Below are positions 1 to 32,000 of a stretch of DNA of 32,000 nucleotides, piece after piece. The stretch covers positions 360,001 through 392,000 of the forward strand of contig JAUWGH010000004.1 in the NCBI GenBank assembly GCA_030606485.1, in the 5' to 3' direction. This DNA comes from Promethearchaeota archaeon (GTDB taxonomy: Archaea > Asgardarchaeota > Lokiarchaeia > Sigyniarchaeales > SOKP01). The translations under genes were made by a program, and so were the position numbers. How positions within the stretch are numbered: the stretch's first letter is position 1; the number at the start of each line of letters is the position of its first letter. The notes under the pieces were generated by a model that made no database searches, was not told where the DNA came from, and saw nothing but the letters and a program-made list of their open reading frames with translations.

Positions 1-1923
1 GTTGGCATCTTTGTTCATCCGAATGATGAAAGGCATTATGATTTAATAGGAACTCAGATAAGAATCCCATTTTCAGAAAGAATTGTTCGTGTTGAAGCTG
101 ATAAAGAAGTGGATATGAATTTTGGAACTGGAATTGTATATTTATGTACTTTTGGGGATGAGATGGATATACGATTGCAGAGGAGATATAATCTCCCAGT
201 TGTTCAAATTTTTACTAAAGATGGTCTCATGAATGAAAATTCAAAATTTCAGGGTTTGACAATTCTTAAAGCTCGTGAAAAAATTTTAGAAGAATTAGAT
301 AAAATGGGATTATTAATAAGCGAGAAAGAATATCAACATCGAATAATAGTTCATACAGAAAGATCTTCCTGCAAGCAACCAATTGAATATCTCCCAATTC
401 CTCAATGGTTTATTAAAGTTAAGGATTTCACAAGAGAGATTATAGAATCTGGAGAAAAAATGAAATGGTTTCCGGAAAAACATAAACGACGTCTAATTGA
501 TTGGTGCAAAAGTCTAGATTGGGATTGGGTCATTTCTAGACAGAGAGTATTTGGAACACCTATACCATTTTGGTATTGTAATGATTGTGGGGAAATTTTT
601 TCCGCAAAAAGAGAAGATTTGCCCGTTGATCCAGCAAAAGAAGAATCGCCTGTAAAAGAATGCACAAAATGTAAGAGTAAAGATATTATTGGTGAAAAGG
701 ACATTTTAGACTGTTGGATTGACTCAAGCATCACACCTCTGGTTATATCAAAATGGAAAATTGATAATGATTTCTTTGATAAGACATACATGAAAGCCCG
801 AGTTCATAGACCACAAGGCTATGAAATTATCAGAACATGGCTATTTTATACATTATTTCGCTGTAAAAAACTAACAGGAAAAGATCCATTTGATGAGGTT
901 ATGATTAATGGGATGGTGGCAGGTCCTGATGGTAGAAAAATGTCTAAAAGTTTTGGTAATGTCGTTTCTCCAGATGAAGTTTTACCCCTATATGGAGCGG
1001 ATGCACTAAGACAGTGGGCTGCAATGGGTTCATTAGGTGATGATTATCCGTTTGAATATTCATGGATTGAGAAAAATACCAAACAACCTGTTAGTAAAGA
1101 TAAAATCGATGAAGAAAAAAATAAATTGCCTGAAGATAAATTCAATAGAAAATATGAGAGAAGATACAACCAATTAATAGGGGCTTCTAAATTTCTAACA
1201 AAAATATGGAATGCATATAGATTTTTATATTTAGCTAATAAAAGAATTGATTTAAAAGAGATTGACATTGAAATAAATGAATTATCCGCTATTGATAGCT
1301 ATTTTTATAAAGAATTTAATAAAGTTCTTGAATATATAACAAATTCATTCGAAGGATATAATTGGCATGAAGGATTTGCAGCATTTCGCTCATTTTTCTG
1401 GTATGAAATATGTGATGATTACATTGAGGCAATAAAATATAAATTTTATTTAAAAGATGAAGCAATAAAACAAAATGCATTAAAAACCGTATTAAATCTG
1501 ATGCATAAAATACTAAAGATTTTAGCAATAATAAGTCCTTTTATTTCAGAGGATATTTATTCTATTCTCTTTAAAAATTATATAAAACAGAAATCAATCC
1601 ATTTTGAAAAATGGCCAGTTCCTTATAAAGGAATTTCAGAAAAATTAGCTGAACAAGGTAAATTTGGTATAGAAATTATTAAAAATGTTAGAATGGTTAA
1701 ATCTTCAAATAAAATTCCATTGAATCAAGAATTAAATAAAGTTATATTAATTTTAGACATTAATAAAGCAAAAATGTTGGAAGCGCTACAAATCGATATT
1801 AAAAAAACAATTAGAATTAAAGAATTAATAGTAATTGATAAAGAGACACAGAGATCATTAACTACACCCGATATAGAAGAGAAGATAGAAGATTTAGGTT
1901 TAAATATTTTAATTTATAAATAA
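1..1923 (+). CDS. valS: Valyl-tRNA synthetase, archaeal type (5'-truncated by the window edge)
   Basis: Frame 1 is open from base 1 (VGIFVHPNDERH...DMNFGTG). Motifs: WDWVISRQRVFGTPIP, CxxC...CxxC zinc motif, DCWIDSS, QGYEIIRTW, KMSKS, and anticodon-domain FFWYEICDDYIE. Confidence 0.95.
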   Translation, partial: VGIFVHPNDERHYDLIGTQIRIPFSERIVRVEADKEVDMNFGTGIVYLCTFGDEMDIRLQRRYNLPVVQIFTKDGLMNENSKFQGLTILKAREKILEELDKMGLLISEKEYQHRIIVHTERSSCKQPIEYLPIPQWFIKVKDFTREIIESGEKMKWFPEKHKRRLIDWCKSLDWDWVISRQRVFGTPIPFWYCNDCGEIFSAKREDLPVDPAKEESPVKECTKCKSKDIIGEKDILDCWIDSSITPLVISKWKIDNDFFDKTYMKARVHRPQGYEIIRTWLFYTLFRCKKLTGKDPFDEVMINGMVAGPDGRKMSKSFGNVVSPDEVLPLYGADALRQWAAMGSLGDDYPFEYSWIEKNTKQPVSKDKIDEEKNKLPEDKFNRKYERRYNQLIGASKFLTKIWNAYRFLYLANKRIDLKEIDIEINELSAIDSYFYKEFNKVLEYITNSFEGYNWHEGFAAFRSFFWYEICDDYIEAIKYKFYLKDEAIKQNALKTVLNLMHKILKILAIISPFISEDIYSILFKNYIKQKSIHFEKWPVPYKGISEKLAEQGKFGIEIIKNVRMVKSSNKIPLNQELNKVILILDINKAKMLEALQIDIKKTIRIKELIVIDKETQRSLTTPDIEEKIEDLGLNILIYK

Positions 1924-1961
1924 CTTTCAACCTATTGGAGCAATAAATACTTTCTATTAAA

Positions 1962-2888
1962 TTATTGTTCGCCTTCAAGTTGAGAAATTATTTGTTTTTT
2001 CATTTCTTCAACGTTTGTTGAGAAACCGAAAGTTTCAGCGAATTTTTGGTTTGTAGTTAACTCGTGAGATCTTCCTTTTTTAATGGCGTTAATAAATTCA
2101 TTATCTAATAACCATTTAACATGTTCATAAGCGCCAGAACCACGTATTTTAACAAGTTTTGATTTCAGAATTGGTTGTTTTAGGGCAATAATAGTTAATG
2201 TTCGCATTATTCTTTGGGGAATAAGGCCTCCAGCAGCAAACCTTGCAACTTTTTCGGAATATTCGGGTTTAATTTGCATACTATATTTATCTCCAATTTG
2301 AACGATTTCAATTGCAGTGGTTCTATCCAGAAATTCAAATGCGAGTTCATTGATTATATTTTTTATTAAATCTTGTTTAATCTCTAATTTTGAAGAAAGT
2401 TCTTCAAGCCCAAGTGGACGACCTGCGACAAATAAGGCGGCTTCAATTTGATTTTTGTGAAAATCTAAATCAAGTCTTTCTTTTCTTTCTTCATCCGATA
2501 ATTCTTGAATTTCTGGTTCAACTCTATTAATTTCTTCTTTTATCAAGAATTCATCTATTGGTTTAACTTCTTCTTCTGTAGATTCATCTGTTGATTCAAC
2601 TTCATCTGCTCCTATAGATTCATCTATTAATTCAATTTTATCTTCTGCTGTAGATTCATCTATTGATTCAATTTTATCTTCTTCTATAGATTCATCTATT
2701 AATTCAACTTCATCTTCTTCTATAGATTCGTCTATTAATTCAGCTTCATCTTCTGCTGTAGATTCATCTATTAATTCAACTTCTTCTTCTGTAGATTCAT
2801 CTATTAATTCAATTTCATCTTCTTCTAAAGATTCATCACTAGATTTATCTTGCTCTAATTCATTATTTTTATTATTTTCTTCTTCCAT
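1962..2888 (-). CDS. scpB: SMC-Scp complex subunit ScpB with an acidic repetitive N-terminal extension
   Basis: IEAALFVAGRPL...L, MRTLTIIALKQPI.KS.L..IRG and T...F...FG motifs; downstream of smc/scpA. Start placed at the ATG at 2888 (MEEENN). The ORF-track extension to 2960 overlaps scpA and is probably non-coding. Confidence 0.9.
   Translation of the reverse strand: MEEENNKNNELEQDKSSDESLEEDEIELIDESTEEEVELIDESTAEDEAELIDESIEEDEVELIDESIEEDKIESIDESTAEDKIELIDESIGADEVESTDESTEEEVKPIDEFLIKEEINRVEPEIQELSDEERKERLDLDFHKNQIEAALFVAGRPLGLEELSSKLEIKQDLIKNIINELAFEFLDRTTAIEIVQIGDKYSMQIKPEYSEKVARFAAGGLIPQRIMRTLTIIALKQPILKSKLVKIRGSGAYEHVKWLLDNEFINAIKKGRSHELTTNQKFAETFGFSTNVEEMKKQIISQLEGEQ
2547..2823 (-). repeat. 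Coding tandem repeat in ScpB: about 8 copies of an 11-12 aa unit (E/A-E-D-E/K-I/V-E-L-I-D-E-S-T/I), 33-36 bp
   Basis: Repeated ttcatctattaattcaa(c/t)ttc blocks on the + strand; translation EDEIELIDEST EEEVELIDEST AEDEAELIDESI ... Confidence 0.9.
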
Positions 2889-2931
2889 GCATATCAAAAA
2901 TTTTTTTTTTATTCTAATAATTCTTTGTTTG

Positions 2932-3921
2932 TCATTTAATTGTAATTGAAATATCTTCAAAATCTTCTGCTTGAAATATATTTATTTTATTGGAAGTTCC
3001 TAAGAACATTAATGAAAGGAACATCCTAACAAGAGCAAACTTACGGGAAATTGTATCCTCTTGTTCATTTTTTATTAAATTTAAAAGTTCAAAAAATGAG
3101 ATATAATCAGTATCATTAAGATCTAGGGAAGCTTTAATTTTGTTATACCATCCATCGATCAATTCTTCAATCGTTTGTTCTTTTCCTGTAATATGTTTTA
3201 ATAACTCTTTGGGTAATCTTGCTTTTGATTTTTTAAATTGTACCAATTGTTTTGCTTCTTCTCTTCGTTCACGTGCGCGTCTTAATTTTTCTCGTTTTTG
3301 CATTGTTTCTAAAATTGCAGATCTCATTGCAGAAAAGAGTTCTTCCCTAGTAGCGACTTTCTTTTTTGGTTGAATTGGTTGAGAAAATGCTTTTGGAATT
3401 GAACGTCTAGTTCGTTCCCTTAATTCTTGTATTTCTTGTTCTTGCTGTATTTTTTGTTCATGTTCAATGACATCCTTTATTTTTGTATGATGAATAGTTG
3501 CTGCACCTAAAATTGCCATTCCAGAAATTCTAAAATTAATAAAATCTTCTTTAAGCATCTTTTCAAAGAATTTATGAATTATGGGTGTGAAATCTTGATT
3601 TAAAAATGTTGAATCCTTTAATAACTCCGGATCCAATAGTGAATTATATGGAGGTTTTTGCCAGAATTTTTTATCACCTTCAATTTTTTTTTTCATTTCT
3701 TCTGTTATTTCTTCTGATAATTCACTATCTTCTTCAAATTCTGCGATTAATTCTTCTTTAACTTCAATTTCCTTTTGGATTTCAGGCAATGGTTTTTCAA
3801 TTGAATTTATTTGATCATTAGTTGATTTCGAAATGTTTGGGGTTTCATCTTTAGGCTTTTTAGGGCATTTATGTTGAGATAGCCTTTGAAAGATTTTTCC
3901 ACAATAAGGGCATTTTGGCAT
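2932..3921 (-). CDS. scpA: Kleisin ScpA with an N-terminal CxxC-x9-H-x-C zinc-finger-like extension
   Basis: ScpA-like N-domain (F..K....FINFRISGMAILGAA) and C-terminal winged helix (FLSLMFL..NKINIFQAEDFEDI); lies between smc and scpB; AGGAG SD upstream. Confidence 0.8.
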   Translation of the reverse strand: MPKCPYCGKIFQRLSQHKCPKKPKDETPNISKSTNDQINSIEKPLPEIQKEIEVKEELIAEFEEDSELSEEITEEMKKKIEGDKKFWQKPPYNSLLDPELLKDSTFLNQDFTPIIHKFFEKMLKEDFINFRISGMAILGAATIHHTKIKDVIEHEQKIQQEQEIQELRERTRRSIPKAFSQPIQPKKKVATREELFSAMRSAILETMQKREKLRRARERREEAKQLVQFKKSKARLPKELLKHITGKEQTIEELIDGWYNKIKASLDLNDTDYISFFELLNLIKNEQEDTISRKFALVRMFLSLMFLGTSNKINIFQAEDFEDISITIK

Positions 3922-3943
3922 ATTTACATTCTCCTTCTTTTTT

Positions 3944-6900
3944 TTAAGTTTCCTCCAATTCCAATATTTGTTTAGCTTCTTTTTCTAAATCCACACTAAA
4001 AACATCTGTAATTCCACCTTGCATTGAAACACCGTATATTCTATCTGCGTTTATAATATTTTCCTCACGGTGACTAATAACTAAAAATTGAGCTTGTTTA
4101 GCGAATTCCTTAATAACAATCGAGACACGATGAACATTAGGCCCATCAAGTGCAGCATCTATCTCATCCATAATATAAAATGGTGCAGGATAAAATTCTT
4201 GGACGGCAAAAATGAAAGATAATGCAACTAAAGCCTTTTCTCCGCCACTTAAAATTTCAAGTGAACTAATTTTTTTACCTCTTGGGCGAGCTTCTATGTC
4301 AATTCCTCCTTCAAAAGGTTTATCTGGCCGTTCTAATATCATTTTAGCCGAACCACCCGGTGATAATTTTTGAAACACACTTGAAAATTGTCTATTAATC
4401 TCATGGTAAGCTTTCATAAAATTTCTAGTTTTTTCTAATTCAATTTTATCAATAGAGTCAAGAATCGCCTTTCTTTCTCTTTGAATGGTTTGTCTTCTCA
4501 TATCTATTTCATCAAATCGCTCTTTAACGTCATCATATTGATCAATAGCTTTAAGATTTACTGGTTCAAGTTTCTTCTTAGCATTTTGCGTTTCGATAAT
4601 ATCAGTTTGAAGTCCTTGTTCTGTAAGTTCTTCAGTTACTGGTGGAAGAGCCCCATAATCTTTACCTCTTTCATAAAGAGTTTCAATCTGATCAGTTGTA
4701 ATGATTTTTTTTGATTCAAGATTATTCAATTTGGAATGTTCCATCGATAAATCTGCTTTTAGGGAGGAAATAACATTTTGCATTTCTTTTTGTTTTTTCC
4801 AGGATTCATCTTTTTTAATCACTATCTCATCGATTTCTTTTTGTTTTTCTATTTTTTCATTATTTACTTCGGTAAGAGTTTCATTAATTTTTTCGATATC
4901 TTTTTTAATTTGTTCAATGAGTTGATTAGAATTTTCAATTTCTTCTGCTAAAGTTTTAATTTGTTGTTCTCGTTCTTTATTTTTAGATAATTCATTAAAG
5001 TCTTTTTGTTGTTTCTGTAAATTTTTATTCATATCTTTCAAGTGTTTTTGAATTTCCTTCTGCTTATTGAATTCCTCATCTTTATGGTTTTTTAATTCAT
5101 TAATTGTAATTTGTTCCTCATCGATTTGCTTTTGAATTTCTGCTTGAGAAATAGTTTGTTCCTCAATTTTTTTATTATTATCATCGATTTTATTATTCGA
5201 GTCAACATTTTCAGTTTTTAATTCTTCAATAGAATCTATGAGTCGCTGAATATTTTGTAGAGCTCTCAAATCATCAGTTATTAATTCTAGATTTTGATTT
5301 TCTGAATCAATTTGTTTTTGTAATTGTGCTGTTTTTCCCCAGAATTTTTCTTTCTCTAATTTTAAATCGTCAATTTTGTTTTGATGTGCTTCTAATTCTT
5401 TTTTCCTTGTTTCAATGCTTTTATTTGTTGCAATAATTTCATTATTCTTTTCTACAATTTCTTTTTCAATAGATTTAATATTTTCCTCAATTTCAGTTAT
5501 ATTTTCCAATAAATTTTGTATCCCTTTGAGATCTTGTAAATTCTCTAGAACATTATCAAGTGCTTTTTGACTATTATCAATTTTATCTTGAATCTCTTTC
5601 TTTATAGTCCAAAACTGTTTTTTCAACTCTTTAATATTTTCTTGTTCTTTATTTAATTGTTCTTTCTCTTTGTTTTTCTCATCAATAAACTTATTTTTTT
5701 CAGTGATCTCGTTTTCAAATTGTATAATTTTATTTTTTATTTCTTCTGATTGAGAAGAGAAGTCATCTAATTTTCTTTTATCCTCTGATAATTTTTGTTC
5801 GAATGATTCCTTTTTTGAATTAAAAACAGTTAGTTTTTGTTTATGATCATTCAATTCATTTAATTGGGAATTAATACTTTCAGAAATTTCTTCTAACTCT
5901 TTATATAAATCTTGACTTTTTGATAATGTTAATTTTCTTAAAGCAAGATAAACATTTTCTAATATTTCCATTAAATCTTGGACGAAATCGTCAATATTGG
6001 AGGTTGATTCTTGGACAGCAATGTCTGTAGATTCTTTTACGGATGTAAGTAATTGAGAAATTGAAGAGTCTGCATTTTCAATATATAAATTCAAAGTTTG
6101 AGTGAAAGAATTCAATGAACCACGAATATTCTTATCAGATAATTCCTCCTTATTAATTTCTTCTATAATTTTCATCATTTCAACAATATCATAGATATAT
6201 GTTTTAAAATCTTCAGCAGATGTTGAAATTGCTTCAAAATTTGATTCTTGAATTGCAGCTTTTATAGATTCAACAGAAATATGTATATTTTGGGTTAATA
6301 TATTTAAAATTTGTAAAATTCCTGTTAAATTTTCTTTATTTTGATCATAATCTTCTTCAGAGACCATAATTCGGTCTAAAAGGGCTTCTTTCTCCTTATT
6401 CAATTCATTTATTCTTTTGTTAATATTTTCTTTCTTTTTAGAGAGATTAATAACATTAGAATTTGTTTCATTCAAGTCCTCGGAAAGTGACTTTATTTCT
6501 AAGTTAAGATTTTTAATTTCTCGCTTAAAATTTTTTTGATTCTTTTGGAGAATTCTTAATTCAGTTTTATTATTAGAGATCCTGGTATTATATTCATTAA
6601 TTTCAGATTCTAATGTATTTTTTTTCATTTGAATTAATTCATAACTCTGTTCATTTTTTTTAAAAGTATTTTCTTCTTGCAAAAGTTGTTTCTTAATATC
6701 TGCTATATTCTTAATAAAATCATCTTTCTCTTTCATCAATTCTATTATCCTTACTTGAACTTCCTTTCCTTCACTCAATCTTTTGAATTCTTCTTCAATT
6801 TCAGTTTTCTTTTTATTGAGTGTATTGATTTGGTTTTTATTCATTTTTATCTCTGTATTTAAAGACGAAAAAGATGAATGTAAATCAGAGATAATTTTAT

Positions 6901-8374
6901 TTATATTACTTTTTTGGTTCTCGATTTCAGTTATTTGCGATTCCAAATCTTTTTGAACTTTATTTTCATTTTTAATCTGGTTTTTAATTTCTGCTATTTT
7001 TTCTCGAATTTGCTGCTGTTTTTGTTTAGTTTCATCAACGACTTTATCAATGTCTTCTTCTTCCCCCTTTAGTTTTTCTAGTTCGGTTTCAAGTTCAACT
7101 TTTTTATTCTTATTTCGTTTAATATTATTTTTCAATACCCCAATTTCAGCTTTGAGTGAAGAGACATTTTGTTTTATTGTAGAGATTTCACCTTTAAAAC
7201 CTGCAACAATTTTTGTATGTTCATTAATATCTCCTTCAATTTCTTTATGCTTTGATTGACTAATTTCAAATGAGTTTCTAGAATTTTCTATTTCTTTTTC
7301 AATATTAGATATATCTTTCTGGACATCTTCAATCAAATCATCAAATGTTTGACCCTCTTCCAAAACCTTTAGCTGTTTTTCAAGGTTCTCCTTTTTTATT
7401 TTTGATTTTTCGAGGGATTGTTTTTCTATTTCCATTGTTGTTTTATTAGAACTAAGTTCTGTTTTAATTTTAGTGATTTTTTCAGAGATATCTTCTCGTT
7501 CCTTTTCTTTCTCACTTATCGCTTGTTGAAGATTTTCCATTATAAGAGCTTCTTGTTTATAAATATCCTCTTGTCTATCAATTTTTCCTTTAAATTCTTC
7601 AATGATTTCTTGGGTTTTTTCCATATCTTTTTCTAATTGTTCCTCTTCCGCTTGTAATTTGGATATTTTTAAAGCAATTAATTGCGAATTATAATGGTTA
7701 ATTTTTTCATCTAATTCCTTCCATTTTAACGCATCATTTTTTTCTCTCTCAACCTTTTTCAATTGAGAAGATACTTCTGAGAAAATTGCTTCAAATTTTC
7801 CTAAATCACGTTCTGCTTTATCTAATTTTTTAAGAGTAGCATCTCTCATTTCATCATATTTTTCTAAACCGATAAGCGTTTCAATGAATACGCGTCTATC
7901 AGCAGAATTCATATGAGTTAATTCCACTATTTTTCCTTGTAAAACAAATTGATTTGAGCCATCAGGGTCAATATTTGCTTGTGCTAAAGCATTTAGTAAT
8001 GCTGACCGGGTTGTAGTCTTTCCATTAATTAAATATTTACTTCCTATTGTTTTTCTTACTTCTCTTGCTATTTCAAATGTATCTCCACCACCAGGAAATA
8101 TTCCCTCTGAATTATCAAATGTAATAGCTACCCTTGCAGTTGAGGCAGGCTTTTCTTTTTGGGTTCCAGCAAAAATTAAATCCTTTAGTGATTCAGCCCT
8201 CATAGTTTTTTTCGATAAACGTCCAAGACAAAAACATAATGCATCGATAACATTCGATTTTCCAGCACCATTTGGACCCACAATACATGTAAAACCTGGA
8301 GAGAGCTTAATCGTAACCGTTCTATCTCCAAAGGATTTGAAACCAGTCATACTGATTTTCTTTATAATAGTCAT
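3944..8374 (-). CDS. smc: SMC ATPase (1476 aa, very long coiled coils, no canonical hinge visible)
   Basis: N-terminal GFKSF, Walker A GPNGAGKSN, Q-loop FVLQG; C-terminal PVNLKAI, signature LSGGEK, Walker B/D-loop MDEIDAALD, ISH; co-oriented with scpA/scpB. Confidence 0.95.
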   Translation of the reverse strand: MTIIKKISMTGFKSFGDRTVTIKLSPGFTCIVGPNGAGKSNVIDALCFCLGRLSKKTMRAESLKDLIFAGTQKEKPASTARVAITFDNSEGIFPGGGDTFEIAREVRKTIGSKYLINGKTTTRSALLNALAQANIDPDGSNQFVLQGKIVELTHMNSADRRVFIETLIGLEKYDEMRDATLKKLDKAERDLGKFEAIFSEVSSQLKKVEREKNDALKWKELDEKINHYNSQLIALKISKLQAEEEQLEKDMEKTQEIIEEFKGKIDRQEDIYKQEALIMENLQQAISEKEKEREDISEKITKIKTELSSNKTTMEIEKQSLEKSKIKKENLEKQLKVLEEGQTFDDLIEDVQKDISNIEKEIENSRNSFEISQSKHKEIEGDINEHTKIVAGFKGEISTIKQNVSSLKAEIGVLKNNIKRNKNKKVELETELEKLKGEEEDIDKVVDETKQKQQQIREKIAEIKNQIKNENKVQKDLESQITEIENQKSNINKIISDLHSSFSSLNTEIKMNKNQINTLNKKKTEIEEEFKRLSEGKEVQVRIIELMKEKDDFIKNIADIKKQLLQEENTFKKNEQSYELIQMKKNTLESEINEYNTRISNNKTELRILQKNQKNFKREIKNLNLEIKSLSEDLNETNSNVINLSKKKENINKRINELNKEKEALLDRIMVSEEDYDQNKENLTGILQILNILTQNIHISVESIKAAIQESNFEAISTSAEDFKTYIYDIVEMMKIIEEINKEELSDKNIRGSLNSFTQTLNLYIENADSSISQLLTSVKESTDIAVQESTSNIDDFVQDLMEILENVYLALRKLTLSKSQDLYKELEEISESINSQLNELNDHKQKLTVFNSKKESFEQKLSEDKRKLDDFSSQSEEIKNKIIQFENEITEKNKFIDEKNKEKEQLNKEQENIKELKKQFWTIKKEIQDKIDNSQKALDNVLENLQDLKGIQNLLENITEIEENIKSIEKEIVEKNNEIIATNKSIETRKKELEAHQNKIDDLKLEKEKFWGKTAQLQKQIDSENQNLELITDDLRALQNIQRLIDSIEELKTENVDSNNKIDDNNKKIEEQTISQAEIQKQIDEEQITINELKNHKDEEFNKQKEIQKHLKDMNKNLQKQQKDFNELSKNKEREQQIKTLAEEIENSNQLIEQIKKDIEKINETLTEVNNEKIEKQKEIDEIVIKKDESWKKQKEMQNVISSLKADLSMEHSKLNNLESKKIITTDQIETLYERGKDYGALPPVTEELTEQGLQTDIIETQNAKKKLEPVNLKAIDQYDDVKERFDEIDMRRQTIQRERKAILDSIDKIELEKTRNFMKAYHEINRQFSSVFQKLSPGGSAKMILERPDKPFEGGIDIEARPRGKKISSLEILSGGEKALVALSFIFAVQEFYPAPFYIMDEIDAALDGPNVHRVSIVIKEFAKQAQFLVISHREENIINADRIYGVSMQGGITDVFSVDLEKEAKQILELEET

Positions 8375-8493
8375 AAGATGAAAAACCTTTTGATCTAATA
8401 TCTTACTTTAATTTAAATAAACACATTTATTTATAATTATTTTCAATTTCTTATAATTTATTTATTGGATTTTATGACACAGAATTTTATTTT

Positions 8494-8919
8494 TTATGAA
8501 ATTTTCTCGCATTCTTTATTAATTTCACGCATTACTTTTGCAAAAGAAGCCCATAACTGTTGAGAGAATTGACTTACTAATATGGTATCTGTTCGTCTTG
8601 AATCTAAACATTTTAATTCTTCTTTATGAGATTTAATTTTTGTTTTCCAAATTTCCGAAAAGATTTCCTGTAGATTTATCTTTACTTTTTTTGCAATTTG
8701 TTCATATGTTTCATCGATATCTGCCTCCTTTTGCAATTTTTGAAGTTGTTCATATCTTCTTTTTTCTTTTGCATGCGTTAAATCTTTACAATCAATAATA
8801 ATTTGAAATGGATTTTTTTTACCATATTCGCACCCTTTTAGATCGCACTCATTACATATTTCTTCAAATGAGATTGTATACTGAGAAAGACCAGTTATTG
8901 AATATTTTAGAGTCGCCAT
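8494..8919 (-). CDS. Hypothetical protein (141 aa, CxxCxxxxC cluster, possibly metal-binding)
   Basis: Intact ORF with ATG and typical composition; CNECDLKGC near the N-terminus. Confidence 0.7.
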   Translation of the reverse strand: MATLKYSITGLSQYTISFEEICNECDLKGCEYGKKNPFQIIIDCKDLTHAKEKRRYEQLQKLQKEADIDETYEQIAKKVKINLQEIFSEIWKTKIKSHKEELKCLDSRRTDTILVSQFSQQLWASFAKVMREINKECEKIS

Positions 8920-9030
8920 TATCTTATATTTTTTTTTTCTCTTTAATAAATTAAGTGCTTATATCATATTTTAACTTTAATTAACAAGTAAATCAATAAG
9001 GTTAAAAAATAATTTGATAAGTTATAATAG

Positions 9031-9125
9031 TGCGCCCGGGGGGATTTGGACCCCCGACTTCACGGTTATATCGGCAGTAATTTTTACTTCAGCCGTGCGC
9101 TCTAACCAAGCTAAGCCACGGGCGC
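9031..9125 (-). tRNA. tRNA-Ile(GAU) with a 20-nt intron (9070-9089) inside the anticodon, position 34/35
   Basis: Minus strand: GCGCCCG acceptor paired with CGGGCGC-A, D arm GCTT/GAGC, anticodon stem CACGG/CCGTG, T arm GGGGG-TCCAAAT-CCCCC. BHB-like motif: helix CGGC/GCCG, bulges TGA and ATA, intron hairpin AGTAA-AAA-TTACT. It splices to the loop CTGATAA; mature length 75 nt. Confidence 0.85.
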
Positions 9126-9225
9126 AAAATCTCAAGAAATATATTAATAAGTTTAATAATCTTGGATTTAAATAAAAAATTTACTTTTTTAATATATCAT
9201 AAGAAAAATTTTTATCATTTCTATT

Positions 9226-9828
9226 TTGAAAGCTAAAGTTTGTATTATTTCTGGAACACCCGGAACGGGGAAAACTTTTTTGACAAAACTAATTAGTAGA
9301 AAAATAAACACATTTTGTGTTTTTTTAAATGAATTAATTATTAATGAAAGACACACATTGAATTATGATAATGCAAGAGAAACATGGGTAGTAAATGAAA
9401 AAACATTGATTCCGCGATTAAAAGAAATCATAAAACTAGAGAAAAGAAGTAAAAATTATGAATTAATTATCATTGAAGGTCATTTATCCGATTTAGTTCC
9501 TAGTAAATTAATTGATTATGGAATTGTTCTTAGATGCCATCCCAATGTATTAAATAGTAGATTGGAAAAAAGGAATTATAAAGAGGGAAAAATTAAGGAA
9601 AATGTACAAGCCGAAATTTTAGGTGATTGTGTTTCTTTCCTATTAGAAAAAAAGATAATAAAAACGATTATGGAAATTGATACAACAAATGAAAATTTTG
9701 AAGAAATTGCTGAAGATATGGTTTCAATAATTAAAAATGATAAAGGTTTTGAAAAATATGCGTTAGGAAAGGTAGACTGGCTAGAAGAGTTATTTACAAG
9801 TAATCGTATGAATGAATTTTTTGAATAA
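9226..9828 (+). CDS. Atypical adenylate kinase, AK6/Fap7/hCINAP family
   Basis: P-loop GTPGTGKT, hhhhEGH motif, LRCHP..L..RL..R.Y...KI.ENVQAEI; TTG start. Confidence 0.9.
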   Translation: MKAKVCIISGTPGTGKTFLTKLISRKINTFCVFLNELIINERHTLNYDNARETWVVNEKTLIPRLKEIIKLEKRSKNYELIIIEGHLSDLVPSKLIDYGIVLRCHPNVLNSRLEKRNYKEGKIKENVQAEILGDCVSFLLEKKIIKTIMEIDTTNENFEEIAEDMVSIIKNDKGFEKYALGKVDWLEELFTSNRMNEFFE

Positions 9829-9891
9829 AAATAAAATTTTGGGTGCTTTTATTTATTATGAAAAGAAGAAAAATTAAAGGCTAACTATTAA

Positions 9892-11532
9892 TTGCATTTC
9901 GAGATTTTAGAAACGGATGGACTCGCAAGAATTGCGAAAATTGAAGTGAACGGTAAAAATCTAATAACACCTAATTTATTTGCTGTAGTTAAACCTTCAG
10001 GGAATTTAATTACCCCGTATGAGCTTAAAAGATTAGGGGTCGATTGTATATTTACAAATGCATATATATTATATCAAAATGAAATTTTAAAAGAGAGAGC
10101 ATTAAGGAATGGCATTCACAAATTACTAGATTATGATGGTATTATTGCAACAGATTCCGGAGCTTTTCAGCAATATATGTATAATGACAAAATAGATATT
10201 AATCCAGAGGACATTGAGCTTTTCCAAGAGAATATTGGTTCAGATTTTCCTGTGATTTTAGATATCCCAGTGCAACCAAATGATACTTACGAAGTTGCAA
10301 AAAATAAAGTTTTAAAAACTATTGAAAGAGCAAAAGAAAACATAAAAAGAAGGAAATATACTAAATCTGAATGGATGGGACCAATTCATGGCGGAAAATA
10401 TAAAGATTTGCTCGAAATGAGTGCTAAAGAAATGAGTAAATTAGATTTTGGTATATATGCTATTGGAGGGTTAGTTAAATTTTTTATCGATTATCGTTTT
10501 GATTTAGTAGTTGATATTTTATTAACTGTTAAGAATAATATTATTCCAAATAGACCATTACATATGTTTGGTTTAGGACTCCCTCAATTTTTTTCTTTAG
10601 CTATTGCTTGTGGATGTGATTTCATGGATTCGGCAGCTTTTATGTTATACGCTAAAGACGAGCGATATTTTACCCTATCCACCGGAACTAAAAAATTAGG
10701 TGAATTGGAAGAGTTTCCGTGCGACTGTCCAGTTTGTTTTAACTTCACTCCCAAAGAACTGATGACTTTCAACAAAAAATTAAGAACAGAATTATTGGCA
10801 AAACACAATTTACAAGTATCTTATTCAGAATTAAAGACAATTAGACAAGCTATAAGGGAGGGGAAATTATGGGAATTAGTAGAAATAAGAACTCGTTCCC
10901 ATCCAAGTTTAATTAGAGGTTTAAACATATTAAAGAAATATTCTGGTTTTATTGAAAAATATGAAAAAAGATATAAAAAAGGAGGTTTATTTTACATTTC
11001 TTCAGAAACACTTAATCGTCCAATAATTACACGCCTAATAAAGTATATAAAAAACACTTACATTGTTCCTGAATCAGTTAAATACGTTATAATATTACCA
11101 GAATTAGATGTTAATAGAGAGACTTCTCCAATAATAAAAAAATGGCTTAATTTTATAGAGAATTTTAAGGGAATAAATAGAAAATTGATCCATGTGATTT
11201 TTATGACAACACTCTTTGGAACAGTACCTTTAGAATTGAGTGATTCTTATCCATTTGGTCAGAATGAATCAATTGCATTTCCAGATCAATCTAGTGAGCT
11301 ATATAAAAAATCTGTAAGGGATTCGGTAGATTTTTTCAAAAATTATGCCAAATTTTATCAAAAATGCGGAATTTTGGTTCCAAAAAGCTATTATAATCAA
11401 TTTAATGAAAAAAAAGAATTTATTTCCCATCCAATAGAAGACTTAAAGCCTTATTTAGAAAATAACTTTCATAACAATCTGATTGAAAGCGATTCACTAG
11501 AAGAAATTTTAATTTTTTTTATTGAAAATTAA
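9892..11532 (+). CDS. tgtA: Archaeosine tRNA-guanine transglycosylase (7-cyano-7-deazaguanine tRNA-ribosyltransferase)
   Basis: ATDSGAFQ, RPLHMFGLG.P, MDSAA, Zn site CDCPVC...HN, LWELVE.R.RSHP. Confidence 0.9.
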   Translation: MHFEILETDGLARIAKIEVNGKNLITPNLFAVVKPSGNLITPYELKRLGVDCIFTNAYILYQNEILKERALRNGIHKLLDYDGIIATDSGAFQQYMYNDKIDINPEDIELFQENIGSDFPVILDIPVQPNDTYEVAKNKVLKTIERAKENIKRRKYTKSEWMGPIHGGKYKDLLEMSAKEMSKLDFGIYAIGGLVKFFIDYRFDLVVDILLTVKNNIIPNRPLHMFGLGLPQFFSLAIACGCDFMDSAAFMLYAKDERYFTLSTGTKKLGELEEFPCDCPVCFNFTPKELMTFNKKLRTELLAKHNLQVSYSELKTIRQAIREGKLWELVEIRTRSHPSLIRGLNILKKYSGFIEKYEKRYKKGGLFYISSETLNRPIITRLIKYIKNTYIVPESVKYVIILPELDVNRETSPIIKKWLNFIENFKGINRKLIHVIFMTTLFGTVPLELSDSYPFGQNESIAFPDQSSELYKKSVRDSVDFFKNYAKFYQKCGILVPKSYYNQFNEKKEFISHPIEDLKPYLENNFHNNLIESDSLEEILIFFIEN

Positions 11533-11545
11533 TTTTTAATAAAAT

Positions 11546-13108
11546 TTGTGGTTTAAGGTGGAGTCTTTAGAAATTATAAAAGCATTCGGCCATGCAAATA
11601 TCCTAGGGGCACATAAAACAACTATTGAGATTACAAAAGATAAAGATTTAACTTTAAGAGGAGAGTGCATAATTGGAATTAAAGCAGATAAAGCATGTTC
11701 TGATTTAAATATTAAATTAAAACAAGAAATTAGGAAAGAAAGTAAATTTAAAGTTGTAATAAAATTAAATGATATAAGTGAAACTTTTTATGGATGGGGT
11801 CATAAAGATTTAAAATTAATAAATTCTAGAGATATCGTTTTTAGAAAGAGTAATTTCATTTGTGACCGAACAATTTTAATAAATTGCACCAAATCAAGTC
11901 AAGATTTAAGCCGCATCTTGATTGAGAAATTAAAAAATGAAAATCAACTAATTGAAATGACTATTGAATTATCAGATGAAGAAGAAAATATTCATTATTT
12001 AAAGATTGAGAGAGAAAAATCAAACTCCATTAAAAAATTATTTTCAAAAAAAAAAATTATCGAAAAAAAATATCGCATTTTAAGGAACCAAGATTATGTT
12101 TTATTTCCTTTAAAAGAGGACATTTACACTCAAGAAAAAATTATAAAAATAATTGAACAAAAATCATTTATGGAGATAATTGTTAGCAAACCAATAATTA
12201 ATGAGAAATATAAATTTAAAGATATAATCGGGGAATTAAAAAATAAATTAGATAGCAACTATTTGTATTTAATTCCAAGATCTTTTGACATAATTGGGTC
12301 AAAAAAATCAAAAAGATTTGCAATTATTGAATTTCCAGAAAGTACAGATATCGAAATAGAAAAATTAGACCAAATTAAAAAGACAATAGCCGTTGCGTTA
12401 CTGAATGTAAATAAAAGTATTAATTCAGTTTTTGAGAAAAAAAGTGAAAGAGAAGGAACATATAGAACTAGAAGATTAAAACTTTTAGCAGGTGAGGAAA
12501 GATCAGAAACAATACACAAGGAAAATAACTGTTTTTTTAAATTGGACATTAAAAAAGTATTTTTTTCTCCCAGACTAGTTCATGAAAGGCAGAGAATAAC
12601 GCATTCAGGTATTAATGAGAATAATATCGTTTTGGATTTATTTGCTGGGGTAGGTTCGTTTTCAATTCAGATAGCAAAAAAGTGCAATTCGAGAATTTTT
12701 GCTATGGATATAAATCCTGATGCAATTAAATACTTGGAGGAAAACATTAAAATTAATAAAGTTGAGGATAAAATTACTTGTTTTCTCATGGATGTTAAAA
12801 ATCTTCTGAATAAAAATAATGATCTAGGAAAAAGACTCAAAAATAAAATGGATAGAATAATTATGAATTTGCCTAAAAATTCAATAGATTATTTAGAAGT
12901 AGCATGTAATATGATAAAAAAGAAAGAAGGGATTATTCATTTTTATAGTATATCTGGAGAACCTTATCCTTTAAAAAATATCAATACAAAATTTAAATTA
13001 AAATTAGAAGAATTGAATTTTAATATTGAGAAAGTCTTAACAACAAAAATTGTTAAAACATATAGTCCCTATAAATATCTAACTGTGATGGATGTAAAAA
13101 TCAAATAA
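11546..13108 (+). CDS. trm5: DUF371 domain fused to a Trm5/Met-10+-like tRNA G37 methyltransferase
   Basis: N-terminal GH.NI...HKTTIEITKD..LT.RG.CIIG is the DUF371 pattern. C-terminal RSFDIIG, YRTR.L..LAGE, FFSPRL..ER, DLFAGVG.F, DINP.A and NLP are Trm5-family motifs. One uninterrupted frame. Confidence 0.8.
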   Translation: MWFKVESLEIIKAFGHANILGAHKTTIEITKDKDLTLRGECIIGIKADKACSDLNIKLKQEIRKESKFKVVIKLNDISETFYGWGHKDLKLINSRDIVFRKSNFICDRTILINCTKSSQDLSRILIEKLKNENQLIEMTIELSDEEENIHYLKIEREKSNSIKKLFSKKKIIEKKYRILRNQDYVLFPLKEDIYTQEKIIKIIEQKSFMEIIVSKPIINEKYKFKDIIGELKNKLDSNYLYLIPRSFDIIGSKKSKRFAIIEFPESTDIEIEKLDQIKKTIAVALLNVNKSINSVFEKKSEREGTYRTRRLKLLAGEERSETIHKENNCFFKLDIKKVFFSPRLVHERQRITHSGINENNIVLDLFAGVGSFSIQIAKKCNSRIFAMDINPDAIKYLEENIKINKVEDKITCFLMDVKNLLNKNNDLGKRLKNKMDRIIMNLPKNSIDYLEVACNMIKKKEGIIHFYSISGEPYPLKNINTKFKLKLEELNFNIEKVLTTKIVKTYSPYKYLTVMDVKIK

Positions 13109-13121
13109 GTAAATATGGTAA

Positions 13122-14168
13122 TTATGATACCTTTCTACCTCTTATGAACGGTTCCATAATTGTTGGTTTAAATAAATTAATTAAATCGATTGAATCAGTA
13201 AAAATTCCAATAGTTTTTTTATGCCTTGTTATTCCGATAGAAATAGTAGCGGAATCTATATTTAAAGCAAAAATACCTTCATTAGAATAATTAATAATTT
13301 GATATCTTTTTCTTATTTCTTGAATAAATTCATTATCGGCTTGTTCATCAATTTTTCCTGCAACCCAAACATTTACATTTTCATGTAAATTATTTAGAAT
13401 TTCTAATAAACCATATCTTTCGAGATCCCGAATATTTGGTAAAACTAATCGAATATTTCGCTTAGTGTTTTCTATATGGTTTTTGAAATAATTTTCCATA
13501 GCAGAAATATCTGAAATTATTCCTGTTCCTTGAAAGTTAATATCTTGTTTAAATTCTACTATTTGAGTTTCTTCGTGATCTTTCCGAATTATTTTTTGAA
13601 GTTCTGCCACTTTTTGCTTATAATTCACCAATTCTTCAAAAATTAACGTTCTGGTTTCTTCCAACTCTTTCTGATTATTAAGATTTTTTTCAAAATCCAT
13701 TTGTTTTATTAAAATTTGACTTAAAGCCTTGTTAAATTTGGCTTTTAAATCAGCAATTTTTACCTCTCTCTCTTGCATTTTAAGTTTTAAATTAGCATAT
13801 TCTTGAAGACTTTCATTCTTTACTTCTAAGATTTGTGCTTTTGCATTCAAAAGATCTTCTCGATCTTTTAATAAATATTCATTCTTTTGTCTATATTCAT
13901 ATAATTGTTGTTTGAGTTTCATTTGCTCTAAAGATAAAATTTTAACCTTTTCTTCCATTTCTTCTGTGTTTTTTATTTTAATCTCCATTAATTTCATTTC
14001 TGAATTTATTGCTTTCAAATCTCCTTCAAATTTAACTTTTGCAATTTTGGTTTCATTTAATTCTGACTTCAATTGTGATATTTTTTCATTTAAATGGATA
14101 ATAAAACCTTCTTTTTCTTTTAATTCTTTCTGGAGGTTTTTTATTTCAAGTTCATTTTCTAAACTCAT
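13122..14168 (-). CDS. Hypothetical protein: long N-terminal coiled coil plus C-terminal alpha/beta domain (PLD-fold/TrmB-effector-like by pattern)
   Basis: Heptad-rich K/E/L/Q sequence for about 200 aa, then alternating strands and helices (IRLVLP..., VNVWVAG, IFALNID..ISIG, IGIFTDS). The fold call is an inference. Confidence 0.6.
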   Translation of the reverse strand: MSLENELEIKNLQKELKEKEGFIIHLNEKISQLKSELNETKIAKVKFEGDLKAINSEMKLMEIKIKNTEEMEEKVKILSLEQMKLKQQLYEYRQKNEYLLKDREDLLNAKAQILEVKNESLQEYANLKLKMQEREVKIADLKAKFNKALSQILIKQMDFEKNLNNQKELEETRTLIFEELVNYKQKVAELQKIIRKDHEETQIVEFKQDINFQGTGIISDISAMENYFKNHIENTKRNIRLVLPNIRDLERYGLLEILNNLHENVNVWVAGKIDEQADNEFIQEIRKRYQIINYSNEGIFALNIDSATISIGITRHKKTIGIFTDSIDLINLFKPTIMEPFIRGRKVS

Positions 14169-14533
14169 TTATTTCTTCACAAATAAAAGATGATTATTAT
14201 TATAAGTTTAGAGAAGCGATTATTAAAACTCTTTTGAATAATAAAAAATTTTTTATATTATTAATTATCATCGAGAAATTTATCTTTTAAGTTTATTAAT
14301 TTAATTAAAATTGGCCAAAAAACCATTTCGTATTATTTAGACACTGGGTTTAATAGGATTGAATGTTTTAAAATTAACTTAATGATTTTACCTTTTATTG
14401 TTTTTTTTATGTTTTAAAACACCAAAATTATTTTTACAATGAAATCATATCATCTTTTTAATTTAAAAGAAAAATTTAACTTAAATGACCTTTTCTTTAA
14501 AAATAGATTTAGATTAAAAATAATTCTATCAAT

Positions 14534-14642
14534 GGACCTATAGCCTAGCCTGGATTTAAAGATTTATTAAGACCTTCAAATGGGCACATAGGGTATCGGA
14601 CTTCTAATCCGAGGGTCGGCGGTTCAAATCCGCCTAGGTCCG
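14534..14642 (+). tRNA. tRNA-Arg(UCU) with a 34-nt D-loop intron (14554-14587, about position 19/20)
   Basis: Acceptor GGACCTA/TAGGTCC-G, anticodon arm TCGGA-CTTCTAA-TCCGA, T arm GGCGG-TTCAAAT-CCGCC. Removing the insert restores D-loop AGCCTGGATA and a 75-nt tRNA. BHB-like pairing: CCTA/TAGG, bulge ACA, helix GCCT/GGGC. Confidence 0.9.
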
Positions 14643-14937
14643 CTAATTTAAGGATTCCTAAAATTCTTGAAGTAATTGAACTATTAATATAATATTGAGT
14701 TATCTAATCCCCTTCAATTACTTCTTGGAGGTGTTAATGATTCTATATGTTCAAATCGTTATAATTATTCTATTTTTAGAATTAGAGTAAGGTTTTTTTG
14801 ATATTGTCGGTAATATACTCAAATAAAATCGTGTAAAATTAATAATTCATTAATATCTTAATTTTATTAAGAATAATTAGTTATTTCTTTTTATAAATCT
14901 AATATTAAATTGAATTAATAATTTTAAAGTTATTTTT

Positions 14938-15654
14938 TTGATAAAAAGAAAGAATTTTCATCATAAGGGATTAGTTTATTCCTTTAATTGGAATTTGGAA
15001 AATCATAAAAAATTAAAAGAGATTTCAAATAACCCAGATATTATTAAACTTTGGAATTTCTTTGAAAGAATTGGAAAAGGAGATATACCGAATCAACTAT
15101 TTAATGATTATAATCTTCCAAGAATATCACAATTTAAATTATCAGGAATTAGTCCTAAATTACTTGGATCCTTTAAAACAAAATTGATAAGACAAGGAAA
15201 AATAAAACGATTAGATGAAACCTCTAAATATGCTAAAATGGTTCAAAGCGTATTTAGAAATTTTAGACAGAACGGTTTAAAAGAAAAACCCAATCATGAA
15301 GCCGTATTAAAAAATATTCTCATAAAAGATGAGGAATCCCTTGCTATAGAAATTCCAGTTTGGAAAAGAGGTCAAAATGGATCTTTAACTGGACATATTG
15401 ATTTAATTCAAGCAAATGAAAATTTAATTAAAATTATTGACTATAAACCAGAGGGAAGGTTCCTGTGGAGCCTACCACAAGTAGCAACATATGGAAATTT
15501 AATAAAAAATCTTTTAAAAATCAAGAAATTACGTTGCATTTCATTTAGTTTGAGGGAAGTTTGGGAATATGATCCAGAGATATTATTATCAGACATCAAG
15601 GATTTCTTAGTTAATCATGGTTATGGAGATAGAAAGTGGGAGAAATATTTTTAA
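14938..15654 (+). CDS. PD-(D/E)XK nuclease family protein (RecB/Cas4-like motifs, no Fe-S cysteines)
   Basis: AIEIPV...LTGHIDLI...IIDYKP...QVATY matches the E / G-x-x-D / D-Y-K / Q-x-x-x-Y motif series of RecB-family nucleases. Confidence 0.8.
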   Translation: MIKRKNFHHKGLVYSFNWNLENHKKLKEISNNPDIIKLWNFFERIGKGDIPNQLFNDYNLPRISQFKLSGISPKLLGSFKTKLIRQGKIKRLDETSKYAKMVQSVFRNFRQNGLKEKPNHEAVLKNILIKDEESLAIEIPVWKRGQNGSLTGHIDLIQANENLIKIIDYKPEGRFLWSLPQVATYGNLIKNLLKIKKLRCISFSLREVWEYDPEILLSDIKDFLVNHGYGDRKWEKYF

Positions 15655-15678
15655 AAAAATAATTTTAAAGTAATTATA

Positions 15679-15957
15679 TTATAAATTATTTAATTTTCCT
15701 TTTTTAATTGGCTTTTTCTGTTCTTCTGATATTAAAAAACCTTTTAGAATAAAATAAAGGAGTGAAATACAAATTAATTCAATAATTATTGAACAAAATA
15801 AAATAATTAATCCGTCAAATTCAAGAAATCTCAAAATTGCGGCAACAGCAACTCCACTAACCGCCAAACTAAAAACCAACATAGCCATAATAATTTCTGA
15901 TTTTGATATAATGAGATGTTTGAACTGGTTTTTTAGCCAGATAGTGAAGGTCCCCAA
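15679..15957 (-). CDS. Small two-TM membrane protein, hypothetical
   Basis: Two hydrophobic stretches and a basic C-terminal tail; start uncertain (TTG versus internal ATG). Confidence 0.6.
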   Translation of the reverse strand: MGTFTIWLKNQFKHLIISKSEIIMAMLVFSLAVSGVAVAAILRFLEFDGLIILFCSIIIELICISLLYFILKGFLISEEQKKPIKKGKLNNL

Positions 15958-16130
15958 TTTTTTGCACTTATTATGTTTAAAAGATATTTAATTAAGAAAA
16001 ATTAATTTATTAAAATAATTTAAGATTTATTTAAATCCTTAGGTTTTTTTAAATTTCTTTAATTTTCATTCAGAAATTTGTTTTAATAGGAGAATTAATA
16101 ATTAAGAATTAAATACTTACTTTTATTATA

Positions 16131-18536
16131 TTATTTTTTTCGATGCGTTTTGAATTTTTCATATAATGCTTTATCCAAAAATTTTCCGATTTTTTTTGAT
16201 ATACTACTAGCAATTCCCCAACGTTCTCCTTCAATCATTACTTTAAAATCTTCAGAAGTTGGCTCACGATTCAGTCTTGTTTGTAAAATTGGAGTTGCAA
16301 TTTTAATTACTATTTCTTTTATGTCTTCATACGCCGGAATTCGGATAGGATCCCAGCGTTCTTTTATTTTCTGTAATGCAAAATAATAATATTGAGAGAA
16401 TAATTCAATAGGATCTCCTTTTAATTCACTATGAAGTTTTAAATTTTCAGCTGCTGTTTTAGTATCTTTTTCATTCCAATATAATTGATTAGGATTTATT
16501 CCTGGACTGGTAATTCTCATTAATGATGAGGTTATTTTTCTCTCTATCCAATTTAACGTGCTAATTTCTTGTTTCTCTCTTATTTCTTTTTTCTTCTCTT
16601 CTTCTTTTTGTTTCTTTTGTTCATAGATTTCTTCAACTCTGAGTTTTCTAAGCTGTTCATATGTTTTTAGTCTTTGAATTAAATCATATGCAATTACATA
16701 AGAAACTGGAGAAATATATTCTTCTTTTAATGTTAATGAAACAAAATCCTCAAAAATTGGACTAACTTCAGTTTTTAATTCATTAATACCTTCTTTTAAT
16801 GATTTATCTGTAAGTCTTGCCAAAATGAAACCATTTACTAAGAAAGGATTGTTCTGTGCGTTAAACATCTTACTTAGCTCTTTTTGTCTTCTTAACATTC
16901 TCTCAATCATTAGCTCTTCAATTTTAACACTAACCCATCCTTCAGTACTTGTTGTACCGAATATTCTTTCTAATCCTTTTAAAAATAATGATTTATCATC
17001 GCTGATTTTAATATAAGCTTCAAGAATTCGACCCAGGTGTCGAATAATTTGTGAAAAAATATTAAAATATATTTCTCTTGCGAGATTTGTTATTATTTCT
17101 TTGTATTCTAATATTTTTAATAATTGAGAATAATTTTGAAGATTATATTTTTTTATAATTCGATTATTAATAATTTGGTGCTTAAGATTATATGTTTTTA
17201 ATTCTTTTGGTGAGGTTCCAATATCATTACAAATTCTTTCAATTATTTTTTGATTTTTATCATCTGAGAATAATTCCTTTAAATCCATATATTTTAATCC
17301 ATTTTCATTTTCCAAGGCAGTTAGTTCTTGAGGATGAGTCTCTTTTAAATGATTATAAGAAAGTTTTGCAAGAATTATTGGATTCTTTTGAGGGTCTCGC
17401 AATTTATTAATATCTGATTTATCAATATTAAAATTCTTCATTGTTTCTATAACATTTTCTACAACTTCAATTGAAATTTTATTAAGATGGTTAAGGTTAA
17501 AAACACCAAACTTATTTAGAACAAAAATGGTATCGGAAAAAGAATAATTCATTAAACTTTGAAAGTAATAGACAAAATCATTAACATTTTTACTATTTAT
17601 TTGAGCAAGATCATTAAATATGAATCCAATTATTTCTTTCTCAAAATCTTCATAATTTTTTTCTTGTTGAAGACCTTCTTCAATTTTATTTACAAGTTCT
17701 TGTTTAGTTTGATTTGCATTTAAAAATAAATTTAAAGCACGTTTTGAAATAGGAAAAGTATCAAAATTAAATTCTAAAGCTTTTCTTAAAATCATTCTAA
17801 TAGACATTGTTTGCATTTGGAGATCTTTAAATGACTTGAATTCAAATTTATTTTTTAACGTTTCTTCTAAGCGTGAAATTAAGGATAATTCAATATATTT
17901 ATCTTCTTTTTCTTTTAAGGCTAGTTCCTTCTCAATCTCAATAGAAATGCTTTTTAATTCTGATCCTTCTTCAATAATATCGCCTTTAATTTGATGGGTA
18001 AACCCTAAAAGATCTCCAATAAAATCATAGAAATGATATTCAGGATAATTTTGTATTAGTAGGACAAGAAAATCTTCCATTTCTTGTTTAATTTTCTGTT
18101 CTTCTTGTTCTTTTTGAAACCCAGCCAACTTATCATAATTTAGTAAATAGCTTATTATGTTCTTTCTCAGATTTAACTTCTTATTATTTAGTTTTACCTC
18201 ATAATCAAATGAATCTTTTGCAAATGATTTTATTTCTTTAAATAAAGTATCTTTTTCCATTTTTTCAATTTTATATGTAGATTCCACAGAGATTTGAGCT
18301 AAATTAGATGAATCTTGTATTCTTATACCTAAATTATGATATGCATGGATTGCAGCAGCCGCTATAAGCACATTATGAAGTTTATTTTTAGTCCCAATTA
18401 ATTCGAAAATTTTCTGTTTATCTGCCTCACGTTTCAAGTGTGAAATTAGTAAATATATAGTTTGAAAATATTTTTGAGTGCTCTCAGCTGCTGTAGTTTT
18501 TCTTTTTATTCCAGAAATGCTCAATATGACATCCAC
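16131..18536 (-). CDS. Hypothetical alpha-helical protein (801 aa)
   Basis: Long intact ORF whose start overlaps the stop of the upstream 771-aa gene; no motif recognised. Confidence 0.8.
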   Translation of the reverse strand: MDVILSISGIKRKTTAAESTQKYFQTIYLLISHLKREADKQKIFELIGTKNKLHNVLIAAAAIHAYHNLGIRIQDSSNLAQISVESTYKIEKMEKDTLFKEIKSFAKDSFDYEVKLNNKKLNLRKNIISYLLNYDKLAGFQKEQEEQKIKQEMEDFLVLLIQNYPEYHFYDFIGDLLGFTHQIKGDIIEEGSELKSISIEIEKELALKEKEDKYIELSLISRLEETLKNKFEFKSFKDLQMQTMSIRMILRKALEFNFDTFPISKRALNLFLNANQTKQELVNKIEEGLQQEKNYEDFEKEIIGFIFNDLAQINSKNVNDFVYYFQSLMNYSFSDTIFVLNKFGVFNLNHLNKISIEVVENVIETMKNFNIDKSDINKLRDPQKNPIILAKLSYNHLKETHPQELTALENENGLKYMDLKELFSDDKNQKIIERICNDIGTSPKELKTYNLKHQIINNRIIKKYNLQNYSQLLKILEYKEIITNLAREIYFNIFSQIIRHLGRILEAYIKISDDKSLFLKGLERIFGTTSTEGWVSVKIEELMIERMLRRQKELSKMFNAQNNPFLVNGFILARLTDKSLKEGINELKTEVSPIFEDFVSLTLKEEYISPVSYVIAYDLIQRLKTYEQLRKLRVEEIYEQKKQKEEEKKKEIREKQEISTLNWIERKITSSLMRITSPGINPNQLYWNEKDTKTAAENLKLHSELKGDPIELFSQYYYFALQKIKERWDPIRIPAYEDIKEIVIKIATPILQTRLNREPTSEDFKVMIEGERWGIASSISKKIGKFLDKALYEKFKTHRKK

Positions 18537-20836
18537 TCTTTATATATATCATTCCAATTATTTTTTAAACGAATTTTAAGATTATTATGCCAATATTGAA
18601 AATCAAAGACATGATATAATTCCTCTTTAACCCGGTCTTTTTCATTCTCATCTAAAATATGCTTTAGAGTTATAGTCATAGGTCGTGCGATTAATTTCGA
18701 GAAATATTTTAATTCTGTTCTTTCTAAAAATTCAAATAATGATTCTTGAGAATCATCTGGAAAAATAAATTTAATGGGAATTTGAGGGTTTGGTTCAAAT
18801 TTAATTTTTTTTAGATCCTCAATTATAATGTTTTCTATATATTTAGGAAAATTTTGTTTAATTTCTAATGAAGCTTGATAATGTTTAGAGAAATTCAAGA
18901 GAATACTTTTTTCTTCTTGATTAATAATGGTTTCAATGTATCTATTCAAAATTACGCTAAAATTTTTTGGGTCTTGATCTTGTTTTTCAATTTTTTCCAA
19001 GAAATCAATAAATTCATTAACAATTTCATAAATTTGCCAATCTTTCTTTTCTATTATGTTCAAGTATTGTTTAACATATAATTTTATCCAATTTAGACAA
19101 TGCTCGCTCCATTTTAAATCAATCCCTCCCACTCTTTTTTGTAAGAATCTATGAAAAAAATTTCCAAATGTAACTGGATCTTGAATTTCATCTATAGATA
19201 TTCCTCTAAGGAATCGGTTTATTGTAGAATATCGTAAAATAAGATTTAATAGAAATTTTATTTCTTGAGGAAAAACTTTAAGCTTATCTAAATGTATTCG
19301 AATTCGGCTTGGGTCTTCATCCATCATTATCTCTGAAAAAGAAATAAGATCGGATATATTGAAATCTAGTTTTTCAAAAAATTCCATTATACTGGAATTA
19401 ATTATTTCTTTAATTTCTTCAATTGGTTGTGTCTCATCATATTTTTTTATTCTTTCAATAATCAATCTTTTTTCTATTAAATTACTAATGTAATCATCCA
19501 ATTTATCAATAAATTTATTTCCGAGGATATTTGAGAGTTTTGGCTTATTTTCCATCAAGATTCTGAGACTTTGTATATAGTTCTTTAAATAGAATTTTAA
19601 TTGATATCCAAAAAAGTATTTTGGAAGCGCGATAATGAATATTTTTAAGGTTTTTTTAAATAATTCATTCAAATAGTTTAATGTTGATTCGAGCTCAGCA
19701 GCGTGAATATAATTATATTCTTTTAACAATTGTTTCAGAGTAAATTCAACTATATAATTATATTCTTTGTAATTCTCTTCGGTTATTTCTATTTTGTGAG
19801 AAATATATTTGACTAATTTTTCAATAATTTCCTCTAAATTGCCAGTTTCGCCCGTTTTAATGAATTTAGAAACGAAATCGAAATATTTACTAAAAGATAA
19901 AGAACAATTCATTAATATTGTATTTATCTTATCAATTAACCATTGATCATTTTTAGGCTCTTTTATTGGTTGAATTTTTTGAGCAATAATTTCAATTAAG
20001 TAAGTAACAATCTTTTCTTGAATTTCGTCAATTGTACCAGTATTTGCAATTTTCAATAAATTTGCCCCCAATTTCAATGTATTTAATGTAATGAAATATG
20101 CGCTTGGTGATGAGATAAAATACTTGGTATGTTCATTGATAACAGTTTCTTTAAAATTTAAAGGAATTTTTACAAATATGGGGTTCTCAACTCGTATTTC
20201 AGGGGGGGATTCTCCATATAAAAATACATTATCACCCTTAATTGTGCTATATACATTCATTGATTCATCTTCAGTAGGTGTCGAAGATTTTATTCCAACT
20301 AATTTTTTATTCCATTTACCCTCCAATAAATCTCCTTGTAGTTTAAACGTGAAATGAGTGGCAAATTTCGCTAGAACCGCTTCTTTATGAAATTTATTTA
20401 AATCAGGACGTCTGGTAAATTCCTCAACTTCAAAAAATAATTTACTGATTTTATTTAGAGATTCTCGGGAATTATGAATTTCTAAAACTTTTTTTTCAGG
20501 TTTTAATGCAAGTAGAAGAGACTCACAATCCTTAAAAGAACCAGGAATAAAAATCATAGAATTTGGATACAATTTAGTTTTTGCATCTTTCTCATCAATA
20601 TTAAATAATTCAAATTCAATGAAATAAATTTCTGAGCCAGCATAATCTTTCAACATTGCATTATATTGAGTTTGAAATATCAATAATTCACTAACTAAGT
20701 TTTTTATTTTTTCTTGTGTTAATTTTCCTGGTCCAATAACTTCTCCAACTTTTATATCTCGATCTGGAGAGGAATATCCAAAGATTATGGTATAAATATT
20801 CTCAATATATTCACGTGTAGTAATCAAATAAATCAA
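18521..20836 (-). CDS. Hypothetical protein (771 aa)
   Basis: Long intact ORF; no motif recognised; exact start uncertain. Confidence 0.8.
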   Translation of the reverse strand: MIYLITTREYIENIYTIIFGYSSPDRDIKVGEVIGPGKLTQEKIKNLVSELLIFQTQYNAMLKDYAGSEIYFIEFELFNIDEKDAKTKLYPNSMIFIPGSFKDCESLLLALKPEKKVLEIHNSRESLNKISKLFFEVEEFTRRPDLNKFHKEAVLAKFATHFTFKLQGDLLEGKWNKKLVGIKSSTPTEDESMNVYSTIKGDNVFLYGESPPEIRVENPIFVKIPLNFKETVINEHTKYFISSPSAYFITLNTLKLGANLLKIANTGTIDEIQEKIVTYLIEIIAQKIQPIKEPKNDQWLIDKINTILMNCSLSFSKYFDFVSKFIKTGETGNLEEIIEKLVKYISHKIEITEENYKEYNYIVEFTLKQLLKEYNYIHAAELESTLNYLNELFKKTLKIFIIALPKYFFGYQLKFYLKNYIQSLRILMENKPKLSNILGNKFIDKLDDYISNLIEKRLIIERIKKYDETQPIEEIKEIINSSIMEFFEKLDFNISDLISFSEIMMDEDPSRIRIHLDKLKVFPQEIKFLLNLILRYSTINRFLRGISIDEIQDPVTFGNFFHRFLQKRVGGIDLKWSEHCLNWIKLYVKQYLNIIEKKDWQIYEIVNEFIDFLEKIEKQDQDPKNFSVILNRYIETIINQEEKSILLNFSKHYQASLEIKQNFPKYIENIIIEDLKKIKFEPNPQIPIKFIFPDDSQESLFEFLERTELKYFSKLIARPMTITLKHILDENEKDRVKEELYHVFDFQYWHNNLKIRLKNNWNDIYKEWMSY

Positions 20837-21046
20837 AAAAATTTTTTTATTATCTATATTTATCTTAAAATCTTATATAAATAATTATATCGTTATTTTT
20901 AATTTAATCCATCCTAAATTTATCTGAAATCATACTTACATTTTTTAATTAAAAATAATCTTAAAAGAAAAAAAAATAAATAACCATTTCCTTATTAGAA
21001 CTATATTAGTCATAAAAAAAGTTTAAATTTGTGGAAGTGAGAATAA

Positions 21047-21451
21047 ACGCAATTTGGTTCTGACCTAGGATTAGACCAGCGAGTTATTGATGAAATTGCC
21101 CCTCAAATAACTTTTATCACATCAAATTGTGAAATTGAGGCACTAGCGCTTGTAAGCCAAGAAGGATATGTCATAGCTTTCAGTTGTCTCCCACAATATA
21201 AAATGGATGGAGATAGATTTGGAGGTCTAAGTTCGGCAATTCTAATGACAGCTAGAAGCGCAATGAACTCACTTTTTGGAGAAAATATTAATGAAATAAT
21301 TGTAAGAGGAGAAACAGGTTATTTTATTGTATCAAATGCTGGTCGTTTCGTTTTAGTTGGAGCAGGAACTATTATTCAAACAATGATGAAAACAGTGAAG
21401 GTATTTAGAATCGCCGCAAATAAAATCAGAGAAATTCTAAGCAGAGTCTAA
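21047..21451 (+). CDS. Roadblock/LC7 domain protein (134 aa if started at ACG 21047)
   Basis: The frame is open from 21047. IEALALVSQEGYVIA upstream of the ORF-track start, plus ...GGLSSAIL...INEIIVRGETGYFIV..AG..VLV..., make a complete Roadblock/LC7 pattern. SD-like GGAAGTGA lies at 21033-21040. Confidence 0.8.
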   Translation, partial: TQFGSDLGLDQRVIDEIAPQITFITSNCEIEALALVSQEGYVIAFSCLPQYKMDGDRFGGLSSAILMTARSAMNSLFGENINEIIVRGETGYFIVSNAGRFVLVGAGTIIQTMMKTVKVFRIAANKIREILSRV

Positions 21452-21547
21452 TATTCTAATTTTGGTTTTAAAAAAAAAAGATTTTTATATTTTAAAGAAT
21501 ATCACATTTTAATATAAGGAAATTAAAAAAAAATTAGTTAAAAAAGC

Positions 21548-21625
21548 TTGAAAATTAAGGAAGTTAATTGTAATCTTTTTAATTGCTCATGGCGTTGGCA
21601 GTGGGCTTGGCGTTGGTGTCGATAA
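21548..21625 (+). CDS. Putative Trp-rich leader peptide (TTG-KIKEVNCNLFNCSWRWQWAWRWCR*) upstream of trpB2
   Basis: Five TGG codons among the last 11 sense codons; same strand as trpB2 and about 185 nt upstream of it. TTG starts are common in this window; TATA-like TTTTAATATA at 21507-21516. Confidence 0.7.
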   Translation: MKIKEVNCNLFNCSWRWQWAWRWCR

Positions 21626-21769
21626 GCCTATTGGCATTGATCTTTCCTTAGTATAATCTTGCAACTTTATTAACTATTACTTAAATAGTTTAAAATAACT
21701 ATTTCGCATCCTAAAACTGCATTATTCTTATTAAGATCTAATAAGAGATGAATCACATCTTAGATGTGA
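21599..21769 (+). promoter_or_regulatory. Structured trpB2 5' region: hairpin over the Trp codons, alternative pairings and two palindromes
   Basis: CAGTGGGCTT (21599-21608) pairs with AAGCCTATTG (21624-21633). AACTATT 21672-78, AAATAGTT 21683-90 and AACTATTT 21697-704 give mutually exclusive pairings. Inverted repeats TCTTATTA-N5-TAATAAGA (21726-46) and TCACATCT-T-AGATGTGA (21753-69). Confidence 0.5.
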
Positions 21770-21811
21770 ATAAATTGTAATATTAAAAAAAATATTGAAG
21801 GAGAATTGAAT

Positions 21812-23209
21812 ATGGATTTATTTAATAGCAGAATATTATTGCCAACTAGTGAAATACCAAAAGAATGGATAAATATACTTCCAGATTTACCAACTCCAAT
21901 GACACCATTAGTCAATCCTGCCGATGGTAAACCGGCACCTCCCGAATTAGCAATGAGGATTTTCGCAAAAGAATGTGTTTTACAAGAGGTATCACAAGAA
22001 AACTCAATTCCAATCCCAAATGATTTAAGAGCAATGTATGCATCTATAGGAAGACCTACACCACTTCATAGAGCATACAGATTGGAAAAAGAACTTGGAA
22101 TAGAAGGAGATAATATAAAGATTTTTTATAAAAATGAATCAGTAAGCCCAACTGGTAGCCACAAATTGAATACTGCACTTGCACAAGCATATTTTTGCAA
22201 GAAACAAGGTATTAATGAGATGGTAACGGAAACAGGTGCAGGCCAATGGGGTAGTGCTTTAGCTTTAGCGTGTAATTTATCTGGGATAAAATGTACAGTG
22301 TATATGGTTCGAATAAGTTTTTTACAAAAACCAGGAAGAAAAATTTTAATGAAAATTTTCAATGCCAAAGTACATGCTAGTCCATCAGAATTCACAGAAT
22401 CTGGAAGGAGATATTGGGAAAAAGATAATAATCATAATGGAAGTTTAGGACTTGCAATATCTGAAGCGATAGAACATTGTTTAAGGGATGAATCTATTAG
22501 ATATTCTTTAGGAAGTGTTGTAAATCACGTGCTTTTACATCAAACAGTAATCGGTCAGGAGGCAAAATCCCAGCTTTCTAAAATAGGAGAATATCCTGAC
22601 ATTGTGATTGGTTGTGCTGGAGGTGGATCAAATTTTGCTGGAACCGCCATTCCTTTTATAAGAGAAAAGATAAGGGGTGTATACCCCGAAACGGAAATGA
22701 TCGCTGTTGAGCCTAGAGCATGTCCAAGTATGTGTAAAGGAAAGTATATGTGGGATTATGGAGATACGGCAAAGATGGCACCTATTGTGAAAATGTATAC
22801 TTTAGGTCATAACTTTATTCCCTCTCCAATTCATGCGGGAGGATTAAGATATCATGGAATGGCACCAATCCTCTCTATTTTATTGAAGAATAAAGTCATA
22901 AAAACAGTTATGCACCATCAAACAGATGTTATTCAAGCGGGACTTTTATTTGCAAAAACAGAATATATATTACCTGCACCAGAAACATGTCATGCGATAA
23001 AGGAAGCAATAGATCAGGCATTAAAAGCTAAGGAAAATAAAGAAAAAAAAACAATTCTATTTAATTTTAGTGGTCATGGATTTTTTGATTTGTTAGCTTA
23101 TAAGGAATATATGGATGGTGCCTTAAAAGATTATGAGATGCCAACGGAAGAAATAGAAAAGGCGTTATCTGCAGAGGATATGCCAAAAATAAACGAAGCC
23201 TTTTTTTAA
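21812..23209 (+). CDS. trpB2: Tryptophan synthase beta chain type 2 (TrpB2, stand-alone)
   Basis: GRPTPLHRA..LE, PLP-lysine motif SPTGSHKLNTA, TETGAGQWG, GCAGGGSNFAG, HAGGLRYHG, LFNFSGHG. SD AAGGAG at 21798-21803 favours ATG 21812. Confidence 0.95.
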   Translation: MDLFNSRILLPTSEIPKEWINILPDLPTPMTPLVNPADGKPAPPELAMRIFAKECVLQEVSQENSIPIPNDLRAMYASIGRPTPLHRAYRLEKELGIEGDNIKIFYKNESVSPTGSHKLNTALAQAYFCKKQGINEMVTETGAGQWGSALALACNLSGIKCTVYMVRISFLQKPGRKILMKIFNAKVHASPSEFTESGRRYWEKDNNHNGSLGLAISEAIEHCLRDESIRYSLGSVVNHVLLHQTVIGQEAKSQLSKIGEYPDIVIGCAGGGSNFAGTAIPFIREKIRGVYPETEMIAVEPRACPSMCKGKYMWDYGDTAKMAPIVKMYTLGHNFIPSPIHAGGLRYHGMAPILSILLKNKVIKTVMHHQTDVIQAGLLFAKTEYILPAPETCHAIKEAIDQALKAKENKEKKTILFNFSGHGFFDLLAYKEYMDGALKDYEMPTEEIEKALSAEDMPKINEAFF

Positions 23210-23218
23210 TTTTAATAA

Positions 23219-23233
23219 TTTTTTTTTTTTTTT
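23219..23233 (+). terminator. Oligo-T tract after trpB2 (archaeal-type terminator)
   Basis: 15 consecutive T starting 10 nt after the stop codon. Confidence 0.5.
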
Positions 23234-23284
23234 AGTTAAGTTAAAATTTTTTTTAATATTTTACTTAATAATAAAAATTGGTAA

Positions 23285-24376
23285 TTGTGCATTTTTTTGA
23301 TAGTTACGTACGTAATATATTTATTTTTACTATTCTTGACATGTGGTACGTTATTTAAACTTTCATTTCTTTCATATAAGTATAATGAGATGAGTGCTTT
23401 TATTAATAATATTATTACTACTTCAACATTATTATTCGCAATTATTGCAAGTATGTTAAGACCTATTATTAACCCAAATGTTAATCCAATTTTAATATAT
23501 CCATTTGATTTCTTTGCTATTTTATTTATATTCCCCTTTTTTCTTGTGTTCCATTTATTAATATATAGAGAAAGAAAAAGAATGAAAAAAGGCGCGAATA
23601 ATTTAACTGAATTACGTGTTGATGCTGAAGGATTGAGAGTATTACCTCTTAAATATGAGATGTACAGAAAATTAGCTCATTTAATAGTTATTTGCATTTG
23701 TTTTTTCTATTTCATATTTGGAGTATTTGCAAAATTCCTTTTAGATAATTTTATTTCCATTCTTCCCGATTTTATTAAAAATTTTTTTTCTGGGGAAAAT
23801 TTAATATTTTTAAATAATGCAGATTTTACTCAATATTTAGTTGTTTTTTTAACCAGTATTTCATTAATGGGACTTTTAACAGCAGACTATGTGAGAATAA
23901 TTGCTCCTGAAGATTATCCTTTGAAATCAATTAATCGACTTTTACGACAAAGAGAATTAAAAACTAGAATAGGACCTCATATTACAATGGCAGTGGGAAC
24001 TATTTCAATAATCCTAATTTTTGGACCTCTATCAAACACTGGTCCGTTAATAGTTAGTCTTTCAATATTTATATCTTCCGTAGGTGACAGTTCAGCAAAT
24101 TTAATAGGAATTACATTAGGACGTCATAAAATAAGAGGAGGGAAAAAGAGTTATGAAGGATTAATTGGTGGGATATTATTTTCTTTTTTATCTGGAATTT
24201 TATTTTTATTTTTAATTTTTCAATTCTTTCCGAACCTTATAAGCCCTCAGAAAATACTTTTTATCTCATTAACAGTTGCTTTAATAATTGGGATAATAGA
24301 TTATCTTGATTTGCCAATAGATGATAATCTTAGTTTCCTAATAATATCTTCAATTATTATATATTTATTATTGTAA
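23285..24376 (+). CDS. Polytopic CTP-dependent kinase of the dolichol/phytol kinase-DGK1 (cytidylyltransferase-like) family
   Basis: Multiple TM segments; E..RK..H, GDSSANLIG..LGRHK, KKSYEG and IDDN motifs. Confidence 0.8.
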   Translation: MCIFLIVTYVIYLFLLFLTCGTLFKLSFLSYKYNEMSAFINNIITTSTLLFAIIASMLRPIINPNVNPILIYPFDFFAILFIFPFFLVFHLLIYRERKRMKKGANNLTELRVDAEGLRVLPLKYEMYRKLAHLIVICICFFYFIFGVFAKFLLDNFISILPDFIKNFFSGENLIFLNNADFTQYLVVFLTSISLMGLLTADYVRIIAPEDYPLKSINRLLRQRELKTRIGPHITMAVGTISIILIFGPLSNTGPLIVSLSIFISSVGDSSANLIGITLGRHKIRGGKKSYEGLIGGILFSFLSGILFLFLIFQFFPNLISPQKILFISLTVALIIGIIDYLDLPIDDNLSFLIISSIIIYLLL

Positions 24377-24452
24377 AGTTTTTAATTATGGATAATTTCT
24401 TAAAAGATAAATAAAGAATAATTTTAGGTTTCATCATTAAAGAGAGAGAGAT

Positions 24453-24959
24453 ATGGGAGAATCAAATAAATTAAAAATACCAAAAATTAAAAAAGGGACA
24501 GTAATTGATCATATAGACGCAGGATATGCATTATCTATCATGGATATTATTGGATTAGGAGAAACACAGAATCTAATGACAATTGGTGTTAATATTGAAT
24601 CAAAAAAATATGGAAAAAAAGATATTATTAAAGTTGAAAATGTATTTCTAACAGAAACTCAAATTCAACAAATTTCAATAATCACGCCAAATGTATCAAT
24701 ATCGTTAATAGAAGATTTTAATGTAATTGAAAAATTAAGATTAAAGTTACCGAAAATGATTAAAAAATTAATAAAATGCCCTAATAGTACTTGCATTTCT
24801 AATTCTGAAAAAGAACCAATAGGTTCTGAATTTAATGTATTAAATGAAAAACCTTTAAAAATTCAATGTATTTATTGTGATCGAATTTTAAATTTAGATG
24901 AATTAGTTTTTATTGAAAAAAAGCGAGAAAAGAGAATAAAACAGAGAATACAATTATAA
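24453..24959 (+). CDS. pyrI: Aspartate carbamoyltransferase regulatory chain
   Basis: IKKGTVIDHI, KKDIIKVE, Zn ligands CPNSTCIS...CIYCD. Confidence 0.95.
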   Translation: MGESNKLKIPKIKKGTVIDHIDAGYALSIMDIIGLGETQNLMTIGVNIESKKYGKKDIIKVENVFLTETQIQQISIITPNVSISLIEDFNVIEKLRLKLPKMIKKLIKCPNSTCISNSEKEPIGSEFNVLNEKPLKIQCIYCDRILNLDELVFIEKKREKRIKQRIQL

Positions 24960-25274
24960 AAATTTTAAAATCGTATGGGTTAAAGTCCCAACTACCATGA
25001 AAGTAAAGAAGAAAATTCCAATACCAGTTTTTAATATTATTTTCCAATTCCATTCTTCCTTATCATAAGGAGAAATCAAAAAACTAATTATGAAAGGAAA
25101 GCCGAACAAAAAAGAGAGCATCCAAATAAACATAGGCCAACCAATTAGACCAATAAATAATCTTCCAACAAATGCGCTTATGGCACCTGTTATTGCCTTA
25201 ATCCAATAAAGTTTAGTTTCTTTCTTCAATCGTATTTCCATTAGATCAGTTTCTTCCTCATTTTTGTTGGGCAT
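24954..25274 (-). CDS. Three-TM protein resembling the EMC6/Rab5ip family
   Basis: 106 aa with YWIK...GAISAFVG, a second TM, and G..IFF.TFMVVGTL.H; topology and spacing resemble EMC6. Pattern recall only. Confidence 0.5.
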   Translation of the reverse strand: MPNKNEEETDLMEIRLKKETKLYWIKAITGAISAFVGRLFIGLIGWPMFIWMLSFLFGFPFIISFLISPYDKEEWNWKIILKTGIGIFFFTFMVVGTLTHTILKFL

Positions 25275-25552
25275 AAAATCTAATAATTTATTTTATTATT
25301 ATTATTTTATTGTTATGAAAAAAATAGGGAAAACCAAAAAAAATCGATCAGCAAAACTTTTTTGAGTTCGACTTCGATAATTTTTTATCTAATCTATGAA
25401 AAATTGTTAGAATAAATTTCTAATTTATATATAATCTTAATCATGATCATGAAATTATAAGGAATATGCTTTAAAATTACATTTATATCAATAACATTCA
25501 TTACACACCTGTACACCAAAACCCTATATTTTTTTTTTCCATTCCTTTCAAA

Positions 25553-25810
25553 TTAAATTATATTAAAGTAATGCAGACCGTAATCTGGACCACATACTAT
25601 CAAAAGAATACCTGCAAAGATAAGAAATTTTGCTCCATTCATTTTAAAATAATTTTTACCTAATAAACAAACTATTCCGAAAACTCCCAGTATTAAACCT
25701 AACATGGAGCCAAATGCACGCACAAAATTCAACAGATCTCCAAATATATTGGGCAATTCATTAAAAAAAACTTCTAATAAATCAGGGACTAGTAAAATTT
25801 GACAATCCAT
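25553..25810 (-). CDS. Small two-TM hypothetical protein
   Basis: ATG with AAGGA upstream; two Gly-rich hydrophobic helices. Confidence 0.65.
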   Translation of the reverse strand: MDCQILLVPDLLEVFFNELPNIFGDLLNFVRAFGSMLGLILGVFGIVCLLGKNYFKMNGAKFLIFAGILLIVCGPDYGLHYFNII

Positions 25811-26187
25811 ATTTTTTTTACATCCTTATCTTAATTTTTCGATTTTAATAATCACGGATGCAACAATCTCTGATATTTTAATAATAAAGATTCAATATTA
25901 TACATTTTATCTTTAGGATTCAATAAAACCGTGAAATATTTAACTTTTTATGAATAATAAAAAATTTTAATCTAGGTTTTTCCTTTAAATAGAATTGTTT
26001 TATTGAGATACTAAAAATAGGAAAGTTGATAGAAAATGTTTAATAATATTTCTGAAATGCATAAAAACTTTATAAGCGGGGAAGGAGTAAAAGAAAAGTT
26101 ATTTTTTATTCAAAAGGTTTTTGATGAGACTTTTAAAAAAATTTGTCGAGTGTTAAATTCGTATTCAATTAAAGAAAATTAAGAGAC

Positions 26188-29100
26188 ATGTCCCAATTAA
26201 GAGAACAAACTCAAGATAATGAGTCAGAAGAAGATACAAAAGAAGATTTAAGGGAGGATTCTAAAGAAGATTTAAATGAGGATTCTAAAGAAGATTTAAA
26301 TGAGGATTCTAAAGAAGATTTAGATGAGGATTCTAAAGAAGATTTAGATGAGGATTCTAAAGAAGATTTAGATGAGGAATTAAAAGAGGATTCAAATGAA
26401 GATTTAGATGAGGAATTAAAAGAGGATTCAAATGAAGATTTAGATGAAGTCCAGCCATTTGAACCTGATCACAGTGATGTAAGAGTTTTTGACCCTAATC
26501 TCGGTGATGTAAGAGTAAATATTGAACCGAGCCTTTCAGATTTAGGCAGCTTGGATCCCGATACAAGCGAGGGTAAGGAGTTAATTAACCTTGATCTCAG
26601 TGATGTAAGAGTAAATATTGAGCCAAGCCTTTCAGATTTAGGCAGTTTGGATCCCGATACCAAAGAGGGAATATCAACGGAGCCAATTGACCTTGATCTC
26701 GGTGATGCAAGATTAAATATTGATCCGAGCCTTTCAGATTTGGGTAGTTTGGATCCTGATACCAAAGAGGGAATATCAATAGAGCAAATTGACCTTGATC
26801 TCTGTGATGCAAGATTAAATATTGATATAAGCCTTTCAGATTTGGGTAGTTTGGATCCTGATACCAAAGAGGGAATATCAACAGAGCCAATTGACCTTGA
26901 TCTCAGTGATGCAAGATTAAATATTGATCCAAGCCTTTCAGATTTAGGCAGCTTAGATCCCGAAACTAATGAGGGTAAGGAGTTAATTGACCTTGATCTC
27001 GGTGATGCAAGAGTAAATATTGAGCCGAACCTTTCAGATTTAGGCAGTTTGGATCCCGAAACCAAAGAGGGAATATCAACAGAGCCAATTGAACTTGATC
27101 ATTCAGATATAAATCCATATATTGATGACAATGAAGGAACGACTACCTCTCTTCTAATCGAACGGGATGAAGAAAGTAATCACATGTCAGAACTGAATGT
27201 TAGATTCTCGGATATGGATAGTGAATTAGCAAGCGAACTTCAAGGAGATTCAGATGTTCAAGATATAGCAAGAGATGAGTTATCTGGATTAGATGCAGAG
27301 TTACTGGAAATGGATGACATATCTTCAAGTGAATTTCGAGAAGTCCCAGTTATTCAAGACATGTTGGAAGATGAATTATCAGAAATAGATGGAGAATTAT
27401 CGTTAATAAAAGATATATCCTCAAGCGATTTTCAAGATAGTAAAATTACTCAAAATATAGTAAGAGAAGAAATAAAAGATGAATTAATGAAATTAGATAA
27501 TGAGTCATGGGATCTTAAAGATATGTTCTTAAATGAATTTATAGATCTCTCAGATACTCAATATAGCTTAGAAGAGGACTCTTTGGAAATTTCAAATGCT
27601 ATAGAACCTATGGCGACAGACATCACAAATGTGCATACAAGAACTCTTGGACAGGACTATATTGGAGAACCCCAGACAGAAAACTTATATGAAGAAGGGG
27701 ATGAAGATGAGATTAACTATGATTTAAGTATGGATAAAAGTAATCAAGAGGCATCAGAACAAGAATTATCGCTAATAGGAAAGGAAACTGGAGAAGAAAG
27801 TAAAGAAATAACGGCTATCACATCTTCTGCAACTTCCACAACCTCCACAGAGCAGAAAGAAAGCCAAGAAGATGCTAAAGAAGAGGAACAAGCATCGGAG
27901 CAAAAGGAAGAGAACGAAATGGAAATGGACTATAATAGAACTGGTTTTACTGACCAAACACTCAATTTAAAGCAGAGGTTGAATAGAGAATTTAGGAATT
28001 ATATTGATCAAAGAAAGAATTTGGATGAAAGGTTGAGGAGGGAATTTGGGAGTCAGGTTGAGGATAAAGAACAAGATATCCAAAAAGATGAACCAGAACA
28101 AGAACCATCGTTAAAAGGAAAGCAAAACGAAGAAGAAAGTAAAGAGATTACGGCTACCACATCTTCCACAACTTCCACAGAGCAGAAAGATAATCAAGAA
28201 GATGATAAAGAATCGGAACTGACTTCAGAGCGGAATGAAGAAAGCCGTAACAACACTGATATTAAAGATTCAGAAAAAGATTCGGAGAATTTAAATAAAG
28301 AAACAGAAGAAGAGGTAAAAATAGATGGAGAAGAATCAGAAGATTTGGAAGATCTTATTGATAAAGCTAAAGAAGAATTTAAGATTTTAAAAGATCCAAA
28401 ATTGAAAGAATTATTAAAAAAATATGATGGTATTGCCTATAGGGGCACGCAATTTACTAAGAAATTTATTAAATTTATTAAAGATCAAGATAATGATGCA
28501 CTAACTAAAGAAGAGAAGGATGATTTGGTTAAAATAATAAATAAATTTAATGAAAATAGAAATATAAATAATCTTGTTAAATATTACATCAAATACACTA
28601 ATCTTTCACAGCGGAAAATATTTAAAAAATTAAAAAATATGAATTTAAGAATAAAGAAAGGTGGATTAGCAAAGATGTGTCATAAGGTTTTAACACAGAA
28701 GGAATATGAAGAGAGGTTTACGGCAAATAAAGATTTGGTATCCGATGAACAACGAGAAGGCATAATAAAAGACGGTCGCTCCAAAAACCCTGACTCAATT
28801 CCAAAGATTGCAGAAAAATGGGGAGTAGCAAAATCTACTGCTAATAAAATAATAAAAGATGACTTGGGAGAAGAAGAATTTCACAAGAAATTTCCGTATT
28901 CTGAGTTATCCGATGAGCAACGAGAGGGCATAATAAAAGCCGGTCGTTCCGAGGACCCTGGCTCTTTTGACGATATTGCAGAAGAATTTGGAGTATCATT
29001 TTCTACTGCTAGAGATATAATAAAAAATGATTTGGAAAAAAAAGAATATAATAAGAAATTTTCGAAGCCTGAAGTATCCGATGAGCAACGAGAGGGCATA

Positions 29101-30048
29101 ATAAAAGCTGGTCGTTCCGAGGACCCCGGCTCTTTTGACGATATTGCAGAAGAATTTGGAGTATCATTTTCTACTGCTAGAGATATAATTAAAAATGATT
29201 TGGAAAAAAAAGAATATAATAAGAAATTTTCGAAGCCTAGGATATCCGATGAGCAACGAGAGGGCATAATAAAGGACGGTCGTTCCAAAGAATTTGATTC
29301 TATAAATAAGATTGCAGAAAAATGGGGAGTAGGATGGGGTACTGTTAAAGATATATTAGAAAATGATTTGGGAAAAAAAGAATTCGATAAAAAATTTCGT
29401 AATGATTTAGCACAATTAATAGGGTTTGAGAATCATAAATTAATTGAAAAAATAGCCACGCAAGATTTTGATGAGAAAAGAAAAAAGTCTCCAGATGTTC
29501 CAATACTCGTTTCAGAGCCCCCAATTTATACTAATAGTAATAAACGTTGCGATAATGTATTTAAAAATGATAAAAAATATCTACAAAAACTTCTTAAAGA
29601 TAAAATCGCAAAAGAGTTAAATATTGATCCTAAAGAATTAGACCACATTGAAGTTGTGCTTTTTGATTATACCGGTTGGTTACACAAAAGAAATATCATA
29701 GATAAGATTGAGAAATATCAGCATTCCAAAATTATGTTATTCATTGTCGGGACATATTTGCTTCCAAATTGGATTGCTCGAGTTAAGAAACTCCCTAAAG
29801 ATAAGAGGATTAAATATCCCGAAAACATCCGTATTATTAGTTTGGATCTTTTTGCCGATTTGTTAAATCTGAGTGATGATAATCGGAAGCAGCTTGAGGA
29901 AGTTATTAAATTAACTAGATTAAGAGATTTAGAAACCTTGAGAAGACTTAACGAACGAAATAATTATAAATTGCACCGCTTAAAAAAATCAAAAAATAGA
30001 AAAAAAGGAACCAAAAATGATTTAGATGCATTTTTGAAGAAAATTTAA
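26188..30048 (+). CDS. 1286-aa modular protein: acidic repeats, 4 tandem HTH modules, C-terminal PD-(D/E)XK-like domain
   Basis: Intact ORF with directly visible repeat arrays. HTH pattern S...IA..(W/F)GV..ST...II; C-terminal E / R-x-D / D-Y-T / KY motif series. Confidence 0.85.
26230..26445 (+). repeat. Coding 24-bp tandem repeat (EDSKEDLN/D x6) followed by a 36-bp variant ([12 protein letters not shown] x2)
   Basis: Consecutive gaggattctaaagaagattta(a/g)at units. Confidence 0.95.
26500..27099 (+). repeat. Six coding repeats of 96/102 bp (L[24 protein letters not shown]...-LD)
   Basis: Unit lengths 32,34,34,34,32,34 aa; invariant core LSDLGSLDP. Confidence 0.95.
28738..29406 (+). repeat. 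Four 168-bp (56-aa) tandem HTH repeats
   Basis: tccgatga(a/g)caacgaga(a/g)ggcataataaa recurs at 28741, 28909, 29077 and 29245. Confidence 0.95.
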
Positions 30049-30100
30049 AATCATCTCTACCGATAATTTTATTGATCTTAAAACCCAACTTAAAATAAAT

Positions 30101-30265
30101 GAATTAATTTTAGGAATAAGTAGAGATCCTTCTTTTGGACCGATGATCATGGTGGGCAGAGGTGGAATTTATGTAAATTTTATTAAAGATGTTGCATTTT
30201 CATTAACTTATAAGTTTTCAAGAGAAGATGTGAGAAAAAATGGTAAAAACAATATACTAAGCTAA
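30101..30265 (+). pseudogene. Fragment of an ADP-forming acyl-CoA synthetase (AcdB/ATP-grasp) gene
   Basis: Translates [35 protein letters not shown], matching the family motif E.IVG..RDP.FGPVIMFG.GGI.VE..KDV.F. No intact upstream part; an apparent +1 frameshift in the A-run at about 30235-30240 (restoring it gives EDVRKMVKTI). Confidence 0.75.
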
Positions 30266-30299
30266 ATTAATAAACAAGCATCCAAAAAAAATTATTGTT

Positions 30300-32000
30300 A
30301 TGAAAACACAACTTTCTAATATAGACGTTTATGCCCTAGCAAAGGAATTAAATGATAAGTTAAGTGATGGTTTTATTGACAATATATACGAGGTAAAAGA
30401 TTTATTAATAATAAAAATTAGAACTAGAGAAGTAAATAGAAATCTAGTTATTGAACGAGATTCAAGAGTAAATCTTACCAATTATAATTATCCAGTACCA
30501 AAATATCCAAGTCAATATTGTAGTTCTTTGAGAAAATTTTTAAAAAATCGTCGAATTTTAAGCGTCTATCAGCATAATTTGGATAGAATATTGATAATAG
30601 AGTTGAGTAATCAAAACACAGCTTCATGGAAATTTATTATTGAACTTTTTGCTAAAGGCAACTATATTCTCATAAATGAAGAAAATTTAGTTATGGTGGC
30701 AAAGAAATATAAAAAATATAAAGATCGAGATTTATTAGCTAAAAGAGAATATAAATTTCCTCCATCCAGAGGTTTAGATTTATTTTCATTGGATAAAGAT
30801 TCCTTCTCTAAAATTATTTATACCTCCAATGATGAATTAGTGAGAATAATCGCAAGAAACGTTAATATCGCAGGATTATATAGTGAAGAAATTTGTAAAA
30901 TGTCCCAATTTGATAAGAAAGTTAAATCAAATACATTAAACGAAGAACAAATTAGCACATTATTTAATGTATTAAAGGATTTTGCTCAAAAATTAAAAAC
31001 TGAAAAATTAAAACCTCAATTTATTTTAGATGATAAGAATAAAGCGATTGATGTAGTACCATTTGATCTATCTATATATGAAGGTTATCAGAAACAATAT
31101 ATTGAATCTTTTAATGAGGGTCTTGATCTTTATTTTTCAAAATTAGATTCTGCGAAAATTATACCTCAACCAGTTGAAAAATATAATCGAGAGATGGAGA
31201 AATTAGAGAAAAGATTACAAACACAAATAGAATATATAACAGAACAAGAAAATAAAAAAGAAAAATATTACAATATTGGAGAGAATATATATAAACATTT
31301 CAAAGAATTAGAAAAACTATTAAAAACAATTTTGGACGCTAAAAAAAAAGGATATCAATGGAATGAAATTGAAGATAAATTAAATTCTGGAAAAGAACAA
31401 GGAATAAAAGAGACAATTCCATTCAGAAAAATCATACCTTCTAAAAAGCAAATTATTATTCAATTAGATGGGAAAGAATTTATCATAGATTTAAATAAAA
31501 GTATTGGAGAAAATGCAAATTTAATTTTTTCTAAAGGTAAAAAAGCTCAAAAAAAAATTGAAGGAACTTATTTTGCCATTGAGGAAACAAAAAAAAAGAT
31601 TGAAAAACTTATAATTGAGAAAGATAGTGAACAAGTTATTGTTGATCATTTGGTACGAAAACCAAAGAAAAAATGGTATGAAAAATATAGATGGTTCATT
31701 TCCAGTAATGAATTTTTAGTAATTGGAGGAAGAGATATTAGTTCGAATGAAGCAATCTATAGAAAATATATTGAGCCCAATGATTTAGTTTTACATTCAG
31801 AAATTAGAGGATCACCATTAACAGTTATAAAAAATCCAGAAAATAAGGAAATCCCTCTAGATACTATTAATGAAGCTAGTATTTTTGTTGGTTGTTATTC
31901 TCGAGCATGGAAAGAAGGTTATAAATTAACTGACATTTTTTATGTTCTACCTAAACAAGTGAGTAAAACGCCCCCCTCGGGAGAATTTTTACCAAAAGGT
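30300..32000 (+). CDS. rqc2: Ribosome quality-control protein Rqc2/RqcH (NEMF/NFACT family), 3'-truncated; absent from the ORF track
   Basis: MKTQLSNIDVYALAKEL start, LRK.L..., DRILIIE, IIELFAKGNYIL, ENANLIFSKGKK, WYEKYRWFISS..LVIGGRD..SNE, VSKTPPSGEFLPKG. Confidence 0.93.
   Translation, partial: MKTQLSNIDVYALAKELNDKLSDGFIDNIYEVKDLLIIKIRTREVNRNLVIERDSRVNLTNYNYPVPKYPSQYCSSLRKFLKNRRILSVYQHNLDRILIIELSNQNTASWKFIIELFAKGNYILINEENLVMVAKKYKKYKDRDLLAKREYKFPPSRGLDLFSLDKDSFSKIIYTSNDELVRIIARNVNIAGLYSEEICKMSQFDKKVKSNTLNEEQISTLFNVLKDFAQKLKTEKLKPQFILDDKNKAIDVVPFDLSIYEGYQKQYIESFNEGLDLYFSKLDSAKIIPQPVEKYNREMEKLEKRLQTQIEYITEQENKKEKYYNIGENIYKHFKELEKLLKTILDAKKKGYQWNEIEDKLNSGKEQGIKETIPFRKIIPSKKQIIIQLDGKEFIIDLNKSIGENANLIFSKGKKAQKKIEGTYFAIEETKKKIEKLIIEKDSEQVIVDHLVRKPKKKWYEKYRWFISSNEFLVIGGRDISSNEAIYRKYIEPNDLVLHSEIRGSPLTVIKNPENKEIPLDTINEASIFVGCYSRAWKEGYKLTDIFYVLPKQVSKTPPSGEFLPKG

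Follow-up and report, generated by a model that had tools for sequence, protein, structure and literature searches.

A condensin-type Smc with a helical apex module in place of the hinge in one order of Asgard archaea

The smc operon and its products

The window, the whole stretch of 32,000 nucleotides that was analyzed, encodes a hinge-less, long-armed condensin-type Smc of 1476 amino acids (3944..8374; open reading frame and translation); this gene and all features given below by window coordinates lie on the minus strand. A split ABC ATPase head with Walker A, Q-loop, signature LSGGE, Walker B, and H-loop is readable in the protein. The N-terminal half of the head (7865..8374, residues 1–170) was delimited by Pfam SMC_N at residues 4–138 together with the sequence and carries the Walker A motif GPNGAGKS at residues 33–40. 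The C-terminal half (3947..4504, residues 1291–1476), recognized from the sequence and from Smc heads in the PDB, carries the signature LSGGEK, the Walker B motif IMDEID, and the H-loop ISHR. SMC_N matches both ends of the protein (9e-56, 189 bits), the heads match Pyrococcus Smc head structures in the PDB (3.6e-115), and the protein scores above the cut-off of TIGR02168 (581 vs. 567 bits) and below that of the archaeal-type model TIGR02169 (624 vs. 729 bits). Residues 1133–1472 share 34% identity with the canonical Smc of the same genome. Open reading frame, Pfam, and head tree agree with the first-pass annotation, made from the sequence alone, in describing a condensin-type Smc with intact head motifs and its own kleisin and kite; its reading that cysteines are confined to the N-terminal head was also accurate, only C30, C47, and C49 being present.

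We found 167 homologues of 1464–1497 amino acids, and an alignment of the 106 full-length sequences has 1493 columns with hardly any indels; the hinge-less feature is neither a chance occurrence nor an assembly artifact. In two studies, metatranscriptome contigs at 95–99% identity span portions of smc, among them nucleotides 5817–6302, and leave the rest uncovered, a weak hint of expression given that DNA carry-over is possible.

A putative ScpA-like kleisin of 329 amino acids (2932..3921) begins 22 nt past the smc stop; its N-terminal part bears a zinc-knuckle-like motif, C-x2-C...H-x-C. It matches Pfam SMC_ScpA (18.8 bits) and the Rad21_Rec8 C-terminus (16.3 bits), each below cut-off, and a profile of 18 orthologues retrieved only kleisin pieces from the PDB (E 0.027–0.14), all collinear; these sub-threshold but consistent scores weakly suggest a kleisin. 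A long form of the kite ScpB (1962..2960; Pfam SMC_ScpB 118.5 bits, TIGR00281 103 bits) has an N-terminal extension of acidic repeats, and its translation probably begins at the ATG at 2888. The scpA/scpB context proposed in the first pass was recovered, plainly for ScpB and weakly for ScpA. Besides these two, a 141-amino-acid protein without family neighbors the hinge-less smc. The order smc-scpA-scpB is collinear in 38 of the 41 related loci, and from this conserved operon the kleisin and kite are predicted to be partners of the hinge-less Smc.

Absence of a hinge and zinc hook

To our knowledge, the hinge is treated as universal in Smc, MukB, and eukaryotic SMC proteins. The roles assigned to it are dimerization, DNA binding, DNA entry, and loop extrusion. 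Pfam SMC_hinge (PF06470) and Rad50_zn_hook were absent from the whole hinge-less Smc, and also from residues 560–920 at E<=1. Alignment of an apex profile with a profile of 18 Asgard hinges by hhalign gave no match (probability 0.5%), Foldseek with the AF2 model of the apex returned no hinge among its matches, and a CxxC hook is lacking, the only cysteines being those at residues 30, 47, and 49. The same hinge tests were positive for both of the genome's other SMCs. With an all-helical AF2 model in addition, the absence of both hinge and hook claimed in the first pass stands.

The module that occupies the apex is about 150 amino acids long, which is about the size of a hinge, and sits at the hinge position, so that a strongly diverged hinge could be concealed in residues 680–830 and overlooked by the tools used. 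Such a hinge would have to be reconciled with an apex model without a beta strand, with only two glycines in the segment (of four between residues 500 and 1000), and with the blank Pfam, hhalign, and Foldseek results; the module is, moreover, homologous to helical repeats of non-SMC proteins. We regard a hidden hinge as close to refuted, its probability being very nearly nil.

The coiled-coil arms

The N-terminal strand of the arm (6338..7864, residues 171–679, about 510 amino acids) contains no proline, 27% hydrophobic residues, and 19% K/R; the C-terminal strand (4505..5884, residues 831–1290) was assigned from its proline-free stretch, AF2, and composition. No proline occurs from residue 137 to 1244 (about 1100 residues), and AF2 predicts the arm flank of the apex (residues 601–670) as helix with a pLDDT of about 93. 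The arms, about 510 residues long, are about 1.5 times the usual length; those of the genome's canonical Smc measure about 340. Natural Smc arm lengths follow periodic modes of 341, 423, and 515 residues (PMC5344682), and the arms of the canonical Smc (338), of a short form (P0153, 412), and of the hinge-less Smc (508) fit these modes, in support of the idea that the geometry of the arm counts for more than the kind of tip it bears. The arms had been called extra-long in the first pass; they are indeed longer than canonical ones, but remain within known rules because about 510 residues fit the 515-residue mode.

The apex module

Between the arm strands lies the apex module (5885..6337, residues 680–830), a conserved all-helical hairpin replacing the hinge, defined by AF2, alignment entropy, composition, and the absence of a hinge match. 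The first-pass annotation had marked nucleotides 5880–6360, corresponding to residues 672–832, as a helical segment of about 160 amino acids holding the protein midpoint near nucleotide 6160; the chain reverses within it at residues 745–748 (hairpin turn, 6131..6142; DSSP of the AF2 model), and the distinct helical module postulated there is borne out by strong conservation and an all-helical hairpin. AF2 renders residues 600–900 as a single plain hairpin, with helices at 601–744 and 748–899 joined by the turn at 745–748. Two repeats, residues 682–735 (repeat 1, 6170..6331) and 752–806 (repeat 2, 5957..6121), align locally with a score of 69, which was reached by none of 500 shuffles (29.9 ± 5.7).

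The apex contains 8% K/R and 37% hydrophobic residues, the latter rising to 57% in 21-residue windows as against 27 ± 6% in the arms, indicating that its buried surface exceeds what one hairpin can cover. Low-entropy residues (<0.5) make up 80% of residues 685–719, 78% of the heads, and 23% of the arms, and within the helix 685–719 five of the seven heptad positions are nearly invariant. Together the last two features imply that constraint acts on all faces of the helix, beyond the a/d seam of a two-stranded coiled coil. In the monomer model AF2 confidence falls from 93 to 68–78 precisely at the conserved tip.

The best Foldseek match of the apex model was the helical hairpin of a chemoreceptor (PDB 2ch7; E 3.4e-3, 11% identity, TM 0.54). 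The long antiparallel helical hairpin is shared with the cytoplasmic domain of this methyl-accepting chemotaxis protein as an analogy of shape only, without sign of common descent. The chemoreceptor hairpin pairs with a second chain to form a four-helix bundle. Weak Pfam matches along the apex and arm segments (Fib_alpha, Snapin, Baculo_PEP_C, and HAUS1; E 1e-4 to 0.8) were set aside as low-complexity coiled-coil noise, as were PF24161 and PF23649, precomputed labels of some homologues that were absent when P0004, P0007, and P0119 were rescanned with Pfam. An ESM Atlas feature search with the apex yielded unnamed clusters at best (0.87–0.88), below a meaningful level.

The module is found in only 42 of 1.84 billion protein representatives. 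Its carriers are the Smc of about 1470–1500 amino acids, a short-arm form of about 1300, and non-SMC proteins of about 1000 that hold two tandem copies and occur in a sister family. The Smc apex is 30–31% identical to the tandem copies in P0124/P0125-type proteins (E 2e-13), and we consider the module an independent domain family because of this occurrence outside Smc. The non-SMC carriers have lysine-rich, histone-H1-like tails. The tandem region of P0124 was modeled as a stand-in, within one natural chain, for an apex dimer; AF2 of residues 40–500 (11-row alignment) was all helical (pLDDT 86, pTM 0.60), and Foldseek against the PDB with this model reached a TM of at most 0.27. A distant carrier, P0163, matches Baculo_PEP_C and ApoLp-III, at most a hint of the kind of helical repeat involved.

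Distribution and phylogeny

A second, hinge-bearing smc, which the first-pass annotation had suggested seeking, is present in the same genome; it encodes a canonical Smc of 1195 amino acids with a 112-bit hinge (G000:C10:788955-792542) beside a second ScpB, and the genome also encodes an SMC5/6-like protein. Closed genomes of 4.32, 4.36, and 6.04 Mb in the family hold both the canonical and the hinge-less complexes, which allows a side-by-side comparison within a single cell. Most genera of the family, however, have lost the canonical hinge Smc, and the hinge-less Smc is their sole condensin-type Smc, including in closed or 100%-complete genomes. Neither this point nor the occurrence of the module in non-SMC proteins was part of the first-pass annotation.

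The hinge-less Smc is confined to one order of Lokiarchaeia-type Asgards. Apex matches in other families (G039 in family f13, G063 in f16) were rejected as evidence of a wider distribution and taken as mis-binned, because they lie on short contigs, the sequences nest in the main families, and that of G063 is identical to P0140. In a maximum-likelihood tree of 41 head sequences, all from Asgards, the hinge-less Smcs form a clade (100/100) inside the radiation of Asgard canonical Smc, separated by a 100/100 branch from the SMC5/6-like proteins, which form the outgroup. We infer that the hinge-less smc arose once, from a condensin-type Smc. The first-pass suggestion of relevance to SMC evolution in the lineage closest to eukaryotes was not upheld: a derived, order-restricted paralogue sheds little light on how eukaryotic SMCs arose.

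A lineage-specific paralogue, accompanied in this genome by a canonical Smc-ScpB and an SMC5/6-like protein, could be an accessory or specialized SMC (defense, repair, or plasmid directed; cf. Wadjet/MksB and Rad50-type systems), not a housekeeping organizer of the chromosome. Against such a role, the hinge-less Smc is the only condensin-type Smc of most genera, as set out above, and its heads are on short branches, evolving more slowly than the canonical paralogue, with 84–91% identity across families in the C-terminal half. Its operon contains no nuclease or defense gene and no Mre11/SbcD neighbor, and is surrounded by housekeeping tRNA-modification and aminoacyl-tRNA synthetase genes. A specialized role thus seems very improbable.

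Proposed mechanism

The protein is probably the Smc of a lineage-specific Smc–kleisin–kite complex in which the apex hairpins form a dimerizing helical bundle that replaces the hinge. Two hairpins would pack as a bundle of four helices or more, holding the two Smc chains at the tip; dimerization at this point is suggested by the conservation and hydrophobicity of the apex. The bundle would do the job of the hinge, and the complex would still close as a tripartite ring or rod of roughly 80 nm. Like other Smc-ScpAB complexes, it would work on the chromosome through engagement of the heads driven by ATP. DNA may be contacted by the heads and by the kleisin, whose N-terminal appendages are DNA-binding-like; hinge-like DNA binding by the acidic, K/R-poor tip is unlikely. 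A heterodimer with the canonical Smc was rejected because the hinge-less Smc offers no hinge for pairing and the canonical Smc is missing from most genomes. A complex prediction with two copies of residues 650–860 and an alignment scored 0.00; run without controls, it is evidence neither way.

Two considerations speak against a dimerizing tip: a simple hairpin already suffices for the monomer in AF2, and the apex might serve to bind some other partner. Nor is a dimerizing tip strictly required, since Smc dimers are also held by arm–arm contacts and the kleisin; arm contacts aid the dimerization of hinge-less Bacillus subtilis Smc (PMC5526789). The apex might instead be a docking site for another factor, for example a component of the cytoskeleton or the membrane or one of the tandem-module, lysine-tailed proteins of the sister family, with the chains joined only by heads, kleisin, and arm–arm contacts. 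The existence of the same module in non-SMC proteins with histone-H1-like tails fits this arrangement, and conservation on all sides would suit any tight interface, homotypic or not. The module is however found only in Smc in the genome of the window and, by a scan of 400 genomes, throughout the family, so a module-bearing heterotypic partner is absent where the Smc is most widespread, and the two-fold pseudo-symmetry of the hairpin suits self-association. We consider a docking site unlikely, though worth keeping in mind, and favor the dimerizing bundle.

Comparison with known systems

Like canonical Smc-ScpAB of B. subtilis and Pyrococcus, the system has ABC-type heads that fall on the condensin-type branch, an antiparallel coiled-coil arm, and an ScpA/ScpB operon; it differs in lacking a hinge, in a helical tip from a separate domain family, in arms of about 510 versus about 340 residues, and in the unusual N-terminal extensions of the kleisin and kite. 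With Rad50/SbcC it shares a head, a long coiled coil, and reversal by a short turn without a globular hinge. Unlike Rad50/SbcC, it has no CxxC hook or Mre11/SbcD neighbor, includes a kleisin and kite, and has Smc-type heads (62–98 bits with Rad50 models vs. 581–624 with Smc models).

The closest precedent is B. subtilis Smc(Zh), in which the hinge was swapped for the Pyrococcus Rad50 zinc hook and which can be functional, so that the kind of dimerization domain is not critical (PMC5344682). In both that chimera and the hinge-less Smc an unrelated tip domain takes the place of the hinge, and the natural proteins match the arm modes described with the chimera; the swap described here is in contrast natural, metal free (the tip has no Cys or His pair), and old enough to have become fixed throughout an order. 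SMC variants termed "hinge-less" from marine Actinobacteria, an oceanic bacterial cluster known from metagenomes, likewise have Smc-like heads with neither hinge nor CxxC; the parts of that description available to us report no conserved tip module, partner genes, or arm-length analysis (PMC12153180). In the searchable literature, subscription-only papers aside, we found no description of the present architecture for this clade.

Significance

It is conceivable, if rather unlikely, that the apex is a homotypic or heterotypic association domain for novel assemblies, or that the Smc works with free, undimerized tips. The assemblies envisaged are tip-to-tip higher oligomers and attachment to chromatin-bound proteins bearing the same module. 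If either were true, a housekeeping SMC motor would organize the chromosome without a closed hinge-to-head ring, which current entrapment and loop-extrusion models assume. The module itself defines a new helical domain family common to an SMC and to lysine-tailed proteins of unknown function. An archaeal order has replaced the hinge by an unrelated, acidic, all-helical module, and its largest family has mostly dropped the hinge-bearing Smc. This is a natural SMC motor working without a hinge, the counterpart of the laboratory exchange of a hinge for a zinc hook.

The hinge-less Smc and its operon

The smc gene (3944-8374, minus strand) is an open reading frame of 1476 aa with Pfam SMC_N matches at its N- and C-terminus (9e-56), and its heads are matched by Pyrococcus Smc head structures (3.6e-115). 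On the NCBIfam models it is scored as an Smc, with 581 bits for TIGR02168 (above the cut-off of 567), 624 bits for TIGR02169 (below the cut-off of 729) and just 62-98 bits for Rad50 models. Neither SMC_hinge nor Rad50_zn_hook was detected with Pfam in the whole protein or in residues 560-920 alone (E<=1). Cysteines occur only at positions 30, 47 and 49, residues 137-1244 are without proline, and residues 500-1000 contain four glycines. The first-pass annotation had described nt 5880-6360, corresponding to residues 672-832, as part of an Smc with neither hinge nor zinc hook and with cysteines only in the N-terminal head, and the Pfam and NCBIfam results, residue positions and coordinates bear out this observation in every element. 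Metatranscriptome contigs from two studies cover parts of the gene (5817-6302 and 6821-8403) at 95-99% identity, so the smc of a close relative is present in RNA libraries, with DNA carry-over possible.

A kleisin-like gene of 329 aa (2932-3921, minus strand) lies 22 nt downstream of the smc stop. Its Pfam scores are below threshold (18.8 bits for SMC_ScpA, 16.3 bits for the C-terminus of Rad21/Rec8); a profile built from 18 orthologues matched seven PDB chains, all of them kleisin fragments (E 0.027-0.14), with the N-domain and C-terminal winged helix in the correct order. After it comes a long-form ScpB (1962-2960, minus strand; 118.5 bits), probably starting at ATG 2888. The order smc-scpA-scpB is collinear in 38 of the 41 loci holding all three genes, and the window operon would be best explained as encoding a complete Smc-kleisin-kite complex.

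The N-terminal appendage of the kleisin varies by lineage. That of the window's genus has a C-x2-C...H-x-C zinc-knuckle-like motif at the N-terminus (window 2932-3921, minus strand), in most of the family's other genera the motif is of a SAP/HeH-like helix-extended-helix type with the consensus W-T-V-K-E-L-R-E-F-A..N-I-K-I-P-S-K-S-K-K (loci L054, L076, L107 and others), and in the sister family there is a long tail rich in Lys, Thr and Ser (L032:9655-10752). All three resemble DNA-binding additions. The N-terminal 150 aa of the window ScpB (~2400-2880, minus strand) form an acidic extension of about seven near-identical E-L-I-D-E-S-x-E-E-D-E-type repeats, and the NCBIfam 'ScpB long form' model matches this protein weakly.

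A conserved helical module at the tip

A search with residues 620-880 returned 167 matches, almost all 1464-1497 aa long, the named ones carrying Promethearchaeota, Lokiarchaeia or other Asgard labels. Since 106 full-length homologues fit in 1493 alignment columns, the arms are nearly indel-free; overall identity is 54-68% for most of these sequences. Column entropy is low in the heads, high in the arms and low again in residues 685-720 and 781-840. An AlphaFold2 model of residues 600-900, built with the 106-row alignment, predicts one hairpin (helix 601-744, turn 745-748, helix 748-899) with no beta strand; pLDDT is ~93 for the coiled coil on either side and 68-78 for the conserved tip. Foldseek found no PDB match to the model at E<=1e-3; the top match was the chemoreceptor helical hairpin 2ch7, followed by coiled-coil fragments of Smc, MukB and Rad50, and hinges were absent from the matches. 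When a profile of the tip was compared with one of hinges from 18 canonical Asgard Smc proteins, the probability was 0.5%. A hinge fold in this segment, the finding that would have undone the earlier reading, was thus sought by profile and structure comparison (Pfam, Foldseek, hhalign-type) without a match, and a cryptic hinge concealed in the tip is essentially excluded.

The tip differs from an ordinary coiled coil in charge, hydrophobicity, internal repeat and conservation. Lysine and arginine make up 8% of residues 680-830 (nt 5885-6337) versus 17-19% of the arms, and large hydrophobic residues 37% versus 26-27%; in 21-residue windows the hydrophobic fraction peaks at 57% in the tip, compared with 27 +/- 6% in the arms. 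The two tip helices are repeats of one unit: aligned with each other, residues 682-735 and 752-806 give a score of 69 against 29.9 +/- 5.7 for shuffled sequences (0 of 500 as high). Residues with entropy below 0.5 account for 80% of helix 685-719, 78% of the heads and 23% of the arms, and five of the seven heptad positions of that helix are nearly invariant.

In a two-stranded coiled coil the a/d seam is the sole constrained face. Conservation and hydrophobicity all round the tip helix therefore point to additional packing partners, and we infer an interface at the tip, the simplest partner being the same module on another chain. Two Smc chains would then be held at the tip by a helical bundle of two apex hairpins. 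The chief alternative is a tip that docks another partner or stays free, the dimer being joined by heads, kleisin and arm-arm contacts; arm contacts do help to dimerise hinge-less Bacillus subtilis Smc (PMC5526789), but the heterotypic version is weakened because no further protein with the module was found in the window's family, and in the window's own genome the module occurs in Smc only.

Beyond Smc, scanning 400 of the phylum's genomes yielded weaker module matches in 920-1180-aa open reading frames of the sister family (P0124, P0125, P0128-P0135, and those of loci L030 and L031). These proteins lack an SMC head and carry two copies of the module in tandem, as in P0124 (L029:1996-5121, minus strand; residues 68-222 and 328-475); the copies are 30% identical to the Smc tip (E 2e-13) and are followed by a middle part that is not helical and by a tail rich in lysine and threonine, resembling histone H1. 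Next to these genes is one for a zinc-ribbon-like protein of ~470 aa, itself conserved. When 1.84 billion cluster representatives were searched exhaustively with an HMM of the module, only 42 proteins were recovered, comprising the Smc class (module ~667-836), one 1296-aa Smc (module 581-733), the tandem class and fragments. No Pfam family covers the module, and the tip is a new domain family of its own.

Arm length

Between the N-terminal head and the tip domain, the window Smc has an N-terminal arm strand of 508 aa, compared with ~338 aa in the genome's canonical Smc and 412 aa in the short form (P0153, a ~1300-aa Smc, and family f4). With a helix rise of ~0.15 nm per residue, the chain would span roughly 80 nm from head to turn. 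Natural prokaryotic Smc arms have modes of 341 and 515 aa and a minor one of 423 aa, intermediates being disfavoured (Burmann et al. 2017, PMC5344682). The extra-long arms noted previously are real, at ~1.5x canonical, but at 508 aa against the mode of 515 aa they keep the periodic length rule rather than break it.

Distribution, phylogeny and the other SMC proteins

Of the 134 genomes in the window's family, 114 have the module-bearing Smc, which is also present in three more families of the order (1/1, 14/14 and 2/4 genomes) and in only four genomes elsewhere in the phylum, on contigs that look mis-binned. Named records are Promethearchaeota or Promethearchaeia MAGs from sediments, and several metagenome studies of cold seeps and marine sediments contain near-identical DNA. 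Among the genomes of the sister family are closed ones of 4.36, 4.32 and 6.04 Mb. In one closed MAG chromosome (CP070831; G188:C1:2197398-2201762) the gene is split into open reading frames of 879 and 604 aa, which is a frameshift or assembly error.

In a maximum likelihood tree of 41 head sequences (IQ-TREE, LG+C20), the hinge-less proteins form one clade (100/100) with the ~1300-aa short-arm form sister to the remainder. The clade lies inside the Asgard canonical Smc radiation; it is separated from the order's own canonical Smc (100/100) and distant from the SMC5/6-like outgroup. The branching order among canonical clades is not settled by this tree. Its short internal branches and the 84-91% identity of the C-terminal head across families indicate strong purifying selection. 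While the architectural part of the first-pass reading is supported, its link to eukaryote origins was overstated.

A second, hinge-bearing smc, suggested earlier as a check, does exist in the genome: a 1195-aa canonical Smc (hinge, 112 bits) on contig C10, adjoining a second ScpB. Another ScpA-like gene is located at a separate site. The third SMC is an SMC5/6-like protein of ~1136 aa with a weak hinge match (18.8-23 bits) on contig C8 (G000:C8:382139-385549; L012:5139-8549). Downstream of it are open reading frames of 223 and 174 aa that match no Pfam family and could encode its kleisin and kite. Elsewhere in the window, two overlapping large open reading frames of 801 and 771 aa (16131-20836, minus strand) have no Pfam match, and a 1286-aa protein (26188-30048, plus strand) has several helix-turn-helix matches in residues 868-1011.

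A hinge-family scan of 189 genomes with completeness of >=90% found only a weak SMC5/6-type hinge match in most genera of the window's family, the canonical ~1200-aa Smc being kept only in the window's genus, one more genus, part of another and the sister family. A direct SMC_N scan of four genomes from the two largest genera (one closed, three 100% complete) recovered a hinge-less Smc of ~1484-1497 aa and an SMC5/6-like protein of ~1160 aa in each, and no canonical Smc. On these two scans the hinge-less protein is the sole condensin-type Smc in most of the family, which argues for a housekeeping role. A role in defence or repair is unlikely in view of this loss of canonical Smc, the slow evolution of the hinge-less heads and the housekeeping genes neighbouring the operon.

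Two genomes of one genus of the family (G161 and G162) encode stand-alone hinge proteins of 233-245 aa (L141:3521-4258 and L142:3216-3917, both minus strand), consisting of ~100 residues and a strong SMC hinge (89-99 bits), and the gene context is shared by the two genomes, with a response regulator upstream and Fe-S/CCG genes downstream. Neither genome has a full-length canonical Smc; either the genus conserves a hinge-only protein or a remnant has been retained.

Asgard archaea were reported to have canonical and SMC5/6-related SMCs (Yoshinaga and Inagaki 2021, PMC8665677); van Hooff et al. (bioRxiv 10.1101/2024.01.07.573240) described the same two types plus an extra SMC5/6-related duplication in Hodarchaeales, the hinge never being mentioned in their supplementary text. 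'Hinge-less' SMC variants have been described from marine Actinobacteria (Sussfeld et al. 2025, PMC12153180). We found no description in the open-access literature of the Asgard hinge-less Smc, its tip module or the loss of canonical Smc in this family. Bacillus subtilis Smc works with a Rad50 zinc hook replacing its hinge, the nature of the dimerisation domain being called 'surprisingly uncritical' (PMC5344682), and the Asgard hinge-less Smc is a natural analogue of that swap. Together with its new domain family, this protein holds clear interest for SMC research.

Follow-up and report, generated by a model that had tools for sequence, protein, structure and literature searches.

Leader-peptide attenuation is a textbook mechanism of gene regulation in bacteria. 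To our knowledge, the control of trp genes that has been characterised in archaea works through a protein repressor; one such repressor is TrpY of Methanothermobacter thermautotrophicus, which acts on TGTACA promoter boxes and responds to Trp. A short open reading frame (ORF) packed with Trp codons upstream of a trpB2 gene in the genome of an Asgard archaeon raises the question of whether a translating ribosome may also sense Trp in archaea. The locus lies in a window of 32,000 nt (C2:360001-392000 of a 13-contig, 29% GC assembly of 3.75 Mb with a completeness score of 100%), and all positions given below without a contig or locus name are those of this window. The original prediction, which was made from the letters of the window, guessed an Asgard host and described a TTG-started ORF of 25 codons with a Trp-rich end, located in a GC-rich island of an AT-rich spacer on the same strand as trpB2 and about 185 nt upstream of it, with its Trp codons in the 5' arm of a 10-bp hairpin that closes over the stop codon. 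In this paper, we have re-examined this locus, compared it with the corresponding regions of related genomes, and weighed the possible explanations of the element.

Results

The leader ORF and its setting in the source genome

Read from the TTG, the frame is translated as LKIKEVNCNLFNCSWRWQWAWRWCR-stop and ends in W-R-W-Q-W-A-W-R-W-C-R-stop, with TGG codons at 21590, 21596, 21602, 21608 and 21614 and a TAA at 21623-21625 (Table 1). The five TGG codons fall within 11 codons, are repeated with a 6-nt period, and are co-oriented with trpB2, the ATG of which (21812) stands 186 nt 3' of the leader stop. The GC content is 0.52 at 21580-21639, compared with 0.13-0.20 in both flanks. The original prediction was right about the frame and its five TGG codons, the island, the strand and the distance, as well as about the gene and the host: the trpB2 product matches NF009057 with 656.5 bits (cut-off 366), and the close relatives of the source genome are labelled as Promethearchaeota/Promethearchaeia metagenome-assembled genomes.

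Trp accounts for 1.04% of the codons of the source genome. When all six frames of the 3.75-Mb assembly were searched for W-x-W-x-W, the leader proved to be the only short frame between genes that has five alternating Trp codons. The repeated W-x-W matches inspected elsewhere in the genome come from coding repeats for GDGNG and RGG read in the wrong frame and were discarded, and there is no second copy of the GC island in this genome. The leader element of trpB2 is not a product of chance. It contains the minor codons CGT (11% of the Arg codons of the genome) and CAG (17% of the Gln codons), which is expected if the intervening codons supply a hairpin stem.

Table 1. Features of the trpB2 upstream region in the source genome (window positions)
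Feature	Position	Strand	Description
BRE/TATA-like promoter element	21476-21489	+	AAAAGA + TTTTTATA; putative, read from sequence only
Leader ORF	21548-21625	+	25 codons, TTG start to TAA stop, five Trp codons
Hairpin 1	21599-21633	+	5' arm CAGTGGGCTT at 21599-21608; 3' arm AAGCCTATTG at 21624-21633
Weak U/C-rich tract	21641-21649	+	TCTTTCCTT, at the site of the T5-T7 tract of the relatives
Hairpin 2	21719-21752	+	Conserved flanks GCATTA...GATGA; -6.8 kcal/mol
Hairpin 3	21754-21768	+	CACATCT-T-AGATGTG; -7.2 kcal/mol, z -3.25
Shine-Dalgarno-like GGAG	21800-21803	+	8 nt 5' of the trpB2 ATG; putative, read from the letters
trpB2	21812-23209	+	Stand-alone TrpB-like PLP enzyme; putative regulated gene

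The start of the leader transcript is predicted near 21511-21513, about 25 nt after the BRE/TATA-like element. The spacer between the leader and trpB2 contains AT-rich TATA-like words, which might provide a second promoter downstream of the leader. In the relatives, GGT or GGAG occurs before trpB2 at the same spacing as the GGAG of the source genome.

No TrpA, TrpE or IGPS (trpC) was found above cut-off in the source genome, in spite of its completeness score of 100%, and trpB2 is its single TrpB-type gene. Because trpA, trpE and trpC are absent, trpB2 stands alone, and it is the only Trp-forming enzyme found in this genome; judging by known TrpB2 enzymes, its role is probably indole salvage. 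The genome also encodes an orthologue of FttA (892 bits, cut-off 580). Source DNA occurs in cold-seep and marine-sediment metagenomes, and one 'metatranscriptomic WGS' run and three RNA runs yielded a 290-nt contig from a related strain, which lies inside trpB2 and is uninformative on the leader.

Hairpins of the leader and the spacer

Hairpin 1, in which the RNA segment CAGUGGGCUU is paired with AAGCCUAUUG, folds at -20.3 kcal/mol (z = -2.93), and 1 of 200 dinucleotide shuffles is as good. Since the reverse strand of the same region reaches only -6.6 kcal/mol (z = -0.38), the hairpin belongs to the trpB2 strand. The predicted 10-bp stem over the stop is confirmed. Its 5' arm holds the Gln codon, the third Trp codon, the Ala codon and the first base of the fourth Trp codon, and no further part of the Trp codons; the fourth and the fifth Trp codons lie in the loop, and the 3' arm begins inside the stop codon.

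Nowhere in the 186-nt spacer (21626-21811) is there a run of at least five T, a feature that 77% of random 186-nt intergenic windows of the source genome contain. Two further hairpins lie in the spacer, neither of which covers the Shine-Dalgarno sequence. The core of hairpin 2 reads CTTATTA-AGATC-TAATAAG in place of the AATATTG-AATTC-CAATATT of the family; a loop of 5 nt, as in the family, is closed by another 7-bp stem, which is fully compensated. Hairpin 3 also occurs in the relatives, with varied stems.

Conservation of the leader in the family of the source genome

The 600-700 nt upstream of trpB2 orthologues were taken from related genomes, and 46 loci of the source genome's family (coded f1) were aligned (alignment A1); start codons, stop codons and frames were counted on a frame-blind alignment. 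The leader of this family has the form M-(A/S)-T-x5-7-W-x-W-Q-W-P-W-R-(W)-x-stop and is located 139-186 nt before trpB2. One common start column is seen in 43 of the 46 loci (ATG in 40, GTG in 3), its distance to the invariant TGG being 24, 27 or 30 nt, which puts every one of the 43 in frame with it. Between start and stop, the Trp frame is uninterrupted in all 43 loci, as against 19 and 21 for the other two frames. The stop follows 6-9 codons after the anchor TGG in 45 of the 46 loci, and all three stop codons are used (TAA 25, TAG 17 and TGA 4). The N-terminal codons vary among the 46 loci, and the TGG codons are invariant. As far as an alignment can tell, these counts are the signs to be expected of a translated frame whose Trp codons alone are important. 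The in-frame TGG cluster that the original prediction called for in orthologous upstream regions is thus kept in the 46 aligned family loci and before the trp operons of four genera (see below), with variable intervening codons, a common start column and a stop inside the hairpin. This outcome supports the possible ribosome-mediated Trp attenuation that the original prediction put forward.

The other elements of the region recur as well. Most family members have a BRE/TATA-like element (a purine-rich hexamer followed by a TATA octamer) 42-55 nt before the leader start codon, and many of their leaders have a GGT at Shine-Dalgarno spacing. Hairpin 1 is two-tiered in the family, with the stop in the loop or the 3' arm of the inner stem. 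The inner stems vary in sequence and register (GGCGUU/AACGCC, GUUGGC/GCCAAC, GGUCUU/AAGACC and GGCAUU/AAUGCC, with GGGCUU/AAGCC in the source genome), and in the outer stem CAGUG or CCUUG of the Trp region pairs with a conserved CAnnGG motif 3' of the stop, the pairs being CAGUG:CAUUG and CCUUG:CAnnGG. No member of the family has a stronger hairpin 1 than the source genome. The core of the leader, TTGGCAGTGGCCTTGGCGTT, is nearly invariant at the nucleotide level, including the third positions of CAG and CCT, which an untranslated RNA would also explain; the pairing demand of the outer stem accounts for the choice of CAG for Gln and CCU for Pro. In 39 of 48 relatives a T5-T7 run follows, at a median of 34 nt 3' of the stop, and further downstream come hairpin 2, hairpin 3, an A-rich stretch and the Shine-Dalgarno sequence, in this order.

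RNAalifold on a MAFFT alignment returned only three trivial pairs, since the stems sit in differing registers; per-sequence folds and a hand-named structure were therefore used instead. In the hairpin 1 alignment of 48 relatives, 84% of the cells are paired, compared with 31-49% when the partners are slid, and the covariation is modest (7 double-change cells, a score matched by 17 of 500 shuffles). For hairpin 2, 87% of the cells are paired, compared with 31-63% after sliding; seven pairs show compensatory changes, and none of 500 shuffles reaches the covariation score. A helix of the start region with the CAGTGGCC codons is paired in 79% of the cells, with no covariation. A long-range pairing of the motif after hairpin 1 (CATTGGA; GATCTT here) with the loop and 3' arm of hairpin 2 was also considered; it looks compensatory in the source genus and was dropped, as it fails in other subgroups, for instance those with CATCGG and TTCCATT, and has no covariation support.

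Divergence in the source genus

The source genus is represented by seven near-identical sequences, in which the start column of the family reads GTA and lies 26 nt from the anchor; the ancestral start has thus been lost and is out of frame. The TTG of the original prediction is indeed the sole canonical in-frame start of the leader in the source genome, but it is not the start used by the family, whose ancestral ATG this genus has lost, and translation of the leader in the genus would depend on an otherwise unsupported TTG. Strain L119 has in addition lost the fifth Trp codon. A metagenome scan added only three near-identical sequences of the genus, and all of them are too close to one another for selection to be measured. 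In all seven sequences of the genus the GC island, the stronger hairpin and an intact in-frame stop are retained, together with four or five TGG codons; that such an island persists with these codons in a 29% GC genome argues against free decay.

Association with Trp-synthesis genes

A covariance model (R1) was built from A1 and run on 151 Asgard genomes and five chosen genomes. Among the 151 genomes its matches are confined to family f1, where it was found in 21 of 25 genomes besides the source genome. There is one match per trpB2 copy and none elsewhere, except in genus g4, where a match lies about 3 kb upstream of trpB1. This genus has no leader at trpB2, and carries it before the trp operon instead: at locus L107, a leader with the sequence MHAYKFKLGWQWPWRFE-stop is followed by a T7 tract, by hairpins 2 and 3 as at trpB2, by an ORF of 80 aa and by a trp operon in the order trpD, trpC, trpF, trpB, trpA, trpE and trpG. 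In the five chosen genomes R1 located a leader before the trp operon in three more genera, g7 (leaders MATENNCFWSWQWPWRWQ and MTISFANHFGWQWPWRWQ), g10, where it occurs in addition to the trpB2 copy, and g9, where the match is weak. The leader element is exclusively associated with Trp-synthesis genes.

The genera that have no leader at trpB2 (g4, g6 and g7) all possess a trpB1-type gene, and most genomes with a leader at trpB2 have none, a comparison that covers few lineages. In genus g6, the 3' half of hairpin 1 is still present at locus L006, which shows that a deletion removed the ORF. Both downstream hairpins, 2 and 3, are still found in this genus, so that part of the control would not need the leader.

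A few further observations were made at these loci. The 80-aa ORF between the leader region and trpD (L107:749-991, genome G019) is unannotated, and an ORF also opens between the leader and the trp operon at locus L135 (genome G010). Genome G151 has two trpB2 copies on opposite strands, 15 kb apart (C50:67342-68727 and 83550-84941), each with a leader of its own, MATEKNTFWRWQWPWRF and MATGNYYFWQWPWSWL, respectively.

Trp-codon leaders in other Asgard archaea

Sister families of the same order have shorter leaders, which end in W-P-W-H, M-A-W-H-x-L or W-A-W-R-P, with the stop in or beside a hairpin. Family f2, to which the cultured Promethearchaeum syntrophicum belongs, shows a stem of 13-15 bp and a U4-U5 run 6-8 nt after it, which together have the look of an intrinsic terminator; in one f4 genome a U-run lies about 12 nt after the hairpin, and in f3 U-rich sequence follows it directly. 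Outside this order, the frame ...F-W-A-W-R-W-L-x-W-P-stop precedes trpB2 by about 75 nt in four Odinarchaeia genomes; a GUGGC/GCCAC hairpin spans its stop, and the motif CUGCAAUGG and a T6-7 tract are also present. The length differences among these Odinarchaeia copies are multiples of three, and no canonical in-frame start was seen in them. One f8 genome has W-P-W-R-G-P-W-Q-stop, followed by a long T-rich tract. At least three alternating Trp codons were found in none of 14 trpB2 upstream regions from ten other Asgard families, a search that leaders with a single Trp or a single W-x-W would escape.

Two observations from these genomes may be added. A conserved 14-bp inverted repeat, CTTTCAGTAAGGGT...ACCCTTACTTGAAAG, which encloses about 50 nt, lies about 100-190 nt upstream of the trpB2 leader in Odinarchaeia (loci L049, L109, L110 and L111), just before the TATA box of the leader; it resembles a small structured RNA and has no match in Rfam. 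In family f19 (L056 and L057), a small gene that looks winged-helix-like by eye only stands directly before trpB2, which has no Trp leader there; the gene is possibly co-transcribed with trpB2 and suggests protein-based control in this lineage.

Discussion

A proposed mechanism

The explanation that we find best, and hold to be reasonably likely, is that the 5' leader of trpB2 contains a translated Trp-codon leader, on which the ribosome would report the supply of charged tRNA-Trp. That the element of the family as a whole is a translated Trp sensor acting in cis seems quite probable to us; for the copy of the source genome, we put the chance that it still works in this manner at slightly better than even. 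From the frame, the hairpin and the conservation before Trp genes, which are directly observed, we infer the following steps. Transcription would start about 25 nt after the BRE/TATA-like element, and a ribosome would begin the leader at the conserved ATG in the relatives and, presumably, at the TTG (21548) in the source genome. When Trp is scarce, the ribosome would slow down on the UGG codons, which overlap or immediately precede the 5' arm of hairpin 1, and would keep this hairpin open, so that the transcript could continue and trpB2 be expressed. When Trp is plentiful, the ribosome would reach the stop and leave, hairpin 1 could form, and expression would fall. In the relatives, this fall would most likely be due to early termination of the transcript at the oligo-U tract behind hairpin 1, either intrinsic or aided by FttA/aCPSF1. 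Because the source genus has neither the ATG nor the oligo-U tract, the effect there may be less strong or take a different form, for example through mRNA stability or an action of FttA on the U/C-rich tract. The two known routes of archaeal termination are oligo-dT tracts and FttA (PMC13681488). As a general account of the output, premature termination is a tentative choice, to which we give somewhat less than an even chance.

Alternative explanations

The same sensor might act through a different output, whereby the stalled ribosome would shield the mRNA from 5'-to-3' decay, or would remodel hairpins 2 and 3 and thus improve the translation of trpB2, as in ermC-type control. A spacer that lacks oligo-T in the source genome, when most random windows of its size have such a run, does fit a leader meant to be read through, and hairpins 2 and 3 are conserved structures between the leader and the Shine-Dalgarno sequence. 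However, the frequent T5-T7 run soon after hairpin 1 (39 of 48 relatives), the terminator-like hairpin with its U-run in f2, the Shine-Dalgarno sequence left free by hairpins 2 and 3, and the failure of the alternative pairing between leader and hairpin 2 to hold across genera make this output unlikely in our judgement.

Another reading is that the element is an untranslated structured RNA and its open frame a by-product, the UGG repeats being bound by a protein, as in TRAP control, or by tRNA-Trp in the manner of a T-box, with UGG base-paired to the tRNA at its CCA anticodon or at its 3' end. The almost invariant nucleotides of the core, the 6-nt repeat period and the fact that neither Odinarchaeia nor the source genus has a convincing start codon could be read in this way. 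But all 43 starts keep the frame while their distances take three values, the stop is likewise in frame throughout and comes as three codon types, while the other frames are often closed, and the stems CAGUG:CAUUG and CCUUG:CAnnGG account for the nucleotide conservation; moreover, we found no TRAP homologue and no T-box or other Rfam match. We regard an untranslated RNA as very improbable. To a relic, that is, a decayed leader in the source genome whose trpB2 would be constitutive or would be driven from its own promoter under a protein regulator, we likewise assign only a slim chance. This genus has indeed lost the ATG, the frame relative to the ATG and the T-tract, the core of its hairpin 2 has been replaced, and L119 lacks the fifth Trp codon; yet hairpin 2 was swapped for a fully compensated stem rather than eroded, and the 52% GC island, the four or five TGG codons, the in-frame stop and the stronger hairpin stand in all seven sequences of the genus, which are too close for a test of selection.

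Comparison with known regulatory systems

Among known systems, the translated Asgard leader that we favour most resembles trpL of Escherichia coli (RF00513) and its relatives in Proteobacteria and Actinobacteria: both have a small ORF with many Trp codons immediately before genes of Trp synthesis and in the same orientation, with the regulatory codons in the 5' part of a hairpin and the stop close by, and in both only the Trp codons of the peptide are conserved. The differences are considerable, however. The Asgard element is archaeal, with a putative BRE/TATA promoter and proposed oligo-U or FttA termination, and would require neither Rho nor a bacterial-type terminator; its codons alternate as W-x-W-x-W whereas those of trpL are in tandem; no clear 1:2/2:3/3:4 switch was found in it, and it has two further conserved hairpins downstream; and its main target is a stand-alone trpB2. 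Neither RF00513 nor any other Rfam family, T-box included, matches the region of the window (to E = 10) or six relatives (to E = 1). With no match to RF00513, homology to trpL is unsupported, and the two leaders appear to be analogous.

Other systems share single features with the element. In ermC-type leaders a stalled ribosome melts a hairpin that overlaps the end of the leader; the stall is caused by an antibiotic, and the hairpin hides the downstream ribosome-binding site. A ribosome stall that opens a hairpin overlapping the leader end is likewise proposed here, but the cue would be a lack of charged tRNA, and the Shine-Dalgarno sequence is about 170 nt away. In Bacillus subtilis, TRAP recognises a trp leader RNA with 11 GAG/UAG triplets at a period of 5-6 nt. 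The Asgard leader is similar in having triplet repeats of a similar period in a trp leader, and differs in that the triplets are UGG, number three to six (five here) and lie inside a conserved reading frame; furthermore, no TrpBP/TRAP homologue (PF02081) was matched in the source genome. With TrpY the element would share the regulation of archaeal trp genes by Trp, although TrpY is a protein repressor at promoter boxes, and TGTACA is absent from 21452-21811. The spacing of a TnaC-type arrest peptide (W-x3-D-x7-P-stop, at Trp-catabolic genes) is not found in the leader, and the targets of the leader are biosynthetic. Mycobacterial polycysteine leaderless uORF attenuators are reported to be short unannotated ORFs packed with cognate codons that control downstream biosynthetic genes (bioRxiv 10.1101/834739); these bacterial leaders respond to Cys and not to Trp, and have no relation in sequence or structure to the Asgard leader. 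A genome-wide scan of the source genome for leaders rich in His, Cys, Met and other residues was too noisy, as the genome is AT-rich.

Implications

No description of archaeal Trp leader peptides was found in the full-text literature, the coverage of which was limited. The leaders at trpB2 and the trp operons in Promethearchaeia and Odinarchaeia provide a concrete, testable case of ribosomal amino-acid sensing in archaea, and a natural probe of how archaeal termination through oligo-U and FttA interacts with translation. They would also single out the stand-alone trpB2 as a route of supply under Trp control in organisms without the remainder of the pathway, while the diverged copy of the source genome is a natural variant that could reveal which parts are dispensable. 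A bolder reading, which we hold to be less likely than not, is that Asgard archaea have true ribosome-coupled attenuation, in which the position of the leading ribosome on the Trp uORF would decide whether RNA polymerase (with Spt4/5 and FttA) stops at the oligo-U. If it were true, transcription-translation coupling would have a direct regulatory use in the prokaryotic lineage closest to eukaryotes, and the variant of the source genome, with its non-ATG start and no U-tract, would then indicate a second output of the same sensor, this one post-transcriptional and more like the uORF control of eukaryotes.

Neighbouring genes in the window

Several other features of the window deserve mention. 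Upstream, at 16131-20836 (-), lie two large neighbouring ORFs, one of 801 aa and one of 771 aa, neither of which has a Pfam match. A Roadblock/LC7 gene (21086-21451, +) adjoins the leader on its upstream side; its full domain has no canonical start, the frame opening at ATT, and a start at its first ATG (21203) would remove the N-terminal third. Downstream of trpB2, a 363-aa ORF (23285-24376, +) with no Pfam or NCBIfam match, which is not a recognisable pyrB, precedes pyrI at 24453-24959 (+), the gene of the regulatory chain of aspartate carbamoyltransferase (PF01948 and PF02748).

Follow-up and report, generated by a model that had tools for sequence, protein, structure and literature searches.

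A candidate modular DNA-targeting endonuclease with a variable helix-turn-helix array in an Asgard archaeon

The stretch of DNA analyzed here, referred to as the window, comprises 32,000 nucleotides from Promethearchaeota archaeon (assembly GCA_030606485.1, contig JAUWGH010000004.1, positions 360,001 to 392,000 of the forward strand; genome label G000). It harbors a long open reading frame, P0001, in which a hyper-acidic and repetitive region (residues 1-720, 32% D+E) is followed by a linker, four tandem helix-turn-helix (HTH) modules (residues 850-1073, 56 residues each) and a nuclease-like domain at the C-terminus. Long open reading frames of the same build are found in congeners. The parts are as follows:

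26188..30048, forward strand: open reading frame P0001, 1286 residues
28735..28902, forward strand: HTH module 1, residues 850-905, with its own recognition helix
28903..29070, forward strand: HTH module 2, residues 906-961, used for the structure model
29071..29238, forward strand: HTH module 3, residues 962-1017, recently duplicated from module 2, from which it differs at 7 of 168 nt
29239..29406, forward strand: HTH module 4, residues 1018-1073, with its own recognition helix
29407..30045, forward strand: C-terminal domain with a PD-(D/E)XK-like fold, residues 1074-1286 (213 residues), directly after the HTH modules

In the DNA, the module array is seen as a 168-nt period with 3.9 copies and 83% matches (28739-29397, Tandem Repeats Finder), and a 10-residue motif recurs four times in the protein, at residues 852, 908, 964 and 1020 (nt 28741, 28909, 29077 and 29245). 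The polyanionic N-terminus of 720 residues may, as a guess, restrain DNA binding by the protein.

P0001 resides in a strain-specific insertion, a segment that is polymorphic between related genomes. The trpB2-pyrI-orf106-NFACT site is filled in G000 and empty in three congeners (G001, G002 and G004), and a fourth, G003, probably shares the insertion; a decayed fragment is found ahead of the NFACT gene on its contig C39. Both insertion junctions are spanned by metagenome contigs from two studies. The insertion and its features are as follows:

25307..25321, unstranded: left 15-bp direct repeat, TTATTGTTATGAAAA, flanking the insertion
25322..30291, unstranded: inserted DNA, ~4.97 kb
25553..25810, reverse strand: orf85 (P0096), encoding a small protein that has two hydrophobic segments of membrane-spanning length
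30071..30256, forward strand: decayed fragments of two other genes inside the insertion, with similarity to G000 genes
30292..30306, unstranded: right 15-bp direct repeat, which includes the NFACT ATG (30300)

The small gene orf85 accompanies the big gene in G000 and on contigs G002:C26 and G003:C467, and a paralogue (91%) is found at G000:C10:76034-76340. Of the decayed fragments, 30071-30230 shares 85% identity with an internal part of a gene resembling ADP-forming acetyl-CoA synthetase (G000:C1:228045-228204), and 30229-30256 matches the start of the neighboring gene, which is of the DRTGG type. Because the insertion thus carries pieces of unrelated genes, the idea that a nuclease moves its own gene remains a proposal. 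The ends of the insertion show no convincing terminal inverted repeats, the best pair being 22 nt long with 82% matches in AT-rich DNA, and no DNA methyltransferase gene was found in the insertion, in the window or beside two distant homologues. On contig C64, the closest G003 copy seemed to lie beside an intact DRTGG-type gene; this was rejected as a chimeric join, because the identity jumps from ~85-90% to ~99% at the junction and because contig C39 of the same genome has the decayed fragment before NFACT.

An earlier note on this DNA had read the 56-residue units as HTH modules, and this assignment is borne out by profile scores, by a three-helix model and by structural neighbors. In Pfam, three stretches of the array match HTH_23 (44.5 bits, cut-off 24.6), and many further HTH families match as well, while an I-HmuI_NUMOD-like profile reaches 17.7 bits, i.e., under its cut-off of 27. 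The AlphaFold2 (AF2) model of module 2 (pLDDT 90) has helices at positions 4-15, 22-29, 33-43 and 46-53, which corresponds to a three-helix HTH and a linker helix. Its best Foldseek matches are almost all HTH DNA-binding domains, including those of AsnC/Lrp, sigma region 4, DeoR and the IstA transposase, the last of which superimposes with an rmsd of 1.2 Å over 41 columns. DNA contact would be made through the third helix of each module.

The variation between modules is concentrated on that helix. The recognition-helix strings differ between the modules of P0001, as the earlier note had stated, and across homologues the exposed positions are the most variable within the module, with the highest entropy at module position 33 (70 modules). 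Among 17 modules from close paralogues, dN/dS is 1.95 for the exposed positions of helix 3, 0.38 for its core and 0.29 for helix 1, where the exposed set consists of five codons picked once the variability profile was known and the pairs are non-independent. The exposed face of helix 3 thus evolves faster than synonymous sites (dN/dS ~2), and the scaffold is conserved (~0.3). A narrower argument for selection had been drawn from modules 2 and 3, which over their first 54 codons differ only by three synonymous changes, exactly GCC/GCT, CCT/CCC and ATA/ATT. The changes are as described. With synonymous sites making up 20.6%, three changes would all be synonymous by chance with a probability of ~0.009, a weak hint of selection. 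The last two codons of the two modules differ non-synonymously.

The number of modules varies too, as had been anticipated, from 1 to 9 among homologues (1-7 in the family representatives, 4-9 within the genus). Paralogues share module types at different array positions, duplications within arrays are present, and one G000 paralogue has the same C-terminal domain, with its signature residues intact, joined to a different repeat of ~66 residues. At the locus itself, the copy number of modules of the 2/3 type rests on the 13-contig assembly, because short-read metagenome contigs end within modules 2 and 3, which are nearly identical. Metagenome contigs aligned to the locus yielded no clean joint with a different module number; the few joints contain intervening extra letters and probably come from paralogues. 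Among the listed sequencing runs that contain the stretch, none is recorded as RNA.

The domain that follows the modules had been assigned a restriction-endonuclease-like fold, a claim that is upheld by the order of the core elements in the AF2 model and by the structural neighbors. The model (pLDDT 91, pTM 0.89) has the core order alpha-beta-beta-beta-alpha-beta, and the top 50 structural neighbors among 48,161 chains (VIA-align) are nearly all PD-(D/E)XK proteins, with Z scores of 4.2-5.8. These 50 include McrC, the Avs3 nuclease, Can2, PspGI, AF1548, Bse634I, EcoRII and SgrAI, as well as the R2 endonuclease (Z 5.0-5.2), Bax1, NucS, BglII, BamHI and Tk-TIP26. The best Foldseek match is MspJI (E 0.013), ESM Atlas neighbors in shape include RE_Eco47II, Mrr_cat and PDDEXK_2, and language-model neighbors are Flu PA-X, PDDEXK_11, Tox-REase-7 and PDDEXK_3. 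The structural scores (best Z 5-5.8, Foldseek E above 0.01) are moderate and lie in a range that the tool itself rates as common, such that the case for the fold is based on the uniformity of the neighbors rather than on a single strong match. At the level of sequence there was no Pfam match for the C-terminal domain alone or for 39 family members, a PDB sequence-profile search with the domain returned chance matches only, and PADLOC and NCBIfam gave HTH matches (generic ones in PADLOC) and no match to a nuclease family. A homodimer prediction for the domain scored 0.00 in a run without controls and weighs neither way on dimerization. In summary, a sequence-divergent PD-(D/E)XK fold is predicted with confidence by the model and with moderate scores by structural comparison.

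Within this fold, the residues that are discussed below as a candidate active site are located as follows (forward strand):

29434-36: H1083
29515-17: E1110
29551-53: D1122
29665-67: D1160
29671-73: T1162
29704-06: K1173
29713-21: K1176, Y1177 and Q1178

The G..NH, SEPPI and IIDKIEKY motifs that the earlier note had listed are present, with RCD at 29545-29553 and DYT at 29665-29673, and the D and D-x-T residues that it had picked in the latter two are near-invariant residues of the domain. Among 39 diverse C-terminal domains, conservation reaches at least 90% at G, H, E, D, D, K, K and Y, and Y1177 is the only invariant residue. In the HTH-linked relatives, H1083, E1110, D1122, (D/E)1160, T1162, K1173, K1176 and Y1177 are almost invariant. 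The combination H-E-D-(D/E)-K is kept in 36 of the 39 representatives with HTH modules but in none of the 13 that have an upstream membrane helix; such joint loss of the signature residues in membrane-anchored relatives is the behavior expected of an active site. In these proteins, a degenerate form of the domain constitutes the cytoplasmic tail of surface or membrane-anchored proteins. Between paralogues, dN/dS of the C-terminal domain is 0.25-0.35.

The acidic residues are found where the fold would place them. D1122 is located one residue ahead of the model strand 59-62, i.e., at the N-terminus of the second core strand, and of the 67 aligned domains that cover this position and are devoid of an upstream membrane helix, 61 have D there. 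Position 1160 is D in 53 domains and E in 9, an alternation as in (D/E)xK. The canonical (D/E)-x-K is absent, as position 1162 is T or S in ~95% of the members and never K. A conserved K, 13 residues after the acid, is instead found on the helix 103-113 that follows strand 3 of the domain model. A lysine that has moved to the second core helix is known from Pa4535, a PD-(D/E)XX-K variant (PMC3424549). By analogy, D1122 and D1160, together with E1110, would bind metal in P0001, and K1173 or K1176 would stand in for the missing motif lysine. Inactive PD-(D/E)XK homologues and pure DNA binders, as well as an alternative Y/H/K site, are also documented for this fold (PMC3424549). Occurrence of the same fold in non-catalytic proteins is in itself a point that counts against reading the domain as a nuclease.

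The P0001 family is found almost only within one Asgard family, and literature searches found no description of it; P0001 is thus a member of a previously undescribed family, and it probably works as an enzyme that cuts DNA and whose reading units can be swapped. At the genus level there are 2-8 copies per genome. Both copy number and location vary between congeners, with paralogues at different sites in sister genomes, and at least 7 further sites are occupied in G002 and G003 but empty in G000; one empty site lies at G000:C2:113965-114067. Both flanks are in hand for two insertion sites only, at which the flanking direct repeats are unequal, 15 bp at the NFACT site and ~100 bp at the second, where the duplication again includes a gene start. 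Similarity between copies stops within ~2 nt of the stop codon, and the 5′ boundary of similarity differs between copies. The divergence of paralogues (dS 0.3-0.45) indicates that most moves are old. Homologues are found as solitary genes among housekeeping genes, and no defense or mobility genes adjoin them in the neighborhoods of two distant homologues. The G001-specific DNA next to a truncated copy is made up of sugar-metabolism genes rather than a mobile element. Aloposons, giant-gene transposons of Heimdallarchaeia (PMC8813620), were considered and rejected, as every listed feature differs.

The architecture of P0001 resembles, in part, that of several known systems. Like type IIS and related restriction enzymes, it has a putative DNA reader N-terminal to a C-terminal candidate cleavage domain of the PD-(D/E)XK fold, but this reader is an array of 1-9 small, almost identical HTH units whose recognition helices are hypervariable, it is preceded by the 720-residue acidic region, and there is no methyltransferase, motif lysine or detectable sequence similarity. 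The type IIS enzyme FokI, for example, consists of a separate DNA-recognition domain fused to a PD-(D/E)XK cleavage domain. Homing endonucleases of the NUMOD type (I-TevI and I-HmuI class) combine a GIY-YIG or HNH nuclease with variable tandem helical DNA-binding modules. As in the P0001 family, their genes are free-standing between housekeeping genes with polymorphic occupancy, whereas the P0001 family has a PD-(D/E)XK-like fold and many sites rather than one cognate site, and the NUMOD-like profile match of P0001 is under threshold. The placement of the acids at canonical strand positions, with no lysine at the third motif position and a conserved lysine on the second core helix, is shared with Pa4535 (pdb 1y0k, PD-EXX-K), and BamHI and BglII are likewise PD-(D/E)XK variants that lack the motif lysine. 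However, P0001 has no detectable sequence relation to these lysine variants and has extra conserved H, Y and Q residues, and its candidate lysine is placed by a model helix and by conservation. The R2 non-LTR retrotransposon protein (Myb, zinc finger and restriction-like endonuclease) also joins helical DNA binders to a PD-(D/E)XK-like endonuclease in one protein; it differs from P0001, which has no reverse transcriptase, in arrangement and lineage. With TALE and zinc-finger arrays P0001 shares small tandem units, variability at a few DNA-facing positions and length change by duplication. In contrast to these arrays, the fold is unrelated, the nuclease fusion is natural and a one-module-one-subsite code is hypothetical.

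The reading that we favor, to which we assign about an even chance, is that P0001 is a modular DNA-targeting endonuclease. Each HTH module would read one subsite via helix 3, and specificity would therefore shift by duplication, loss or reshuffling of modules and by substitutions in the recognition helix. That P0001 is instead a non-catalytic DNA-binding protein appears rather unlikely; such a transcription regulator or chromatin/tethering factor, its nuclease chemistry lost, would use the fold to oligomerize, to bind a ligand or metal, or to add contacts with DNA. The threonine in place of the motif lysine would fit this role, as would the known inactive homologues and pure DNA binders of the fold (PMC3424549), the presence of Tk-TIP26 among the structural neighbors, reuse of the degenerate domain as a cytoplasmic tail, and the lack of methyltransferase, defense or mobility genes beside homologues. 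However, a mere scaffold is not expected to keep H, E, D, (D/E) and K jointly in the HTH-linked class and to lose them jointly in the membrane class, D and E alternate at motif position 1160, and volatility in both presence and copy number is unusual for a core regulator. A further alternative, which we consider extremely improbable, is that H1083, K1173/K1176 and Y1177 form a metal-independent, RNA-acting site like the Tyr-His-Lys site of the tRNA-splicing endonuclease, which has the same fold, and that the array binds RNA or places the enzyme on chromatin. The sole invariance of Y1177, the conservation of H and K at 90% or above and the Y/H/K site known in this fold (PMC3424549) point in that direction, but the acids in the canonical strand positions show the same degree of conservation and disappear jointly with H and K; tRNA-splicing endonucleases are absent among the structural neighbors listed, which does not amount to an exclusion.

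If P0001 is a modular endonuclease, its biological role could be that of a selfish nuclease gene or of a stand-alone defense nuclease. In the selfish version, which is unlikely as a specific account, the enzyme would cut the site read by the HTH modules and repair would copy the gene and flanking DNA into the break, in a free-standing, homing- or transposition-like process. The solitary position amid housekeeping genes, the site that is filled or empty depending on the genome and has its 15-bp direct repeat precisely on the NFACT start codon, the second site with its longer duplication over a gene start, the G002/G003 sites that are empty in G000, the end of copy similarity near the stop codon and the decayed pieces of a former neighborhood inside the insertion are all consistent with this scenario. 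It is weakened by the missing inverted terminal repeats, the unequal flanking repeats, the inconstant 5′ boundary, the age of most moves and the restriction to two sites with both flanks, and a microhomology-mediated rearrangement unrelated to the protein fits the same data. As a defense nuclease, a role that seems decidedly unlikely, P0001 would act in a manner similar to type IV or methylation-independent restriction, with a fast-evolving array targeting viral or mobile-element DNA. Here, support comes from the best structural neighbors, which include MspJI, McrC, the Avs3 nuclease domain, Can2/Card1 and NucC, from the absence of a cognate methyltransferase, from the diversifying pattern in the recognition helix and from copy-number variation from strain to strain; yet PADLOC returned generic HTH matches only, the neighbors are housekeeping genes rather than defense islands, and nothing points to how host DNA would be spared. 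A bolder proposal, which we regard as very improbable, is that arrays of 1-9 HTH units spell long targets in a code like that of TALE or zinc-finger proteins, using 3-5 hypervariable helix-3 residues each, that the PD-(D/E)XX-K nuclease cuts there, and that the cut causes the gene to insert into new sites between genes, near gene starts, i.e., an undescribed route of homing or transposition that leaves direct repeats of variable length.

Even if the C-terminal domain is non-catalytic, the family illustrates how an HTH array diversifies and how a nuclease fold is recycled, with a degenerate copy serving as the cytoplasmic tail of surface proteins. If P0001 is an active nuclease, the restriction-endonuclease fold gains a new sequence family, one in which the lysine has been relocated and the domain is fused to a DNA-reading array that varies rapidly among closely related strains in both its length and the residues that read DNA. 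Such a reader, if the proposal is true, could yield a simple repeat-based rule of DNA recognition from the commonest DNA-binding fold of prokaryotes, and the family would add a strain-variable, possibly selfish or defensive class of genes to the Asgard archaea, whose mobile elements are poorly known.

The large gene of the window (26188-30048, plus strand) encodes a protein of 1286 residues composed of an acidic N-terminus, an HTH array and a C-terminal domain (residues 1074-1286). A unit of 168 nucleotides is found in 3.9 copies at 28739-29397 (Tandem Repeats Finder), and the translation yields the four tandem 56-residue modules (residues 850-1073) described in the earlier note, each of which begins with a common 10-residue motif. 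The RCD and DYT motifs of the C-terminal domain are located where that note had placed them.

Features of the large gene and its protein
Residues 850-905, HTH module 1
Residues 906-961, HTH module 2
Residues 962-1017, HTH module 3
Residues 1018-1073, HTH module 4
29545-53, RCD motif
29665-73, DYT motif

Modules 2 and 3, the copy number of which is taken from the assembly alone, differ exactly as had been stated over the first 54 codons, i.e., by three synonymous changes; in addition, two codons at the end differ nonsynonymously. With synonymous sites at 20.6%, three changes would all be synonymous by chance with a probability of ~0.009; purifying selection on the protein is hinted at by these three events.

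The N-terminal 720 residues (26188-28350) are built from 12/24- and 102/198-nucleotide tandem repeats, in which short-read contigs break. Here, D and E account for 32% of the residues, compared with 19% (and 21% K and R) in the C-terminal half. The length of this acidic region varies among paralogues, and it is absent from some (e.g., that of contig C175 in the congeneric genome G003). As a guess, the polyanionic segment could mask the DNA-binding part.

The array is recognized in Pfam as HTH_23 at 44.5 bits (cut-off 24.6), and many other HTH families match as well. An AF2 model of the module, built on 70 aligned modules of 30 proteins (pLDDT 90), displays helices at positions 4-15, 22-29, 33-43 and 46-53, i.e., a predicted three-helix HTH and a fourth helix leading into the next unit. 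Nearly every Foldseek match of this model is a DNA-binding HTH domain (AsnC/Lrp, sigma region 4, DeoR, GerE and the IstA transposase HTH), although none is significant by itself for a query of 56 residues. By profile score and modelled fold, the modules are HTH units, as had been proposed. In the 70 modules, the buried helix-3 positions T35, V36, I39 and A40 are conserved, while entropy peaks, for the entire module, at position 33 and is also high at positions 34 and 37. From the closest paralogues, 17 non-redundant modules were compared pairwise by Nei-Gojobori ratios.

dN/dS in parts of the HTH module
Helix 1 region, 0.29
Helix-3 core, 0.38
Exposed helix-2 positions, 0.41
Exposed helix-3 positions 33, 34, 37, 38 and 41, 1.95

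Because the exposed helix-3 positions were selected after the variability profile had been seen and the pairs are not independent, the value of 1.95 suggests, but does not test, that the presumed DNA-reading face of helix 3 is diversifying. The variable recognition helix on a conserved scaffold, noted earlier, is borne out by both measures.

The C-terminal domain matched no Pfam family, either alone or through its 39 relatives, and a profile of these sequences found nothing among PDB sequences. An AF2 model based on the alignment of 39 domains (pLDDT 91, pTM 0.89) contains a helix (2-36), short strands (~44-48), a strand (59-62), two short helices, a strand (92-98), a helix (103-113) and strands at 118-124 and 150-154, followed by helices. 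When this model was compared exhaustively with 48,161 chains, no structural match was strong (best Z 5.8), but the best 50 of these chains are almost uniformly PD-(D/E)XK proteins, among them McrC, the Avs3 nuclease domain, Can2/Card1, PspGI, AF1548, Bse634I, EcoRII, SgrAI, Cfr10I, NgoMIV, the R2 endonuclease, Bax1, NucS, NucC, BglII and BamHI. The top Foldseek match is MspJI (E 0.013), shape neighbours in the ESM Atlas include RE_Eco47II, Mrr_cat and PDDEXK_2 clusters, and language-model neighbours (Flu PA-X, PDDEXK_11, Tox-REase-7 and PDDEXK_3; scores 0.81-0.85) are to be read as leads only. Several weak lines thus agree, with no single decisive match, that the modelled fold is restriction-endonuclease-like, as the earlier note had anticipated. 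Membership of the superfamily is seen at the level of the fold; the canonical (D/E)xK motif is absent and no sequence family is matched.

In the 39 aligned domains Y1177 is invariant, and conservation is 90% or higher at G1079, H1083, E1110, D1122, D1160, K1173 and K1176. D1122 is found where the second core strand begins and D1160-x-T1162 on the third, i.e., at the places of the superfamily PD and (D/E)xK and in the order proposed from the RCD and DYT motifs. A search of 1.84 billion representatives identified 95 relatives, which define two classes. In the cytoplasmic class, at least one HTH module directly precedes the domain and the signature H-E-D-(D/E)-K is kept in 36 of 39 members; across all the aligned domains that lack an upstream membrane helix, position 1160 is D in 53 and E in 9. 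In the membrane-anchored class, which carries a signal or anchor helix, Laminin_G_3/DUF2341, Ig-like or S8 peptidase domains on the extracellular side, and a membrane helix ~130 residues before the domain, the signature is kept in 0 of 13 (H to N/Y, E to N, D to N/H, D1160 to I/L/V and K1173 to Y/I). Residues that are kept together in one branch and lost together in the other typically make up a catalytic set. When paralogues of the genus are compared, the dN/dS of the domain is 0.25-0.35, which indicates purifying selection of moderate strength.

In the second branch, the catalytically degenerate domain serves single-pass surface proteins as their cytoplasmic tail (P0023, P0034, P0040, P0054, P0055, P0058, P0095 and others, as well as locus L009, G010:C153). 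In L009, a single sequence read by eye, the membrane helix is followed by an apparently worn HTH unit and then by the domain.

The genome of the window (G000; 3.75 Mb, 13 contigs) belongs to a family in which 31 of 68 sampled genomes gave a profile match; among 233 genomes drawn from 29 other families of the phylum, a single one had a match. The sampled genomes carry one to eight copies. Named relatives of the protein are from MAGs of Lokiarchaeota, Promethearchaeota and Thorarchaeota, and the window DNA is present in marine-sediment and cold-seep metagenomes of nine studies. The neighbours of the gene are archaeal housekeeping genes (class I tRNA synthetase, ScpB, SMC, archaeosine TGT, Trm5/Taw2, trpB2-like, PyrI and NFACT). 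A relic of the C-terminal domain is found ~10.7 kb before the window start (G000:C2:349240-349401; 77-residue open frame, profile positions 158-210, E 5e-8).

In the congeneric genomes G001, G002 and G004 the order is trpB2-orf363-pyrI-orf106-NFACT, with a gap of ~40 bp between the last two genes, where the window harbors ~4.97 kb (25322-30291). The 15-bp repeat flanking this insertion is single-copy in the empty sites and includes the NFACT start codon. Metagenome contigs span both junctions, with no difference in one study and a few differences in another.

Features of the insertion
25307-25321 and 30292-30306, flanking 15-bp direct repeat TTATTGTTATGAAAA
25553-25810, minus strand, orf85, small membrane protein of 85 residues with two hydrophobic helices

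In addition to orf85 and the large gene, the insert contains decayed gene pieces (30071-30256) at its 3' end: 160 bp (85% identity) from the interior of an ADP-forming acetyl-CoA synthetase-like gene (G000:C1:228045-228204) and 28 bp from the start of the adjoining DRTGG-type gene. Because their native order is kept, we conclude that the insert was copied from a place where the large gene resided within that locus. No family matched orf85, which is multi-copy in the genus (a 91% paralogue, G000:C10:76034-76340, is part of a cluster of small membrane proteins) and accompanies the large gene in G000, G002:C26 and G003:C467. The congener G003 appears from its sequence to share the insertion: its contig C39 (L048) begins with a decayed DRTGG remnant of ~235 bp, longer than that of the window, directly before NFACT. 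Its contig C64 (L047), with the insertion beside a true DRTGG-type gene, was set aside as an apparent chimeric join, given the decayed remnant of C39.

Paralogues in G002 and G003 adjoin seven other places, all unoccupied in G000. Both flanks are in hand for one further site (G002:C45, L037, 7650-7960, plus G002:C26, L049, 1300-1900, compared with G000:C2:113965-114067), where a unit of orf85 and the large gene resides between a ~100-bp duplication (~85% identity) that takes in the start codon of the adjoining gene and the region upstream of it; at both sites the insertion is at a gene start. Similarity between copies ends at most 2 nucleotides from the stop codon. A further 3-kb insertion (L046, G003:C175, 2750-5794, relative to G000:C10:58229-58231) lies a few kb from another copy of the large gene.

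The most likely reading, which we hold with about even confidence, is that the protein is a DNA-targeting endonuclease, a function that we infer. The HTH array would position the protein on DNA through the hypervariable helix-3 residues, and a PD-(D/E)XX-K-type site, predicted to comprise E1110, D1122, D1160 and K1173 or K1176, would then cut. The main rival, a non-catalytic DNA-binding protein with the fold as a scaffold, we consider unlikely. The canonical motif lysine is replaced by T/S throughout; active variants whose lysine lies instead on the second core helix (Pa4535, motif PD-EXX-K), and BamHI/BglII-type sites without the canonical lysine, are documented (Steczkiewicz et al. 2012, PMC3424549), and K1173 and K1176 are modelled on that same helix. 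There is also a small chance that H, K and Y form a metal-independent site that acts on RNA.

As to the role of such an endonuclease, selfish spread is rather improbable and defence a slim prospect. The gene family is clearly volatile in place and number, which does not imply that the protein is the cause; microhomology-mediated rearrangement would explain the junctions equally well. With regard to a transposon, the insertion ends carry no terminal inverted repeats, and the direct repeats differ between the two sites (15 bp vs ~100 bp). With regard to homing, the site is empty in G001, G002 and G004, and paralogues occupy other places in G002 and G003. No integrase, transposase or methyltransferase was found in the insert or beside two distant homologues, which reside among ribosomal, tRNA-synthetase and metabolic genes; with no methyltransferase, the system is not type II restriction-modification. 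Closest in how the protein would work are restriction enzymes in which the reader is separate from a PD-(D/E)XK cleavage domain, and homing endonucleases with variable NUMOD-type modules (the modules of the window protein did not match the NUMOD-like profile above its cut-off); the likeness to TALE and zinc-finger arrays is conceptual. A search of the literature found no description of this gene family.

Module number differs across homologues, as the earlier note had expected, with one to seven in the representatives and 4, 4, 5, 5, 6 and 9 within the genus. In a module tree, the close paralogues share module types at different positions (e.g., the final module of the window protein is placed with the second-last one of G002:C163), while the modules of more distant members cluster protein by protein, which indicates expansion within the array. 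A second paralogue in G000 (L050, C10:309611-311758, 715 residues) harbors a signature-intact domain (H-E-D-D-K) behind six ~66-residue repeats unrelated to the HTH module (G-F/Y-R-G-F ... KAAGF.P ... SFE.LVE.F...IYP), for which Pfam gave no match and which may constitute a second kind of nucleic-acid-reading array. Because a different repeat is here joined to the same domain, the constant feature of the family is a repeat array plus the C-terminal domain, and the array is what varies.
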